Shown: positions 1-64,000 of the stretch, in pieces | How the letters are laid out: each line of letters begins with the position of its first letter | How positions within the stretch are numbered: position 1 is the stretch's first letter | Assembly (NCBI GenBank): GCA_965213925.1 | Contig: OZ243927.1 | Location: 640,001-704,000 of the forward strand | DNA length: 64,000 nucleotides | Source of the DNA: Trueperaceae bacterium | Lineage (GTDB): Bacteria > Deinococcota > Deinococci > Deinococcales > Trueperaceae | Reading direction: 5' to 3' | Translations under genes and position numbers: made by a program | The notes under the pieces: model-generated | What the model was told of the DNA's origin: nothing | The model's database searches: none | What the model saw: the letters and a program-made list of their open reading frames with translations, nothing else

Positions 1-914
1 GGACCTTCGAAATCTTCAGGCGTAAAGGGGTTCACCGAAGGCATGACCGGGGCTTGGCTTAAAGACTGAATATTCTCAGCGGCAACAGGCATGGCGCGGT
101 GCTGGTACGAGCCGACACCGTAGGTGTCGTAAAACTGCTTGAAATACATGCTGCTGTCTTGGTGGCGCAAAATGGGCTGGGCGGTCTCGTCGTCCTTGAA
201 GTGGCTCAGCGCTTCGAGCGGTTTGGTGTACGCCATCTGGTGCTCTAAGGGCTGTAGCGGCAGCGTAAGCCCCACCATCTTGCCGATCTTCGGTCCCCAG
301 ATGCCCGCGCAGCAGACGACAACATCAGCCTCGAAGCGTCCTTTGCTCGTGACGACAGCTTGCACGCGCCCGTCACTGACCTCTATATCTAAAACTTCTG
401 CGTTTCCGTGAAAGACCGCGCCACGCTCTTGCGCTTTTTGTCCCAACGCTGCGCCGATGCGCACCGCCTTGCCAATGCCATCGCTCGGAACGAAATAGCC
501 GCCGTAAATTTTCCCTTGGTCGAGTTGCGGAATCATTTCGGCGCATTCTTCGGGCGAGAGAAGTTTTGCGCCCTCTAACCCATACGACGCGGCGAAGCCT
601 AGCTTTCTTTTAAGTTCTTGTAAGCGTTCGGGTGTATACGCCACCTCGACGCTGCCGGTCTCGATGTAGCACGGTCCGTCCTCATGCGTCAGCGAGCTGT
701 ACTTTTCCACCGAGCGCATCGCCAGTTTCGTCATCGAGCGCGAGCTGTTGGTTTGAAACATCAGCCCGGGCGCGTGCGAGCTGCTGCCGCCCGTTTCGAA
801 GAGCGGACCCTTCTCGGTAACCGTAACATCGGTTGCGCCGAGCTTCATTAGGTGTTCCGTAAGCACACAGCCCACGATACCTGCGCCGATAACGACGATC
901 TTCCCCCGACTCAT
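1..914 (-). CDS. FAD-dependent oxidoreductase, GcvT/dimethylglycine oxidase-like (5' part; runs off the window)
   Basis: Manual minus-strand translation from ATG at 914: MSRGKIVVIGAGIVG (GxGxxG)...GGSSSHAPGLMFQT, typical of the DMGO/sarcosine dehydrogenase family. Confidence 0.8.
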   Translation of the reverse strand, partial: MSRGKIVVIGAGIVGCVLTEHLMKLGATDVTVTEKGPLFETGGSSSHAPGLMFQTNSSRSMTKLAMRSVEKYSSLTHEDGPCYIETGSVEVAYTPERLQELKRKLGFAASYGLEGAKLLSPEECAEMIPQLDQGKIYGGYFVPSDGIGKAVRIGAALGQKAQERGAVFHGNAEVLDIEVSDGRVQAVVTSKGRFEADVVVCCAGIWGPKIGKMVGLTLPLQPLEHQMAYTKPLEALSHFKDDETAQPILRHQDSSMYFKQFYDTYGVGSYQHRAMPVAAENIQSLSQAPVMPSVNPFTPEDFEG

Positions 915-1320
915 GCTCTGCTCGTAACCGTCTGACCCATGCTTGCGCTCCTAACTACGGTACTCACACCTAATGTACAACTGGTTTACATTCAACAGAA
1001 CGCTCGAGGTTTGTTGCAAATAAAACAACAAGAGGATAAATGGCGCAACAACGAGTTGGATAATTGTACATAGTGAGTAGAGTGAGGTCAAGAAGGAGCG
1101 AGCCTATCGGAGCCAAATCCGCCGAGCTTGAGCGCCTCAGCCTTCTGTAGCGCAGCCACCCTAAGTGCGACACGTCAGAAAGTCTGCTTTAGGACGCTCG
1201 CAGCGACTATTCCCGCAGAAACACTGTGTCACAACTGTTCCCTACAACATTACAAACGTGATTTTTGTTACAGTAAACTCGAGCTTGACGTGAACTACAA
1301 CTCCATCTTTGGGGGCTTTT

Positions 1321-2166
1321 ATGAAGTGGGAAAATAGAGGCAGAAGTCGCAATTTAGAGAACCGTCGGAGCGGCAAAAGTGTAGGTATTCCTCTCGGCAT
1401 CGGCGGAACGCTAGTCTTGCTCGTGCTCAGCTTGCTCTTAGGCGTAGACCTCTTCAGCGTGTTGGGGATCACCTCGCCGCAAGCAGGCATGTCGAGCCGT
1501 CCTCCTTTGGAATCCAACCCCGCCGAGGAGGAACTCACCGACTTCATGTCGTTCTTGATTGACGACACCCAAGAGGTGTGGAGCGCTATGTTCGAGGAGA
1601 GCGGGATCACCTATAGAGAGGCGACGCTCGTCCTCTTCCGTGACAGGGTGGAGTCGGCATGTGGGGTTGCGCCCTCGTCGGTCGGACCGTTTTACTGCCC
1701 GCTCGACAGCACTATCTACCTCGACTTCGCCTTCTATGACACCTTGCGTGGACGTTACGGCGCACCGGGCGACTTCGCGCAGGCGTACGTGGTAGCGCAC
1801 GAGGTCGGGCACCACATCCAAAACCTGCTCGGCACGGCGTCCGAGGTGCGTCAAGCGCAGCAGGCGCGTCCGGGTGAAGCGAACGCACTCTCCGTCGCTT
1901 TAGAACTCCAAGCGGACTGCTACGCAGGCATCTACGGCGCGAGCGCACAGGCGCGCGGGCTTTTAGAGCGCGGTGACTTGGAGGAAGGGCTCCGCGCGGC
2001 GGCGGCCGTGGGCGACGACCGTCTGCAGCGTCAAAGGGTGGGGCGCGTCAACACCGAGACCTTCACGCACGGCAGCTCGGAGCAGCGCATGAGCTAGTTT
2101 GCTCGCGGCTTCGAGACGGGCGACCCGAACGCCTGCAACACCTTCAGTCGTGCGTCACTGCCCTAG
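1321..2166 (+). pseudogene. YpfJ-like neutral zinc metallopeptidase with an internal TAG near the C-terminus
   Basis: GPFYCP, AHEVGHH, ELQADC and HGSSEQR motifs. TAG at 2095-2097 sits where Trp is expected and the frame continues FARGFETGDPNACNTF to TAG 2164-2166. Confidence 0.75.
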
Positions 2167-2570
2167 GTGTTTTCCGGTGTGGATAGCTCCGAGGTTTACA
2201 AGAAGCGTTTAATAGCAGTTTCACTTATCCTTGCTTGAGTGCAACTATGCAAAGTAACGCTTCTCCGCAGATTTCACAGCTTTGCTGTAACGGAACATCA
2301 CTTAAAGTGCGTGTTAGACGACGATCTTTCTAGTGAGAGTATAACTGACCAGATGAAAGTGCAGTCGCGTGGCGCGCAGTCGCGAAGCTCCCACTGGCCC
2401 GCTAGCTGCTTTAGCGGGTATACCTGCTATAAGAATCTGGCAATGAGTTACGTTGTGGACGTGCATTTTGCGCTACGCTAGAGCGTAGATATTCAAAAAT
2501 CGACTGCTGAGAATATAAAACTTGACGAGACCTCAAAAGAGAAGAATGGTTCAAGGAAAGAGGGTGGAGG

Positions 2571-4523
2571 ATGGCGCAGAACGTCACACAAAAACTCATC
2601 GAAAGTCACCTCGTAGACGGGGAGATGACCGCGGGCAAGGAGATCGGTCTCAAGATGGACCAGACCCTGACCCAAGACGCGACGGGCACGCTGGTGATGC
2701 TCGAGTTCGAAGCTCTAGGTCTCCCCAGGGTCAAGACCGAACTCTCCGCACAGTACGTGGACCATAACCTCATCCAAGCCGACCACAAGAACCCCGACGA
2801 CCACCTCTTCTTGCAGAGCGCCTGCGAGAAGTTCGGCGTTTACTTCTCGCGCCCCGGTAACGGCATCTCGCACGCCGTTCACATGGAGCGCTTTGGCATC
2901 CCCGGCAAAACGCTCGTCGGCTCGGATTCGCACACGCCCGCCGCGGGCTCGATGGGCATGTTGGCCATCGGTGCGGGCGGCTTAGAGGTCTGCCTGGCGA
3001 TGGCGGGCGAGCCTCTATACATCAAAATGCCGAAAGTTTTAGGTGTGAAGCTCACGGGCGAACTGCAAGACTGGGTGAGCGCGAAAGACGTCGTTTTGGA
3101 GATGCTGCGCCGCTTCGACGTGGACGGCGCGAAGGGCTACGTCATCGAGTACTTCGGTCCCGGACTGGACAACCTCTCGGCGATGGACCGCCACGTGATC
3201 GCGAATATGGGTACGGAGATGGGCGCGACCAGCACGGTCTTCCCGTCCGACGGCGAGGTCAAGCGCTTTCTCAAATCGCAAGGACGCGAGGACGACTGGA
3301 CGGAGCTTGTCGCGGACGAGGGCGCAGAGTACGACAAGGTCGACGAGTTGGACCTCTCCACGGTCGAGCCGATGATCGCGCTGCCGAGTTCTCCGGGCAA
3401 CGTCGTGCCGGTGAGCGAAGTCGCGGGCAAGAAGATTTACCAAGCCTACATCGGCTCGTCGGCGAACCCCGGTATGCGCGACTTCGCGGTGCCCGCGATG
3501 ATGGTCGAAGATAAGCAAGTTCATACGGACGTGTCCTTCGACATCAACCCCAGCTCGAGGCAAATCCTAGAGAACTTGACCGAAGACGGGCACTTAGCCT
3601 CGCTGATTCGCAGCGGCGGACGCCTCCACCAAGCGGGCTGTAACGGCTGCATCGGCATGGGGCAAGCGCCCGCGACGGGGCGCATCAGCTTGCGCACCGT
3701 GCCGCGCAACTTTCCGGGACGGAGCGGCACCGAAGAGGACGCCGTTTACCTCTGCAGCCCTGAAACGGCGACCGCCTCGGCGCTTACGGGCGTCATCACC
3801 GACCCGCGCACCTTGGATATGCCCTATCCGCAGTACAAAGAGCCCGACGACATCACCATCAACGCCCGCATGATCCACGAGCCGCCCCAAGACGGCGAAG
3901 ACGTCGAGATCATCAAGGGGCCGAACGTCCAGGACTTACCGCCTTTCGAGCCGCTGCCCGACACGTTAGAACTGCCCGTCTTGCTCAAAGTCGGCGACGA
4001 CGTCTCCACGGACGAGATCATGCCCGCCGGCTCGAACGTGCTGCCGTACCGCTCTAACGTTCCCGAAATTAGCAAGTTCGTCTACTACCAGGTGGACAAC
4101 ACCTATACGGACCGCGCGTTAGAGGCGAAAGAGGAGGGCGGCTCGATGATTGTGGGCGGCGACAACTACGGGCAGGGCTCGAGCCGCGAACACGCCGCGA
4201 TCGCCCCGCGCTACTTGGGCGTCAAGGCGGTGCTTGCCAAGAGCTTCGCCCGCATCCACTGGCAAAACCTCAACAACTTCGGCATCTTGCCCCTGACGTT
4301 TGCCGACCCCGATGATTTTGAGCGGATCGAGCAGGGCGACGTGCTTAAACTCGAGGGGGTCCGCGACGCCCTCGAAGGCAGCGCGACCGTCTCCGTCGTC
4401 AACGAGGCCAAAGGGGAGAGCTACAAAGCGGAGCACGAGATGAGCGAGCGCCAGGTGGACATGATTCTGGCTGGGAGCCTCATCAACCAAGTGCGCGAGC
4501 GTCTAGGTGCAGCGGGGCAATAA
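2571..4523 (+). CDS. aconitate hydratase (fused large/small-domain aconitase family)
   Basis: DHN, GSDSHT, CNGCIG, RNFPGR and NYGQGSSREHAA motifs; GGAGG RBS. Confidence 0.9.
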   Translation: MAQNVTQKLIESHLVDGEMTAGKEIGLKMDQTLTQDATGTLVMLEFEALGLPRVKTELSAQYVDHNLIQADHKNPDDHLFLQSACEKFGVYFSRPGNGISHAVHMERFGIPGKTLVGSDSHTPAAGSMGMLAIGAGGLEVCLAMAGEPLYIKMPKVLGVKLTGELQDWVSAKDVVLEMLRRFDVDGAKGYVIEYFGPGLDNLSAMDRHVIANMGTEMGATSTVFPSDGEVKRFLKSQGREDDWTELVADEGAEYDKVDELDLSTVEPMIALPSSPGNVVPVSEVAGKKIYQAYIGSSANPGMRDFAVPAMMVEDKQVHTDVSFDINPSSRQILENLTEDGHLASLIRSGGRLHQAGCNGCIGMGQAPATGRISLRTVPRNFPGRSGTEEDAVYLCSPETATASALTGVITDPRTLDMPYPQYKEPDDITINARMIHEPPQDGEDVEIIKGPNVQDLPPFEPLPDTLELPVLLKVGDDVSTDEIMPAGSNVLPYRSNVPEISKFVYYQVDNTYTDRALEAKEEGGSMIVGGDNYGQGSSREHAAIAPRYLGVKAVLAKSFARIHWQNLNNFGILPLTFADPDDFERIEQGDVLKLEGVRDALEGSATVSVVNEAKGESYKAEHEMSERQVDMILAGSLINQVRERLGAAGQ

Positions 4524-4537
4524 GAGACAGACAACCG

Positions 4538-4568
4538 AGCAGAGACCTCTTTTGCAGAGGTCTCTGCT
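4538..4568 (+). terminator. 13-bp hairpin after aconitase
   Basis: AGCAGAGACCTCT-tttgc-AGAGGTCTCTGCT. Confidence 0.6.
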
Positions 4569-4680
4569 AGTACTGCGCCCTACTTATGGTGTTCGAGCCT
4601 CTTACGGGTAGGCGCTGGGCGAAGGCCTATAGCCAAAAGGCACTATCAAGTTCGTAAAACTTAGTTGACGGTGTACTGAC

Positions 4681-4868
4681 TCCAGCGTCAAGTAAAAAAT
4701 GAGTCATGTCATTCTGAGCGGAGCGCCAGCCCTACGGTAAACCATAGGATAGACTCCGAGAAAGAATCCCTGACCTTGCTGACTCCTCTGACAGAGAACG
4801 AAAGACGAGACCCTTCACGCCTTCGGCTCAGGGTGACAACAATGGCGCAGAATTTACTTAACGGTGTA
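4681..4868. repeat. REP/MITE-like element family 1, copy A
   Basis: Core TGTCATTCTGAG...CTCAGGGTGACA (4707-4838); near-identical inverted copy at 9455-9620. Confidence 0.8.
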
Positions 4869-4978
4869 GTAAGTTAGAATCTTTGTATTGGCTCGAGCAT
4901 GAAAGTATGTTCTGAACGCTTCTCTCTAAATACCGCGATTTTTAGTACAATAGGGTATCTTGTAGTTAAGGAGCGTTC

Positions 4979-6175
4979 GTGCCTTCATTCGATTTCGGCA
5001 CTCAAATTTTTGCAACGCTGCGTTTCGCTGACCTTATCGATATGGCCCTTGTCGCCGTGCTTCTCTTCGGGCTGCTCAACTGGCTGCGGCAGAGCACCTC
5101 ACCGACCGCCTCGCGGCGTTTAGCGCTGACGCTGCTCATCTTCGGCGTTATCTACCTCTTGGCGAACACCTTCGAGCTTTTTTTGGTCGAGCGTTTCTTG
5201 AGCGTGCTCTTTCTCGCCTCGTTGGTCGCTGTCGTGGTCATTTTTCAGGCGGAAATCCGCCGCATGTTCACGCACCTCAGCACCTTTAATCCCTTCGCTT
5301 CGTCGGTCGACCTAGACGAGACCACCCTCGACCAGCTCGCCGAAGCCTCCATCTATCTGGCTGAGGCTAAAGTGGGCGCGCTCATCGCCCTTAGAGGCGA
5401 AGAGGCGTGGGATGACCTCGTGCAAGGGGGCGTGCCCCTAAACGGTTTGGTCAGTCAGCCGCTGCTCTATAGCCTCTTCAACCCAGATACCTCCGGACAC
5501 GACGGGGCTGTGCTTATAGAAGGAAGGCGTGTAACTCGTTTCGCGGCGCACCTGCCCCTCGCCACAGAGCTTCCCGAGGAGAGTCGCTACGGCGGTACTC
5601 GTCACGCGGCGGCACTCGGGCTGAGCGAACACTGCGACGCGCTCGTCATCGTAGTATCCGAAGAGCGCGGCGTCGTCAGCGTCGCCCAAGGGAGCGCGCT
5701 CGACGAACTCCGCTCAGCGGGCGACCTTAAAGCGTACCTGCAGGAGTTTTGGCAGCGGCATCACGCGCACTCGAAGCGCCAGCCGCGCCGCTGGATTCCT
5801 CACCTGCCGACGGCGTCGCTCTCGCTCGTCTTCGCCTGCTTGCTCTGGCTGCTCTTCGCCTACAGCCCCGAGACGGTCTCCCGGATCGTCAACGTCCCCG
5901 TCGAGTTGCGCAACTTGCCCGACGACTGGGAGCTTGTCGGTATCTCACCCAGGTCGGTCCAGGTGACGTTAGCAGGTTCCGAACAAGCGTTTTCACAACT
6001 TGACGGGAACGCGCTCTCCGTCTCGTTCGACCTCTCGAACCCGCAGAGAGGACCGCAGAAGCTCGTGATCCGTGAGGACCAGCTCAAGCTGCCCTCGAGC
6101 TTACGCCTCAACAACCTCGAGCCCGAGCAAGTGCAAGTCACCGCCCGGCCGCTCGCGGCGACCGAGCGACCCTGA
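4979..6175 (+). CDS. CdaA-type diadenylate cyclase fused to a C-terminal TM helix and YbbR-like domain
   Basis: 3 N-terminal TM helices, HDGAV and GTRHAAA DAC motifs, VVSEERG, then TM plus VPVELRNLP...V.VTL.G YbbR-like segment. Confidence 0.85.
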   Translation: MPSFDFGTQIFATLRFADLIDMALVAVLLFGLLNWLRQSTSPTASRRLALTLLIFGVIYLLANTFELFLVERFLSVLFLASLVAVVVIFQAEIRRMFTHLSTFNPFASSVDLDETTLDQLAEASIYLAEAKVGALIALRGEEAWDDLVQGGVPLNGLVSQPLLYSLFNPDTSGHDGAVLIEGRRVTRFAAHLPLATELPEESRYGGTRHAAALGLSEHCDALVIVVSEERGVVSVAQGSALDELRSAGDLKAYLQEFWQRHHAHSKRQPRRWIPHLPTASLSLVFACLLWLLFAYSPETVSRIVNVPVELRNLPDDWELVGISPRSVQVTLAGSEQAFSQLDGNALSVSFDLSNPQRGPQKLVIREDQLKLPSSLRLNNLEPEQVQVTARPLAATERP

Positions 6176-6384
6176 AAAAGCTTCGGTGGCAGGTATCGTT
6201 GTGTTTAAGTCAGCCTCACTTTTAGGAATATCATCCAGTGCGTCCGGTGGTGATACTTGCGCGGTATAAGCTCGACTTCGAAAAGCTTTTAGTCGTAGAG
6301 AACCTACGAACCCGTATCTTTTCTCGAGACTGTAAGGTAAGAGGTCAAGAAAACGCGCCTCAAACGGTACACTAAGGTCTGTTT

Positions 6385-9300
6385 TTGGCGCTTCGCAAGC
6401 CTACTCACGAAACGGTTATCACCTTGTTACAAACTGCGAAAGAAACTCAATCCAAACGTCTTTTAGGTCTACCTGCGGTCGCCCGGCTCGCCCTCTTCGC
6501 CCGTACCGAGGGGCCCGCGGTGCTCATCACCACAGCGGAAAGACTTCCTCTTTTTCGCGACACGGGTCTCTTTGGTACGCTTAGCAGCACCAATCCTGAC
6601 TTAACCGACTGGCAGGACAAGCGCGAGAAGGTCGCCCTGGATTTAGAGACGGCGCTACGCCCCTTTCCGAACGACCCTGAACAGTACGCCCTCACTTTAG
6701 AGGTCGGCAGGGAGTATCCCCGAGATGACCTCTTGGAACAGCTCGTCTCGTTCGGCTATGAGCGCGACGGGATGCCCGGCGTGGTCGTGCGCGGCGACAC
6801 GCTTTCGGTTTACCTAGACGAAGAGGACGAGGAGAGGGTCTTGCGGCTCGAGTTCTTCGGCGACGAGTTGGACACGGTGCAAGTCGCAGGAGAAACGGTA
6901 GAACGCTACGTTTTAGCCCCTTTAGAAAGTGCGGAGATTGACGAAGAGGCGTGGTCATCGACCCTCTTAGAACAACTTGGCGGAACGGTCTATCTCGATT
7001 CGTCGGAGCTTTTTGCGGGCGAGCTTGATGACGCGGGGAGAATGGAAACGTTCTGGCAGTACTTGGAGACTCGAGAGATCATCTCCTTCGGACGCGACCC
7101 CTTAGAGATATCGGACGAAAAGAGCGACCTGGAGCCTTTAGGCTACTACCGGGGCAAGCTCTCCGACTTCGCAAACGATGTAGAGGGTTGGTTGGGGGGC
7201 GGTTACAGCGTTACGCTGCTTTTGAAGTTCGAACGTACCGGACGCTATTTGAAGGAAAAGGTGTTGGGGGAAAGCCAGTCCAAGTGGACTCAGCGCGTCG
7301 AGAAGCATCCCGGCGTGCTCGGGCTCGCGGTTGGCTCGGATATCGACGCAGCTTCACGCGGCGGCTACCGCGACCCGCAAGCCAAAGAGGTCATCCTCAC
7401 TGAAGACCTCTTATATGGCTACCAGGGCACGCGCAAACACAGCAAATTACCGGGGCGCAAAGTCCACGACGCCGTGCAACTCGCTGTCGGCGACTACCTC
7501 ATCCACCCCGACCACGGCATCGGGCGCTTTATGGGTTTAGAGCCGCGTCAGGTGGTGGGCGTGACTCGCGATTACCTCATCTTGCGCTACGCAGGTGAGG
7601 GCAAGCTCTATCTGCCCGTGGAGCAACTGCCAATGTTGCGCCGTCACCCCGGCACAACGGACGACCCGCCCCGGCTCTCGACCCTCGGCACGAACGAGTG
7701 GGCGCGGGCACGGGAAAAAGCGAGGGTCAATGCGCAGGTCTTGGCGCAGAAGCTCATCCGCACTTACGCCGAGCGGCAGGTTTCGAAGGGTGTCTCCCTC
7801 GGCGAAGTGCCCGATTGGGACCCCCTCATCGAGGAGAACTGCCCCTTCACCCTCACCAATGACCAGCGTAAAGCCGTCAGTTTGACGCTCCGCGACATGG
7901 CGAAAGAGACGCCGATGGACCGGCTCATCTCGGGCGACGTGGGTTTCGGCAAGACGGAAGTGGCGATTCGCGCCGCGCACCGAGCGGTGGGCAACGGCAC
8001 ACAGGTGGTCATGCTCGTACCGACGACGGTCTTGGCGCAGCAGCATTACGAGACCTTTAAGGAGCGCTTCGAAGGGTTGCCTGTGACGGTAGAGGGCTTA
8101 TCCAGATTCTCTTCCGATAAAGAAGCGCGCGCCATCCTCAAAGGGCTCAAAGAGGGCACGGTGGACATCGTCGTCGGTACGCATCGCCTCTTGTCCGACA
8201 ATGTGAAGTTCAAAAACGTCGGGCTCCTCATTATCGACGAGGAGCACCGCTTCGGCGTGAGCCAGAAGGAGAAGATGAAGGCGTTCAAGGCGAACTTGGA
8301 CATCTTGTCGCTCTCCGCGACGCCGATTCCCAGAACGCTCTACATGAGCTTGGTCGGACTGCGCGACGTGTCGCAAATTATGACGCCGCCCGCTGGACGT
8401 AAGCCGATTCAGACCGTGCTGCAACCCTATGACCGGCAAGTCGTACGCGACGCGCTGATGTTCGAACTCGAGCGCGGCGGTAAGGTCTTCTATATTCACG
8501 ACCGCATCGGCTCGATGGGCTCGAGAGCCATGTACCTCCAGAGCCTCGTCCCCGAAGCCCGCATCGGCGTGGCGCATGGGCGCATGGGCGGCGATGAACT
8601 AGAAGAGATCATGCTCCGCTTCGAAGAGGGCGCGTTCGATGTTCTCCTCAGCACCACCATCGTCGAGTCCGGCTTGGACATCGCAGGGGCGAACACCCTC
8701 ATCATCGAACGCGCGGACCGCCTCGGCTTGGCGCAGCTCTACCAGCTTCGCGGACGGGTCGGGCGGCGCAGCACCGAAGCGTGGGCGTACCTCCTCTACC
8801 CCGGGCGCCTAACGGAGCAGGCCCAGCGCAGACTCTACGCGATGGCGGAACTCAACGACTTGGGCTCAGGACACCTCTTAGCCGAAAAAGACATGGAGAT
8901 TCGCGGCATCGGCAACCTCTTGGGACCGGAGCAGCACGGGCACATCAGCGCGGTTTCTTTAGAGGTCTATACCGAGATGCTGGCTGAAGAGATCGCGAAG
9001 CTCAAAGGTGAGCAGACCGAAGCGCGTAAACCCGTCTCGATTGATTTAGGCTTGGACGCGCGGCTCAGCCCGTCGTACATCGTGGACGACGACGAGCGCA
9101 TCGGCTTTTACGGACGCTTATCTGAAACGGACAGCTTAGCGGAAATAGGACGCATTCAGCGCGAGATGCGGGAGCGCTACGGACCCATGCCCGAAGAGGT
9201 CAAGACCTTCACCGACATCGTCAAGGTGCGCCTTTTAGCGTCGCAAAAAGGTGTCGCCACCATCACCGAGCACATGACCGACGTGCAGCTCTCCTTTGAA

Positions 9301-9453
9301 CAAGAGTCGATTGACTATGACTCAAAAGCATTAAAGGCGCTACCTTATAGCGTGGAGCCGACGCGCTACCCGCCGGGGTTCAGCATCAAGAAGCGGGGGC
9401 TTAAAGGTAAAGGTCTCGAAGCAATCAGCGACGTACTTTACCTCTGCGGCTAA
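6385..9453 (+). CDS. mfd: transcription-repair coupling factor
   Basis: CarD-like [39 protein letters not shown] motif. Confidence 0.95.
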
Positions 9454-9454
9454 G

Positions 9455-9620
9455 TACACTGTAAACTAAGTATTGACACCTTCGCTGATGTCACCCTGAG
9501 CCGAAGGCGTAAGGGTCTCGCCTTTCGTTCTCTGTCAGAGGAGTCAGCAAGGGCAGAGATTCTTTCACTCCGCTGCGCTCTGTTCAGAATGACATCACTC
9601 ATCTTTTAATTAACGCTCTA
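9455..9620. repeat. REP/MITE-like element family 1, copy B (inverted relative to A)
   Basis: TGTCACCCTGAG...TTCAGAATGACA core at 9489-9594. Confidence 0.8.
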
Positions 9621-9677
9621 CTTAGTTAGCATAGTAGGTGAGGTTGCGTAGTTTCACGCAACCTCGCTACTCTGCAC

Positions 9678-11687
9678 TTAACTTCTAGCTAAAACCATCT
9701 GTGTAATCGGCGCGTAGGCTTCGGCGGTGTGCTCCAAATTGCCTTCGGCGTCGTACTTATAGATGAGCTGCTCGCCGCGCTGCGCCGCGTAGAGGTAGCC
9801 CGCCTCGTCCACGGCGAGGTCTAAGAGGGCTTCGGGCGTAGCCTGGAGCGGCTTGACCGCGAACGACGCGGCGATGGCTCCGTCGGGTGTGACCTTGCGC
9901 ACCTTGCCGCTCGAGCTTTCCGCGATGTAGAGGTTGCCCGCTTGGTCGGGGGCGAGGCCGCTCAGCGTGCGCATCCCTTCGGCTTCCATCTTGAACGCCC
10001 AGCGGGTTTGATAGTTGCCCTCGGCGTCAAAGCGCTGAATCTGGCAGTTGCCATAATCGAGCACGTAGACGCCGCTCTCGTCGGCGAGAATCGTTTTGGG
10101 GTCGTTGAAGCGCCCGTGCCCGTCGCCGCGACCGCCGAAACTCTTCAGGTACGACCCGTCCGTGCTGTAGCACTGGACGTGACAGGTCTCCGCGTCGAGC
10201 ACGTAGACCGTCTCGCCCGCGCCGTCACCCGGACCGACCGCCACCGAGGTCGGGTAGAGGAGTTCGCCGGGCTTCACGCCGTAGGGTCCGAAGGAGAGGA
10301 GGCGCTCGCCAAAGGGACCCAGCTTGTGGACCATCGGGCAGCTCGCCTGACCGACGCGGTACTCGAAGATCGCCACGTAGAAATTGCCGTCACGGTCCAG
10401 CGCGACGGACTGCGGCGCGGCGGAGAAGCCGTCGCTGCTCGCGTTGACGTTGCCGAAAGAGGTGCATAGGTTGCCGTTGGTATCGAGCACGCGCAGCACC
10501 CCTTCGCGGGCGCTCACCGCGACGACCAAGCGCTCCGCCGAGGTCGCCTCGCTCACGCCGCTCAACGTGTCTAAGTTGCCCTCTAAAAGCGCCGCGACCT
10601 CTTCAAGTTCCGGGCGTTCGTCGGGGTCTTTGGCGACCATGCGCATGATAAGGGCGTCGACCGCTTGCGGGATGGCTAGGTTGAGCTGCCTGGGCGGGGG
10701 CGGCATCTGAAAAATCTGCTGGTGGACGATCACCTCGTAGCCGCCCTTAAATGCCGTTTCGCCCGTGAGCATCTCGTAGAAGACGAGCCCTAAGCTGTAG
10801 ATATCGCTGCGGTGGTCGATCTTGAGCCCTCTCGCCTGCTCGGGCGACATGTAGATGGGCGTGCCGATGCGCGCGCCGGTCATGGTGAGACGCGAGAGAA
10901 TTTTGCCGCCGGCGATGCCAAAATCCATGAGTTTAACTGCGTCGGGGGCGACGTAAGGGTCGTCCCACTCGTCGCCCTCGTTGATGCCACCTTTAATGAT
11001 CATGATGTTGGCCGGTTTGATATCGCGGTGGATGATGCCCGCCGCGTGGATATGCTGGAGCGCGTCCGCCACGCGGCGCATGATCTGGATGCTCGAGTCC
11101 GTACTCAGCTCTTCGCGCTCGATGTAGCTCTCCAGGGAGCGCCCGTCGACAAACTCCATCGCCATGAAGTGCTTCGCGCCCAAGCTGCCGTGCTCGAAGG
11201 TGCGCACGATGTTGACGTGGTCCAGGCGCTGCGCCACCTCCGCCTCGCGGTGAAAGCGGCGGATGAACTTCGCGTCGGCGACGTACTGCTCCATCGGGAT
11301 TTTGAGCGCCACAGTCTTGCCGTCACGCTTGCGGCGCGCCCTATACACGCTCGCCATGCCCCCCGAGCCGACCTTTTCCAACACGTCGTAGCCAGGAATG
11401 TCCGAGATGTCGAACGGCGAAGAGGTGTCTTCGTCCTCGCGTACCCGCGCTCGCCGCTGCGGAGGCGCGACCCGCGCCGTGCGCGCGGCGCGTGCGCCTG
11501 CTGGCACGAAAAAGCCCAGCGCGAAGGCGTGCAGCAAAACAGGCGCGAGCGCCCGCTCCGGTCCGGAGATGACCATCAGCCCGGCGCTCAGCAAAAAGGA
11601 GAGCGCGAAAAGCCCCGTACCGACCCAGCGCGGCGCGCGGAGGAGCGCAAAGGTAGCGAGAAGCGCGAGCCCGAGCAGCCAGAGCAT
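9678..11687 (-). CDS. membrane-anchored Hanks-type Ser/Thr kinase with C-terminal NHL beta-propeller
   Basis: GSGGMA, VALK, HRDIKPAN, DFG, YMSPEQ; NHL repeats (FGGRGDGHGRFNDP). Confidence 0.9.
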   Translation of the reverse strand: MLWLLGLALLATFALLRAPRWVGTGLFALSFLLSAGLMVISGPERALAPVLLHAFALGFFVPAGARAARTARVAPPQRRARVREDEDTSSPFDISDIPGYDVLEKVGSGGMASVYRARRKRDGKTVALKIPMEQYVADAKFIRRFHREAEVAQRLDHVNIVRTFEHGSLGAKHFMAMEFVDGRSLESYIEREELSTDSSIQIMRRVADALQHIHAAGIIHRDIKPANIMIIKGGINEGDEWDDPYVAPDAVKLMDFGIAGGKILSRLTMTGARIGTPIYMSPEQARGLKIDHRSDIYSLGLVFYEMLTGETAFKGGYEVIVHQQIFQMPPPPRQLNLAIPQAVDALIMRMVAKDPDERPELEEVAALLEGNLDTLSGVSEATSAERLVVAVSAREGVLRVLDTNGNLCTSFGNVNASSDGFSAAPQSVALDRDGNFYVAIFEYRVGQASCPMVHKLGPFGERLLSFGPYGVKPGELLYPTSVAVGPGDGAGETVYVLDAETCHVQCYSTDGSYLKSFGGRGDGHGRFNDPKTILADESGVYVLDYGNCQIQRFDAEGNYQTRWAFKMEAEGMRTLSGLAPDQAGNLYIAESSSGKVRKVTPDGAIAASFAVKPLQATPEALLDLAVDEAGYLYAAQRGEQLIYKYDAEGNLEHTAEAYAPITQMVLARS

Positions 11688-12445
11688 CAGCCGACCTCGG
11701 CAATCACTAAGGTGATGTTGTCGGGACCGCCGCGCTCGTTGGCTAAGTCGATGAGGTACTCTACCGAAGCTTGACGGCTCGAGCGCCTGCGAATCTCCCC
11801 TAAAATCTCGTCGGACTGGATGAGCCCGTGCAGTCCGTCAGTAGAGATCACGAACACATCACCCTGCTGCACCTCGATCTGTGCGATGTCCGGCACCACT
11901 TGGGGGCGCGTGCCGAGCGCTCTCGTGATGAGGTTGCGCCAGGCGTGGTTTTGCGCCTGCTCTTCGTTCAAGAGACCCTGCTCGAGCTGCTCCTCGACCC
12001 AGGAGTGGTCTTTGGTCAACTGGTAAATTTGTTCGCCGCGTATCAGGTAGGCGCGCGAGTCGCCAACGTGCCCCAAATACGCTCTGTGGTTGCTGACCGC
12101 CACGAGCGTCAGCGTCGTGCCCATGCCTTGCCGCCCCGTATTCGAGTTGGCGGCTTCGAAGACGCGGCGGTTCGCTAGGCGCAGCGCCTTTTCAGTCAAC
12201 TTGTCGATGCCAACCACAGGTTGACCCTGCTGAAGCGCGCCCACGTAACGGCTAAACGCCTCGTCGATGACCTCCATCGCGAGCTTGCTCGCCACTTCGC
12301 CCGCCGCCGCGCCGCCCATGCCGTCCGCGACGGCTAAGAGCGCCAGCCCCTCCGCGCAGGGGAACTGCCATACCCGGTGATAGTCCTCGTTGAGAGACCT
12401 CACCCTTCCGACATCTGAACCGTGACCTATCTGCCCTAATCGCAC
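11687..12445 (-). CDS. PP2C-family (Stp1/PrpC-like) Ser/Thr phosphatase
   Basis: RSLNED, VADGMGG, GMGTT, HVGDSRAY, STDGL, GGPDNIT. Confidence 0.92.
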   Translation of the reverse strand: MRLGQIGHGSDVGRVRSLNEDYHRVWQFPCAEGLALLAVADGMGGAAAGEVASKLAMEVIDEAFSRYVGALQQGQPVVGIDKLTEKALRLANRRVFEAANSNTGRQGMGTTLTLVAVSNHRAYLGHVGDSRAYLIRGEQIYQLTKDHSWVEEQLEQGLLNEEQAQNHAWRNLITRALGTRPQVVPDIAQIEVQQGDVFVISTDGLHGLIQSDEILGEIRRRSSRQASVEYLIDLANERGGPDNITLVIAEVG

Positions 12446-12603
12446 TCCGCTAGTTTAACGCGCTCTTTTCACCGCGCGACCTGATAAAGTCCACATTGCC
12501 GGGCCGTTCGCGCGTGTATACGAATATCGAGGAGCAACTATCACAATCTTCACACGTCCGGGCTACCTTTAGCGTAGAGAGCTGCCAAAGAGGTCGCGCT
12601 TCG

Positions 12604-12909
12604 CTAGGGTGACGCCAACTTTTCTCGGCACTGAACGCAGTACACCTGCTTAGGCACGCGCTCGCGGCAATGTGGACAGGTCACGCTGCCGCGCACCACC
12701 GACTTCACACCCATCGCGTCAAGCTCCGAGGCGATGAGAATCGCGTCCTCTTCCGACACGTCCGAAATGGTGAGTTCGATGTCGTCAGCTAGAGCGGAGA
12801 CCATGAAGGTACCGTTCGCGTAGGGTTGGGAGCCGCGCCCTTGGTTGGCGGCGTTGACGGCGGCGCGGACCTCTCTAAAGTAGGTCCATAAGGGATGCTT
12901 AGCGTCCAT
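12604..12909 (-). CDS. hypothetical protein with C-terminal zinc ribbon
   Basis: CPHC...CVQC; TACCCT -10 box 5 nt upstream of ATG. Confidence 0.7.
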   Translation of the reverse strand: MDAKHPLWTYFREVRAAVNAANQGRGSQPYANGTFMVSALADDIELTISDVSEEDAILIASELDAMGVKSVVRGSVTCPHCRERVPKQVYCVQCREKLASP

Positions 12910-12968
12910 AGCTTAGGGTAGCAGCTTAAAGGCACGCTGCTTCGTGACCTCGTACTGCGCGCCCTTCA

Positions 12969-14471
12969 TTAACTCGCCACCCCGTTACGCTTCGCCCACA
13001 CCATCAGTTCGGCCCTCGAATGCACGCCTAACTTCTTGTACAAACTCGCCACGTAGTTGCGCACCGTGTTTTTTGCGACGCCTAGCTCTTTAGCGACCGC
13101 GTCGTTGTCCAGACCTCTGGCGGAGAGCGTGAAGGTCTGCTGCTCGCGCTTGGTAAGTTGGGCGAGCTTGGTCTTCGCCTCGGACGAGACCCTGCCGCGC
13201 GCGTCCATGATCTTTTGCGCCACCGACGCGCTGAACCAGCTTGGATCGCCCATGACTTGCTCGACCGCGTCGATGAGTTCCGCCTCGGTTCGCTTCCAGT
13301 CGGACACGTCGTGGAACATGCGCAGCACGCACGCCCGTTCGTCAATCATGAGCGTTTCAGCGGAAACCTGTACGGCGTACTCGCTGCCCTCTTTAGTATT
13401 TAGGGTGACCTCTAAGGCTTGGTAGCTGCGACGCTGCTCCATCGCCGTCGCCATTACCTCCTCGGTCTCTTTTGGCCACAGCCTCAGCTCGGCTCCGGTA
13501 CGCCCCATCACGTCCTCGTCGCCGTAGCCCGTGAGCTTTCTAAAGGCTCTATTCACATCCAAAAAGCGGTCCTCGCCCAAAAAGCTGAGGGCGGCGGCGA
13601 CGGGCGCGGCGTTGAACGTTTTAGAGAAGCGCTCCTCGCTCTGCCTGAGCGCGTTCTCCGTGCGCTTACGTTCGTCGATGTCGGTGAACGTCAGGAGCAT
13701 ACAGGGCTCGTCATTGATCTCTAAAGGCTGACCGCCCACGATGACGAACTTCTTGTTGCCGCCCTGCGCCGTGAGGTAAGACTCGACGGGCTTGATCATC
13801 TCGCCGTTATGGAAGCGCTCGAGCAACCGGTCGCGACCCTCAGCACCTGCAAACGCGTCGAACTCATAGGCGGTGCGCCCGATGATCTCCTCGCGCTTAA
13901 AGCCCGTCATCTCCAAAAAACTCTTGTCCGCCTTGATATAGCGCAAGTCGGACAAGCGGCTGATTAAAGCGGGCGCAGGGTTCGAGGAGAACGCACGCTC
14001 GAAGCGCCGCTCGGCGTCGTGCTTGGCGGTGGTATCTTGAATCAAGAGAATCGCGTAAGGCTGGTCTCCACTTAGTGGGACGCCGTGGTAGCTGTGGACC
14101 CACGCTCTTTGTGTAGCGTCAGCTGAGTTTGATGCGTTATCCGAGTCGTCCGAACGGTCGGGGAAGACGTTGACCTCGAGTCCCTCTAAGCCCTCCCCGC
14201 GCAGGAGCCTATCCGCCGGGTAGCCACCTGGGGGTAGCGGGATGTCCTCTAAATCTATGAGCTTAAATCTCTCGCGGTAGCCCGCCGCGTTGCCGCCTAG
14301 GTCATCCAACGTGTCGGCGTTATGCATGGCGAGCGCAGCGCGGTTGGCGTAATGAAACGCGCCCTCTCGCGTGAGGGTCAAAACACCTTCGCTCAGGCTG
14401 TCGACGAGCGTGTTGAGGTAATCGTCCTCAAAATTACTCTCGGACGTGTTGGGTATGTTAGGTAGAATCAT
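12969..14471 (-). CDS. multi-PAS plus LuxR-type HTH one-component regulator
   Basis: Three PAS-like segments; C-terminal LTKREQQ...TVRNYVASLYKKLGV; AGGAGG RBS. Confidence 0.88.
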   Translation of the reverse strand: MILPNIPNTSESNFEDDYLNTLVDSLSEGVLTLTREGAFHYANRAALAMHNADTLDDLGGNAAGYRERFKLIDLEDIPLPPGGYPADRLLRGEGLEGLEVNVFPDRSDDSDNASNSADATQRAWVHSYHGVPLSGDQPYAILLIQDTTAKHDAERRFERAFSSNPAPALISRLSDLRYIKADKSFLEMTGFKREEIIGRTAYEFDAFAGAEGRDRLLERFHNGEMIKPVESYLTAQGGNKKFVIVGGQPLEINDEPCMLLTFTDIDERKRTENALRQSEERFSKTFNAAPVAAALSFLGEDRFLDVNRAFRKLTGYGDEDVMGRTGAELRLWPKETEEVMATAMEQRRSYQALEVTLNTKEGSEYAVQVSAETLMIDERACVLRMFHDVSDWKRTEAELIDAVEQVMGDPSWFSASVAQKIMDARGRVSSEAKTKLAQLTKREQQTFTLSARGLDNDAVAKELGVAKNTVRNYVASLYKKLGVHSRAELMVWAKRNGVAS

Positions 14472-14810
14472 TCGTTGGGTCGCCTCCTAGCTCGAAAGCG
14501 TTGCAGTAGAGTAGCGCAGAGACTAGGTTGGACTACTTAGCTCAACCACGCCGTATAACTTCATCCTACAATTTTTTCGGGACATACTTGACTCACACCC
14601 TTGAATTTCAGTGAAAGTGATAAAACCTAGTTTAGTAGGAGGAGAAACTAGTCTTTTTTTACCGAATGAAACCTTACAATTTTCTACTCTTAGCCTATGG
14701 CATAGTTTGAAGTGAGGCACGAAGTCACATAGTAAATGTAGCGAATGGTGTATTGGGCACTAAAGCGAGCGCTAAAGCAGATACCAAGTATACGCTCTAA
14801 AGGGGGCACT

Positions 14811-14993
14811 ATGGCAGACGATCCGAAAAAGCCAAAAGTCGGCGTCTACGACGACGCTACGAAAACGAGTACAACGACGACGCGCACGTCCGGCGAACCC
14901 GCTACCGAGGAGAAGAGCGGCGGGATACCGAGCTGGGTTATCGGGCTTATTATTCTAGCCGTCATCATCATCGCGCTTATTCTCATCTTTTAG
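14811..14993 (+). CDS. small tail-anchored membrane protein
   Basis: MADDPKKPKVGVYD... with C-terminal hydrophobic helix; AGGGGG RBS. Confidence 0.7.
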   Translation: MADDPKKPKVGVYDDATKTSTTTTRTSGEPATEEKSGGIPSWVIGLIILAVIIIALILIF

Positions 14994-15010
14994 TACGTCT
15001 TTTCTAGGTC

Positions 15011-15646
15011 GTGAAGGGGGTAGGCGTGGACTTCGTGACACTCACCGATTTGGAGGGTCGCCGCGCGCGAGCAGAACTGCTTTCGCAGCGTGAGGGACAG
15101 AGGTTCATCCGCTTAGAGGATGGTCAGACGTTCTCTTTGTCTGAAGACGCGCTCGTCAAGCAGCACACCGGCGACTACTATCTGCTCCTTAAACTCAGCG
15201 AATTGGAAGCTTCAGCTGACGCGCCGAGCGGTTCAGATGGCTCGCCTCAACGCTTAGACGAAGCGGTCATCCCCGTCGCCGAGGAGCAACTCAAGGTTCG
15301 TAAGCGCCGCGTCGACGGAGCCACGGTGCGCGTTACGAAAGAGGTTCACGAAGAAGAGAGAGTGGTCGACGAACCGCTCTTCAGCGAAGAGGTCGACGTG
15401 CAGCGCGTCCGGGTGGACAGAGTTGTGGACGCGCCCGAATCCATCCGCTCCGAGGGCGACAAGACGATCATCCCGCTTTACGAAGAGGTGCTCGTTGTCG
15501 AGAAGCGCCTCGTACTTACTGAAGAACTGCATGTAACCAAGCAGCGCGTAGAGAGACGGGAGCCGCAGCGCGTGACGCTGCGCCGCGAAAGCGCCACCGT
15601 CGAGCGCTTGGAACCTAACGAGGGGGTGAGGCGCAAGGAGAGCTAG
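15011..15646 (+). CDS. DUF2382 (YsnF/AvaK) domain protein
   Basis: IPVAEEQLKVRKR, IPLYEEVLVVEKRLVLTEELHV. Confidence 0.85.
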   Translation: MKGVGVDFVTLTDLEGRRARAELLSQREGQRFIRLEDGQTFSLSEDALVKQHTGDYYLLLKLSELEASADAPSGSDGSPQRLDEAVIPVAEEQLKVRKRRVDGATVRVTKEVHEEERVVDEPLFSEEVDVQRVRVDRVVDAPESIRSEGDKTIIPLYEEVLVVEKRLVLTEELHVTKQRVERREPQRVTLRRESATVERLEPNEGVRRKES

Positions 15647-15709
15647 GACGAATCAGCAAGACAGCACTGACGAACGTTTGTTATTAAGAGACATCTTCAA
15701 GGAGGCAGT

Positions 15710-16747
15710 ATGGCAAATACAGTCATTGGACTTTACAACGACACAAGCACCGCCGAGCGCGTGATTGACGACTTGACTGATAGCGGTTTTAACCGCAGCA
15801 CCATCGACATGCACCGCGAGAGCGACGCTTCGGGCTTGCATGACGAGCTTACCAGCGAGGGCATTCCCCGTGATGACGCTGACTACTATGTCGAGGGGCT
15901 GCGTGACGGCGGCGTTCTGGTGAGCGTCCAAGCAGACGACGGCGACACAGACAAAGCCGTAGACATCATGAACCGCTACGCGGACGACGGCGGCTACGAA
16001 GATAAGCGCGACCTTGACGGCGATGTTGACAGAAATATCAGCGGCGGTACCGACAGGGACGCCAACTTGAGCGCTGACACGCGCACGACGGGCTCGAGCA
16101 CGGCGGGCTCAAGCACGGCGGACGATGACACCATCGAAGTCGCTGAGGAGCGGCTACGCGTCGGCAAGCGCCGCGTCGAACGTGGCGGCGTGCGCGTTCG
16201 CAGCCGCGTCGTCGAGGAAGAGGTCTCCGAAGACGTGACCCTGCGCGACGAAGAGGTCAACGTCGAGCGCGAGCGCGTGGACCGTAAGGTGGATGGCGCG
16301 GACGGCGACCTGTTCCAAGAGCGCACCATCGAAGTGACCGAGACCGACGAAGAGGCGGTGGTGGAAAAAGAGGCGCGCGTCACCGAAGAGATTCGCGTTG
16401 GCAAAGAGGTCACCGAGCACACCGAGACCGTACGCGACACCGTGCGCCGCACCGAGGTCGACGTCGAAGAGGTCGGCGCAGACCGGAGCCGCGACGACGA
16501 CTTCCGCTCGTACGATTCGGACTTTAGGGATCACTTCAAGAACGCCTCAGCGGACGACGGCACCTATGAGCAAGCCGAGCCCGCCTACCGCTACGGCTAT
16601 ACGTCTGCGAACGATTCGCGCTACGAGGGGCGCGAATTTAGCGAGGTCGAGGACGACTTGCGCCGCGACTGGGAAGCGCGCAACGAAGGGTCTTGGGACA
16701 ACTACCGCGACTCCATCCGCTACTCGTACAACCAAACTCGCCGCTAA
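15710..16747 (+). CDS. YsnF/AvaK-family stress protein (general-stress N-terminus plus DUF2382)
   Basis: EERLRVGKR.VERGGVRV, EEAVVEKEARVTEEI, EPAYRYG; AGGAGG RBS. Confidence 0.85.
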   Translation: MANTVIGLYNDTSTAERVIDDLTDSGFNRSTIDMHRESDASGLHDELTSEGIPRDDADYYVEGLRDGGVLVSVQADDGDTDKAVDIMNRYADDGGYEDKRDLDGDVDRNISGGTDRDANLSADTRTTGSSTAGSSTADDDTIEVAEERLRVGKRRVERGGVRVRSRVVEEEVSEDVTLRDEEVNVERERVDRKVDGADGDLFQERTIEVTETDEEAVVEKEARVTEEIRVGKEVTEHTETVRDTVRRTEVDVEEVGADRSRDDDFRSYDSDFRDHFKNASADDGTYEQAEPAYRYGYTSANDSRYEGREFSEVEDDLRRDWEARNEGSWDNYRDSIRYSYNQTRR

Positions 16748-16759
16748 ACGCCTTTAGAC

Positions 16760-16794
16760 AGTTGGACTGGAGGAGAGGTTCCTCCAGTCCAACT
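16760..16794 (+). terminator. 14-bp hairpin
   Basis: AGTTGGACTGGAGG-agaggtt-CCTCCAGTCCAACT. Confidence 0.55.
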
Positions 16795-16830
16795 CATGTA
16801 GAAACCAAGAACTAGAATTCGGGGGACTTT

Positions 16831-17868
16831 ATGGCAGATAACAAACGCAACACTGAACGTGTCATCGTTGAATCTGACTCAAACGGTGTAGACAGAGATA
16901 GAACCTACGACCGAGACCGCGTTACGGAAAGCCGCACGGTCAGAAGCGACTACGACAGAAACGATTATGACAGACATGATTACGATGGCAGACCCGTCAG
17001 ACGTATCTCGTGGGGCGCAATTTTCGCAGGCGCACTCACCGCCCTGCTCACGCTTTTGCTACTCAACTTGCTCTTCTACGGTATCGGCATCTCAACGATC
17101 AACCCAGCAAGTGAGCAAAACGCTCTTTCTGGTCTCGGCACGGGTGCGCTCATCGCAACGGTCATCAGCAACTTAGTCGCGCTCTTTTTAGGCGGCTACG
17201 TCGCGGGTAAGCTCGCGGGCACGCCGCGCCGCTTTCCGAGCCTTATGCACGGCGTTCTTACTTGGGCGCTGCTCACCCTCTTCACGATCTACTTGGGCAG
17301 CACCGCTATCGGCAGTTTGGTCAGCGGGGTCACGGGCGCGGTCGGTTCTGCGTTCAGCGCCGCGACTTCGGGTATTAGCAGCGCCGCTAGCGCCATTCCT
17401 GGCAGCGCTGTTCCTAACTCACCGCAGGGTGCAGCGGGCGCGGTCAATCAAATCCCCGGTATCAGCAATGTGCAGCAGCAGATCGACCAGCTCCTCAACC
17501 GGGCGGGCGTACAAAATCCGCAGCAGGCCAGCCAGCAACTCGCACGGGTTGCCGTAAACCGTGTTCAAGCCGGCGACAGTTTGACCTCAGACCAGGCGCA
17601 ACAACAATTTTCGGATATCATCGGGCAAAATTCTGAGCTGTCCGACCAAGAGGTGGAGCAGCAGGTGCAGCAGTTCACGCAGAACGCGCAGCAGCAAGTC
17701 GACCAGGCGCAACAGCAAGCTGCTGAAACAGCCCAGACAGCCGCGAACGCGGTGGGAACAGTCTCGATCATCGCCTTTTTCGTCCTGCTGGTTGGAGCAG
17801 GGGTTGCCGCGGCGGGTAGCGCGTTCGGGAGCCCTAAGGACGAAAGGGACGCGCATAGGGTAAGCTAG
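16831..17868 (+). CDS. membrane protein (RISWGAIFAG motif family) with Gln-rich helical region
   Basis: Several TM helices, HGVLTWAL motif, Q/A-rich linker. Confidence 0.8.
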   Translation: MADNKRNTERVIVESDSNGVDRDRTYDRDRVTESRTVRSDYDRNDYDRHDYDGRPVRRISWGAIFAGALTALLTLLLLNLLFYGIGISTINPASEQNALSGLGTGALIATVISNLVALFLGGYVAGKLAGTPRRFPSLMHGVLTWALLTLFTIYLGSTAIGSLVSGVTGAVGSAFSAATSGISSAASAIPGSAVPNSPQGAAGAVNQIPGISNVQQQIDQLLNRAGVQNPQQASQQLARVAVNRVQAGDSLTSDQAQQQFSDIIGQNSELSDQEVEQQVQQFTQNAQQQVDQAQQQAAETAQTAANAVGTVSIIAFFVLLVGAGVAAAGSAFGSPKDERDAHRVS

Positions 17869-17873
17869 TTCTT

Positions 17874-18032
17874 ATGGACCTCGTCAAGATTATTTTCGCC
17901 ATCATCCTGCCGCCTTTAGGTGTCTTTCTGGAAGTCGGTTTGGGCAAGCACTTCTGGATCAACATTCTGCTGACGCTCCTGGGCTTCGTGCCTGGCATCG
18001 TTCACGCGGTTTGGGTCATTGCTAGAAAGTAG
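17874..18032 (+). CDS. YqaE/Pmp3 family membrane protein (52 aa; absent from ORF track)
   Basis: Manual translation MDLVKIIFAIILPPLGVFLEVGLGKHFWINILLTLLGFVPGIVHAVWVIARK. Confidence 0.92.
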   Translation: MDLVKIIFAIILPPLGVFLEVGLGKHFWINILLTLLGFVPGIVHAVWVIARK

Positions 18033-18051
18033 ATCAAAATCTAAGTAAGCG

Positions 18052-18085
18052 TGAGAGAGGTGACCTAGCCACCTCTCTCATTTTT
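18052..18085 (+). terminator. intrinsic terminator
   Basis: TGAGAGAGGTG/CACCTCTCTCA stem followed by TTTTT. Confidence 0.75.
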
Positions 18086-18156
18086 GTTATAGCGAGACTA
18101 GGTAAACTCTCCTTTAAGCGGGAGTAAAAAATTTCACAACTGGGGCCGAAGGGGAA

Positions 18157-19611
18157 GTGATGCAGAAACTCTACTGTTACGTCGTCTTTATACTTCTTTT
18201 TATCAGCTTAGGAGGGCTCGGCAGCGCGCAGACCGTGTCGACGCTCGAGGTGCGCGACAACCCCCACAACGTCCTCTCAGCGCTCGTCTCCTTAGAGGTG
18301 CTCGGCGCGTCTGAGGGCGCAGAGGTTGTGGTGCGCTACGAAACCGAAGGTGAGCCCACGGGCGAAACGCCCGCCTATTCAGTTGGGGAGGGCACGCAAG
18401 AGGTCACGGTACTCGGTCTATTACCCGAGACGACCTACGACGTTACCGCCTTTGTTAGCGGCGCAGGGGCTGAGGCGCAGTCCATCACCGAAACGTTCAC
18501 GACCGGTAGCCTTCCCGAGCCTCTACAGAACCTCACTATTGAAACGACGGGCGAGAGCCCGGATGGGTACACCCTCATCGAGACCTTTTTAGGACCTAAA
18601 TTCGCCTTTGCCTTCGACGGCGAGGGGCGCATCCGCTGGTACAAAAGCTTTGAAGGCGAACCCGCTCACTTCGAAACGAAGCTGCATCCGCACGGCAACT
18701 ACACGACGTTTGTGGGAACCTCCTACGGCTTTCAGCCGACGGACGGTCAGTTCGTCGAGTACACCCCGAGCGGCGAAGAGGTCGCCACGTACCAAGCTAA
18801 CGGTCCCCTCTACACCGACTCGCACGAAATTCTCCTAACAACCGATGAGAGCGGCGAGGTCGAATATGCGCACTTCTTTTCTTACGACCTGCGCCGCGTC
18901 ACCGAAGTGCCGCCCGTCGGTGGCGAAGTCGGCACGAGAACGGCGGGGCATCAGCTCTTGCGCCAGACGCCGGAGGGCAAGATTGACTTTTACTGGAACG
19001 CTTGGGACCACTTCGAGCTGGCGGACTGGACCCAGCCCAGGGGTGACCCCAACTACCAAGACTTCGACCACCCCAACTCGTTGGATTTCGACCTGGACGG
19101 TCACTACATCGTCTCGATGCGCTCTTTCGGGGCAGTCTTAAAGCTCAACGCGAAGACGGGCGCGCTCATGTGGCAGCTCGGCGGGCGAGGCAATCAATTT
19201 GAAATTTTGGATGACCCCTTGAACGGCTTTAGCGCGCAACACACCGCTTACATCACCGACGAGGGCAACTTGCTCATCTTCGACAACGGCATGACGCATG
19301 ACCCGCCTCAGAGCCGCGCCGTGGAGTATGAACTCGACTTAGAGGCGATGACCGCCAGGATGGTTTGGGAGTTTCGCCCTGAACCCAACGACGAGGTTTA
19401 CTCGCACATCGTCAGCTCGGCGGAGCGCTTTCAAAACGGTCACACGCTCGTCGGCTTCGGCGTCAAAGGGCGCATCTTCGAGGTGGACGCGCAGGGTGAA
19501 CCCGTGTGGGAAGCGTCGATCACGCGCCCTGACGATGAGGGTGAGCCGCAAGGCGTCCTCTTCTACCGGGCGAACCGTCTGCCATCTCTGCACGAGTTTA
19601 GAGAGCCGTAA
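18157..19611 (+). CDS. secreted aryl-sulfate sulfotransferase (ASST family)
   Basis: Signal peptide, Ig-like N-domain, HPNSL, FSAQH, FDNG, SRAVEY. Confidence 0.82.
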   Translation: MMQKLYCYVVFILLFISLGGLGSAQTVSTLEVRDNPHNVLSALVSLEVLGASEGAEVVVRYETEGEPTGETPAYSVGEGTQEVTVLGLLPETTYDVTAFVSGAGAEAQSITETFTTGSLPEPLQNLTIETTGESPDGYTLIETFLGPKFAFAFDGEGRIRWYKSFEGEPAHFETKLHPHGNYTTFVGTSYGFQPTDGQFVEYTPSGEEVATYQANGPLYTDSHEILLTTDESGEVEYAHFFSYDLRRVTEVPPVGGEVGTRTAGHQLLRQTPEGKIDFYWNAWDHFELADWTQPRGDPNYQDFDHPNSLDFDLDGHYIVSMRSFGAVLKLNAKTGALMWQLGGRGNQFEILDDPLNGFSAQHTAYITDEGNLLIFDNGMTHDPPQSRAVEYELDLEAMTARMVWEFRPEPNDEVYSHIVSSAERFQNGHTLVGFGVKGRIFEVDAQGEPVWEASITRPDDEGEPQGVLFYRANRLPSLHEFREP

Positions 19612-19628
19612 CCGTTAAAGAGACTCAG

Positions 19629-19832
19629 TACACTGTTAGCTAGAAAACGAGGTATGTCATTCTGAGCCCTACAGCGAGCTATAGGATAGACTCCACGTAG
19701 CGGAGAGAAAGAACCTCGTCCCCTATTCTCGACTAGCTGAGATTGCGAGTTACGGAGTTTTGGCAGAGCCAAACGAGACCCTTCGACAAGCTCAGAGTGA
19801 CAGCAGTGTCGCATTCCTTGCTTAACAGTTTA
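19629..19832. repeat. REP/MITE-like element family 1, copy C
   Basis: TGTCATTCTGAG...GAGACCCTTCGACAAGCTCAGAGTGACA core at 19655-19802; imperfect terminal inverted repeats. Confidence 0.75.
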
Positions 19833-20059
19833 CTCAACTTGCACCATAGTTCTGAGGTGCGATGTTCTCGAGAGGTTGACGAATTCGTCAACCTCTTCTC
19901 ATGCCCACGGTAGCGTAGTCAAATTAGCCTCTGTAACCTTTTTAGCATTGACGTCTCGCTTTTAGCGTGAGACACTGGTAAGGCTAAGGAATGGTGGGGT
20001 TCGATGTTCAGGGGAATAGTCAGACTAGTAGTAAGCAGACAGACAGTTAGACGCACGGT

Positions 20060-21324
20060 ATGAGACAACTTATCTTCCGCGTGCCCAGGGGCGAGGGCGA
20101 GCGGGTCGTCGCGGCGGCGGGGCGAACTTGAGCGGGCTCGAGGCGAAAAAGGGCGGGCTCGCTTTAGACCTCGTTTTCGTCTACGTCTCCAACCGCGAAG
20201 TCGAAGGGCTCCTGCGCGACCTCAAGTCGGTTGCGGACCTGCACATCGTTTTGCAGCCCTCCGGTACGCTGCCCTTGCATCCACCTACAGGCAGAGCCGC
20301 GCAGCAAGTTTTGGACATCCAGCCGCTCAGCCCCATTGAGGTCTTTTTGTCGGGCTTGCAGAGCATCGGCGCGTGGACGGGCTTTATCGGCTACGCCGTC
20401 ACCGCCGCCGTGATCGCCTGGATCGGGCTCTATACCAACACGCCCTACTTGCTCGTCGCCGCCATGCTGATCGCGCCTTTAGCCGGACCCGCAACGAACA
20501 CAGCGCTGGCGACGGCGCGGGGTGACCTGCACCTCTTCCGGCGGAGCTTGCTGCGCTATGTGATTGCTCTTTTCATCATCGCGGGCGCGGCGGCGCTTTT
20601 AAACCTCATCTTTGGTCAGCAAGCCGTGACGAGTCAGATGGTCGATATCAGCTCGGTCTCAGTCTTAGCAATTTTGTTGCCGCTCATCGCAGGGGGCGCG
20701 GGGGCGCTAAGCTTGATGCAGTCGGACAACAGCAGCTTGGTTTCGGGCGCGGCGGTGGGGATGCTCGTCGCCGCGTCGCTCGCGCCGCCCACCGCTGTGA
20801 TGGGGATGTCGGCGGCGCTGGGGCGCTGGGAGATGGTCCTGGGCGGGCTCTTCGTCGTGACGCTGCAACTGTTCGGCATCAACTTAGCGGGTTCGCTCGT
20901 CTTCCGGCTCTTCGAAATCTCGGTAGAGGAGCCCTACTTTCAGCGGGGCAACACGCTGCTCTTCCCGATCAATCTGGGCGTTTCTGCGTTGGCGGTTGGC
21001 GCACTGTTTGCCTTTCAACTCACCAGCTCGCCTGAGCTGGTGCGCTCGAGCTTAGCCCAGCGCGTCGCCTATCAAATGGGTCAAGCGGTGGACTCGAGCG
21101 GCGTCGCTCGGTCGGTCGACGTGAGCGCGAGCTTTACCCGCGCCAACATACCCGGTCAAGAGACGCTCTTGGGCATTATCTACGCGCAGCGACGTTCAGG
21201 CGTGTCAGGCGAAAGTGAGATGTTGGAGGCGCAACTCGAGGAGAGCGTCGGACAGCACCTGCAAACGGAATTTTCCGACTTCACTCCGCTCATCAGCGTC
21301 GAACTACTCGAGCCGCCAGAATAG
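20060..21324 (+). pseudogene. DUF389 membrane protein with an apparent frameshift near 20115
   Basis: ATG 20060 frame MRQLIFRVPRGEGERVVAAA stops at TGA 20129-20131; the body (LLVAAMLIAPLAGP, LVAASLAPP) is in another frame ending at 21324. Confidence 0.7.
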
Positions 21325-21338
21325 GTGAAACAAGGTTT

Positions 21339-22412
21339 ATGCAAATTTTATTAGGTATCTTAGGTGTTGTTATCGTGCTCGCAACGCTACTAGACGTGAT
21401 CCAAAACACCCTCTTGCCGCGCGGCGGCGGGCTCTTCTCGGGGCGGATTTCTAACTTTATCTGGCGCGGCGCGCTGTGGCTGCACCGCCGCCGTCCATCC
21501 CATCAGGTGCTCTCGAGGATGGGTGTGGTGGTCTTGCTCAGCGTGGTCGTCTCCTGGGCCGTGCTCCTCTTGCTCGGCTGGACGCTGATTTTTAGCGCCA
21601 GCTTGCCCGCCGTCGTGGAGAGCCCGGTCGGGACGCCCGCCGACCTCTGGGCGCGGATTTACTTCACGGGCTACACGCTCATCACGCTGGGTCTGGGCGA
21701 CTACAAGCCGCAGGGTGCCTTGTGGCAAGTGCTCACGGTCGTCGCCTCCTCGACGGGTTTCTTTTTAGCGACGCTCGCCATCACCTACCTGCTCTCGGTG
21801 ATTTCGGCGGCGGTGCAAGACCGGGGGATGGCTCTGTACATCTCGAGCCTCGGCAAATCCCCCCACGACATCTTGAAGCGAACTTGGAACGGTGAGGATT
21901 GTAGCGATCTGACCGAGCATCTCGCCAGCTTGATGGAACTCATCGGCACGAGCAGCCAGCAGCACCTGGCGTACCCTATCGTCCACTACTTCCACTCGAC
22001 GAGCCGCAGCACCTCATCTTCGTTGCAGATCGCCTCGCTCGACCAGGCGCTAGGCTATCTGGAGCACGGCTTAACGGGCGGCTGCGAGGACGCCGCGAGG
22101 AAGATGCGCCCCCTGCAAGAGACGATCAGCGAGTATCTGGAGACGCTCGAGGTCGCCTTTATCGACGCCGCCGAGAACGCGCCCGACGTTCCCCCGGTTG
22201 GAGAACTGCGCGAGCACGGTTTTCAAACGGTGGACGAGGGGGAGTTCAGCGAGGCGTTAGAACGCTTTTCGGGGCGGCGCAGACTGCTCCTGTCACTCGT
22301 CGAGAAGGACGGCTGGATGTGGGATGAGGTGTGGGAGGAGAGCGACAAAGATTCGCCGCCCGACGACGAGGTTGACGACAACGAGGACATTAAAAAGGAT
22401 ATTGATGACTAA
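21339..22412 (+). CDS. potassium/ion channel-family (two-TM pore) protein
   Basis: YFTGYTLITLGLGD pore-like motif; HLAYPIVHYFH. Confidence 0.8.
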   Translation: MQILLGILGVVIVLATLLDVIQNTLLPRGGGLFSGRISNFIWRGALWLHRRRPSHQVLSRMGVVVLLSVVVSWAVLLLLGWTLIFSASLPAVVESPVGTPADLWARIYFTGYTLITLGLGDYKPQGALWQVLTVVASSTGFFLATLAITYLLSVISAAVQDRGMALYISSLGKSPHDILKRTWNGEDCSDLTEHLASLMELIGTSSQQHLAYPIVHYFHSTSRSTSSSLQIASLDQALGYLEHGLTGGCEDAARKMRPLQETISEYLETLEVAFIDAAENAPDVPPVGELREHGFQTVDEGEFSEALERFSGRRRLLLSLVEKDGWMWDEVWEESDKDSPPDDEVDDNEDIKKDIDD

Positions 22413-22881
22413 AGTGCTGAGGGTATTTTTTGGATTGTTCGGACTTCTTGTATGGAGCGGCGCAGCGGCGCAAGGGGTTTTGTCCCTCACGCAGAGGGCA
22501 CCCCTCGAGCTGGAGGCTTTTTCCGCAACAACAAACGGCGCGAGCGTCGAGATTGCCGTTGCTCTAACGAATACGAGTGACGAGAACCGAGTTGTGGGGG
22601 TGGCGGTAGGTGTCGTGATGGTTGACGCCTTTAACGACGTGATCGCGGTGGAGTACGGGCGTTGGACGGATGATCTGAGCACGCTAGCACCAGGAGAAAG
22701 TGCAGAGGTGACGGACAGCTTTGTCGAAACGCGGGCGGATGAGCTGTTCTCGAGCGCCCCTTTCGTCTACGCCGCGCGCTTCGAAGATGGTCAGGTCTGG
22801 AAGCAGGACTTGAGCGGTATAGCGACGGAGCTGCTGGGCCGCTTTGAGGTTGCGGTGTCCTCAGAAACCCTGCAGCCGTGA
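22405..22881 (+). CDS. hypothetical secreted protein
   Basis: Signal peptide MTKVLRVFFGLFGLLVWSGAAAQ; start overlaps the upstream stop. Confidence 0.7.
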   Translation: MTKVLRVFFGLFGLLVWSGAAAQGVLSLTQRAPLELEAFSATTNGASVEIAVALTNTSDENRVVGVAVGVVMVDAFNDVIAVEYGRWTDDLSTLAPGESAEVTDSFVETRADELFSSAPFVYAARFEDGQVWKQDLSGIATELLGRFEVAVSSETLQP

Positions 22882-23101
22882 CTGTTAGCACGTCTAAAAT
22901 AGACTAAGTCGGAGTGCCGCAGATTTCAGCTCGCAGACCGGTCCCGCTCTCAGGTAAAACCTAGCGGGACAGCTTCGCTTGAGAACGGAACCTCATCTCC
23001 AAATGTACGTGCTAGTTATCGTTCATCCGTCCCTTCGGGAAACTTCGTAACGAAAGGGGACGAAGTTTTCGCAGGGCGAAACAGTGTTCTTTATAGTGAG
23101 A

Positions 23102-23165
23102 GCGTTGCTTCCAGTCAAGCTGGTACACGCTAGTTCTTGTGAAGCAAACGAACGGTCGCAGAACT
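23102..23165. repeat. intergenic repeat family 2 (CCAGTCAAGCTGG...ACGAACGGTCGCAGAACT)
   Basis: Related copies at 24269-24330 and, inverted, at 33509-33548. Confidence 0.75.
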
Positions 23166-23174
23166 CCGTACACC

Positions 23175-23230
23175 GTGACCAGATGCTACCTGCTATATCA
23201 TTGTGACCAGATGCTACCTGCTATATCATT
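23175..23230. repeat. perfect 28-bp tandem duplication
   Basis: GTGACCAGATGCTACCTGCTATATCATT x2. Confidence 0.95.
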
Positions 23231-23381
23231 AAGAATGAGAGGTTCGGCTTGTGTGCTCGCCCCTAGTATCTCTAAGTAAAGTTTGCTTCCATAATTGCAA
23301 CGATGTGTGCCTAGTCACACACAATATTCTAACTGAAGAGTTACATCGCCTACACCGTCACCGAGAAAGAGGGGGTCACAG

Positions 23382-24257
23382 ATGAAAGCAACTTGGAACC
23401 TACTCACCCAGACTGCGTCGGAGTGGAGCGACGACAAGGCGTCGATGCTCGCCGCCGCGCTCGCGTACTACACGATCTTCGCGCTCGCGCCGCTGCTCGT
23501 GCTGGTCATCTCGATCGCGAGCCTCGTCTTTAGCGGGGCGGAAGCGCAGCAGACGCTTTTGACCCAAATCGAGCAGACCGTCGGACCGCAGGCGGCAGGC
23601 ATCGTACAGACGATGATCAGCAACCAGGGCGGGCAAAGCTCGGGCATCATCGCCACCATCATCGGCTTTGCGACGCTGGCGGTTGGTGCGACGGGCGTCT
23701 TCGCGCAGCTTCAGAGCGCCCTGAACCAAATCTGGGAAGTCGAGCCGAAACCCGACACAGGCATTTTACACATGGTCAAGATTCGGGCGACGGCGCTCGG
23801 TCTGGTGTTGGTCATCGGCTTTTTGCTGCTCGTCTCGCTCGTGCTCAGCTCGCTACTCAATGCGTTCGGCGGCTTTTTGAGCAGCACCTTGCCGGGCGGG
23901 GCGGTCCTCTGGCAGATTCTCAATTTCGCGCTCTCGCTCTTTGTCATCGCGCTGCTGTTTGCGCTGATCTTCAAATACCTGCCCGATGTAAAGGTGGCGT
24001 GGGGCGACGTGTGGGTGGGCGCGTTCGTGACTGCGCTGCTGTTCGGACTCGGCAGGTTCGCCATCAGTTTTTACATCAGTAGCAGCTCGACCGCTTCGAC
24101 GTACGGCGCGGCGGGCTCCTTGATCGTGTTGCTCCTCTGGATTTACTACTCAGCGCAAATTTTGCTCTTCGGCGCGGAGTTCACACAGGTCTACGGGCGG
24201 CGCTTCGGCTCGGGCATCAAGCCGGACGAACACGCCATGCGTCCTTCGGAGGCGTAA
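23382..24257 (+). CDS. YihY/virulence factor BrkB family protein, copy 1
   Basis: AAALAYY, FKYLPD, YGAAGSLIVLLLWIYYSAQILLFGAEF. Confidence 0.92.
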   Translation: MKATWNLLTQTASEWSDDKASMLAAALAYYTIFALAPLLVLVISIASLVFSGAEAQQTLLTQIEQTVGPQAAGIVQTMISNQGGQSSGIIATIIGFATLAVGATGVFAQLQSALNQIWEVEPKPDTGILHMVKIRATALGLVLVIGFLLLVSLVLSSLLNAFGGFLSSTLPGGAVLWQILNFALSLFVIALLFALIFKYLPDVKVAWGDVWVGAFVTALLFGLGRFAISFYISSSSTASTYGAAGSLIVLLLWIYYSAQILLFGAEFTQVYGRRFGSGIKPDEHAMRPSEA

Positions 24258-24445
24258 AAAGATAGCAATCCAGTCAAGCTGGTTACGCAGTCGCCCGCAG
24301 GGAACGAACGGTCTTGCGAAGCAAACGGTACGGTGAGCAATGAATGAAACCCTTTAGACTCATTGCTCGTTGCTTTTTAACTCATTGCTCTTAATCAACC
24401 GCCCTCGAGACCTAACCACGTTATTTCGTAGGGCATAATCAACTT

Positions 24446-25369
24446 ATGAAAACTGTCTGGAGCCTTCTCAAGCAGACCGTCACCGAGTGGAACGAAGATC
24501 AGGCGACGGTCTTGGCGGCGGCGCTCGCGTACTACACTATCTTCGCCCTCGCGCCTACGCTCATCATCGTCGTGGCGGTGGCGGGGCTCGTGTTCGGGCA
24601 AGGGGAGGCGCAACAAGCGCTTTTAGACCAGGTGACGGAGGCGGTAGGGAGCGATGTGGCGGGGGTGCTGGGTACGCTGCTCCAAAACACCGCGCAGTCG
24701 GGCTCGGGCATCCTCGCGACGGTGATCGGCGTGGCGCTCCTCGTCTTCGGGGCGACCGGGCTTTTCGCGCAGCTTCAAAACGCGCTCAACAGGGTGTGGG
24801 GTGTGAAGCCCAACCCGTCGGCAGGCATCATGAACATCCTTAGAACGCGCGTTCTCTCGCTCGGGATGGTTCTGGTGATCGGCTTTTTGCTCCTCGTCTC
24901 GCTGCTGCTGAGCGCCGCACTCAACGTGGTCAACAATTATTTCAGCGATCTACTTCTGCTCCCCGGCGAAGAAACCTTCTGGCAAGTCATGAACTTCGCG
25001 CTCTCCACCGCCGTGATCACCCTTCTCTTCGCGATGATCTTCAAGTACCTGCCCGACGTACAGATCGCGTGGCGCGATGTGTGGGTAGGGGCGCTCGTCA
25101 CCTCTCTGCTCTTTTCGCTCGGTAAGTTCTTGATCAGCTACTACATCGGCACGAGTTCGGCAGCCTCCACGTATGGCGCGGCGGGCTCGCTTATCGTCCT
25201 CCTCTTGTGGATTTACTACTCCGCGCAAATTCTGCTCTTCGGCGCGGAGTTCACACAGGTGTACGGGCGGCGTTTCGGCTCGGGCATCAAGCCTGCCGAG
25301 TACGCGGTGCGCTCGGTGGCAGCTAGTGGGAAGAGTAAGGAGGAGCGAGAAACGAGCAATGAGCAATGA
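24446..25369 (+). CDS. YihY/virulence factor BrkB family protein, copy 2
   Basis: Same motifs; tandem paralog. Confidence 0.92.
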   Translation: MKTVWSLLKQTVTEWNEDQATVLAAALAYYTIFALAPTLIIVVAVAGLVFGQGEAQQALLDQVTEAVGSDVAGVLGTLLQNTAQSGSGILATVIGVALLVFGATGLFAQLQNALNRVWGVKPNPSAGIMNILRTRVLSLGMVLVIGFLLLVSLLLSAALNVVNNYFSDLLLLPGEETFWQVMNFALSTAVITLLFAMIFKYLPDVQIAWRDVWVGALVTSLLFSLGKFLISYYIGTSSAASTYGAAGSLIVLLLWIYYSAQILLFGAEFTQVYGRRFGSGIKPAEYAVRSVAASGKSKEERETSNEQ

Positions 25370-25445
25370 GTCTTTGGATTCATTGCTCTGGCTCAACCTC
25401 TTCAACACACAATCAACCTTCTTAGGCGAGAGAGTGCACGGCGTA

Positions 25446-25473
25446 GTAGGGGCAATTCATGAATTGCCCCTAC
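25446..25473. repeat. GTAG-type REP palindrome
   Basis: GTAGGGGCAATTCATGAATTGCCCCTAC; identical copy at 32588-32615. Confidence 0.85.
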
Positions 25474-25632
25474 TGCATTTGCCTTCTTCTGTGACTTTTC
25501 CAGCGAGGTCTACCACTATTAGTAGACCTCTTATTAGTAGAACTCTCGAGACACAATCTTACAGTTTCATGAAGCGTCAGCATCAAGTCGCGTGACGCAG
25601 TTCCGCCGTTCTATCCGCGTCATACTGAACGT

Positions 25633-26628
25633 ATGGAATTCAAAACAGTCGTGGTTGGCGCGGGCATCGCAGGGTTGACGGCAGCGAGGGCTTTAGAGGA
25701 AGCAGGTCAAGAGGTCCTCGTTCTGGAGAAAAGTCGCGGTTTGAGCGGACGCGCCGCTACACGCAGGTTGCATCATCACGGAGTAGAGCACAAGGTGGAC
25801 CACGGCGCACAGTACTTCACCGTTCGGGACGAGCGCTTTCAAACGCAGGCGGATAGGTGGTTGGGGCAAGGTCACGCGGCGATCTGGTCAGAGGGCTTTC
25901 ACGCGCTTACGAGTGAGGGGTTGGAGGCTCCTTCAAGCGGGCACCCGCGCTATATTTTTCCTGACGGGATGAACTCGGTAGGTAAGCTATTGGGGGAGGA
26001 ACTCGAGATACGTACCGAAACCCGAGTTGAACGTCTGCTAAGAGGTGATAGGGGGTGGCGGCTCGAGCTAACTACCGGCGAAACTTTAGACGCCGAGCGC
26101 GTTTTAGTCAACGTCCCTGCTCCCCAAGCCTTGGAGCTGTGCCGCGACGCTGAGCTGTCCTCGGAGACAACGAACGCGCTACAAGAGGTCAAGTTTGCGC
26201 CTTGCTGGACGCTGATGGCAGGGTATCCAAAGCGTGACCTCTCGTGGCGCGGCGTCATGATCAAAGACGAAGAGGTCTCCCGAACGCTTGCGATAGTCGT
26301 CCGTAACAGCAGTAAACGGGGTGCTGAGGGTGACGAGACGGTGCTCGTCATCAACGGCAGTCCCGACTTTTCAGCCGAACATTTAGAAGACAGTCAAGAG
26401 GTCGTTAAAGAAAAGATGCTCGCAGCAGCGACGGCGTTAGGCGACTGGCTCGCCAACCCTAACTGGACGGACATGCAGCGCTGGCGCTACTCGATGGTGA
26501 CAGAACCCTACGAGGAACGCTATCTGAAAGAGGACGACTCGCTCCTTTTCTGTGGCGACTGGTGCGGCGGGGCGAAAGTGGAGGCGGCGTATCTGTCGGG
26601 GCTCGAGCTGGGTCAGGCGCTGACTTGA
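25633..26628 (+). CDS. renalase-like NAD(P)/FAD-dependent oxidoreductase
   Basis: GAGIAG, EKSRGLSGR, DHGAQYFT, RWRYS, CGDW, VEAAYLSG. Confidence 0.9.
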   Translation: MEFKTVVVGAGIAGLTAARALEEAGQEVLVLEKSRGLSGRAATRRLHHHGVEHKVDHGAQYFTVRDERFQTQADRWLGQGHAAIWSEGFHALTSEGLEAPSSGHPRYIFPDGMNSVGKLLGEELEIRTETRVERLLRGDRGWRLELTTGETLDAERVLVNVPAPQALELCRDAELSSETTNALQEVKFAPCWTLMAGYPKRDLSWRGVMIKDEEVSRTLAIVVRNSSKRGAEGDETVLVINGSPDFSAEHLEDSQEVVKEKMLAAATALGDWLANPNWTDMQRWRYSMVTEPYEERYLKEDDSLLFCGDWCGGAKVEAAYLSGLELGQALT

Positions 26629-27054
26629 CAGTGAAGGCGAACGAGAGGGTGGGTGTTCTTGGAGGTGTCCCGTTTTGTGTGTACGCGAAGAGCGTCTCTC
26701 ACGGCTCTTGCGTTACTGCGTGCACAAAACGTGGTACACCGCCTGGAGGATGCATCCAACCTCTCTCTCCCTGCGTATCTTCTGATAACACGCTTTAACA
26801 CCTCCCTACACACCCACTTAGAGCGTGGTACCCCGCTCCCTACTTCCTAGCGACCTCTTCCGCAACGTCTTACGTCTATCTGGAGCGGGGTTTTCTATGT
26901 TTTGCCACGGACTTCCTGATGACCTCTTCTCCGCTGATGCGATCCGAACATTTTGCGGCTCGTCCGTCGCGAAAACTCCCTTTTGCACCTCTCTAACGCC
27001 CTATACTAAGAAGTATGGACGCACTTATTTGGACCTATTCAGCTCAGGTGAACG

Positions 27055-27690
27055 GTGCTTGACGCGCTCTTTAACGTGACTACGCGCCCGGTCAGCTTCT
27101 TTCGTGAACTGGCAGAAGGCGAAAAGGTGGGCGGTGCGATTTGGACCGTGCTGCTCGTGTCGCTTGTGTCGGCGGCGGCGAGTTACTTTCTCGGGCTGCC
27201 CTTTCAGGAGGCGCTCGCTAGCGCACCTTTCGCCGCGCTGACACCAATTATCACGGCGGTAGCAGGCTTCTTCACACCTCTTATCACGTGGCTCTTTTAT
27301 GGGCTCTTGGTGCGCATCGGCGCGGGAATGGAGGCGAAGCCGTGGGCGGTGGCGGGCTACGCGCTCGCGCCCCAACTCGTACTCAGCGCGTTGCTTTTAA
27401 TCATCGTCATCATGTTTCCGATCGAAATTACACCTATCGACATCGACGTGAGTGACGAGGTGGCATCTGAAGCGGCGAACGCGCGGGTGCAGCAGGAGAT
27501 CGCCTCGAGCGTCGCCGGACGCGCCGGGCAGCTCATCGGCTACGTGGGCACGCTCTGGTGGATCGTCCTCATCTTTTTGGGCGTGCGCGAGACAGCCAAT
27601 CAGCAGCAAGCGATTCGGGCGACGTTTCTCGTCGGGATGGTGGCGGTCAGCTTCGCAGTCGGCTCGTTTATCTTCGCGCCTTCTTCATAA
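27055..27690 (+). CDS. Yip1-family membrane protein
   Basis: RPVSFFRELA plus about 5 TM helices; upstream of the efflux genes. Confidence 0.75.
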   Translation: MLDALFNVTTRPVSFFRELAEGEKVGGAIWTVLLVSLVSAAASYFLGLPFQEALASAPFAALTPIITAVAGFFTPLITWLFYGLLVRIGAGMEAKPWAVAGYALAPQLVLSALLLIIVIMFPIEITPIDIDVSDEVASEAANARVQQEIASSVAGRAGQLIGYVGTLWWIVLIFLGVRETANQQQAIRATFLVGMVAVSFAVGSFIFAPSS

Positions 27691-27712
27691 TGTTGCCGCA
27701 TAATTGTGAGCC

Positions 27713-28780
27713 ATGCTGAATGAGACGGTTGCTGTGCTCGCACTGCTGATATCCCCTATGAGCGTGTTCGGATTTGCGGCGGCGCAGACCTCATCCGCGG
27801 AAGCGGCACAGACGCTGAGTTTAGTGGATGTGACGGAGATCGCTCCCGAACTGGACGCCGACGTGATCACGGCGCGCGCCGACTTAGCGGCTGCCGAGCG
27901 CGAACTGAGGCGCGTGATAGGAGACCCGCTCGCCTTGCGCTTGTCGCGTTTGGAGGCGGAGCAGCGGGTGGCGAGTGAGCAAGCTGACCTGACCTCAGCG
28001 CGGTCAGGCGCGGAGCGAGACGCTGCGGGTCGCTATTTTGACGCACTCGAGGCGGACGACGCCTTAGACCTCGCGAGGGCGCGACGTGGCATCGCCCGAA
28101 CGACGGCGCAAGCGACGCGAATCCGCTTCGACGCAGGGCAACTCGGACAGCTCGAGCTGTCCCGCGCCCAGAACGACCTCTCCGCCGCCGAGCGCGAGGT
28201 GGCGAGCGCCGAGCAGAGGCGGACGTTCGCGTACGGCGAGTTGGCGAGCTTGCTGGGGCGAGAGGTCGACGCGTTGCGGCTCCTCGCGCCTTTCGCGCCG
28301 CCGCCCATCCCACCTTTAGAAGAGGTGCTAGGACGTCTGGACGAGAACGCGGCGTTGCAGCGCGCGGAGCAAGCGGTGGAGGTGGCGGAGGTGAGGCTCG
28401 AGCTAGCGGACAGTGCCTACAGCCCCCAACGCGACATCGAAGCGGCGGAGGACGCGCTCGCGAGCGCCCGGACGCAGCGCCGCGAGTTGCGCCGCAGCTT
28501 AAACCTCTCGGTGCGCGGCGCGTACAACGCGGCGTTAGCGGCTCGAGATGCCTATCAGAACGCCCAGGCAGCGTTGCAGAGCGCGGAGGATGAGTTGGAG
28601 GCACAGAGGTTTCGCTTCGAGGCAGGCGACGTGTCCCGCCTGACCTTAGCCGAGTCGGAGCGGAGCGTCGCGGAAAGCGCGGCGGCGCGGCGAAGTGCGC
28701 AGTATGCGCTCACTGAGGCGGTGACGCAACTAGACTTAGTCGTGCAGGGAAGCGTGAGCAGTGAGGTGCAGAGTGAGTAA
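27713..28780 (+). CDS. TolC-like outer-membrane efflux protein
   Basis: Signal peptide, repeated RFDAG/RFEAG helical motifs. Confidence 0.75.
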   Translation: MLNETVAVLALLISPMSVFGFAAAQTSSAEAAQTLSLVDVTEIAPELDADVITARADLAAAERELRRVIGDPLALRLSRLEAEQRVASEQADLTSARSGAERDAAGRYFDALEADDALDLARARRGIARTTAQATRIRFDAGQLGQLELSRAQNDLSAAEREVASAEQRRTFAYGELASLLGREVDALRLLAPFAPPPIPPLEEVLGRLDENAALQRAEQAVEVAEVRLELADSAYSPQRDIEAAEDALASARTQRRELRRSLNLSVRGAYNAALAARDAYQNAQAALQSAEDELEAQRFRFEAGDVSRLTLAESERSVAESAAARRSAQYALTEAVTQLDLVVQGSVSSEVQSE

Positions 28781-28972
28781 TCGCGTGGTGATAGCATTTC
28801 CAAAACGTACTGAGACAAAGGGGCGCAGATATCATCTCAAAATGTGCGTGCTGCTTACGCAGTTTTCCAATTACGAAGTTTCCCGCAGGGAAGGAAACGA
28901 TGTTCTAAAAAGCGAGAGTATTTCAAACCAGATGATGCCTGCTATAAGTAGTCATGCGAAGAGGAATGAACG

Positions 28973-30367
28973 ATGGCAGACGCAGTAAGTACATCCACCG
29001 GAGACACAACCCCAAAGCCTCGCCGCCGCTGGGGACGCTGGCTCATTCTCATTGTCCTCGTCGTAGCGGGCGCGGCGGGCGTCTACGGCTTTTTGCAACG
29101 CGGCGACGGCGCGACAGGTCAGCGCACGTTGGTCGAGCGTGTAGAACGCGACGCCTTCGTGCGCGATGTATCGGGGACGGGCACCGTCGAGGCGGCGCAG
29201 ACGCGCACACTCACTTTCGGATCAGTCGGTACAGTGGCAGAACTGAACGTCTCCGAGGGGGACGAAGTGGAGGCGGGCGCAGTGCTCGCCCGCTTGGACA
29301 CGGCGGCCTTGGAGCGCGACTTAGCCTCGAGCCAAGCCAACCTCCAGAGCGCCCAAGCGGAAGCGCAGCGCGTGACGGCGCAAGAGGAGGCGGACAGGCT
29401 GGACGCCTCGAGCGGTACCGCGAGCGCCCAGGACACCCTCGCTAACGCCGAGCAAACCCTGCGCAACGCGCAGCAAAAGCTCGTCACGACGGAGCGTTTA
29501 GCGGAGACGGGGGCGGTCTCGAGCAACGAACTTCAGGCTGATAGGGACGCCGTCGCTCAAGCAGAGCGCGCTGTAAGCCAAGCGCAAATTGCCCTCCAAT
29601 CCGCCGAGTCGCGGCAGGGCAACTTTGACCAGCTCGCCGCCGCGCAGCGTGCGAGCAGCTTGGCGAACGTGGCGTCTTTGGAGACTGGCGTCGCCAACTT
29701 GCAGTCGCAACTGGATGAGGCGCAACTCACCGCACCCTTCGCGGGCACAGTCAGCCGCATCGACTTTGACGCGGGCGACCAGGTGGCGGCAGGTCAGGGT
29801 GGCGTCCAGATGGTGGACACCTCGTCGCTCTTCGTCGAGGCGCGTTTTGACGAAAACCGCGCGTTGGAACTGCAACGCGGTCAAAGCGCCACCATCGCCC
29901 CCGACGCCGACCCCGAAAGTCGCATCCCTGCCACCGTCGTGCGCGTCAACCCCGTTGCCACCCGCGACGAAGTGGTGGGGCAGAGCACGGGGCAGGGCAC
30001 CGCTCAAGTCGTCGCCCGGCTCGAGTTCGCCGACGAGACGAGTGACCTCTTGGCGCGCGGGCTCATTCGCCCCGGCTACACGGTGACGGCTCGCGTGGAC
30101 GTCAACCGCCTCGAGGACGCGCTGCTCATCCCTTTAGAAGCCATTAGCGAGGACGAGGGCGAGCGATACGTCTACAAGGTCAACCAGAGCGAAGAGGGGC
30201 AGGGGACGGCGCAGCGTGCGGTCATCGACGTGTTAGACAGCAACGCGACGGTCGCGGCGGCAGAGAGTAATAACTTACAAGAGAACGACCTCATCGCGCT
30301 CACCAATTTAGAGGACATCGAAGACGAAGGCGCGGTGCAGTACGACCCGTTGGAGGATGAGCGGTGA
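28973..30367 (+). CDS. efflux periplasmic adaptor (HlyD/MFP)
   Basis: N-terminal TM, VSEGDEVEAGAVLARLD, coiled coil, LTAPFAGTV. Confidence 0.88.
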   Translation: MADAVSTSTGDTTPKPRRRWGRWLILIVLVVAGAAGVYGFLQRGDGATGQRTLVERVERDAFVRDVSGTGTVEAAQTRTLTFGSVGTVAELNVSEGDEVEAGAVLARLDTAALERDLASSQANLQSAQAEAQRVTAQEEADRLDASSGTASAQDTLANAEQTLRNAQQKLVTTERLAETGAVSSNELQADRDAVAQAERAVSQAQIALQSAESRQGNFDQLAAAQRASSLANVASLETGVANLQSQLDEAQLTAPFAGTVSRIDFDAGDQVAAGQGGVQMVDTSSLFVEARFDENRALELQRGQSATIAPDADPESRIPATVVRVNPVATRDEVVGQSTGQGTAQVVARLEFADETSDLLARGLIRPGYTVTARVDVNRLEDALLIPLEAISEDEGERYVYKVNQSEEGQGTAQRAVIDVLDSNATVAAAESNNLQENDLIALTNLEDIEDEGAVQYDPLEDER

Positions 30368-31176
30368 GCGGCACGGTAAGCGATGTTGCCATCTCTAGAG
30401 ATAACGTTAAGTCCTCGAGGCTCGAGCCCAAAACAACCAAGACGGGCGGCGCGGACAACGTCATCGAGGCGAAGGACCTGCGCAAAATTTACACGCTCGA
30501 GGGCGGCTTAGAGGTCCACGCCCTACGCGGCTTAGACCTCACCATTCCGAGAGGTCAGTACGCCGCCGTCATGGGACCGTCGGGCTCGGGCAAGTCCACA
30601 CTCTTGCAGATTTTAGGCTGTTTGGATACGCCCTCGAGCGGCTCGTACCGCCTCGCGAACCAAGAGGTCTCGGATTTGTCCGAAGACGAACTCTCGACGA
30701 TTCGCAATAGGCGCATCGGCTTCATTTTTCAGGCATACAACCTCTTGCCCCGTGCGAACGCCTTACAAAACGTCGCGCTGCCGCTCATGTATAGGGGCAC
30801 CTCCGCCAGCCAGCGCACCCTAGCCGCCAGACAAGCCCTCAGCCGCGTCGGTCTCGGCGACCGCTTGGACCACCGCCCGAACCAGCTCTCCGGCGGACAG
30901 AAGCAGCGCGTCGCCATCGCCCGCGCGTTAGCCACCGACCCCGACATCCTCTTAGCGGACGAGCCCACCGGCAACTTAGACAGCAAAACGGGCGAGGAAA
31001 TCTTAGGACTCTTCAGCGAACTCCACGCCGAAGGGCGCACCGTCGTGATGGTCACGCACGAACAAGAGGTGGCGGAACACTGCGAGGTCATCGTGCGAAT
31101 TTTGGACGGCAAAGTGGAGCGCGTGGAAAGGGTGGAGAACCGCCGCCACGCGGTCTTTACAGGGGAGATTCCGTGA
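30364..31176 (+). CDS. MacB/LolD-like ABC ATP-binding protein
   Basis: [32 protein letters not shown]. Confidence 0.93.
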
Positions 31177-31249
31177 TAGCGCGTCGAATCTCAAGAGGTG
31201 TTACAAGAAGGCTGTTAGATGCGAATCGTCTGAGCCAGCCAAGTTACCG

Positions 31250-31352
31250 TGTCACCCCGAACGGATGTGAGGGGTCTCGTCCCACAATCTCAATCAGAGA
31301 AGAAAGCGAATGCAGAGATTCTTCGCTGCACTTCGTTCCGCTCAGAATGACA
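31250..31352. repeat. REP-like element family 1, copy D
   Basis: TGTCACCCCGAAC...GATTCTTCGCTG...CTCAGAATGACA between the ATPase and permease genes. Confidence 0.7.
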
Positions 31353-31375
31353 AATTCGTGTAAGGGTGAGCGTTA

Positions 31376-32572
31376 ATGCTCCTAGAAAACATCCGCACCG
31401 CCTTCGAAGCCCTCCAAGGCAACCGCCTCCGCTCGGTCTTGACGCTTTTAGGCGTCGTCATCGGCGTCTTCGCCGTCACCACGACGATCAGCATGGGCGC
31501 GATTGCGACGGCAGGTATTACGAATGAGTTGCAGAGCTTCGGGGCGCAGTCGCTCTTTGTCGTAGTGGAGCAGGACAACCCGCAGGCAGAACCCCTTACG
31601 GATGACGATATCGAAGCGTTGTCGAGGCTGCCCATCGACATCTTGCAGACGCAGGGCGTCTTCGGCGTCGGGCGCTACGGGGATGAGGAGACCTCCCTAA
31701 CGGTCAACGGCACGACGCCTAACGCCGTAGAGGTGGACCGCAGCTTAGAACTCGCTCGCGGACGCTACTTCAGCGCCACCGAAGCGAGACGCGCCGCGCC
31801 CGTCATCGTCCTCTCGGCGGACGCAGGCGAGGCGTTTTTCGAGAACGGCGTGGACCCCATCGGCAAAGAGATCAGCGTCACGGTGGACGGCTCGCGCAGC
31901 TTTTACACGGTTATCGGGATCAAGGAGCGCATTAGCGGGACCTTGGGCAGTTTCGCGAACGACACGAGCGGCGATATTCCTTTAGAGACGCTGTACGTCA
32001 ACTACCCCTCAGTCGAGCGCGGCGAGTACGAGTTCTTGCCCATCACGATTTCGTTAGACCGCAACGCCGACGACATCGAGCAGCAAGTTCGCTCTATCTT
32101 GGACCGGCGGCGGGACGCGGACACCTACAGCATTCAGACCATCGAGGGGGCGCTAGGGCTGTTCAACACCATCACCGTAATTCTGCAAGCCGTTTTAGGC
32201 GGCATCGGCGCGGTGAGCCTCTTGGTAGGCGGCATCGGTATCCTGAACATCATGCTCGTCTCGGTGACGGAACGCACCCGCGAAATCGGGTTGCGCAAAG
32301 CGCTAGGCGCGAAGAAGAACACCATTTTGCAGCAGTTTTTGATTGAAGCCATCGTTTTGACCGTCGTAGGTGGCGTGATCGGGCTCGTACTGGCGGTGGG
32401 GAGTCTTTACCTCATCGTCGCGCTCGTGCCTTTTTTGGAAGAGGTTGTGATCAGCCCCTGGACTATCATCCTCGCCTTTCTGGTGAGCGTGGCAACGGGC
32501 GTCATTTTCGGCGTGTGGCCCGCGAACCGCGCGGCGAACTTGAGTCCGATTGAGGCGCTTAGGTATGAGTGA
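31376..32572 (+). CDS. MacB/FtsX-type ABC permease
   Basis: NRLRSVLTLLGVVIG, VTERTREIGLRKALGA, PIEALRYE. Confidence 0.93.
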   Translation: MLLENIRTAFEALQGNRLRSVLTLLGVVIGVFAVTTTISMGAIATAGITNELQSFGAQSLFVVVEQDNPQAEPLTDDDIEALSRLPIDILQTQGVFGVGRYGDEETSLTVNGTTPNAVEVDRSLELARGRYFSATEARRAAPVIVLSADAGEAFFENGVDPIGKEISVTVDGSRSFYTVIGIKERISGTLGSFANDTSGDIPLETLYVNYPSVERGEYEFLPITISLDRNADDIEQQVRSILDRRRDADTYSIQTIEGALGLFNTITVILQAVLGGIGAVSLLVGGIGILNIMLVSVTERTREIGLRKALGAKKNTILQQFLIEAIVLTVVGGVIGLVLAVGSLYLIVALVPFLEEVVISPWTIILAFLVSVATGVIFGVWPANRAANLSPIEALRYE

Positions 32573-32587
32573 GGCGGCGCGGACGGC

Positions 32588-32615
32588 GTAGGGGCAATTC
32601 ATGAATTGCCCCTAC
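32588..32615. repeat. GTAG-type REP palindrome
   Basis: Identical to 25446-25473. Confidence 0.85.
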
Positions 32616-32716
32616 AGAGCGCTACCATACCCCTCGAGCCCGCGCGGTAAAAACTGTCTTTTTCTCGAGCCTGAGCGCAGGTTAAGCTAACGTTTATGTG
32701 GGAGGGCAGTTTAGCT

Positions 32717-32875
32717 ATGTCAACAAGCATCTATCTAGTCGGTTACTTCATCCTCGTCGTCGGCTTGGCGCTCGGCGCGAATCTGCTCGGTGTGCCGACC
32801 TCTTGGATTATCGTCGGGGTCATCATCATGGTGGGCATTGGCATCATGAGCGTTGCTAACCGTTTGCGGAGCTGA
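32717..32875 (+). CDS. small two-TM membrane protein (52 aa; absent from ORF track)
   Basis: Manual translation MSTSIYLVGYFILVVGLALGANLLGVPTSWIIVGVIIMVGIGIMSVANRLRS; GGAGG upstream. Confidence 0.7.
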   Translation: MSTSIYLVGYFILVVGLALGANLLGVPTSWIIVGVIIMVGIGIMSVANRLRS

Positions 32876-32951
32876 GGTCAAGTTTAGGTTTGACACGCTT
32901 CCGGGGTTGTGTCTGCTACATTAGCAGAGACTCAAACTTTGGAGGTTAGAG

Positions 32952-33434
32952 ATGAAATATCTGTTTATTCTTGCCGCGCTGCTTTTCCCTTTCGTATTCG
33001 CGCAAACGGGCGGCGAAGCGACGGGCGGCGGGGCGAGCAGTGTTGACGGGCTCGTCACCGTACAGAGCGCCTACAGCGTCGAGGAGACGCTCGCCAACTT
33101 AGAGACTGCCTTAGAAGAGAACGGGCTTATCACGGTGGCGGTGGTGGACCACAGTGCGAACGCCCAGAACGCGGGGCTCGAGCTGCCCCCCACCCGCTTG
33201 GTCATCTTCGGCAATCCGAACGTCGGCACGCCTTTGATGCAGTCGGCTCGCACCGTCGCGATTGACTTGCCGCAAAAGATGCTCATCTACGAGGACGAAG
33301 CGGGCGACGTATACGCCGCTTACAACGATCCGCAGTATCTAGCGGAAAGACACGGTTTAGCGGATATGGACGAGCAGTTGACGACGGTCTCGAACGCGCT
33401 CAGCAACCTCGCAAATGTGGCAACTGGGCAGTAA
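32952..33434 (+). CDS. DUF302 domain secreted protein
   Basis: VDHSANA, FGNPNVGTPLMQ, AIDLPQK. Confidence 0.88.
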   Translation: MKYLFILAALLFPFVFAQTGGEATGGGASSVDGLVTVQSAYSVEETLANLETALEENGLITVAVVDHSANAQNAGLELPPTRLVIFGNPNVGTPLMQSARTVAIDLPQKMLIYEDEAGDVYAAYNDPQYLAERHGLADMDEQLTTVSNALSNLANVATGQ

Positions 33435-33444
33435 ATGATGTTAT

Positions 33445-33485
33445 AAGGTGCACGACTTTGCTCGTAAAACGAAGTCGTGCACCTT
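33445..33485. terminator. hairpin between convergent DUF302 gene and pyk
   Basis: AAGGTGCACGACTT...AAGTCGTGCACCTT. Confidence 0.65.
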
Positions 33486-33508
33486 GTGATAATAAGCTCA
33501 AGGAACGA

Positions 33509-33548
33509 AGTTCTGCGACCGTTCGTCCAGCTTGACTGGAAGCAACGC
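33509..33548. repeat. intergenic repeat family 2, inverted minimal copy
   Basis: Reverse complement equals 23102-23165 without a 24-nt insert. Confidence 0.75.
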
Positions 33549-33565
33549 GCTAGGCGGGGGCGGGC

Positions 33566-36309
<2,744 letters not shown>

Positions 36310-36428
36310 TCATGTTGATGTAAGCCCCTAAAGAGCTTCTTTACCCTCTTATATACCTCATTTTTCAGGGGAATACCTGGAGGCGTTGCGAAGTTTAGCT
36401 TTAGCACTCGATTGGTGACGCGATGAAG

Positions 36429-36914
36429 TCACCGTTTAGCAAGGAACTTCTCAGCCAAAATTTTGATTACTCCGTAACCGTAAGTGGAAAATACGGGAAG
36501 CTCCTGAACCTGCTGCTGATTCGCCTTTTCGTGTAGCTGAGTAAAACCTCTCTGTAAATATCGCGTTCTACCTGCGCTTGTAGTCAAGAAAAGCCACGGT
36601 TCAATTCCGTCTTCTTCTAACGCTCTAAATCCTAGTATCTCGCCCTGATTTTCGCGAATTGTTTTGATATGAACTGCACCTTGCTTTAGCGTTTTTCTTC
36701 TGGCTATACTCTCTGAGGTGGGCGGTTTACAATCTATCCAGTCCATCAGCCCAGCAAGATAGATACCCGTATCTATCTTGCCACTCTCTAAGTGCTTTAG
36801 CTGGATTACGCGACCACAAGCAAAGTTGCCATTATCAAGGGGTATTGACCAAAAATGACCTGGCTTCAAGTATGCAGTTGATTTCGGAATAAACGGATAG
36901 CTTATCTTCGTCAT
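36429..36914 (-). CDS. Imm26-like immunity-family protein
   Basis: PGHFWSIPLDNGNFACGRVI resembles the Imm26 G..F.IPL..G.Y..GRV motif; AT-rich. Confidence 0.55.
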   Translation of the reverse strand: MTKISYPFIPKSTAYLKPGHFWSIPLDNGNFACGRVIQLKHLESGKIDTGIYLAGLMDWIDCKPPTSESIARRKTLKQGAVHIKTIRENQGEILGFRALEEDGIEPWLFLTTSAGRTRYLQRGFTQLHEKANQQQVQELPVFSTYGYGVIKILAEKFLAKR

Positions 36915-36926
36915 GGTTATGTGTCG

Positions 36927-37226
36927 CTACTCCGATGAAAAATAGCTTTCCAAATCCATCCCGCCATAGAGCACATTAAAGATGTCCACACCTCCAGCCC
37001 GTTTGCGGTAGATAATCATGTAACGCTTGTAGGGCAGCGCAAGTGTGTCCGCAGGGAGATAACTGCGAGGCAAGCCGAGACCGGGAAAATCAGCTAACCT
37101 TTGAAAGAGACGGAACAAGTTATCAAAAAGCTGTGTCACATTGTCTTCTGTGCCGCCTCGCTCCAAATAACCGTCCCATAATTTGGCGAGGTCAGCGGCG
37201 GCAGGGTCGGTAATGAAGAAGTCCAT
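36927..37226 (-). CDS. RelE/ParE-family toxin
   Basis: A.ADL, LADFPGLGLPR, YMIIYR, IFNVLYGGMD. Confidence 0.8.
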   Translation of the reverse strand: MDFFITDPAAADLAKLWDGYLERGGTEDNVTQLFDNLFRLFQRLADFPGLGLPRSYLPADTLALPYKRYMIIYRKRAGGVDIFNVLYGGMDLESYFSSE

Positions 37227-37510
37227 CAGCGCGTTTTGCGTTCACGCTCAGCCCGTAACTCCCTCCCACGTTTAATGACCTTTTGCTTGAACGCCTCAGC
37301 TTCTTCAGGTGTGCTAATTAGCGTGCCGCGTCCAGCGTCAGCCGCGTCAATACCCTCTTGCACTCTGGCACAAATCTCGGCGGTGCGTTCTTGATACCGT
37401 TGCCATAAATTCAATGCGTGAGCCAATACTTCACTTTCGTCTGAGTATTCTCCCGTCTCGAGCTGCTCGTCCACGAAGCGCCGCTGCTCAGGGGTAAGTT
37501 CTATCGTCAT
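37226..37510 (-). CDS. ParD-like ribbon-helix-helix antitoxin
   Basis: MTIELTPEQRRFVDEQLETGEYSDESEVL...QEGID; overlaps the toxin start. Confidence 0.82.
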   Translation of the reverse strand: MTIELTPEQRRFVDEQLETGEYSDESEVLAHALNLWQRYQERTAEICARVQEGIDAADAGRGTLISTPEEAEAFKQKVIKRGRELRAERERKTR

Positions 37511-37553
37511 AGTTTAAGGATAGGCGTTTTTTGAAGAGGTTGCAACGAGATGC

Positions 37554-37898
37554 TCAGCTTTGTGGTTCCAAATGCGTAAGTTCCGTCCAATTTAGCGGAA
37601 CAGTGGACACCATAAACGCCTCTTCCGTCTCGGTGAAAAGCGGATTGAGTTCTGCGCGTCTATATTCTTGCGCCTTCACTGAGTCAGGGTCAGCGCGAAC
37701 GTTGGCTTGAATCGCCTCGTACTGCTCGAGGTCATCATACGCCCACAACGCCACAATTCGTTTGCCGTCCTCAGCCTGCCACCTGCCGACTAAACGAGCG
37801 CCATACCGTTTCTGAACAGGCAGCAGTTCACTAAAGAAGGCGTTGAAAACGTCTATCTTACCCGGTGCTACTTTGTATTGCCGCAGTCTGAACATCAT
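37554..37898 (-). CDS. NIPSNAP family protein
   Basis: LRQYKVAPGK, YGARLVGRW, LWAYDD. Confidence 0.8.
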   Translation of the reverse strand: MMFRLRQYKVAPGKIDVFNAFFSELLPVQKRYGARLVGRWQAEDGKRIVALWAYDDLEQYEAIQANVRADPDSVKAQEYRRAELNPLFTETEEAFMVSTVPLNWTELTHLEPQS

Positions 37899-37909
37899 GA
37901 AATGTCCAC

Positions 37910-38998
37910 CTAGCCGGTACGAAGCGGCACCACCATCGCCAAATAACTCGTATCTTTAAGGCTCGCCAGCACACTCGGGCTCGTCGGACCGGAAAACGAA
38001 AAGCGCACGTCTCCCTCTACAGGTCTTAGCGCACTCGCCAAGTAATCCGCGTTGTAGGCAAGCGCAATCTCCGACTCGGTCCCCTCTTGCGAGACCTCTA
38101 GCGCCTCCTGAGAGCGCCCGTACGCCCCCTCCGCAGTAATCTGTAGACTTCCGTCCTTGATAAAGAGGTCTACGCGGTTGTTCGCCGTTTTGTCCGCCAT
38201 GACCGCCACGCGCGAAACCGTTTCTAAGAGCCTAGAAGCATCCAGCAATATGCTCACCGGAAATTGCGAGGGAATGACGCGCTCGTAGTCGGGGAACGTC
38301 CCTTCCATCAGTTTGATGTTGAGCTTAAAGGGACCGCTTTGCACCGAGAGTTGAGAGTCGGCAAGCTCGAGCTTCGCCTCCCCGCCCCCTAAAAGCCTAC
38401 TGAGTTCGTCCACGCTCCGCGCCGGGATGACGATGTCGCCATCGAGCCCGCTCGCGTTTTCCATATGGTAATACGCCAAGCGAAACCCATCCGTCGCCAC
38501 CGCCCGCGTCTTCTTATCGTTGAATTCGACCTTGACCCCGCGAAAAATCGCCTGATACTCTGCCACCGCCGCCGCATACCTCACGTGATTGAGTGCGTCC
38601 GCGAGTTGTGAGCCGTCGAAACGCCCGGCGTACCCCTCTGGGAACGTGACCTCTGGAACCGTCGCGGCGTCCGCGAGTTGCAGTTTCGTGGCGTAGCTGC
38701 CGGAGCTTATCTCGAGTTCCTTATCGTCAAACGCGAGTTCGACCAGCTCACCCGGAAGAGAGCGCACCACCTGTCCAAAGACATGCGCAGGCAGCGCGGC
38801 GTGTCCACCCCCCGACACGTCAGCTTGCACGGTTGCTTGGATGTCGATATCCATATTGCTGCCGCTAAAGGTGATCCCCTTCTCCCCCATCGTCATGCTG
38901 ATGAGGCTCAAACCCGGATTGCTGCTGCGACTAGGAATGATGCGCTCGATGTTGCCGAGCACCTCGGCGAGTTGTTTGCGCGGAACCTGTACGTTCAT
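37910..38998 (-). CDS. dnaN: DNA polymerase III beta clamp
   Basis: AVATDGFRLA, GTFPDYERVIP; likely leaderless ATG at 38998 (TATGCT 7 nt upstream). Confidence 0.97.
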   Translation of the reverse strand: MNVQVPRKQLAEVLGNIERIIPSRSSNPGLSLISMTMGEKGITFSGSNMDIDIQATVQADVSGGGHAALPAHVFGQVVRSLPGELVELAFDDKELEISSGSYATKLQLADAATVPEVTFPEGYAGRFDGSQLADALNHVRYAAAVAEYQAIFRGVKVEFNDKKTRAVATDGFRLAYYHMENASGLDGDIVIPARSVDELSRLLGGGEAKLELADSQLSVQSGPFKLNIKLMEGTFPDYERVIPSQFPVSILLDASRLLETVSRVAVMADKTANNRVDLFIKDGSLQITAEGAYGRSQEALEVSQEGTESEIALAYNADYLASALRPVEGDVRFSFSGPTSPSVLASLKDTSYLAMVVPLRTG

Positions 38999-39327
38999 AG
39001 AGGTGAGCATACCGAAAATTGGCGTAGGGAAAAAGCGGCTCGAGAGGAAACTAGGGAGAACGTGAAGCGGAAGAGGTTTTAAGAGGTGTAAGAAGTAGAG
39101 AGGTCAATTTGGAAAGCGAGATTTTTCTCAGTGCTCTCAAGGCTGACAAGTTAGCTTTTTAGAGAAGAGGTTGGAGCGTCTTTCAAAAAGTCTTTTGGTT
39201 TTGAAAGTTCCTTGAAGTTGACCTCTTGGTTGCTCTCTTTTCAACTCCTCTTTTTTCGTTGGATCATGAGAACGCACGTTTTCCCTAAGACTTTACGGTT
39301 GACGAAACGAAAATTTTTCAAAGGTTC

Positions 39328-39545
39328 TAATACTCTATAGTAGGGCCTGTGGATAGTGTGGATAACTATGCTTTGTCCCGTCCAGGACGACAAAGTGCCT
39401 GTGGATAATTTTGTGGATAACTCGCCTTTGCCTGTGGATAACTACCCGAGTTATCCACAGCTATCCACAGGCTGTGAAAAACCCCTAGTTATCCACAGTT
39501 TATCAACAGGATATCCACAGCTTATCCACAGAGTTTTCCACAGGT
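39328..39545. other. oriC: replication origin oriC (DnaA-box cluster)
   Basis: Perfect TTATCCACA/TGTGGATAA at 39357, 39400, 39412, 39433, 39451, 39489, 39522; one-mismatch boxes at 39348, 39461, 39500, 39511, 39534; lies between dnaA and dnaN. Confidence 0.95.
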
Positions 39546-39938
39546 GTATGTGAGTAATCTATTTGTTTTATGATAGATACACGCGCAAATTTAATGAAAT
39601 TTTAGTGTGTTACTGAAGATTTCAGTACTACTTCAAGTGCATAAATTCTGATTTTTAGAAGATAAACTTGGAAGAGCCACCAAGAAGTATTTGCTTAGCG
39701 ATCCTCTCGAGTTCTGAAAGTTGAAGGGTGTACTAAGAGAACCTCTTCAGTCCTACGATGACCTCTTTTTAACCTCTTGTTTTTTGGTTTCCTCGGTTGG
39801 GATTAAATAGACTCGAGCTGTTTGGCAATAGATTTACTGAGCTTAGCGTTATAAATAAGCTATGATCTCTCAGCAAGGGGTTGATCAACTTCTTCTATAG
39901 CAAGGATGTCCTCGAGAACATCACCGACCAAGTTGTAT

Positions 39939-41291
39939 TCAGAGAAGATCAGCCTTAATCGCCAAAATCCGCTCTTCGAGTTCCCTATCCTTCGCCATCT
40001 GCTCCGTCACCTTCTGCACCGCATACATCACCGTCGAGTGGTCGCGCCCAGTGAAAAACTGTCCGATTTCCGGGTACGAGTGCGGCGTGAACTCGCGGAT
40101 GAGGTACATGGCAACTTGACGCGGCACGACGAGTTCGTGGCGTCTCCCCTTCGAGCGCAAGTCGCTTGCTTCGACTTCGAAGTGATGCGCTGCCGCCTTA
40201 ACGATTTCGTCCATCGTAAGGTTGAGTTCGCTCGGCGCGAACACGTCAGAGAGAGCACTCACAGCGGTCTGGCGGCTCAGCTCGGTCTGGTTCATGCTGG
40301 CGAAAACGATAACGCGCACCAACGCGCCTTCAAGCTCCCGAATGTTCGAGGTCACTTGCCGCGCGATATAGTCGATGACGTCGGGTGGAATCTTGACGCC
40401 GCGATATTCAGCGTTCATCTTGAGGATGGCGATGCGGGTCTCTAACTCCGGCGCTTGAATGTCGGTAATGAGCCCCCATTCGAAGCGGCTGCGCAGGCGG
40501 TTCTCGAGGGTGGGAATATCTTTCGGCGGTCTATCGGATGAGAGGATAATTTGCTTACCCGACTCGTAGAGCGCATTAAAAGTGTGGAAAAATTCCTCTT
40601 GCGTGCGCTCTTTCCCGGCGATGAACTGCACGTCGTCCACCAATAAGAGGTCGATGCTGCGGTAGCGGTCCCGAAACGCGGTCATTTTGTCTTCGCGAAT
40701 CGCGTTGATGAGGTCATTGGTGAAGGCTTCGGTGGTGACGTATTCGACGTGGAGCTTGGCGAAGCGGTCTGCCACCGCGTGACCGACAGCGTGCATGAGG
40801 TGCGTTTTGCCCAAACCGGAGTCGCCATAAACGAAGAGCGGGTTATAGGCGCGTCCGGGCGCTTCGGCGACGGCGATAGCGGCGGCGTGCGAGAGGTTGT
40901 TGTTCGGGCCGACGACGAAGTTGGCGAAGTTGTATTTCGGGTTGAGCCTCGGCTTATTAACGGTTGGCGCGGCATCTTCCGAAGTAGGAGGCGCGGAGTT
41001 GAACATATCTTGCTGCTCAGAAGGCTTCGCGGCGATAACTTGGAAGCCCACACGAGGACTCGGCGCACCAAAGTGTCTAAGCGCCTCTTCGATCACGCCG
41101 CTGTAGTGATTTTTAAGCCAATCTTTTGCAAAGGAGTGCGGGACACCCAGCATGAAGGTCCCGTTCTCGATGCCGAGCGGCTGCACCTGCGTAAACCAGG
41201 TCCGAAACTCGACCTCGGGGATTCTCTGCTTGACGAACTCTAAAATATCGTCCCAGATGGGATCACTTCGTGATGTTGTGGGTGCTTTCAT
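39939..41291 (-). CDS. dnaA: chromosomal replication initiator DnaA
   Basis: [35 protein letters not shown]. Confidence 0.98.
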
Positions 41292-41556
41292 CCCTACCTG
41301 ACCTCTATTCGCTCGCCACTTGTCTTTAATTCTCGGTTACCATTGCTGAAAGTATAGAGAGCTAGTTTAACAGATTTGCGGTGAGTAGCGGCTGACAGCA
41401 AAATGTAATATGTATTACAAAAAAGAAGAGGACTGAGCGGCTCGAGCCTGCTACGCTCTCTACCAAGAAGTATGCTAAAGTAATGTCTTACTCGAGGTTT
41501 AGCTGCAATTTGCGAGAACCTCCTAGATGGAATAATAGACCTAACCTAACGGAGAA

Positions 41557-43398
41557 GTGATGTACGACGTTATTGTAGTGGGCGGCGGTCACGCTGGCAT
41601 CGAAGCGGCGCACGCGGCGGCGAAGCTCGGCGCGGCGGTGGCGCTCGCGATTCCTGACCCCAACAAAATCGGCTTGATGCCCTGTAACCCGGCGATCGGC
41701 GGACCGGGCAAGTCGCAGCTCGTCTTCGAGCTTCACGCGCTTGGCGGCGTGATGGGCACCTTAGCGGACGAGACCGCGATTCACGCCCGCACGCTCAACG
41801 CAAGCAAAGGTCCGGCAGTGCAGTCGCTCCGCGTGCAGAATGAGCGCGACGGTTACGCAACGGCGGCGCGGCAGCTCATCGAGAATACGAGAGGTATCGA
41901 CATCGTACGGGGCGAGGTCGCCTCTTTACTCGTTGAGAATAGTGTACTCAAAGGTGTCTCGCTAACGGACGGGCGTGAGGTACATGCGCCCAGTGTCGTT
42001 CTCTGCACGGGAACGTTTCTCAAGGGCGTCGTTTGGTACGGCAAACAGCAGCGCGAAGCAGGAAGACAAGGAGAAGCGCCCGCGCGTCACCTCTCGGATA
42101 GTCTCACCCTGACAGGTCACGACCTCTTACGCTTCAAGACGGGAACGCCGCCGCGTATTCGCTCAGATTCGGTGGATTTCTCTGTTTTGGAAGTTGTTCC
42201 TGCCGACAACCCCGTCGCCTCGTTTACGGGTCAACCTGGCGCAAAGACGACGAGTAGCCCGACCTGGCTCACACATACAACACCGCAGACGCATAGACTG
42301 ATCAACGAGAATCTGGAGCACTCCGCCATGTACGGCGGCGTCATCGAAGGGCAAGGTCCGCGTTACTGCCCCTCCATCGAGGATAAAGTGGTGCGCTTTT
42401 CGGACAAGGATAGACACCTTTTATTTGTTGAGCCAGATGGCACCGAAACGAGCGAGGTGTACTTGCAGGGGTTCTCGAGTTCCATGCCCCCCTACTTGCA
42501 AGACGACATGATCCGTACACTGCCCGGTTTTCAGAATGCGGTGATTCAGCGCTACGCCTACGCTGTCGAATACGACGCGCTCGACCCGACGCAGCTCGAC
42601 ATCACCTTAATGTCGAAGAAGCTACCTGGTCTCTTTAGTGCAGGTCAAATCAACGGGACGAGTGGCTACGAAGAGGCGGCGACGCAAGGGTTCATTGCGG
42701 GTGTAAATGCGACACGTTTTGCGAACTACCAAGAACCTGTGAGCATTCGGCGCGATCAAGGGTACATCGGCGTGATGTTGGATGACCTAGTGCGGTGGGG
42801 TATCAACGAGCCGTATCGGATGCTGACCTCTCGCAATGAGTACCGTCTGCTGCACCGGCAGGATAATGCACTAGAGCGCCTCTCCCCTATCGGTCACGCT
42901 TGGGGTTTAATCAGTGACGAAAAACTTGCTGAAGTCAAAGCGAGTGAGGCTCGAGTCACTCACGAAGTCGAACGTTTAGGTAAGATGCGCTATAAAGGAA
43001 CGTTAGCGAGCAAAATTATCTGCCGTCCCGGAATAACGTATACGGATGTCGTTGAACTTATCGGGGAAAGCTCGGAGGATTTAACGGCTGAAGAGAAGAA
43101 AAAAGCAGAAATTCTCGTTAAATACGCCGCGTATATCGAACGCAGCCAGAAAGAACTCGAGGCGCGTAAGGATTACGAGTCGCTGAGCTTGCGAGAGCTG
43201 GATTTCGAGCGGGTGGCGAGCCTTTCTAAAGAGGGTGGCGAGATGCTCAAACGCCATCAGCCTGCGACGCTCGGTATGGCTCAGCGTATTCGTGGCGTGA
43301 GAGACAGTGATGTGACTGCGCTCCTTATTTATGCGAAGACACACCGAAATGTTGCTCAAAGTGCTGCAAATGTTTCACGTGAAACAGCAACAGACTGA
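41557..43398 (+). CDS. mnmG: tRNA uridine-5-carboxymethylaminomethyl modification enzyme
   Basis: GGGHAG, CNPAIGG, RYCPSIEDK, GQINGTSGYEEA. Confidence 0.96.
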   Translation: MMYDVIVVGGGHAGIEAAHAAAKLGAAVALAIPDPNKIGLMPCNPAIGGPGKSQLVFELHALGGVMGTLADETAIHARTLNASKGPAVQSLRVQNERDGYATAARQLIENTRGIDIVRGEVASLLVENSVLKGVSLTDGREVHAPSVVLCTGTFLKGVVWYGKQQREAGRQGEAPARHLSDSLTLTGHDLLRFKTGTPPRIRSDSVDFSVLEVVPADNPVASFTGQPGAKTTSSPTWLTHTTPQTHRLINENLEHSAMYGGVIEGQGPRYCPSIEDKVVRFSDKDRHLLFVEPDGTETSEVYLQGFSSSMPPYLQDDMIRTLPGFQNAVIQRYAYAVEYDALDPTQLDITLMSKKLPGLFSAGQINGTSGYEEAATQGFIAGVNATRFANYQEPVSIRRDQGYIGVMLDDLVRWGINEPYRMLTSRNEYRLLHRQDNALERLSPIGHAWGLISDEKLAEVKASEARVTHEVERLGKMRYKGTLASKIICRPGITYTDVVELIGESSEDLTAEEKKKAEILVKYAAYIERSQKELEARKDYESLSLRELDFERVASLSKEGGEMLKRHQPATLGMAQRIRGVRDSDVTALLIYAKTHRNVAQSAANVSRETATD

Positions 43399-44014
43399 GC
43401 AACTTAACAAATACGCCGACCTCATACGGCGCTATCACAGAACGCTCGACCTTATGTCGAGCGTTGCTGTTGAAGGGTTAGAGGAAAAACTTGCTGATAG
43501 CTTTGCGTATGCGGAATTTATGCAAGAGAGGCTCGAGCCCCGTCACCGTATCCTCGACGTAGGCTCGGGGGTTGGATTGCCTGGTATTCCTTTAGCGATT
43601 CAGTTTCCGAACCATCCCATTACGCTTGTGGAGAGGCGACAAAAGCGAGCGAGTTTTCTGAAGATCGTTACCAGTCAGCTCGGGCTCGAGAACGCAACTG
43701 TCGTAGCTGAAGATGTAACGGCGTGGCAGCAACCCCTTGTTACCTGGGTGACAGCACAAGCAGTAGGGCGGTTTCTTGAGCTTTACTGTTTAACACGACA
43801 TCTTCATGCTGAGAATATCTTTTTACTCTCTCGAAAAGGTGAAGCCTATAGTGACGAGGTCGCCGAACTACAAGAAAGATTAGACACTTCTAGCCTTAAC
43901 CTCTCCCCCGCTGTTTCACGTGAAACAGCTATTTCGACTGTTCCACTAAAACCGCATGGTACGCTAGTCGCAATCAGCCTTTCTGGAGGATTGCGTTGCC
44001 GACCATCGGAGTAA
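43370..44014 (+). CDS. rsmG: 16S rRNA m7G527 methyltransferase
   Basis: LDVGSGVGLPGIPLAI, VERRQKRASFL; gidA-gidB-parAB synteny; start uncertain. Confidence 0.88.
   Translation: MFHVKQQQTEQLNKYADLIRRYHRTLDLMSSVAVEGLEEKLADSFAYAEFMQERLEPRHRILDVGSGVGLPGIPLAIQFPNHPITLVERRQKRASFLKIVTSQLGLENATVVAEDVTAWQQPLVTWVTAQAVGRFLELYCLTRHLHAENIFLLSRKGEAYSDEVAELQERLDTSSLNLSPAVSRETAISTVPLKPHGTLVAISLSGGLRCRPSE
43371..43386. promoter_or_regulatory. parS: parS site
   Basis: TGTTTCACGTGAAACA, perfect consensus. Confidence 0.92.
43912..43927. promoter_or_regulatory. parS: parS site
   Basis: TGTTTCACGTGAAACA inside rsmG. Confidence 0.92.
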
Positions 44015-44754
44015 TTAATCAAAAGGGCGGCGTCGGGAAAACGACGAGCGCCATCAACCTTGCCGCTGCGCTAGCGGAAAAACGCCGCACGCTCCTCGTC
44101 GACTTAGACCCACAGGGAAACGCCAGCAGCGGCGTCGGCATAAGGAGCCCCGAGCGCACCATCTACGACGTTCTTATCGGTGAGATGTCAGCACGGCGAG
44201 TTATTGCGGACACCGAGTTCGGTAAGCTCAAAATCATGCCAGCCTCCTCTGACCTCTCGGGGGCTGCTGTTGAACTCGACGCGACGACGGAGAATTTCAA
44301 GCTCCTCGCGAAAGCGCTCATTGGCGTGCGTCCAAACTTCGACTTTATCGTGCTGGACGCGCCTCCTTCGATCGGCGCGCTGACGCTCAACGGCTTAGTC
44401 GCGGCGGATCAGCTTATTATCCCGTTGCAGACTGAGTATTACGCCCTCGAGGGCATTGCGGGTATGATGGATACCGTCGAACGGATGCAAGACTCTCTCA
44501 ACCCGAACTTACAAGTCTTAGGTATCCTCTTGACGATGTTCGACAGCCGTACCCGCCTTTCCCAAGAGGTCGAAGAGAACGTCCGCGAGCATTTCGGAGA
44601 CTTGGTGTTCAAAGCAGTGATTCCGCGCAATGTCCGCCTCGCTGAAGCTCCATCCTATGGTCAACCGATTTATTCCTATGCACCGACCTCATCGGGTGCA
44701 CTCGCCTACCGCCAACTTGCTGAAGAGGTGATTGAACGTGCCAGCCAAGCGTAG
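43996..44754 (+). CDS. parA: chromosome partition ATPase ParA/Soj
   Basis: NQKGGVGKTT, DLDPQGNA, IPRNVRLAEAPSYG. Confidence 0.96.
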   Translation: MPTIGVINQKGGVGKTTSAINLAAALAEKRRTLLVDLDPQGNASSGVGIRSPERTIYDVLIGEMSARRVIADTEFGKLKIMPASSDLSGAAVELDATTENFKLLAKALIGVRPNFDFIVLDAPPSIGALTLNGLVAADQLIIPLQTEYYALEGIAGMMDTVERMQDSLNPNLQVLGILLTMFDSRTRLSQEVEENVREHFGDLVFKAVIPRNVRLAEAPSYGQPIYSYAPTSSGALAYRQLAEEVIERASQA

Positions 44755-45586
44755 CAGCTTGGGCAGAGGATTAGACGCCCTGCTGCCGAAAAACGAAAAA
44801 GAGAAGAGCAAAGACAAGGGTGTTGATCAACTCCCCGTAGACGCGCTCTCCGTCTCGAGTTATCAGCCCCGCAAATATATCGACCCTGAAGCAATCGCGG
44901 AACTTGCGAGTTCGGTCTCGCAAAAGGGAATTCTCCAACCGCTACTGGTCCGTCCGCTAGAAGAAGGCTACGAAATCGTCGCAGGGGAGAGGCGCTTTCG
45001 GGCGGCGCAGCAGGTAGGACTTAAAACGGTTCCTGCCATTATCCGTGATTTAACGGATAGAGAAACGCTCGAGATCGCCATCATCGAGAACGTTCAGCGT
45101 GAAAATCTTAATTCGGTAGAGGAAGCGCGGGCATTTAAGCAACTCATGGACTTCGGTATGAATCAAGAAGAGGTTGCCAAGGCGGTAGGGAAGAGCCGCA
45201 GCGCAGTAGCGAACACCTTGCGACTGCTTCAATTAGGCGACGCGGCGTTATTGGCGTTGGAAAAGCGTACTATCAGTGCGGGACATGCAAGGGCGATTCT
45301 TGCTCAGCCGGAAAGCGATAGAACCTGGGCGCTAGGGCGCATCCTCGAGAACAACCTCTCGGTACGCGAAGCTGAGGGTCTGAAGCGGCAAGTTGTTACC
45401 TCTTCATCCCGGGACAGTAAGAAAGACACCTCTGATGGACGGTACGCGCACATCGAAATGGATTTGGCGCGGCAAATCGGTACAAGGGTAAAGGTCTTAG
45501 GCGGCAATAAAGGCAAGATCGAGCTTCACTTCCACTCACAGGATGAGCTGCAACGGTTGCTCGAGCTGCTTCACTACCAAGCTTAG
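44738..45586 (+). CDS. parB: chromosome partition protein ParB/Spo0J
   Basis: LGRGLDALL, IVAGERRFRA, ENVQRENL, GKSRSAVANTLRLL. Confidence 0.96.
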   Translation: MPAKRSSLGRGLDALLPKNEKEKSKDKGVDQLPVDALSVSSYQPRKYIDPEAIAELASSVSQKGILQPLLVRPLEEGYEIVAGERRFRAAQQVGLKTVPAIIRDLTDRETLEIAIIENVQRENLNSVEEARAFKQLMDFGMNQEEVAKAVGKSRSAVANTLRLLQLGDAALLALEKRTISAGHARAILAQPESDRTWALGRILENNLSVREAEGLKRQVVTSSSRDSKKDTSDGRYAHIEMDLARQIGTRVKVLGGNKGKIELHFHSQDELQRLLELLHYQA

Positions 45587-45602
45587 TGTTTCACGTGAAA
45601 CG
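45587..45602. promoter_or_regulatory. parS: parS site
   Basis: TGTTTCACGTGAAACG directly after the parB stop. Confidence 0.88.
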
Positions 45603-45823
45603 TTCTCATCTGTAAACTGCTCACTGAACATCGAAATGTCGAGTCGCTCTGAATTCTATCTAACGGGTTTTTAGAGCGACTCACCTTGTCTGGTTCAGTG
45701 GTAAGGTTGTTGCAAGCGAGTTTGTACTTGTTAGATTTAACCCTACAGTCCTACTTTTTCGCGGTGTTAGGATGAGCGAGCCAATTGGCGAAGGTAGTAT
45801 CAGATCACTTTAGGGAGGAAACG

Positions 45824-46801
45824 ATGAAACAACCTGCACGTGTCGCTGTCACTGGCGCAGCTGGTCAGATCGGCTACGCACTGCTCTTCCGCATCGCCTC
45901 GGGCGATATGTTAGGTAAAGATCAGCCCGTTATCTTGCAACTCTTAGAGATCACACCCGCTTTAGACGCACTTCAAGGTGTCGTCATGGAACTCAACGAC
46001 GGTGCGTTTCCGCTCCTACACGGCACGACAACTTCAGATGACCCGAACGAAGCCTTCAAAGAGGTTGATTACGCTTTACTCGTAGGTTCTAAACCTCGTA
46101 GCAAAGGTGAAGAACGCGCCGCGCTCCTAGAAGCTAACGGCAAAATCTTCACGGGGCAGGGGAAAGCCTTAAACGATAACGCCAGCCGCGATGTCAAGGT
46201 GCTCGTCGTCGGCAACCCCGCCAACACGAACGCGCTCATCGCCATGAAAAACGCGCCCGACCTCAATCCTAAACAGTTCACTGCAATGACTCGCTTAGAC
46301 CACAACCGCGCCCTGAGCCAACTCGCAACGAAGACAGGTTCGCTAGTCAGCAACCTCAAGAAGATGATCGTGTGGGGCAACCACTCGAGCACCCAAGTCC
46401 CCGACCTCAGCCACGCCACCGTAGACGGTAAAGCGGCGACTGAGTTAGTCGATAAGTCTTGGGTAAAGGATGACTTCATTCCTACTGTGCAGAAGCGCGG
46501 CGCGGCGATTATCGAAGCGAGGGGAGCCTCGAGCGCCGCCTCCGCCGCCTCCGCTGCCGTCGACCACATGCGCGACTGGGCACACGGCACGCCCGAAGAT
46601 GACTGGGTCAGCATGTCCATCCCGAGCGACGGTTCTTACGGCGTCGAAGAGGGCATCATTTACTCGTTTCCCGTAACGGTTAAAAATGGTTCCTACGAAG
46701 TTGTGCAAGGACTGGACAACAGTGAGTTTGTGCAGGAGAAGATGAAGGCGACGGAAGAGGAGCTAGTGGGGGAGAGGGACGCGGTTGAACATTTGATTTA
46801 G
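45824..46801 (+). CDS. mdh: malate dehydrogenase (Thermus/cytosolic type)
   Basis: [42 protein letters not shown]. Confidence 0.96.
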
Positions 46802-46818
46802 GTTTTACTGGAAAAATA

Positions 46819-46851
46819 AAAGAGCGAGCGGGAAGTACCGTTTGCTCTTTT
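46819..46851. terminator. bidirectional hairpin terminator
   Basis: AAAGAGCGAGCGG...CCGTTTGCTCTTT with A/T tails. Confidence 0.65.
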
Positions 46852-46866
46852 TCTACTTTCTGCTTT

Positions 46867-47382
46867 TCAAAGTTTTGTAGACGATGTTTCTGGTTCATCG
46901 AAGATTCCAAATGGCGGAGTTCCGTAAGCGGTACGCCATTGTCCTCGCAAAACAGCTCGTGGATTCGATGCTGTTGCTGCTTCCATAATAGCTTGCGTTA
47001 CTTCTTTCTGATTCTTTAAGAAAGAGGTGAAAAGCGTAGTGTGTCGCCTCTGTCCTTCAACTACAAGGGCGACGTTGTAGCCTCCAAAGTAATTCATGAG
47101 TATCCAAACCTCTTCGACTTGATGCCACTCTACACGCTTCTCGTTCCATGAACTCTTTCTTCGAAAACCAGTCAGATTCACTAAGTATTGAGATGTAAAC
47201 AAAGAAAAAGGCAGATATAACGCCCAGATAGAAAAAGGGAGCATTAAGGCATGGGGTAAAACTTCAAAAGTTCTCAAGTATAAGCTCTCAAAGATCATGT
47301 ACAACCCACCTATACCCATTGCGAACATGAGGGCTAGCTGTAGAGATTTGAAAGCACCTTTCTTCGATGTTACAGTTTTCAT
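46867..47382 (-). CDS. hypothetical membrane protein (AT-rich)
   Basis: Two TM helices followed by a soluble domain. Confidence 0.6.
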   Translation of the reverse strand: MKTVTSKKGAFKSLQLALMFAMGIGGLYMIFESLYLRTFEVLPHALMLPFSIWALYLPFSLFTSQYLVNLTGFRRKSSWNEKRVEWHQVEEVWILMNYFGGYNVALVVEGQRRHTTLFTSFLKNQKEVTQAIMEAATASNPRAVLRGQWRTAYGTPPFGIFDEPETSSTKL

Positions 47383-47590
47383 TGAAGCTTGACCTTTCCT
47401 CGCTCTTACAATGCTTTCTATTCTGAAGGCTTTTTACGTAACTCGAGATAACCAATTTCTCACGCAACTTCGGAGTTATTCCGATAAAGCGGGTTTTGTG
47501 TTATGCTTAAAGGTAGTAAGGTATCGCAATACCATCAAGCGACATGAAGCGGTACATGGATTGCAGCACGTCGAGGAAGGCATTTCGAGT

Positions 47591-48025
47591 ATGAGCGACA
47601 AGGAGCAGATTAGAAATACCCTAAAAACTCACGGGCTACGTTACAGCAAGCCCAGGGAGGTCATCTTGAGCTTGTTCGGTGAGCGCGACATGCATATCAG
47701 CGCGGAGCAGCTCTACCTAGAACTCAAGCAACGCGGCGAAGACCTGAGCTTGTCTACGGTCTACCTCAACTTGGGTGTACTGCGCGGCGCAGGGCTGATT
47801 CGTGAGTTTAGTGGCGTCGGCGGGGAAGCGCTCTATGACAGCAACGTTGGACCACACCATCACCTCATCTGTAAGCAGTGCGGTGACATTTTGGACTTGC
47901 CCGAGGTGATGATTCAAGAGGTGTCGCCTAAGCAATTCTTACGTGACAGTGCTGAAAAGGTCTCAGGGTGGCGGGTGGATGAGCCATCGTTGGATTTGCA
48001 GGGGCTTTGCCCGGACTGTCAGTAG
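47591..48025 (+). CDS. Fur/PerR-family transcriptional regulator
   Basis: HISAEQLY, SLSTVYLNL, HHHLICKQCG, GLCPDC. Confidence 0.9.
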   Translation: MSDKEQIRNTLKTHGLRYSKPREVILSLFGERDMHISAEQLYLELKQRGEDLSLSTVYLNLGVLRGAGLIREFSGVGGEALYDSNVGPHHHLICKQCGDILDLPEVMIQEVSPKQFLRDSAEKVSGWRVDEPSLDLQGLCPDCQ

Positions 48026-48044
48026 ATTCTAATTTTGTAGTTGT

Positions 48045-48476
48045 ATGTCTGTTTTCATTAGACCCGCATCAGTAGAAGATGCAGTCGCTCTCAAAGAACT
48101 TGATACAGTTGTGCCGTATGATGCTACTCGAGCCATCTATCTTGATGAGTGGCTTGAGAAAGATAAGGTACTAATCGCAGAGCTTGATGACAAGATCGCA
48201 GGATACGGTGTTCTGAATCATGCTTTCTTCCGACAAAGTCAGGTTGACATGCTTATGGTTGGTGCAGACTACCGAGGACAGCGCATAGGAGAGCATTTAC
48301 TCTTGGCGCTTGAAGAACTTTGTGACACACCTAAATTTTGGGTAACGACGAACCTATCGAATCACCGTATGCAAAAGTTACTTACGCGCCTCGGCTATAA
48401 ACCTTGCGGCTATATTGACGAGCTAGACCCTGGCGACCCTGAGCTGATCTTCGTCAAGCGCGTGTCTACTGGCTGA
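48045..48476 (+). CDS. GNAT family N-acetyltransferase
   Basis: YRGQRIG motif A, TNLSNHRMQKLL. Confidence 0.85.
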   Translation: MSVFIRPASVEDAVALKELDTVVPYDATRAIYLDEWLEKDKVLIAELDDKIAGYGVLNHAFFRQSQVDMLMVGADYRGQRIGEHLLLALEELCDTPKFWVTTNLSNHRMQKLLTRLGYKPCGYIDELDPGDPELIFVKRVSTG

Positions 48477-48516
48477 ACGCCACTTTCATCCCACGTGGCT
48501 TAGCAAGGCATAGTGG

Positions 48517-49257
48517 TTATACGTAGCCCACTTCTGAACGAGATCGGTCTGCTATAACCTCTGCGAGTAGAGGATCGTACGAGAGGTAATCTGCCAATGC
48601 TAATTTAATATCTGGATGCGCCTTCTGCGCCGTCTCGATCGCTTCTGGCAAGTCGTCTGCGACGTGTCCACCGAACTGTAAGAAGTAGGGCACAGCTACG
48701 ATTTGAGCCACCTTCTTCTCTGCGAGCATCTGAACGCCTTCAGCGATGTTAGGCTCGTTGATCTCCATGAAACTCACCTGAACCGCTCTGTAAGTTGAGC
48801 GCTCGCGGATAGCTTCGGCGACTCTGTAAATGGGCGCGTTCGCCTCGGCGTGGGGCGTGCCGTGCGCCATAAGGAGCAAAGCGCAGTCGTCTTCAGTGCG
48901 CGTCGCCGCTGAACGGTCCAGGACCATCTGGACGAGCGCGGGGTGGTACTCGAAAGCGTCCGCAATACTAAACGTGAGCGTTGGATGAGCAATTCTAGCC
49001 TCTTCGATGAGTTTGGGTAGGATACGTTTAACGTAAAACCCTGAAATCAGGAAGTAAGGCTGAACCGCGATATGTGTCGCGCCTTTGCGGACGCAGCGCT
49101 CAACCGCGTCCGCTACGGTGGGCCTACTGAAATTCAAAAAGCCTGCTGTAGCGATCGGCGCGACGCCCTGCTTGCGTAAAAGCGCCGCCAAGCGAATCAT
49201 CGACGCCCCCGACGCTTGGCGGAGGCTGCCGTGTCCGACTAAAACGACCGCGTTCAT
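48517..49257 (-). CDS. sirohydrochlorin chelatase (SirB/CbiX family)
   Basis: LVGHGS, MAHGT, PYFL.FGGHV; duplicated CbiX domains. Confidence 0.88.
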
Positions 49258-50087
49258 AGCGCGGCGCTAAGAAGGTCTGACGCAAGCTCTGCGCTTTCCG
49301 CAACGCCTAAATCAACGTCTAAATCGAACCAGCGCAGTTCGGAGCGCAGCCGCACGACGTCGCCGACGACGAGCGTGGCGGGCGCTCTGAGTCCAGCTTC
49401 GCGGACGTTCGCAGCGATGGTCTCTAAGGTCCCCTCCACCGTCTCCTGCTGAGGCGTCGTTCCCCAGCGCACCATCGCTGCGGGCGTGCTAGGCGAGCGA
49501 CCCGCTTTGATGAGTTCTTCGGTGATCGCCCCTATCCTCCCCACCCCCATCAAAATAACGAGCGTGTCCACCCCCGCTAGCGCCCGCCAGTCATGCCCCG
49601 ATTCTCCTTTAGCCGGGTCTTCGTGTCCCGCCACAATCGCCACCGACGCTGCTATGTTGCGGTGCGTGACCGGAATCCCGGCGTACGCGGGCGCAGCCAC
49701 TGCTGACGAGATGCCCGGTACGATTTCAAAAGGGATGTTCGCCTCGCAGAGCGCGAACGCCTCTTCGCCGCCGCGCCCGAAGATGAAGGGGTCGCCGCCC
49801 TTGAGCCGCACCACATTGCGCCCGAGTGTCGCCCGCTGTACCAGGAGCGTATTGATGGCGTCTTGCGAGTACGACGGCTGAACACCGTGCTTGCCCACGT
49901 AGATAAGTTCGGCGTCGGCGCGGCATTCTTGCAGCAGCTTAGGATTGACGAGGCGGTCATAAGCGACGACGTCGGCGTTTTGCAAGCGGCGCAAGCCCTT
50001 GACGGTCATAAGCTCGGGGTCGCCCGGACCTGCGCCGACGAGCGAGACGAAGCCTACTGGTGAGTTGGCTGGAGGGGGGTAAGACAT
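49254..50087 (-). CDS. cobA: uroporphyrinogen-III C-methyltransferase
   Basis: [35 protein letters not shown]. Confidence 0.94.
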
Positions 50088-50134
50088 GTCCTCCTTTATA
50101 CTCCAAAAGTTTACAAAAGATGTCAGCTATGTAC

Positions 50135-50164
50135 TTGACATAAATTGTCACTTACCTGTAGCCT
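50135..50164 (+). promoter_or_regulatory. putative sigma70 promoter of the sulfite-reduction operon
   Basis: TTGACA (50135-50140), 18 nt, TAGCCT (50159-50164). Confidence 0.5.
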
Positions 50165-50242
50165 CGGAGTCATTGAAGAGGTCACCTCGCACGTAGACTT
50201 GAAAGCGCTGCGGGAGTTGCAGGAGCACGAAGGGAAGCGTGG

Positions 50243-50326
50243 ATGAAGAAACTCGTTTTAGTAGACAACAGCGTATCGGCGGTAGCCCGGACCTTCTCCT
50301 GTTGTCGCTCCCTCTGCTGTTCCTGA
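50243..50326 (+). CDS. putative Cys-rich leader peptide (27 aa)
   Basis: MKKLVLVDNSVSAVARTFSCCRSLCCS*; purine-rich GAAGGGAAG upstream; 94 nt before sulfite reductase. Confidence 0.65.
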   Translation: MKKLVLVDNSVSAVARTFSCCRSLCCS

Positions 50327-50420
50327 TTGCTGATTTTTAGCTCTCAACCTATCCAGACTGACCCAACCCCAGACTGACCCAACCTAAGCAAACAAACCTC
50401 TTAATCTTTAGGGATGCTCT

Positions 50421-52196
50421 ATGCCTGACACCAAATCCACTAAGCCCACTAAACCTAAGCGCACGCACAAGCCCAGCGTCGAAGAGATTAAAGTTGCCAG
50501 CCGCTTTTTGAGCCAGGGCGTACAAGAGCAGCTCGACGCCCCTACTGACAACGTGGACGAAACCGGCTACCAGCTCCTCAAGTTCTCGGGTATCTATCAG
50601 CAAGACGACCGCGACCAGCGCAAGCAACGTCGTAAAGAGGGCAAGGACCGCGCTTACTCCTTCATGGTGCGCTCGAAAGCGCCTGCGGGCATCCTCTCCG
50701 CGGAGCAGTACTTGGTCCACGACAGGCTCTGCGACTCGCACGGCAACGGTACGATGCGCTTCACCACGCGCCAGGGTATCCAGCTTCATGGTGTCGTCAA
50801 GGGCGACCTCAAACCGCTCATCCAAGAACTCAACCACGCTTTAGTCACGACGCTCGCCGCCTGCGGTGATGTGAACCGCAATGTCATGGGCTGCCCCGCG
50901 CCCGAGAAAGACCGCGAGCACGCGCTGATCGATCAGGTGTGCCGCGAGATCGAGGCGCACCTCTTACCGCGTAGCACGGCGTATTACGACCTCTGGATCG
51001 ACGGCGAAAAGCAGCAAATCCCGGTTGCACCCGCCGTCTCGGAGGCGTCCCTCTCAGGCGACGAAGAGGAGCCGATTTACGGCAAGACCTACCTGCCGCG
51101 CAAGTTCAAAATCGGGGTGGCGTTTCCGCACGACAACTGCGTGGACGTGTTCACCCAAGACATCGGCATCGTGCCGGTTTTAGAGGGTGACACGCTCAGG
51201 GGCTACAATATCCTAGTGGGCGGCGGCATGGGCATGAGCCACACCGATGACACGACCTTCCCGCGTCTCGCGGAGCCTCTAGGCTTCGTTGCGCCGAACG
51301 CGCTCATCACTACCCTCGAAGCCATCGTCACTGTCCAGCGCGATTTCGGCAACCGCGAGAACCGCAAGCGGGCGCGGATGAAATATTTGGTGGACGAGTG
51401 GGGCATCGAGAAGTTTCGCGCTACCGTCCAGGAGCGCCTCAGCCACGAGATTCAACCTTGGGCCCAAGTCGGCGAATTCAGCGTAGACGACCACCTAGGC
51501 TGGCGCGAGCAGGGCGACGGGCGCTACTACTTTGGCGTCCCGGTGGAGAACGGGCGCATCAAGGACGAGGGCGAGATGCGGCTGCGCTCCGGCTTGCGTG
51601 CCATTATCGAGCGTTTCCGCTGCGAAGTGCGCATCACGGCGCAGCACAACCTCTTGCTCACGAATTTGAAGGCGGAGGACGAGGAGACGCTGCGGACGAT
51701 GCTACGTGAGTATGGCATCCGCACAAAAGAAGACATTACCAAAGCGCGGCGCTACGCTATCGCGTGCCCGGCGCTGCCGACGTGCAGCTTGGCGCTAGCC
51801 GAATCCGAGCGGGTCATGCCCTCAGTCATTGACGGGCTCGAGTCTCAACTCGACACTTTAGGCTTAGGAGGCGAAGACATCGTCATCCGCATGACCGGCT
51901 GCCCCAACGGGTGCGCCCGCCCCCACACCGCCGAACTCGCCTTTATCGGGCGTTCGCCGGGTAAGTATAAGCTCTACGTGGGCGGCGCGTTTAACGGCAC
52001 GCGCTTAGCGCAGGAGTACGCTGACTTAGTCGACCAAGACGACATCCTGCCGACCGTCACGCCACTTTTCAAGCTCTGGAAAGAGCAGCGCGAGCCGGAT
52101 GAGCACTTCGGGGACTTCTGCTACCGTCAAGGGGTGTCTACCCTGCAAGCAGCAACTCAGTCAGAGGCTCGAGAGGTCTCCCTGAGCCATGACTAA
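50421..52196 (+). CDS. cysI: sulfite reductase hemoprotein (CysI/Sir type)
   Basis: [42 protein letters not shown]. Confidence 0.9.
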
Positions 52197-52839
52197 CGCC
52201 TTGAACGTCACCGACCCTAAAGAGGTCGTCGCCTGGGCGCTAGAACGCTACCCCAACGCGATGATGACGAGCGGCTTTAACCTCAACGGTACGGTTCTGC
52301 TCGACTTCGCGGTGCGCGCAGGCTTTCGGGGCGAAGTCGTCTTTATCGACACCCTCTCGCACTTTCCCGAAACCCTGGCAACCCGCAACGCCATCGCCGC
52401 ACGCTACCCCGAAATCACCTTGACAACGCTTCAGCCTGCGCTACCTAAGAGCGCCCTACCTGCGTGCGGCACCGCGGACTGCTGCCAGGTCCGCAAGTTA
52501 GAGCCTCTACGCCTCTATCTCGCCGAAAAACAGCCGAGCGCGCTCCTCAGCGCCCGCAGCCGCTTTCAGAGCGAGACGAGAGCGCAGCTCAACACGGTAG
52601 AGGACAGCGGCGACTACGTCAAGGTGAATCCGCTGGCGCACCTCTCACGTGAAGATTTAGAGGCTTACGCCCGCGAAAACGACCTCCCCGTCAATCCGCT
52701 TTACTGGCAGGGCTTCTTGAGCATCGGCTGCGCACCCATGACGCGGGCGGTGCGCGAGGGCGAAGACATGCGAGCGGGGCGCTGGGAAGGGCAGGAGAAG
52801 ACGGAGTGCGGGCTGTGGTACGGGGATAAAGCGCTCTAG
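52189..52839 (+). CDS. cysH: APS/PAPS reductase
   Basis: FIDT..HFPET, CCQVRK, SIGC, RAGRW, KTECGL. Confidence 0.88.
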
Positions 52840-52884
52840 CCTCAAAAGAATAAAAAATAGAAGAGGTCGCGGTAAAGTGAAAAG

Positions 52885-53730
52885 GTGGAAGCTCCTCACA
52901 TCACGATTCGCGACCTCTCTAGTATTGACGACCTGAGCCTTTGTGAAGAGGTTCAGCGCTCGGTGTGGGGCTTCTCTGACCTCGAGGTCCTGGCGGCGTC
53001 GCACCTGAGTGCGGCGGTTCACGCGGGCGGCTTGATGGCGGGTGCGTTTTGCAGGGGCGCGCATGAAGAGGTGAACCGAAGGGACAAGGAGACGCTCTGC
53101 GGCTTCATTTTTGGCTTCCCCTCTTACGAAGATGGTTCGGTCGGCCTCCACTCGCATATGATGGCGGTCTTGCCCGACTATCGCGGGTTGGGCATCGGTC
53201 AGCGGCTCAAGTGGTTCCAGCGTAGCTGGTGTTTAGAGCGAGGATTAGACTGGGTCACGTGGACCTTCGACCCCTTGCAAGCCAAAAATGCGAAGCTCAA
53301 CTTGGAGCATTTGGGCGGGACGGCGTCGGAGTATCTCGTCAACCCTTACGGTGAGTTGGGAGGCGACCTCAACGGCGAGCTGCCCAGTGACAGGCTCGTC
53401 ATCCGCTGGGACTTGCTGTGTAAGGAGGTGAAAAGGCTTGAGGCCGGCTCACCGCAAACCCCGCTCGCCCTGGACTCGCTCCAGGACGCGCCGCACGCCT
53501 ACGCCCTTCGCGCCAACGTACTAATGCCTAATTTCACGGATGAACCTCTTCTTTACGTGGCGACGCCGGAAGATATCAACGCTCTGAGGTCCGCCAACCC
53601 GGACAAAGCGCTGGCTTGGCGACTCGCTCAGCGCGAGGTGTTTTTAGAGCTTTTCGGCAGAGGCTACAGCGTGACACGGTTTGTGAACGGCTGTTACGTG
53701 CTCGAGCGCCAAGTTAGCGTGCAAGGGTAG
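52885..53730 (+). CDS. GNAT-superfamily acetyltransferase (COG3375-like)
   Basis: LHSHMMAV, WTFDPL, NAKLNL, SDRL. Confidence 0.8.
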   Translation: MEAPHITIRDLSSIDDLSLCEEVQRSVWGFSDLEVLAASHLSAAVHAGGLMAGAFCRGAHEEVNRRDKETLCGFIFGFPSYEDGSVGLHSHMMAVLPDYRGLGIGQRLKWFQRSWCLERGLDWVTWTFDPLQAKNAKLNLEHLGGTASEYLVNPYGELGGDLNGELPSDRLVIRWDLLCKEVKRLEAGSPQTPLALDSLQDAPHAYALRANVLMPNFTDEPLLYVATPEDINALRSANPDKALAWRLAQREVFLELFGRGYSVTRFVNGCYVLERQVSVQG

Positions 53731-53751
53731 TCTCGAGAAGTCAGCGCGAAT

Positions 53752-53780
53752 GTAGGGACGGGTTTCAAACCCGCCCCTAC
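53752..53780. repeat. GTAG-type REP variant
   Basis: GTAGGGACGGGTTTCAAACCCGCCCCTAC. Confidence 0.75.
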
Positions 53781-53813
53781 GGAGCAAGCGTGGGAATCTC
53801 TAAAACTCGAGCC

Positions 53814-55625
53814 TTACGACAATCGCCTATCCAACTCGAACGCCGCGCTGATGAGCCCTAAGTGCGTGAACGCCTGCGGAAAATTGCCGAGCTGCTGCCC
53901 GTACGGCCCGATCTCTTCAGAGAAGAGCCCGACGTGGTTGGCGTAGCCCAAAAACTTCTCGAATAGGAGCCGCGCTTTGGCGACCTCGCCCGCCCTCGCC
54001 AAGCATTCGATGTACCAAAACGAGCAGATATTAAAGGTGCCTTCCTTGCCACGCAAACCGTCGTCAGTTTTATCGTTGTGGTAGCGGTAGACCAAAGATT
54101 CATCGACCAACTCGTCCTCGATGACCTTTAAGGTCGAGAGCCATTTGGGGTCGTTCGGCGAGACGAATTTGACCAAGGGCATCAAGAGGCTCGAGGCGTC
54201 CACCGCGCGGGAGCCCTTAAACTGCACGAACGCCCCTCTATCCTCATCCCAGAAGTTTTCAAAGATGTCGTAGTAAATCTCGTCTCTGACCTTGTGCCAG
54301 CGCTCCAAGGGAGCCGGGAAGGAGCGCTTATGCGCCAAGCGAAAACCTCTGTCCACCGCGACCCAACACATGAGCCGGGAGTATAAGAACTCCTGCTTAC
54401 CGCTCCGCACCTCCCAGATGCCGTGGTCCTTGCGCCGCCAGTTCTCGCAGACCCAGTCGATCATGGTGATGAGGTGCTGCCACAAGTCGAACGAAATCGG
54501 CTCGCCGTACTTGTTGTACAGATAGACCGAGTCCATGAGCGTGCCGTACACGTCGAGCTGGAGTTGGTCGTAGGCGCTGTTGCCTAAGCGCACGGGCGCG
54601 GAGCCTTTGTAACCCTCTAAGTGCGTCAGGTTCTCCTCGGGGATTTCGCGCTCACCGTCGATGCCGTAGAGCGCTTGGAGGAGACCCCCATCTTCTAGCG
54701 CCTCGCCCGGTTCGGTGGATTCCGCCGCCCGCGCCGAAATCCACGCCATAAAGTCCGCCATCTCGTCCGTGTAGCCGAGCCTCGAGAGCCCGTAGACGGT
54801 GAACGACGCATCCCGAATCCAGGTGTAGCGGTAGTCCCAGTTGCGCTCGCCGCCCTCCTCTTCGGGCAGCCCCATCGTCGCGGCGGCGACGATGGAGCCC
54901 TCGGGCGCGTAGGTGAGGAGTTTTAGAGCGAGCGCCGAGCGGCGCATCTCTTCGCGCCAGCGCCCCCCGTAGGTCGAGAGGTTCACCCAGTTCTGCCAAA
55001 AGTTGAGCGTCTCCTTGAACGATTCCGAGGGGAACGCTTCTGCCGCGGCGGGCGAGTTCTCGCATTCCTCTTCTAACACGAACGACGCGGTTTCCCCTGC
55101 ACGCAGAGTGAATTCAGCGACGGCATCCCCGTCTTCCACCGCTAAGTCGACCTCGGAACGCAACACTAAGGTCAAGTCCTCCGACGAAAACCGCGCGCCC
55201 TCGTCGCACGTTTCAGCAGTGTGCTCCGCTCTCGCGTAGTCGAAGCGCGGCGCGCAGAGGAGGCGAAAGCGCATCTCGCCGCGGATGATCTTGACGCGCC
55301 GCACGACGCGGTGGTTGTGACCCTCTTTGATCGGCATAAAGTCCGAGAGTTCCGCCACGCCCTCTTCGGATAGAAAGCGCGTCAAGAGGATGTTCGAATC
55401 CGGCAGGTAGAGCTGCTTGCGCGTGACCTTCTGCTCCTCCTCTTGCGATAAGAGGGGCTCGAGCCAAAAACACCCGCCCTTATCCGCGTCTAGGAGCGCC
55501 GCAAAAATCGTCGGCGAGTCGAAGCGCGGAAAGGTCATGTAGTCGATCGCGCCGCCCTTGCTGACTAAAGCCACCGTATGCAAGTCACCGATGACCGCGT
55601 AATCCTCAATCGGTCTATACCTCAC
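53814..55625 (-). CDS. glycoside hydrolase family 15 (trehalase/glucoamylase-like)
   Basis: RNWDYRYTWIRD, QLDVYG, GIWEVR, GNFPQAFTH. Confidence 0.93.
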   Translation of the reverse strand: MRYRPIEDYAVIGDLHTVALVSKGGAIDYMTFPRFDSPTIFAALLDADKGGCFWLEPLLSQEEEQKVTRKQLYLPDSNILLTRFLSEEGVAELSDFMPIKEGHNHRVVRRVKIIRGEMRFRLLCAPRFDYARAEHTAETCDEGARFSSEDLTLVLRSEVDLAVEDGDAVAEFTLRAGETASFVLEEECENSPAAAEAFPSESFKETLNFWQNWVNLSTYGGRWREEMRRSALALKLLTYAPEGSIVAAATMGLPEEEGGERNWDYRYTWIRDASFTVYGLSRLGYTDEMADFMAWISARAAESTEPGEALEDGGLLQALYGIDGEREIPEENLTHLEGYKGSAPVRLGNSAYDQLQLDVYGTLMDSVYLYNKYGEPISFDLWQHLITMIDWVCENWRRKDHGIWEVRSGKQEFLYSRLMCWVAVDRGFRLAHKRSFPAPLERWHKVRDEIYYDIFENFWDEDRGAFVQFKGSRAVDASSLLMPLVKFVSPNDPKWLSTLKVIEDELVDESLVYRYHNDKTDDGLRGKEGTFNICSFWYIECLARAGEVAKARLLFEKFLGYANHVGLFSEEIGPYGQQLGNFPQAFTHLGLISAAFELDRRLS

Positions 55626-55704
55626 GCTGCCACCTCATCAAATAATGCAATTTTATAGACGCTCATCCTCTATAATAACGCACGCCCAGCCCTATAATGC
55701 CCAT

Positions 55705-56742
55705 ATGAACATTCTTGTCTTAGGCGGTACGAACTTTATCGGCGCACACGCGGTGCGGCGGCTCGCCTCGCCCAGTTCTACGTCACCGGGTCATGAGGTT
55801 ACGGTGTTTCACCGGGGTGAAACGGAAGCTGAATTGCCCGAAAGCGTGGAGCATATCTACGGTGACAGAAAGAGGTTACGCGAGTACCAAGAGGTGTTTG
55901 CGGGGCTCGAGCCTGATATTGTCTTGGATACCCTAGCGATGACCGAAGTGGACGCGAACGCTGTTGTAGAAACTTTTCAAGGACTCGCGAAGCGCTTGGT
56001 TGTGCTGAGCAGCGGCGACGTGTACCGCGCATATGGGCGACTTATCAAGCAAGACCCCGGTCCACCCGACCCTACCCCTCTTACTGAGGAATCACCTCTT
56101 AGAGATAAGCTCTATCCTTACCGAGACTATGCGGACGGTCCTGACGACTTCGAATACAGCTACGACAAAATTTTAGTCGAGCGCGCAGTGATGGCGCAGC
56201 CTGACGAATTGCCCGCAACCATATTACGTCTGCCGATGGTATTTGGCCCCGGTGACTATCAGCACCGCTTGTTCCCTTACCTCAAAAGGATGGACGACGA
56301 ACGCCCCTTTATTCTGCTCGCTGAGGATTGGGCGAGCGCAAGGGCTCTGCGCGGTTACGTTGAAGATATGGCGGAGGCAATTGCTTTATGTGTGACGAAA
56401 GAGGAAGCGGCGAACCGTGTCTATCACGTGGCGTATCAGGAAAACTATATGGAAGAGGTCTGGTTGGACGCGGTCGCTGAAACTGTTGGCTGGAAGGGCG
56501 ACGTTATCAAAATCCTGAACGGTGAGCTTCCTGAGAGTTTGCAACATCACATGGACATGAGGCAGGACTGGTCGGTGGACTCGAGGCGCATCCGCACCGA
56601 ACTCGGCTACGAAGAGATCGTGCCGCTCGAGGAAGCGTTGCGCCGTACGGTCGCGTGGGAGCGCGAACACCCGCCCGAAGAGGTTGACGTGAAAAAGTTT
56701 GACTACGAAGCTGAGGATGAGGTCGTCGGGCGTATAAGCTGA
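55705..56742 (+). CDS. NAD-dependent epimerase/dehydratase family protein
   Basis: ILVLGGTNFIG, SSGDVY, Y.K; TATAAT 6 nt before ATG. Confidence 0.88.
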   Translation: MNILVLGGTNFIGAHAVRRLASPSSTSPGHEVTVFHRGETEAELPESVEHIYGDRKRLREYQEVFAGLEPDIVLDTLAMTEVDANAVVETFQGLAKRLVVLSSGDVYRAYGRLIKQDPGPPDPTPLTEESPLRDKLYPYRDYADGPDDFEYSYDKILVERAVMAQPDELPATILRLPMVFGPGDYQHRLFPYLKRMDDERPFILLAEDWASARALRGYVEDMAEAIALCVTKEEAANRVYHVAYQENYMEEVWLDAVAETVGWKGDVIKILNGELPESLQHHMDMRQDWSVDSRRIRTELGYEEIVPLEEALRRTVAWEREHPPEEVDVKKFDYEAEDEVVGRIS

Positions 56743-56940
56743 GCGGTCTGAATATGTTCTAAACTTCACATTTTGGTGCTCTTATACATTTTGTGAATCT
56801 GTGTAAGGTTTTTGTATGAGCCAAGAGGTCATACTAACGATAGCGTTTTCGAAGCTACTAAGCTTGCACCACGCTTATGAAATTTCGGTGGAGCCGAGGG
56901 TCTCAGGCGAAGCCCGGCGGGATTTCATTCCGCAGTGTGA

Positions 56941-57336
56941 ATGCTAGTCGATACTTTAGAGGGATATCTACAAACGATACCTGCTATACCTGGAGGAACC
57001 GTGAGAGAAGCTATTCGTAAAGCGATTCAAGATACTGCCGACGAACTCAGCCTAGACGTTGCGTTTTCGCTCGGCAGACGGCAGACGGATATTTTGGTCA
57101 TGCACCTTAAAGGCAAGCGCAAGCGCACCTTAGCCTTGCCGACCTATATCTTAGACATCTTCCCCGACGTGGACATCGAATTTATCCGCTCGGGCAGTAA
57201 CGGCAGCGATCATACGCTGACCGCCGTGGTGACGCAGAAGCTCTCGGAGCAGTCCGTGGAGGTGCAAGAGCGCCGCGCCAAACTCCGTTTACTCCTCACG
57301 CAGACGCCGGAGATGCCCTCGCTCAACGCCGACTAG
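56941..57336 (+). CDS. hypothetical protein
   Basis: 131-aa ORF with plausible codon usage; no recognised motif. Confidence 0.6.
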   Translation: MLVDTLEGYLQTIPAIPGGTVREAIRKAIQDTADELSLDVAFSLGRRQTDILVMHLKGKRKRTLALPTYILDIFPDVDIEFIRSGSNGSDHTLTAVVTQKLSEQSVEVQERRAKLRLLLTQTPEMPSLNAD

Positions 57337-57401
57337 TCACCGAGTACACGAACGCTAGACCCTCACCTTCCTGTTATAACGAACGCAGGAAGGTGATTTT
57401 T

Positions 57402-58445
57402 ATGCCTCACAGCATAGAACAGAACAGCGCAGAACAGAATACGCGGATTTTACTCTCAAGCCGTCCCCAAGGCTGGGTCACGCAGGAGAACTTCGACACG
57501 GTTCAAACGTCCGTCCCAGAAGCCGAAGAGGGACAGATGCTCGTGCGCAACCTCTGGCTCTCTTTGGACCCCTACATGCGCGGGCGGATGAACGACGCCG
57601 AGTCGTACGTGCCGCCTTTCCAGGTTGGCGAAGCCTTGCAGGGTCAAGCGGTGGCGGAAGTCGTGGCGTCGAAACACGAAAAATTCAGCGAGGGCGACTT
57701 GGTCACGGGCATGTTCGGCTGGGAAGAGTATTCGCTTTCCGGTGGCGAAGGCGTGCGTAAAGTTGAGCGGAGCGGCGTTCCCCTCTCCTACTATTTGAGC
57801 ATCCTGGGCGTCACCGGGCTCACGGCGTATCTCGGACTGTTCGATGTCGGCGGCTTGAGAGAGGGCGAGACGCTCTTCGTCTCGGCGGCGGCGGGCGCAG
57901 TCGGCAGCGCGGCGGGGCAGATGGCGAAGCTCAAAGGCTGCCGCGTGGTCGGCACGGCGGGCTCGGATGAGAAGGTCGACTACTTGACGAACGAGCTAGG
58001 CTTCGACGCGGCGTTCAACTATAAAACCTCCAAACTGAGCCAGGCACTAAAAGAGACCTGCCCGGACGGAATCGACCTCAACTTCGAGAACGTGGGGGGA
58101 GACATCTTAGAGGCGGTCCTACCCCGCATGAACAACTTCGGGCGCATCACGGTCTGCGGCATGATCGCGCACTACAACGACGAGACGCCGCGCCCCGGTC
58201 CGCGCACCTTGCCGCTCGTCATCAGCAAGCGGCTCAAGTTGCAAGGCTTCATCGTTTCGGACCACTTGGACCGGATGAAGCCCTTTGTTCAAGAGATGAG
58301 CGGTTGGATAGCCGAGGGTAAAGTTAAGCAGCGTGAGACAGTCGCTGAGGGAATCGAGAGTGCGCCGGGGGCGTTTATCAAGATGCTGGAGGGAGACAAA
58401 GTCGGCAAGCAACTTGTGAAGGTCGGCGAGGAGCCGAGCGCATAG
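57402..58445 (+). CDS. NADP-dependent oxidoreductase (CurA/prostaglandin reductase-like MDR)
   Basis: LSLDPYMRGRM, AAAGAVGS, FENVGG, CGMIAHYN. Confidence 0.92.
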   Translation: MPHSIEQNSAEQNTRILLSSRPQGWVTQENFDTVQTSVPEAEEGQMLVRNLWLSLDPYMRGRMNDAESYVPPFQVGEALQGQAVAEVVASKHEKFSEGDLVTGMFGWEEYSLSGGEGVRKVERSGVPLSYYLSILGVTGLTAYLGLFDVGGLREGETLFVSAAAGAVGSAAGQMAKLKGCRVVGTAGSDEKVDYLTNELGFDAAFNYKTSKLSQALKETCPDGIDLNFENVGGDILEAVLPRMNNFGRITVCGMIAHYNDETPRPGPRTLPLVISKRLKLQGFIVSDHLDRMKPFVQEMSGWIAEGKVKQRETVAEGIESAPGAFIKMLEGDKVGKQLVKVGEEPSA

Positions 58446-58858
58446 GGACGCCTACTCCTCAGGGGCGATTCATACAGTGATGAATATGTGCCCCTACACA
58501 GCGCCGCATCACCTTTTGGTCTTTAGCTGAATCACCCAGCCTCTTTTCGAAAAGGCTCGAGCCAAAACACGACCCCCTCAACCTCTTCTCCGCGCTTCAT
58601 TCGCGTCCTCAACCTCTTTTCACAGGTACACCGTAGTAACCCCCACAACTCGTGATAGACTTGCGCGTGCAGTCAAATCTGCAACATCGCTGTCGGACAG
58701 AAAGAGGGGCTTTGTGGCAAGCTTGCGGAAATACTGCTGCAAAGGTTCGCAGATATCATCTCGTAATATATGCGCTAGTCACCACCTTTTTGACTGAGCG
58801 CGTTCGTGACCGGATGATGCCTGCTGCTTTTGTCTGACGATTTCTTAGTGGAGGGTCT

Positions 58859-60985
58859 ATGAGGTTTTTGATTATCCTGATTCCGCTCTGCGCCGTAGGT
58901 GCGCTTGTAGCGGCAGCTTACTTTGCGCAGCGCATCCTCGCCGCCGAGACCGGCAACGCGCGCATGGTCGAGATTTCGGACGCCGTCAAGCAGGGTGCGA
59001 TGGCGTACATGAGCCGCCAGACGCAAACCATCGCGGTGGTCGCGGCGATCATTACCGCGCTCTTCGCCGTCGTCGCGCTCACGCAGAGCGGCTTCCAAGC
59101 GACGCTCTGGTGGTGGACCACGGCGGGCTTCGTCGTCGGGGCGCTCTTTTCGGCGATCAGCGGCTATATCGGTATGAATATCGCGGTGCGCACGAACGTG
59201 CGCGTGGCGCAGTCCGCGCGGAGTGGGCTTTTAGGGGCGCTGGAAATCGCCTTTAATGGCGGCGCGGTCGCGGGTCTCGCGGTAGCAGGCTTGGCACTTT
59301 TAGGCGTGAGCGGTTTCTTCTTTTTGTTCTATTCGGTCTTCAGCCTAGAGAACCCCGTTGAACCTCTTGTCGGCTTCGCCTTCGGCGCGAGTCTGATCAG
59401 CCTCTTCGCCCGCGTAGGCGGCGGCATCTACACGAAAGCGGCGGACGTTGGCGCGGACTTAGTGGGTAAGGTCGAGGCGGGCATCCCCGAGGACGACCCG
59501 CGTAACCCAGCCGTTATCGCGGACAACGTCGGCGATAACGTCGGTGACTGCGCAGGCATGGGCGCGGACCTCTTCGAGACCTACGCGGTCACAGCCATCG
59601 GTGCGGTCTTTTTAGGCTACCTGCTCCCTGGCACGGGCGAGATTACGGCGCTCGTTATCTATCCTTTAGTCCTCGGCGCGATCGCCATTTTAGCGAGCGT
59701 CGCAGGCGTTTTCTTTGTCAAGCTGGACGACGACCTAAACATCATGAAGGCGCTCTACAAAGGTGTCTTCGTGAGCGCGGGCATCAGCGTGGTGGGCTTT
59801 TTCCTCGTCTCGATCATCGCCTTCGCTCGCTTCGACTTCTCAGCGGTCGGGCTCGTCTCAGAACTCACCGGGCTCAGCACCTTCCCGCCCACGACGAACT
59901 GGTTCACGGTCTTTTTAGCCTCTGTGGTCGGCATGGGCGTCGTGCTCCTCCTGATGTTCATCACCGAGTACTACACCTCGACTCGTTACGCGCCTGTGCA
60001 ACGTGTGGCGCGTGCGTCGGAGACGGGTAGCGCGACGAACATCATCAGCGGCTTGGCGGTCGGGATGCAGAGCACCGCGGTTCCCGTGGTTATCCTCGCG
60101 TTTGCGATTTTCTTCTCCTATCAGCTCGCCGGGCTCTACGGCATCGGCGTCGCGGCGGTCGCGATGCTCTCGGTGACGGGCATGATCGTCGCGATGGACA
60201 CTTACGGACCGATTACCGACAACGCGGGCGGCATCGCTGAGATGAGCGAATTGCCCGAAGAGGTCAGGGAAGTGACCGACGCGCTCGACGCGGTGGGCAA
60301 CACGACGAAAGCGGTCACGAAAGGCTACGCCATCGGCTCGGCGGCATTGGCGGCGTTGGTTCTCTTCGCGGACTACACCTACCGCTTGAATCAGGGCACG
60401 GATGAGTTCGTGTTCCGTTTAGACGATCCCATCGTGCTCGTCGGGCTCTTCCTCGGCGCGATGTTGCCCTTTCTCTTCTCGGCGTTCCTCATGGAGTCGG
60501 TAGGTAAAGCGGCGGGTAGCGTCATCGAAGAGGTGCGCAGGCAGTTCCGCGACATTCCGGGCATTATGGAAGGTACCGCCAAGCCCGAGTACGGCAAAGC
60601 CGTAGACATCGTGACCCGCGCAGCCCTCCGCGAGATGGCGCTACCCGGTATCCTTGCCGTTGCTGCGCCCCTCCTCGTCGGCTTCTTGTTCGGACCGCTC
60701 GCGCTCGGCGGGCTGCTCATCGGCGTGATCGGCAGTGGTCTAATGATGGCTTTGATGATGTCCAATGGGGGCGGCGCGTGGGACAACGCGAAGAAGTACA
60801 TCGAAGACGGCAACCACGGCGGCAAGAACAGCGAGGCCCACGCGGCGTCGGTTGTGGGGGACACCGTTGGCGACCCCTACAAGGACACAGCGGGTCCATC
60901 CATTAACCCGCTCATCAAAGTTATCAACACTGTGGCGCTGATTTTCGCAGGGATTATCGCGAGCGTCGGTGGGATTTTGATGTAG
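58859..60985 (+). CDS. hppA: membrane H+-translocating pyrophosphatase, K+-independent signature
   Basis: [26 protein letters not shown] (Lys at the K+-determinant site), [10 protein letters not shown]. Confidence 0.93.
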
Positions 60986-61039
60986 CGTTACGGTTCCGCT
61001 GAGTTTTAAGCGTAGTATCCCCTTCACTCGAGGGGGATT

Positions 61040-61885
61040 TCATTTACGCCGCACCGCCACGATAATGTGCGTCCCGCCGTCCAAGTTCCCCGGCTCCGCG
61101 CACAGCTTTCGCTCCCACTCGAGCAGCCTCGCCCACACCTCCGGCTCCTGCTCGTATCTCGCGACCTCTTCGCTGTGAGAGGTCGTCAGATGGTTGGCGG
61201 CAGACGCGGTCAAAATCTCGCAGGCGTGACGCTCGAGCAAGTCCTTTAGCTCAGCCCACGTGTACATCTTCATGACGTGACCTCTTGCGAAGTCTTTAGA
61301 CAACACGCCCGTTTCGATGACCTCTTCGGCAGCGTCCAAACCGTGTAAGCGGAGAAAGTCCAAAACGCCTGGCAAAAAGATGCGCGTCGCGCCGACTTTG
61401 GACATGACGCTGAGGAGGAGCACGCCGCCCGGCTTCGTCACGCGGAGCAGCTCGGTGAGGGCGTCGTCGGCTCGTTCCATCACGTAGCTGAGCGGACCGC
61501 CATAGCAGAGGGTGGCGTCAAACGTGGCATTCTCAAAACGGGACAAGTCGGTGATGTCGAGTTGATGCCTGGAGACGACCGCCCCTTCGAGCCCTGCTTC
61601 TCTCACCCGCTTGCGGTTCTGCGCCAACTGTTCCTTAGAGATGTCGCCTACCGTCACCCTTGCGCCAACCTTGGCAAGTTCAAGGGTGAAGCGTCCTGGT
61701 CCCGCGCCTGCATCCAAAACAGCCATTCCTGGTTGGATAAACTTCTTCAGGTAGTGCGTATGTAGATGCAAACTCACGCGGTCTAAAGGTGCACTAAAGC
61801 GCTCCCACTCGCGCTCGCCGTAAGCGTCGAAGAAGTGGGCGATGTGCGTAGGATCGTACGCACCGTGTTTGGACTCGCCGGACAC
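61040..61885 (-). CDS. class I SAM-dependent methyltransferase
   Basis: VLDAGAGPGRF, LRVTKPGG. Confidence 0.88.
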   Translation of the reverse strand: MSGESKHGAYDPTHIAHFFDAYGEREWERFSAPLDRVSLHLHTHYLKKFIQPGMAVLDAGAGPGRFTLELAKVGARVTVGDISKEQLAQNRKRVREAGLEGAVVSRHQLDITDLSRFENATFDATLCYGGPLSYVMERADDALTELLRVTKPGGVLLLSVMSKVGATRIFLPGVLDFLRLHGLDAAEEVIETGVLSKDFARGHVMKMYTWAELKDLLERHACEILTASAANHLTTSHSEEVARYEQEPEVWARLLEWERKLCAEPGNLDGGTHIIVAVRRK

Positions 61886-61893
61886 GCCTTAGT

Positions 61894-62616
61894 TTACAGG
61901 TTGTCCTTGACGGTGAACGCCGCAACGGTCGTTTTTTGAGTTCGCTTAGTGAATGGACGGGTGGGCTGTTCTGCGCCTCTAGCGCCCCTCACCTGCGACC
62001 ATACGAACGCCACGATAAGGCTCAGCGCGAGCATCTCGCCGCCGTCCTCCGTCACTGCCACGCCACGCACCGACGTGTGGAGAAGGGCGCTATGCGCGAG
62101 GTCTAAACCGAGCCCGAAAAAGGCGAGAAACGCGAAGCGGTAGAAGAGGTGCCTCGAGAACCGTTTGACGCCAGGCGCGGCGCGAAGATAGGTGAAGAGC
62201 AGCGCGGCGAACACGACGACCCCCACCGCGCCCCAAACGGTGAACTCACCGAGGTCCCTAGCGCCCAACCCGAACGCGGGCACGAGCCCGAACCACCCTA
62301 TAGCCTCGCCGCCCAGCCTTTCGTGGATGCGCAGCGCGTCGTCGAGGAGCGCGAAGGTGAAGATTCCCGCCCAGACGCCGTAAGTCCAAGCCTTGTGGCG
62401 GGTAAAGAGAACAAGAAGCCCACTTGTAATAAACATGAACTTCAGGTACTGAAAGACTTCTGGTGCGCTGCCGTCCGTGTCAACGCTGAGCCACCAGAAG
62501 GCGTCACCGGATGCGAGCAGGACGCGCAGAACATGCGCCAAAATAAAGAGCGCGTCGAGGCTTAGGAGTAAAAGCAGCAGCTTAGAAAAATGTAGATGAC
62601 GCAGTACCTGGAGCAT
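61894..62616 (-). CDS. hypothetical membrane protein
   Basis: Multi-TM; E.FQYLK, DD...IHE and EDGGEM motifs; AGAAAGG before ATG 62616. Confidence 0.7.
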   Translation of the reverse strand: MLQVLRHLHFSKLLLLLLSLDALFILAHVLRVLLASGDAFWWLSVDTDGSAPEVFQYLKFMFITSGLLVLFTRHKAWTYGVWAGIFTFALLDDALRIHERLGGEAIGWFGLVPAFGLGARDLGEFTVWGAVGVVVFAALLFTYLRAAPGVKRFSRHLFYRFAFLAFFGLGLDLAHSALLHTSVRGVAVTEDGGEMLALSLIVAFVWSQVRGARGAEQPTRPFTKRTQKTTVAAFTVKDNL

Positions 62617-62891
62617 GATGACCTTTCTCGAGACGTTGCAGAGCGTCGGCATGAAGCAGCCGCGGCCCTGCCTGACACTCATCTGACAATTGACCATCAG
62701 TGTAGCTGTGAAATTATCAACATCGCCGGGCAACCGACACGTCTTCACCTTTAGGTTTTCTTAACCTTGTGCTCTGCGAACGTGCTACAAACCTGCGCAA
62801 GCTTGCTTACGGCTCCGTATGCTCAGTCGCAAAAAAGCGTACGGAGCACCCCGCCCTTCCCCCGCAGCCCGTTCATCCCTTATGATGGCGC

Positions 62892-63326
62892 ATGGACAAT
62901 CTCCACGACGAAGTAGCCAGCGCAGACTCGAACGAAACGCCCACCGCCAAGATGGAGCCCTCGACCCTGGGCGGCGTACCGGGCGTCGGTACGCTGCAGG
63001 TGGTCAGGGGTCAGAGGCGCGGTGACATTTTAGAAGTGTTGGGGACGTGGCGGCTCAAAGAGGACGACGAGCAGGACGTGAGCGAGCTGAAAGAGAGGCT
63101 CGAGTCCGGCAAAACCGTCACCTACAAGGGCAAGCTCGACGACCCCGACGAGCCCGAAAAGGACGAGATCGAGGTCGAGGTCAAGATTCTTTCCATCGAG
63201 ACCTACACGTACGAGGGCGAGGAAGAGGACGACGCGGGACCGGAGCGGACGCTCTACAACTACCGCTTGTCAGGCTCGCTTCCTTACATGGATGAAGAGG
63301 AGGACGCGCGGGGGAGTAAGCTTTAA
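62892..63326 (+). CDS. hypothetical acidic protein
   Basis: 144-aa ORF; TATGAT 5 nt upstream of ATG. Confidence 0.65.
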   Translation: MDNLHDEVASADSNETPTAKMEPSTLGGVPGVGTLQVVRGQRRGDILEVLGTWRLKEDDEQDVSELKERLESGKTVTYKGKLDDPDEPEKDEIEVEVKILSIETYTYEGEEEDDAGPERTLYNYRLSGSLPYMDEEEDARGSKL

Positions 63327-63372
63327 GGTAGCCGGCCGCGTCTTCATTCCCAACCCACCGAGAGAAGCTTTC

Positions 63373-64000
63373 CTAGTAAATCTCTGGCACGAACGTCTGG
63401 TCGCTCACCGGCGGGCGGATATAAGAGGTGTTCTCCTGCCTCGGCGGTAACTCTATCGGCTCGGGCGTGAGGTCTTCGTAGTCGATCACGCTCAAGAGGT
63501 GCGAGATGCAGTTGAGCCGCGCCCGCCGCTTCACGTCGGCGTCTACGACGTACCAGGGCGCTTGCTTGATGTCGGTATAGGCGAACATGGTGTCTTTCGC
63601 TCTGGAGTACTCCACCCACTTCTCTCTGGACTCCAAGTCCATCGGCGAGAGCTTCCAGCGTTTGGTGGGGTCTTTGATGCGGGACTGAAAGCGTTTCTCC
63701 TGCTCCTCGGGACTGACCGAGAACCAGTATTTGATGAGGATGATGCCGCTACGCACTAACATACGCTCGAACTCGGGGCAGGAGCGCAGAAACTCCTGAT
63801 ACTCCTCTTCGGTACAAAAGCCCATCACCCGCTCCACGCCCGCGCGGTTATACCAGCTCCGGTCGAATAACACCATCTCACCCGCCGCCGGGAGTTCTTC
63901 GACGTAACGTTGAAAGTACCACTGCGTCTTCTCGCGCTCTGTCGGCGTGCCCAAAGCGACGACGCGGCAAATACGCGGATTCAAGCTCTCCGTAATCCGC
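63373..64000 (-). CDS. ppk2: polyphosphate kinase 2 (3' part; 5' end outside the window)
   Basis: QWYFQRY, FDRSWYNRAGVE, WKLSPMD. Confidence 0.93.
   Translation of the reverse strand, partial: RITESLNPRICRVVALGTPTEREKTQWYFQRYVEELPAAGEMVLFDRSWYNRAGVERVMGFCTEEEYQEFLRSCPEFERMLVRSGIILIKYWFSVSPEEQEKRFQSRIKDPTKRWKLSPMDLESREKWVEYSRAKDTMFAYTDIKQAPWYVVDADVKRRARLNCISHLLSVIDYEDLTPEPIELPPRQENTSYIRPPVSDQTFVPEIY

Follow-up and report, generated by a model that had tools for sequence, protein, structure and literature searches.

Cysteine codons in the leader of the cysI-cysH operon of a Trueperaceae bacterium: a putative sensor of Cys-tRNA

Cysteine-codon leader peptides and the present locus

To our knowledge, little has been published on the regulation of sulfur assimilation in Deinococcota. 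Fourteen leaderless leader peptides were predicted in Deinococcus deserti by de Groot et al. 2014 (PMC4007540). Among them is the cysS leader Deide_16409, a leaderless ORF of 10 codons whose product, MTALCCPSTR, contains a Cys-Cys pair; transcription starts at its ATG and transcription attenuation of cysS was proposed. Sulfite reductase is absent from the list of 14. The preliminary description of the locus studied here had stated that no such system was described in Deinococcota, a claim that the 2014 prediction contradicts. In mycobacteria, Canestrari et al. 2020 (bioRxiv 10.1101/834739) reported polycysteine leaderless short ORFs, for example Ms5788A; two consecutive Cys codons were sufficient in that work, and the distribution across species is patchy. 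The uORFC-8-2 motif found upstream of cysS in Rhodobacterales includes a conserved uORF with two tandem Cys codons and has been interpreted as ribosome-mediated attenuation (PMC8632094). Attenuation can also depend on Rho: the uORFs tnaC, speFL, and cruR shield an adjacent Rho loading site, and at the mgtL/corL uORFs RNA refolding masks or exposes such a site (review, PMC12360218).

The locus compared with these systems lies in a 64,000-nt stretch of a Trueperaceae genome (the window; the genome is designated G000), where a 27-codon ORF precedes cysI-cysH. Like the D. deserti cysS leader, which comes from the same phylum, this ORF is short, has tandem Cys codons, and lies in the 5′ leader of a gene related to cysteine, but it has a Shine-Dalgarno sequence, more codons, and four Cys, and it precedes cysI-cysH. 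It resembles the Ms5788A type in that an unannotated small ORF before cysteine-pathway genes has consecutive Cys codons close to its end, and differs from the mycobacterial ORFs in its predicted non-leaderless start and in its Cys region, where 5 nt is all that complements the cysI ribosome-binding site. The tandem Cys codons also recall uORFC-8-2; that motif controls cysS and contains a pair of conserved stems plus a U-run at its end (intrinsic terminator), and neither structure was found at the present locus. Similarly, a short 5′-leader ORF and a cluster of cognate codons beyond chance match attenuators of the trp/his/leu type, whereas their intrinsic terminator between the ORF and the first gene was not found. 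The locus shares with Rho-attenuated uORFs an untranslated C-rich stretch after the uORF, the lack of a detected intrinsic terminator, and a rho gene in the genome. In tnaC and speFL, the ribosome stalls at a stop codon that directly adjoins the Rho loading site, whereas the tract at the present locus starts 17 nt past the stop. From these and the following sequence comparisons, the leader ORF of cysI-cysH probably serves as a Cys-tRNA sensor (rough probability 0.55). The preliminary description had proposed such sensing together with specific RNA pairings. Comparison lent moderate support to the sensing (a cysS leader in the same genome, the CGA TGT dicodon in relatives, and uORFs in other phyla), but did not support the pairings.

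The cysI-cysH locus and its leader ORF

Table 1. Features of the cysI-cysH locus and of cysS. Positions are those of the window unless a contig is named; C1 is the 4.58-Mb contig of G000.
Feature	Position	Strand	Basis
CbiX, next after the uroporphyrinogen-III methyltransferase gene	48517-49257	-	Pfam CbiX 2.3e-49
Uroporphyrinogen-III methyltransferase (cobA/cysG-type, siroheme branch), divergent from cysI	49254..50087	-	Pfam TP_methylase 7.8e-53
Two operator-like half-palindromes, TTTACAAAAGATGTCAG (50110-50126) and TTGACATAAATTGTCAC (50135-50151)	50110..50151	.	sequence and congener comparison
Predicted promoter, TTGACA (50135-50140), 18-nt spacer, TAGCCT (50159-50164)	50135..50164	+	sequence; conserved in three species
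Shine-Dalgarno-like GAAGGGAAG of the leader ORF	50229..50237	+	sequence; 5-7 nt to ATG depending on core
Leader ORF, 27 codons, MKKLVLVDNSVSAVARTFSCCRSLCCS then stop	50243..50326	+	reading frame and translation
8-bp inverted repeat, GACAACAG (50264-50271) and CTGTTGTC (50299-50306)	50264..50306	+	100% complementary; in predicted fold
Putative regulatory codons Cys20-Cys21, TGT TGT (50300-50305), and Cys25-Cys26, TGC TGT (50315-50320)	50300..50320	+	sequence
C-rich, G-poor spacer, candidate Rho loading site	50343..50408	+	C 26, G 5 of 66
cysI ribosome-binding site AGGGA	50410-50414	+	read from sequence
cysI, assimilatory sulfite reductase hemoprotein, 591 aa	50421..52196	+	Pfam NIR_SIR 1.2e-52, NIR_SIR_ferr 2.1e-29
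cysH, PAPS/APS reductase, 216 aa	52189..52839	+	Pfam PAPS_reduct 4.3e-32
cysS	G000:C1:3677528-3678988	-	

The flanking genes (Table 1) comprise NIR_SIR (cysI) and PAPS reductase (cysH) genes, overlapping by 8 nt, on the plus strand, and tetrapyrrole methylase and CbiX genes on the minus strand. An Rfam search of 49000-51500 at a permissive threshold returned two snoRNA matches at chance level and nothing else. The TTGACA claimed as a promoter upstream of the ORF was also present, within a block that is near-invariant in the two congeners (G001 and G002), and the start of cysI-cysH transcription is inferred to lie near 50171-50173. A consensus promoter scan made no call there because the -10 hexamer matches in 3/6 positions only; in another Trueperaceae genus, the corresponding cysI -10 is TAGACT or TAGAGT. 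This promoter/operator block is the sole strongly conserved portion of the cobA-cysI intergenic region in the three species, and their cysI leaders are barely alignable outside it. The operator-like half-palindromes sit in the divergent cobA/cysI promoter region, the second overlapping the -35 hexamer, and similar palindromes, of the form TTGAYA-N5-TRTCAA, precede cysI in other Trueperaceae genera. Their placement suggests that a DNA-binding regulator would set initiation, making the leader ORF a second layer of control. The genome contains 23 copies of the strict operator pattern TGAYA-N5-TRTCA; an operator regulon for sulfur was considered and rejected, the neighbors of four sites being non-sulfur genes (TetR/MarR, OsmC/RHH, MIP, and a solute-binding protein).

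The unannotated 27-codon ORF with four Cys codons as two tandem pairs was found as described and, by its position after the predicted promoter, would lie within the cysI-cysH transcript. Its ATG is ~70 nt past the predicted transcription start, so the ORF is by prediction not leaderless, and its Shine-Dalgarno site has an AGGGA core identical to that of cysI. The Cys codons occupy positions 20, 21, 25, and 26 of 27, the last few codons before the TGA stop (50324-50326). Three of the four are TGT, the rarer Cys codon (TGC 2696, TGT 972 in long ORFs of the genome, in which Cys makes up 0.6% of codons). The ORF contains four TGY triplets in all, each of them in frame. Four Cys in a stretch of eight codons would seldom arise by chance. 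Dinucleotide-preserving shuffling of the 249-nt leader gave an ORF of that Cys density (four or more in eight codons) in 18/20,000 cases (probability 0.0009), a value to be read against the very many windows scanned, since a 1-in-1000 event before some cys operon is then expected by chance; genome-wide, 8/15,999 intergenic ORFs of 8-60 codons reached the same density. TGY arises readily in the Cys region, a low-complexity sequence of T, G, and C. A 15-nt in-frame duplication was rejected as the source of the second Cys pair (11/21 identities at offset 15). Among contigs of one sample covering the stretch, the leader ORF contained one variant, a synonymous 50266 C>T (GAC to GAT), which is a single data point. 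Between 50173 and 50446, a related organism's contig has 198 nt, compared with 272 nt here.

These observations bear on a simpler account, in which the ORF arose by chance in a long, fast-evolving, pyrimidine/TG-rich leader. Regulation would then occur at initiation only, by a protein bound at the palindromes (50110-50151), and the C-rich tract would keep the cysI ribosome-binding site unstructured. We consider this account rather unlikely. It would explain why strong conservation is confined to the promoter/operator block and why related palindromes precede cysI in other genera, but it sits poorly with the shuffle probability, obtained before an operon type where such ORFs recur (see below), and with the good ribosome-binding site of the ORF.

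Leaders of cysI and cysS in relatives and other phyla

Relatives were sought by CysI identity. No metagenome CysI was above 54% identity, and a genome scan yielded three Trueperaceae/Deinococcales records at 59-65%. Genus-wide, the cysI-leader ORF contains four Cys in G000, two in G001, and one in G002. The G001 ORF, VKRSSQPMFALSLPLGARCSC followed by a stop, ends in RCSC-stop at the corresponding place; its GTG start was aligned (MAFFT) to a GGG inside the ribosome-binding site of G000, which leaves the homology of the start codons ambiguous. The G002 ORF was found without a spaced Shine-Dalgarno sequence. In the other genus, the cysI-leader ORFs have two, two, two, one, and one Cys, and they start 6 nt past the -10 hexamer in 5/5 genomes, which is the leaderless geometry reported for Deinococcus. 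Conservation of a Cys-rich uORF in relatives was thus borne out in that Cys-containing ORFs occur in their cysI leaders, but not in that the run of Cys varies from four to two to one within the genus. Nor was TGY clearly enriched in frame across eight family uORFs (15 in frame versus 17 out of frame, over two frames). The other genus gave 8 in-frame and 14 out-of-frame TGY, and the genus of G000, at 7 versus 3, was the only group with in-frame enrichment. Among more distant sulfite/nitrite reductase homologues of Deinococcota (L011-L025), no convincing leader ORF was seen, and several ORF picks in this set fell on the wrong strand. The unconserved Cys run and the TGY counts across the family are what a chance ORF would produce; the RCSC-stop ending at the corresponding place in G001 is harder to reconcile with that origin.

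The same comparison bears on the idea that the ORF product is a stable small Cys-rich protein, for example one handling metal or iron-sulfur for the siroheme/4Fe-4S enzyme CysI. The CC-x3-CC arrangement and the adjoining metalloenzyme genes would suit such a protein, but its sequence is unconserved even within the genus, its 27 residues include no hydrophobic core or recognizable signal, and the homologous ORFs carry one or two Cys, so that we regard this function as very improbable.

A second shared feature emerged from the codons that precede Cys. The dicodon CGA TGT (Arg-Cys) occurs in frame near the ORF end in four of the eight cysI leaders (G001, G002, G138, and G140). It is absent from the cysI-leader ORF of G000, where the Cys pairs lie in TCC TGT TGT CGC and CTC TGC TGT TCC. 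In long ORFs, CGA makes up 6.3% of Arg codons and precedes 7/3668 Cys codons. Upstream of cysS, a short ORF with CGA TGT as Arg-Cys was found in 11/11 family genomes examined, the one in G121 being a more distal ORF. The order before cysS in G000 is TAGACT, a 9-nt gap, and a Cys-Cys leader peptide, MMFKVHTERCCKAA followed by a stop; the leader lies at G000:C1:3679091-3679135 on the minus strand. By its sequence, this is clearly a positive control in the same genome, and it matches the published D. deserti cysS leader. The cysI-leader ORF of G000 differs in being without the leaderless start typical of cysS-type leaders in the family. That cysI leaders and these bona fide-looking cysS leaders have the CGA TGT signature in common is further evidence against a chance ORF.

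Other sulfur genes of G000 gave a different picture. No Cys-rich uORF precedes sat or cysK, so there is no regulon-wide pattern, as would be expected if the cysI-leader ORF had arisen by chance; no cysE was detected at the family cut-off. Genome-wide screens for small ORFs that are Cys-rich or end in CC or RC returned mostly noise. Among the candidates rejected, MTSRATACAVALCC is the codon reading of a terminator hairpin and its T-run, and the genes that follow MDVCCATNACC and MLSTRCCF encode a generic ABC exporter and a Big_9/PKD protein, respectively. The Cys-rich MCMCC, upstream of an SLC13-type permease gene, is specific to G000 and not retained in G001 or G002, which indicates that such ORFs can arise here without being conserved.

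Among 146 metagenomic and genomic cysI loci, a uORF with at least four Cys in eight codons was present on the sense strand of seven and on the antisense strand of none. The seven loci represent about five lineages, three of them with a strong hairpin followed by a U-run. Poly-Cys uORF loci of other phyla comprised L049/L052/L062, L053, and L055 and the Chloroflexota-type L041/L042/L044/L123/L124/L139. As in G000, these Cys-rich uORFs occupy the sense-strand leader of the same gene, 135-230 nt before cysI; unlike G000, three of the lineages carry the strong hairpin with its U-run. Given the lack of sequence homology between the G000 ORF and the poly-Cys uORFs of other phyla, independent origins are suggested. 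This recurrence before cysI (7/146 versus 0/146) is the feature of the operon type that a chance ORF in G000 would leave unexplained.

Spacer, predicted folds, and possible output

The C-rich, G-poor tract claimed to follow the ORF was confirmed (Table 1), and it contains a perfect 16-nt tandem repeat (50353-50368 and 50369-50384). Equally C-rich and G-poor sequence is found in only 146 regions on both strands of C1, placing the tract in the top 0.02% of windows. In G001, G002, and the majority of genomes from the other genus, a similar tract also leads up to the ribosome-binding site for cysI. The absence of a U-tailed intrinsic terminator was likewise upheld: a scan of 49900-50600 found no hairpin-plus-T-run terminator, although the same scan overlooked the bulged hairpin of L049, which folding confirmed. 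The sole U-run (50335-50339) lies 9 nt past the end of the predicted hairpin. A rho gene is present (Rho_RNA_bind, 90 bits, G000:C1:1304402-1304614), and the composition of the spacer would suit Rho action. A ribosome of the usual footprint stalled at the Cys codons covers to about 50335, short of 50343, so that simple tnaC-like shielding does not fit; moreover, ribosome stalling ordinarily promotes Rho rather than opposing it. An alternative pairing that would mask the tract was not supported, the candidate duplex (-22.0 kcal/mol) being weaker than the mean with the tract shuffled (-25.2 kcal/mol), with 82% of shuffles as good.

The RNA pairings of the preliminary description exist in the sequence, but their proposed role as a switch was not sustained, since they were at chance level against shuffled controls and not kept in G001. 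The perfect 8-nt inverted repeat was recovered, with its 3′ arm over the first Cys pair; by our own estimate, perfect 8-mer inverted repeats are expected ~0.2 times in about 230 nt. The 50266 C>T variant leaves a G-U pair in it. The pairing of 50220-50239 with 50306-50325 appears in the minimum-free-energy fold, in which the hairpin arms are the leader ORF's ribosome-binding site and 3′ end. The fold of 50200-50425 was not unusually stable (z +1.19; 181/200 shuffles at least as stable), and the hairpin at 50216-50330 gave z -1.49 (17/200 shuffles at least as stable). The duplex between the ribosome-binding-site arm and the Cys arm (-28.1 kcal/mol) was near the mean with the partner shuffled (-26.1 kcal/mol; 29% of shuffles as good), and G001 does not preserve this interaction between ribosome-binding site and Cys region. 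Folds constrained to imitate a stalled ribosome gave alternative pairings, none better than with shuffled partners. The only complement in the Cys region to the cysI ribosome-binding site is UCCCU (50310-50314), which would form 5 bp with it across 95 nt, and predicted folds pair it with the leader ORF's ribosome-binding site instead. Structures at chance level are also what would be expected of a chance ORF.

Because the hairpin arms are the ribosome-binding site and the 3′ end of the leader ORF, any translation would open the predicted hairpin. The ORF might then be translated and influence cysI by a route other than Cys-tRNA, either through general coupling (opening of the leader, or keeping Rho off) or through a nascent peptide that responds to a metal, redox state, or ligand, a mode of action suggested for the CruR leader, which contains CXXC. 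In the review PMC12360218, tnaC, speFL, and cruR are given as uORFs on which a ligand makes ribosomes stall at the stop codon or close to it. The non-Cys residues are unconserved, which leaves this route without comparative support beyond the architecture, and the peptide sequence is unconserved between congeners, which argues against an arrest peptide needing specific tunnel contacts. With the Cys codon as the sole recurring feature in relatives and cysS leaders, we judge an influence independent of Cys-tRNA to be improbable.

If the leader ORF is a Cys-tRNA sensor, transcription would start from the conserved promoter near 50172, which carries the operator-like palindromes as well, and ribosomes would begin translating the ORF after loading at GAAGGGAAG/ATG. 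With plentiful Cys-tRNA, they would pass both tandem Cys pairs and release at the UGA. Release would expose 94 nt of untranslated C-rich, G-poor RNA, and transcription would stop before cysI or early in it, with Rho as the likeliest agent. When Cys-tRNA is scarce, ribosomes would stall on codons 20-21 or 25-26, and more polymerases or ribosomes would reach cysI. The sequences themselves show the ORF with its codons, ribosome-binding site, and position, as well as the spacer composition and that sister elements exist; we infer the translation, the stalling, and the whole output step. Provided that the ORF does sense cysteine, premature termination in the spacer by Rho has about an even chance of being the output; regulated accessibility of the cysI ribosome-binding site is a possible though weaker candidate, and some other output would be less probable again.

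A broader proposal, which is tentative, is that one terminator-less module operates at cysS and cysI-cysH in Trueperaceae. Its parts would be an ORF of very few codons that ends in Cys and is in many cases leaderless, usually with the rare Arg codon CGA as a brake before Cys, and a C-rich, G-poor spacer after the ORF, and it would act via Rho or access to the ribosome-binding site. The four-Cys, Shine-Dalgarno-led version in G000 would be a recently remodelled, more sensitive copy.

Should the Cys-sensing reading be correct, ribosome-based cysteine sensing in Deinococcota would extend from a tRNA synthetase gene to reductive sulfate assimilation, and an example operating without a classical terminator would lend itself to testing output through Rho or through translation in an amino-acid-codon leader. 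The CGA-UGU dicodon, which the family's cysS and cysI leaders have in common, suggests a hypothesis on how the sensitivity of the sensor might be tuned. Such ORFs are missed by annotation pipelines, and a positive control within the genome, here the cysS leader, can be used for judging candidates of this kind.

The leader ORF upstream of cysI and its sequence features

The window corresponds to positions 640001-704000 of contig C1 in the genome studied (G000). A 333-nt intergenic region separates cysI from a divergent siroheme-branch gene pair. The unannotated ORF reported here in the preliminary description was found precisely as described, with its four Cys codons in place. Ahead of it stands GAAGGGAAG, which shares the AGGGA core of the cysI ribosome-binding site. 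A terminator scan of the leader region found no hairpin followed by a T-run, in agreement with the reported lack of an intrinsic terminator, and an Rfam search of the region found no RNA family. The C-rich spacer contains a perfect tandem duplication of a 16-nt unit (CCAGACTGACCCAACC), found in G000 alone, that makes the C-rich tract longer. On the minus strand, TATAAA and 7 nt (GGAGGAC) were read by eye before the methyltransferase ATG at 50087, and the mRNA of this divergent gene may be leaderless. Leaderless mRNAs are common in Deinococcus.

Features of the cysI-cysH locus and of other leader regions in G000 (window positions unless contig C1 is named)
Feature	Position	Strand	Remark
CbiX	48517-49257	-	divergent siroheme-branch pair
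Tetrapyrrole methylase	49254-50087	-	divergent siroheme-branch pair
TATAAA, GGAGGAC	50088-50110	-	
cobA/cysI promoter block	50096-50175		divergent
TTGACA	50135-50140	+	upstream of leader ORF
TAGCCT	50159-50164	+	18 nt after TTGACA
Leader ORF MKKLVLVDNSVSAVARTFSCCRSLCCS*	50243-50326	+	translation of window
Cys codons TGT TGT	50300-50305	+	sequence
Cys codons TGC TGT	50315-50320	+	sequence
16-nt tandem duplication	50353-50384		within C-rich spacer
cysI	50421-52196	+	downstream of leader ORF
cysH	52189-52839	+	overlaps cysI end
cysS leader peptide MMFKVHTERCCKAA*	L209:3031-3075 = C1:3679091-3679135	-	102 nt before cysS, 9 nt after TAGACT -10
MCMCC mini-ORF	L223:1850-1882 = C1:4330331-4330363	-	about 80 nt before permease
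MDVCCATNACC*	L201:2226-2261 = C1:242625-242660	+	about 210 nt before ABC exporter
Perfect hairpin	C1:554130-554200		about 100 nt upstream of cysK

The divergent promoter block is almost invariant across three species of the genus and contains the operator-like sites TTTACAAAAGATGTCAG and TTGACATAAATTGTCAC. Related TTGAYA-N5-TRTCAA palindromes precede cysI in other Trueperaceae genera, two of them perfect in one locus (L198). The conservation of the palindromes indicates that a DNA-binding regulator acts too, at putative operators.

When the 249-nt leader was shuffled 20,000 times with its dinucleotides preserved, only 18 shuffles contained any ORF with at least four Cys in eight codons. That density occurred in 8 of 15,999 intergenic ORFs of 8 to 60 codons in the genome, where Cys makes up 0.6% of codons in long ORFs. 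The spacer at 50343-50408 contains 26 C and 5 G in 66 nt, which makes it one of 146 regions of such composition when both strands of the contig (4.58 Mb) are counted. The Cys cluster and the C-rich spacer are the two leader features above chance. Modeled RNA structures are not: the whole-leader fold was not better than shuffles (z = +1.19; 181/200 equally good), and a hairpin between the ORF ribosome-binding site and the Cys region gave z = -1.49 (17/200 as good). The corresponding duplex reached -28.1 kcal/mol against a shuffled-partner mean of -26.1, and a candidate pairing masking the C-rich tract reached -22.0 against a mean of -25.2. The proposed 8-bp inverted repeat was confirmed in the sequence; a structural switch was not supported.

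Cys codons in cysI and cysS leaders of the family

Of the family's 128 genomes, only 12 carry this cysI. In the two congeners, G001 and G002 (CysI 88% and 86% identical to that of G000), the promoter/operator block is almost unchanged, but the leader body is diverged and differs by large indels. In the equivalent position G001 carries VKRSSQPMFALSLPLGARCSC, preceded by a spaced AAAGGA, and G002 carries VNGIQKPLLIQSVSLRTRCLLPNLLS, where a spaced Shine-Dalgarno sequence is absent. Start-codon homology is ambiguous: GAGCACG..AAGGRAA..RTG AAG can be aligned by eye, whereas MAFFT sets the G001 GTG against a GGG in G000. TGY triplets lie in frame seven times versus three out of frame in the genus, and four versus zero in G000. 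The expectation that relatives would share the feature was borne out in part; Cys-containing ORFs exist in cysI leaders, but the Cys run is poorly conserved (four, two, and one Cys in G000, G001, and G002).

In the other genus with cysI (G138 and G140-G143), the ORF starts 6 nt after a -10 hexamer, TAGACT or TAGAGT, in all five usable genomes and is probably leaderless. This matches the leaderless geometry given for Deinococcus in the accessible text of PMC4007540. The ORFs contain RCC* at the end in G140, ARCR* in G138, GCRSSFSCPSL* in G141, and one Cys each in G142 and G143; TGY triplets show no in-frame enrichment there (8 in frame versus 14 out of frame). In L193, L195, and L194 (loci of G140, G141, and G143), codons 2-6 at the ORF 5' end have a predicted pairing with both the Shine-Dalgarno sequence and the start codon of cysI (GGAGGCGCGC), which suggests translational control of cysI in that genus. 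The cysS leaders of g43 carry UCUCC complementary to cysS GGAGA, with a spacer of only about 40 nt.

The cysS leaders provided a positive control. For D. deserti, the accessible text of de Groot et al. 2014 (PMC4007540) gives 14 predicted leaderless leader peptides, including MTALCCPSTR before cysS, and the unannotated Cys-Cys peptide before cysS in G000 matches it. Counterparts of the latter were found in 10/10 other family genomes examined. A short ORF upstream of cysS with CGA TGT read as Arg-Cys occurs in 11/11 (loci including L211-L220), in G121 only in a more distal ORF; the start codons used in G140 and G046 were picked among those listed. Typical forms are ...RCC*, ...RCFCS*, ...RCWFC..., and ...QRC*. 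Three of the family's cysS leaders have a single Cys, and therefore a real class member can be that sparse. CGA is rare in G000: it accounts for 6.3% of Arg codons, and in long ORFs only 7 of 3668 Cys codons directly follow it. In-frame CGA TGT in four of eight cysI-leader ORFs (G001, G002, G138, and G140; L002, L003, L191, and L193) ties the family's cysI-leader ORFs to the cysS type; the G000 cysI-leader ORF is without it. CGA is decoded slowly, and before Cys it may be a built-in brake sharpening Cys sensing.

Three further upstream regions were noted in G000. A mini-ORF (VTSVWMCMCC* or MCMCC*) precedes an SLC13/CitMHS permease of 589 aa that has TrkA_C domains and matches Na_sulph_symp; the mini-ORF is missing from G001 and G002, which share only the AAAGGCGGTAGGGT before it. 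The 11-codon MDVCCATNACC*, with four Cys, precedes a 605-aa ABC exporter (ABC_membrane and ABC_tran). The long hairpin before cysK (GGACTGAGTACTGAGT...ACTCAGTACTCAGTCC) may either terminate the unit upstream or act as an element of a leader.

Poly-Cys uORFs before cysI and the proposed output step

Of 167 gathered cysI loci, 146 were kept because their cysI ORF had 400 codons or more and was preceded by no less than 150 nt of sequence; the remaining 21 were dropped. Seven of the 146 carry a sense-strand uORF within 400 nt with at least four Cys in eight codons; no antisense control did. The seven represent about five lineages (L049, L052, and L062 are near-identical). Strong hairpins with U-runs occur in L049:1238-1451, L053:1154-1386, and L055:577-740. 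Metagenome and MAG loci with cysI or fused cysH-cysI have poly-Cys uORFs (for example ...GGACCCCGACCARQ..., ...AMCCCALMH..., and ...MCCCSGAC..., every one with a strong hairpin and U-run after it), and a C-terminal CxxC(C)IC[RM]* is conserved in a Chloroflexota-type group (L041, L042, L044, L123, L124, and L139). The accessible leader-peptide and attenuation literature yielded as published Cys-codon leaders only the mycobacterial poly-Cys ORFs (10.1101/834739), the Rhodobacterales cysS uORF (PMC8632094), and the D. deserti cysS leader.

Such uORFs precede about 5% of cysI genes versus about 0.1% expected by chance, which favours function. Because of this frequency and the lineage's demonstrable use of Cys-codon leaders, the G000 ORF is read, with a probability of roughly 0.55, as a Cys-tRNA sensor. 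Against this reading stand the poorly conserved Cys run in the genus, the unsupported structural switch, the low-complexity sequence of the Cys region, the lack of a Cys uORF before sat and cysK in G000, and another G000-specific Cys-rich mini-ORF that is not conserved; very many windows were examined, so a chance match is possible. A chance ORF with no sensing role is the less likely explanation. The sensing originally proposed is moderately favoured by the comparison; the proposed switch is not supported.

For the Cys-tRNA sensor, the first choice of output step is that transcription would end early within the spacer, probably through Rho, under cysteine sufficiency. A rho gene is present in G000, and the spacer of 94 nt is markedly rich in C and poor in G. 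With the usual footprint, a ribosome on the Cys codons would stop short of the C-rich tract, and a masking duplex as a relief route was unsupported by the duplex test. The second choice would be a translational mechanism as in mycobacteria, which the folds of the other genus suggest likewise; in G000, however, the Cys region has only 5 nt complementary to the ribosome-binding site of cysI. The unusual points of the G000 element are its lack of a terminator and its Shine-Dalgarno-led start, in a phylum, Deinococcota, for which Cys-codon leader ORFs were already predicted, before cysS.
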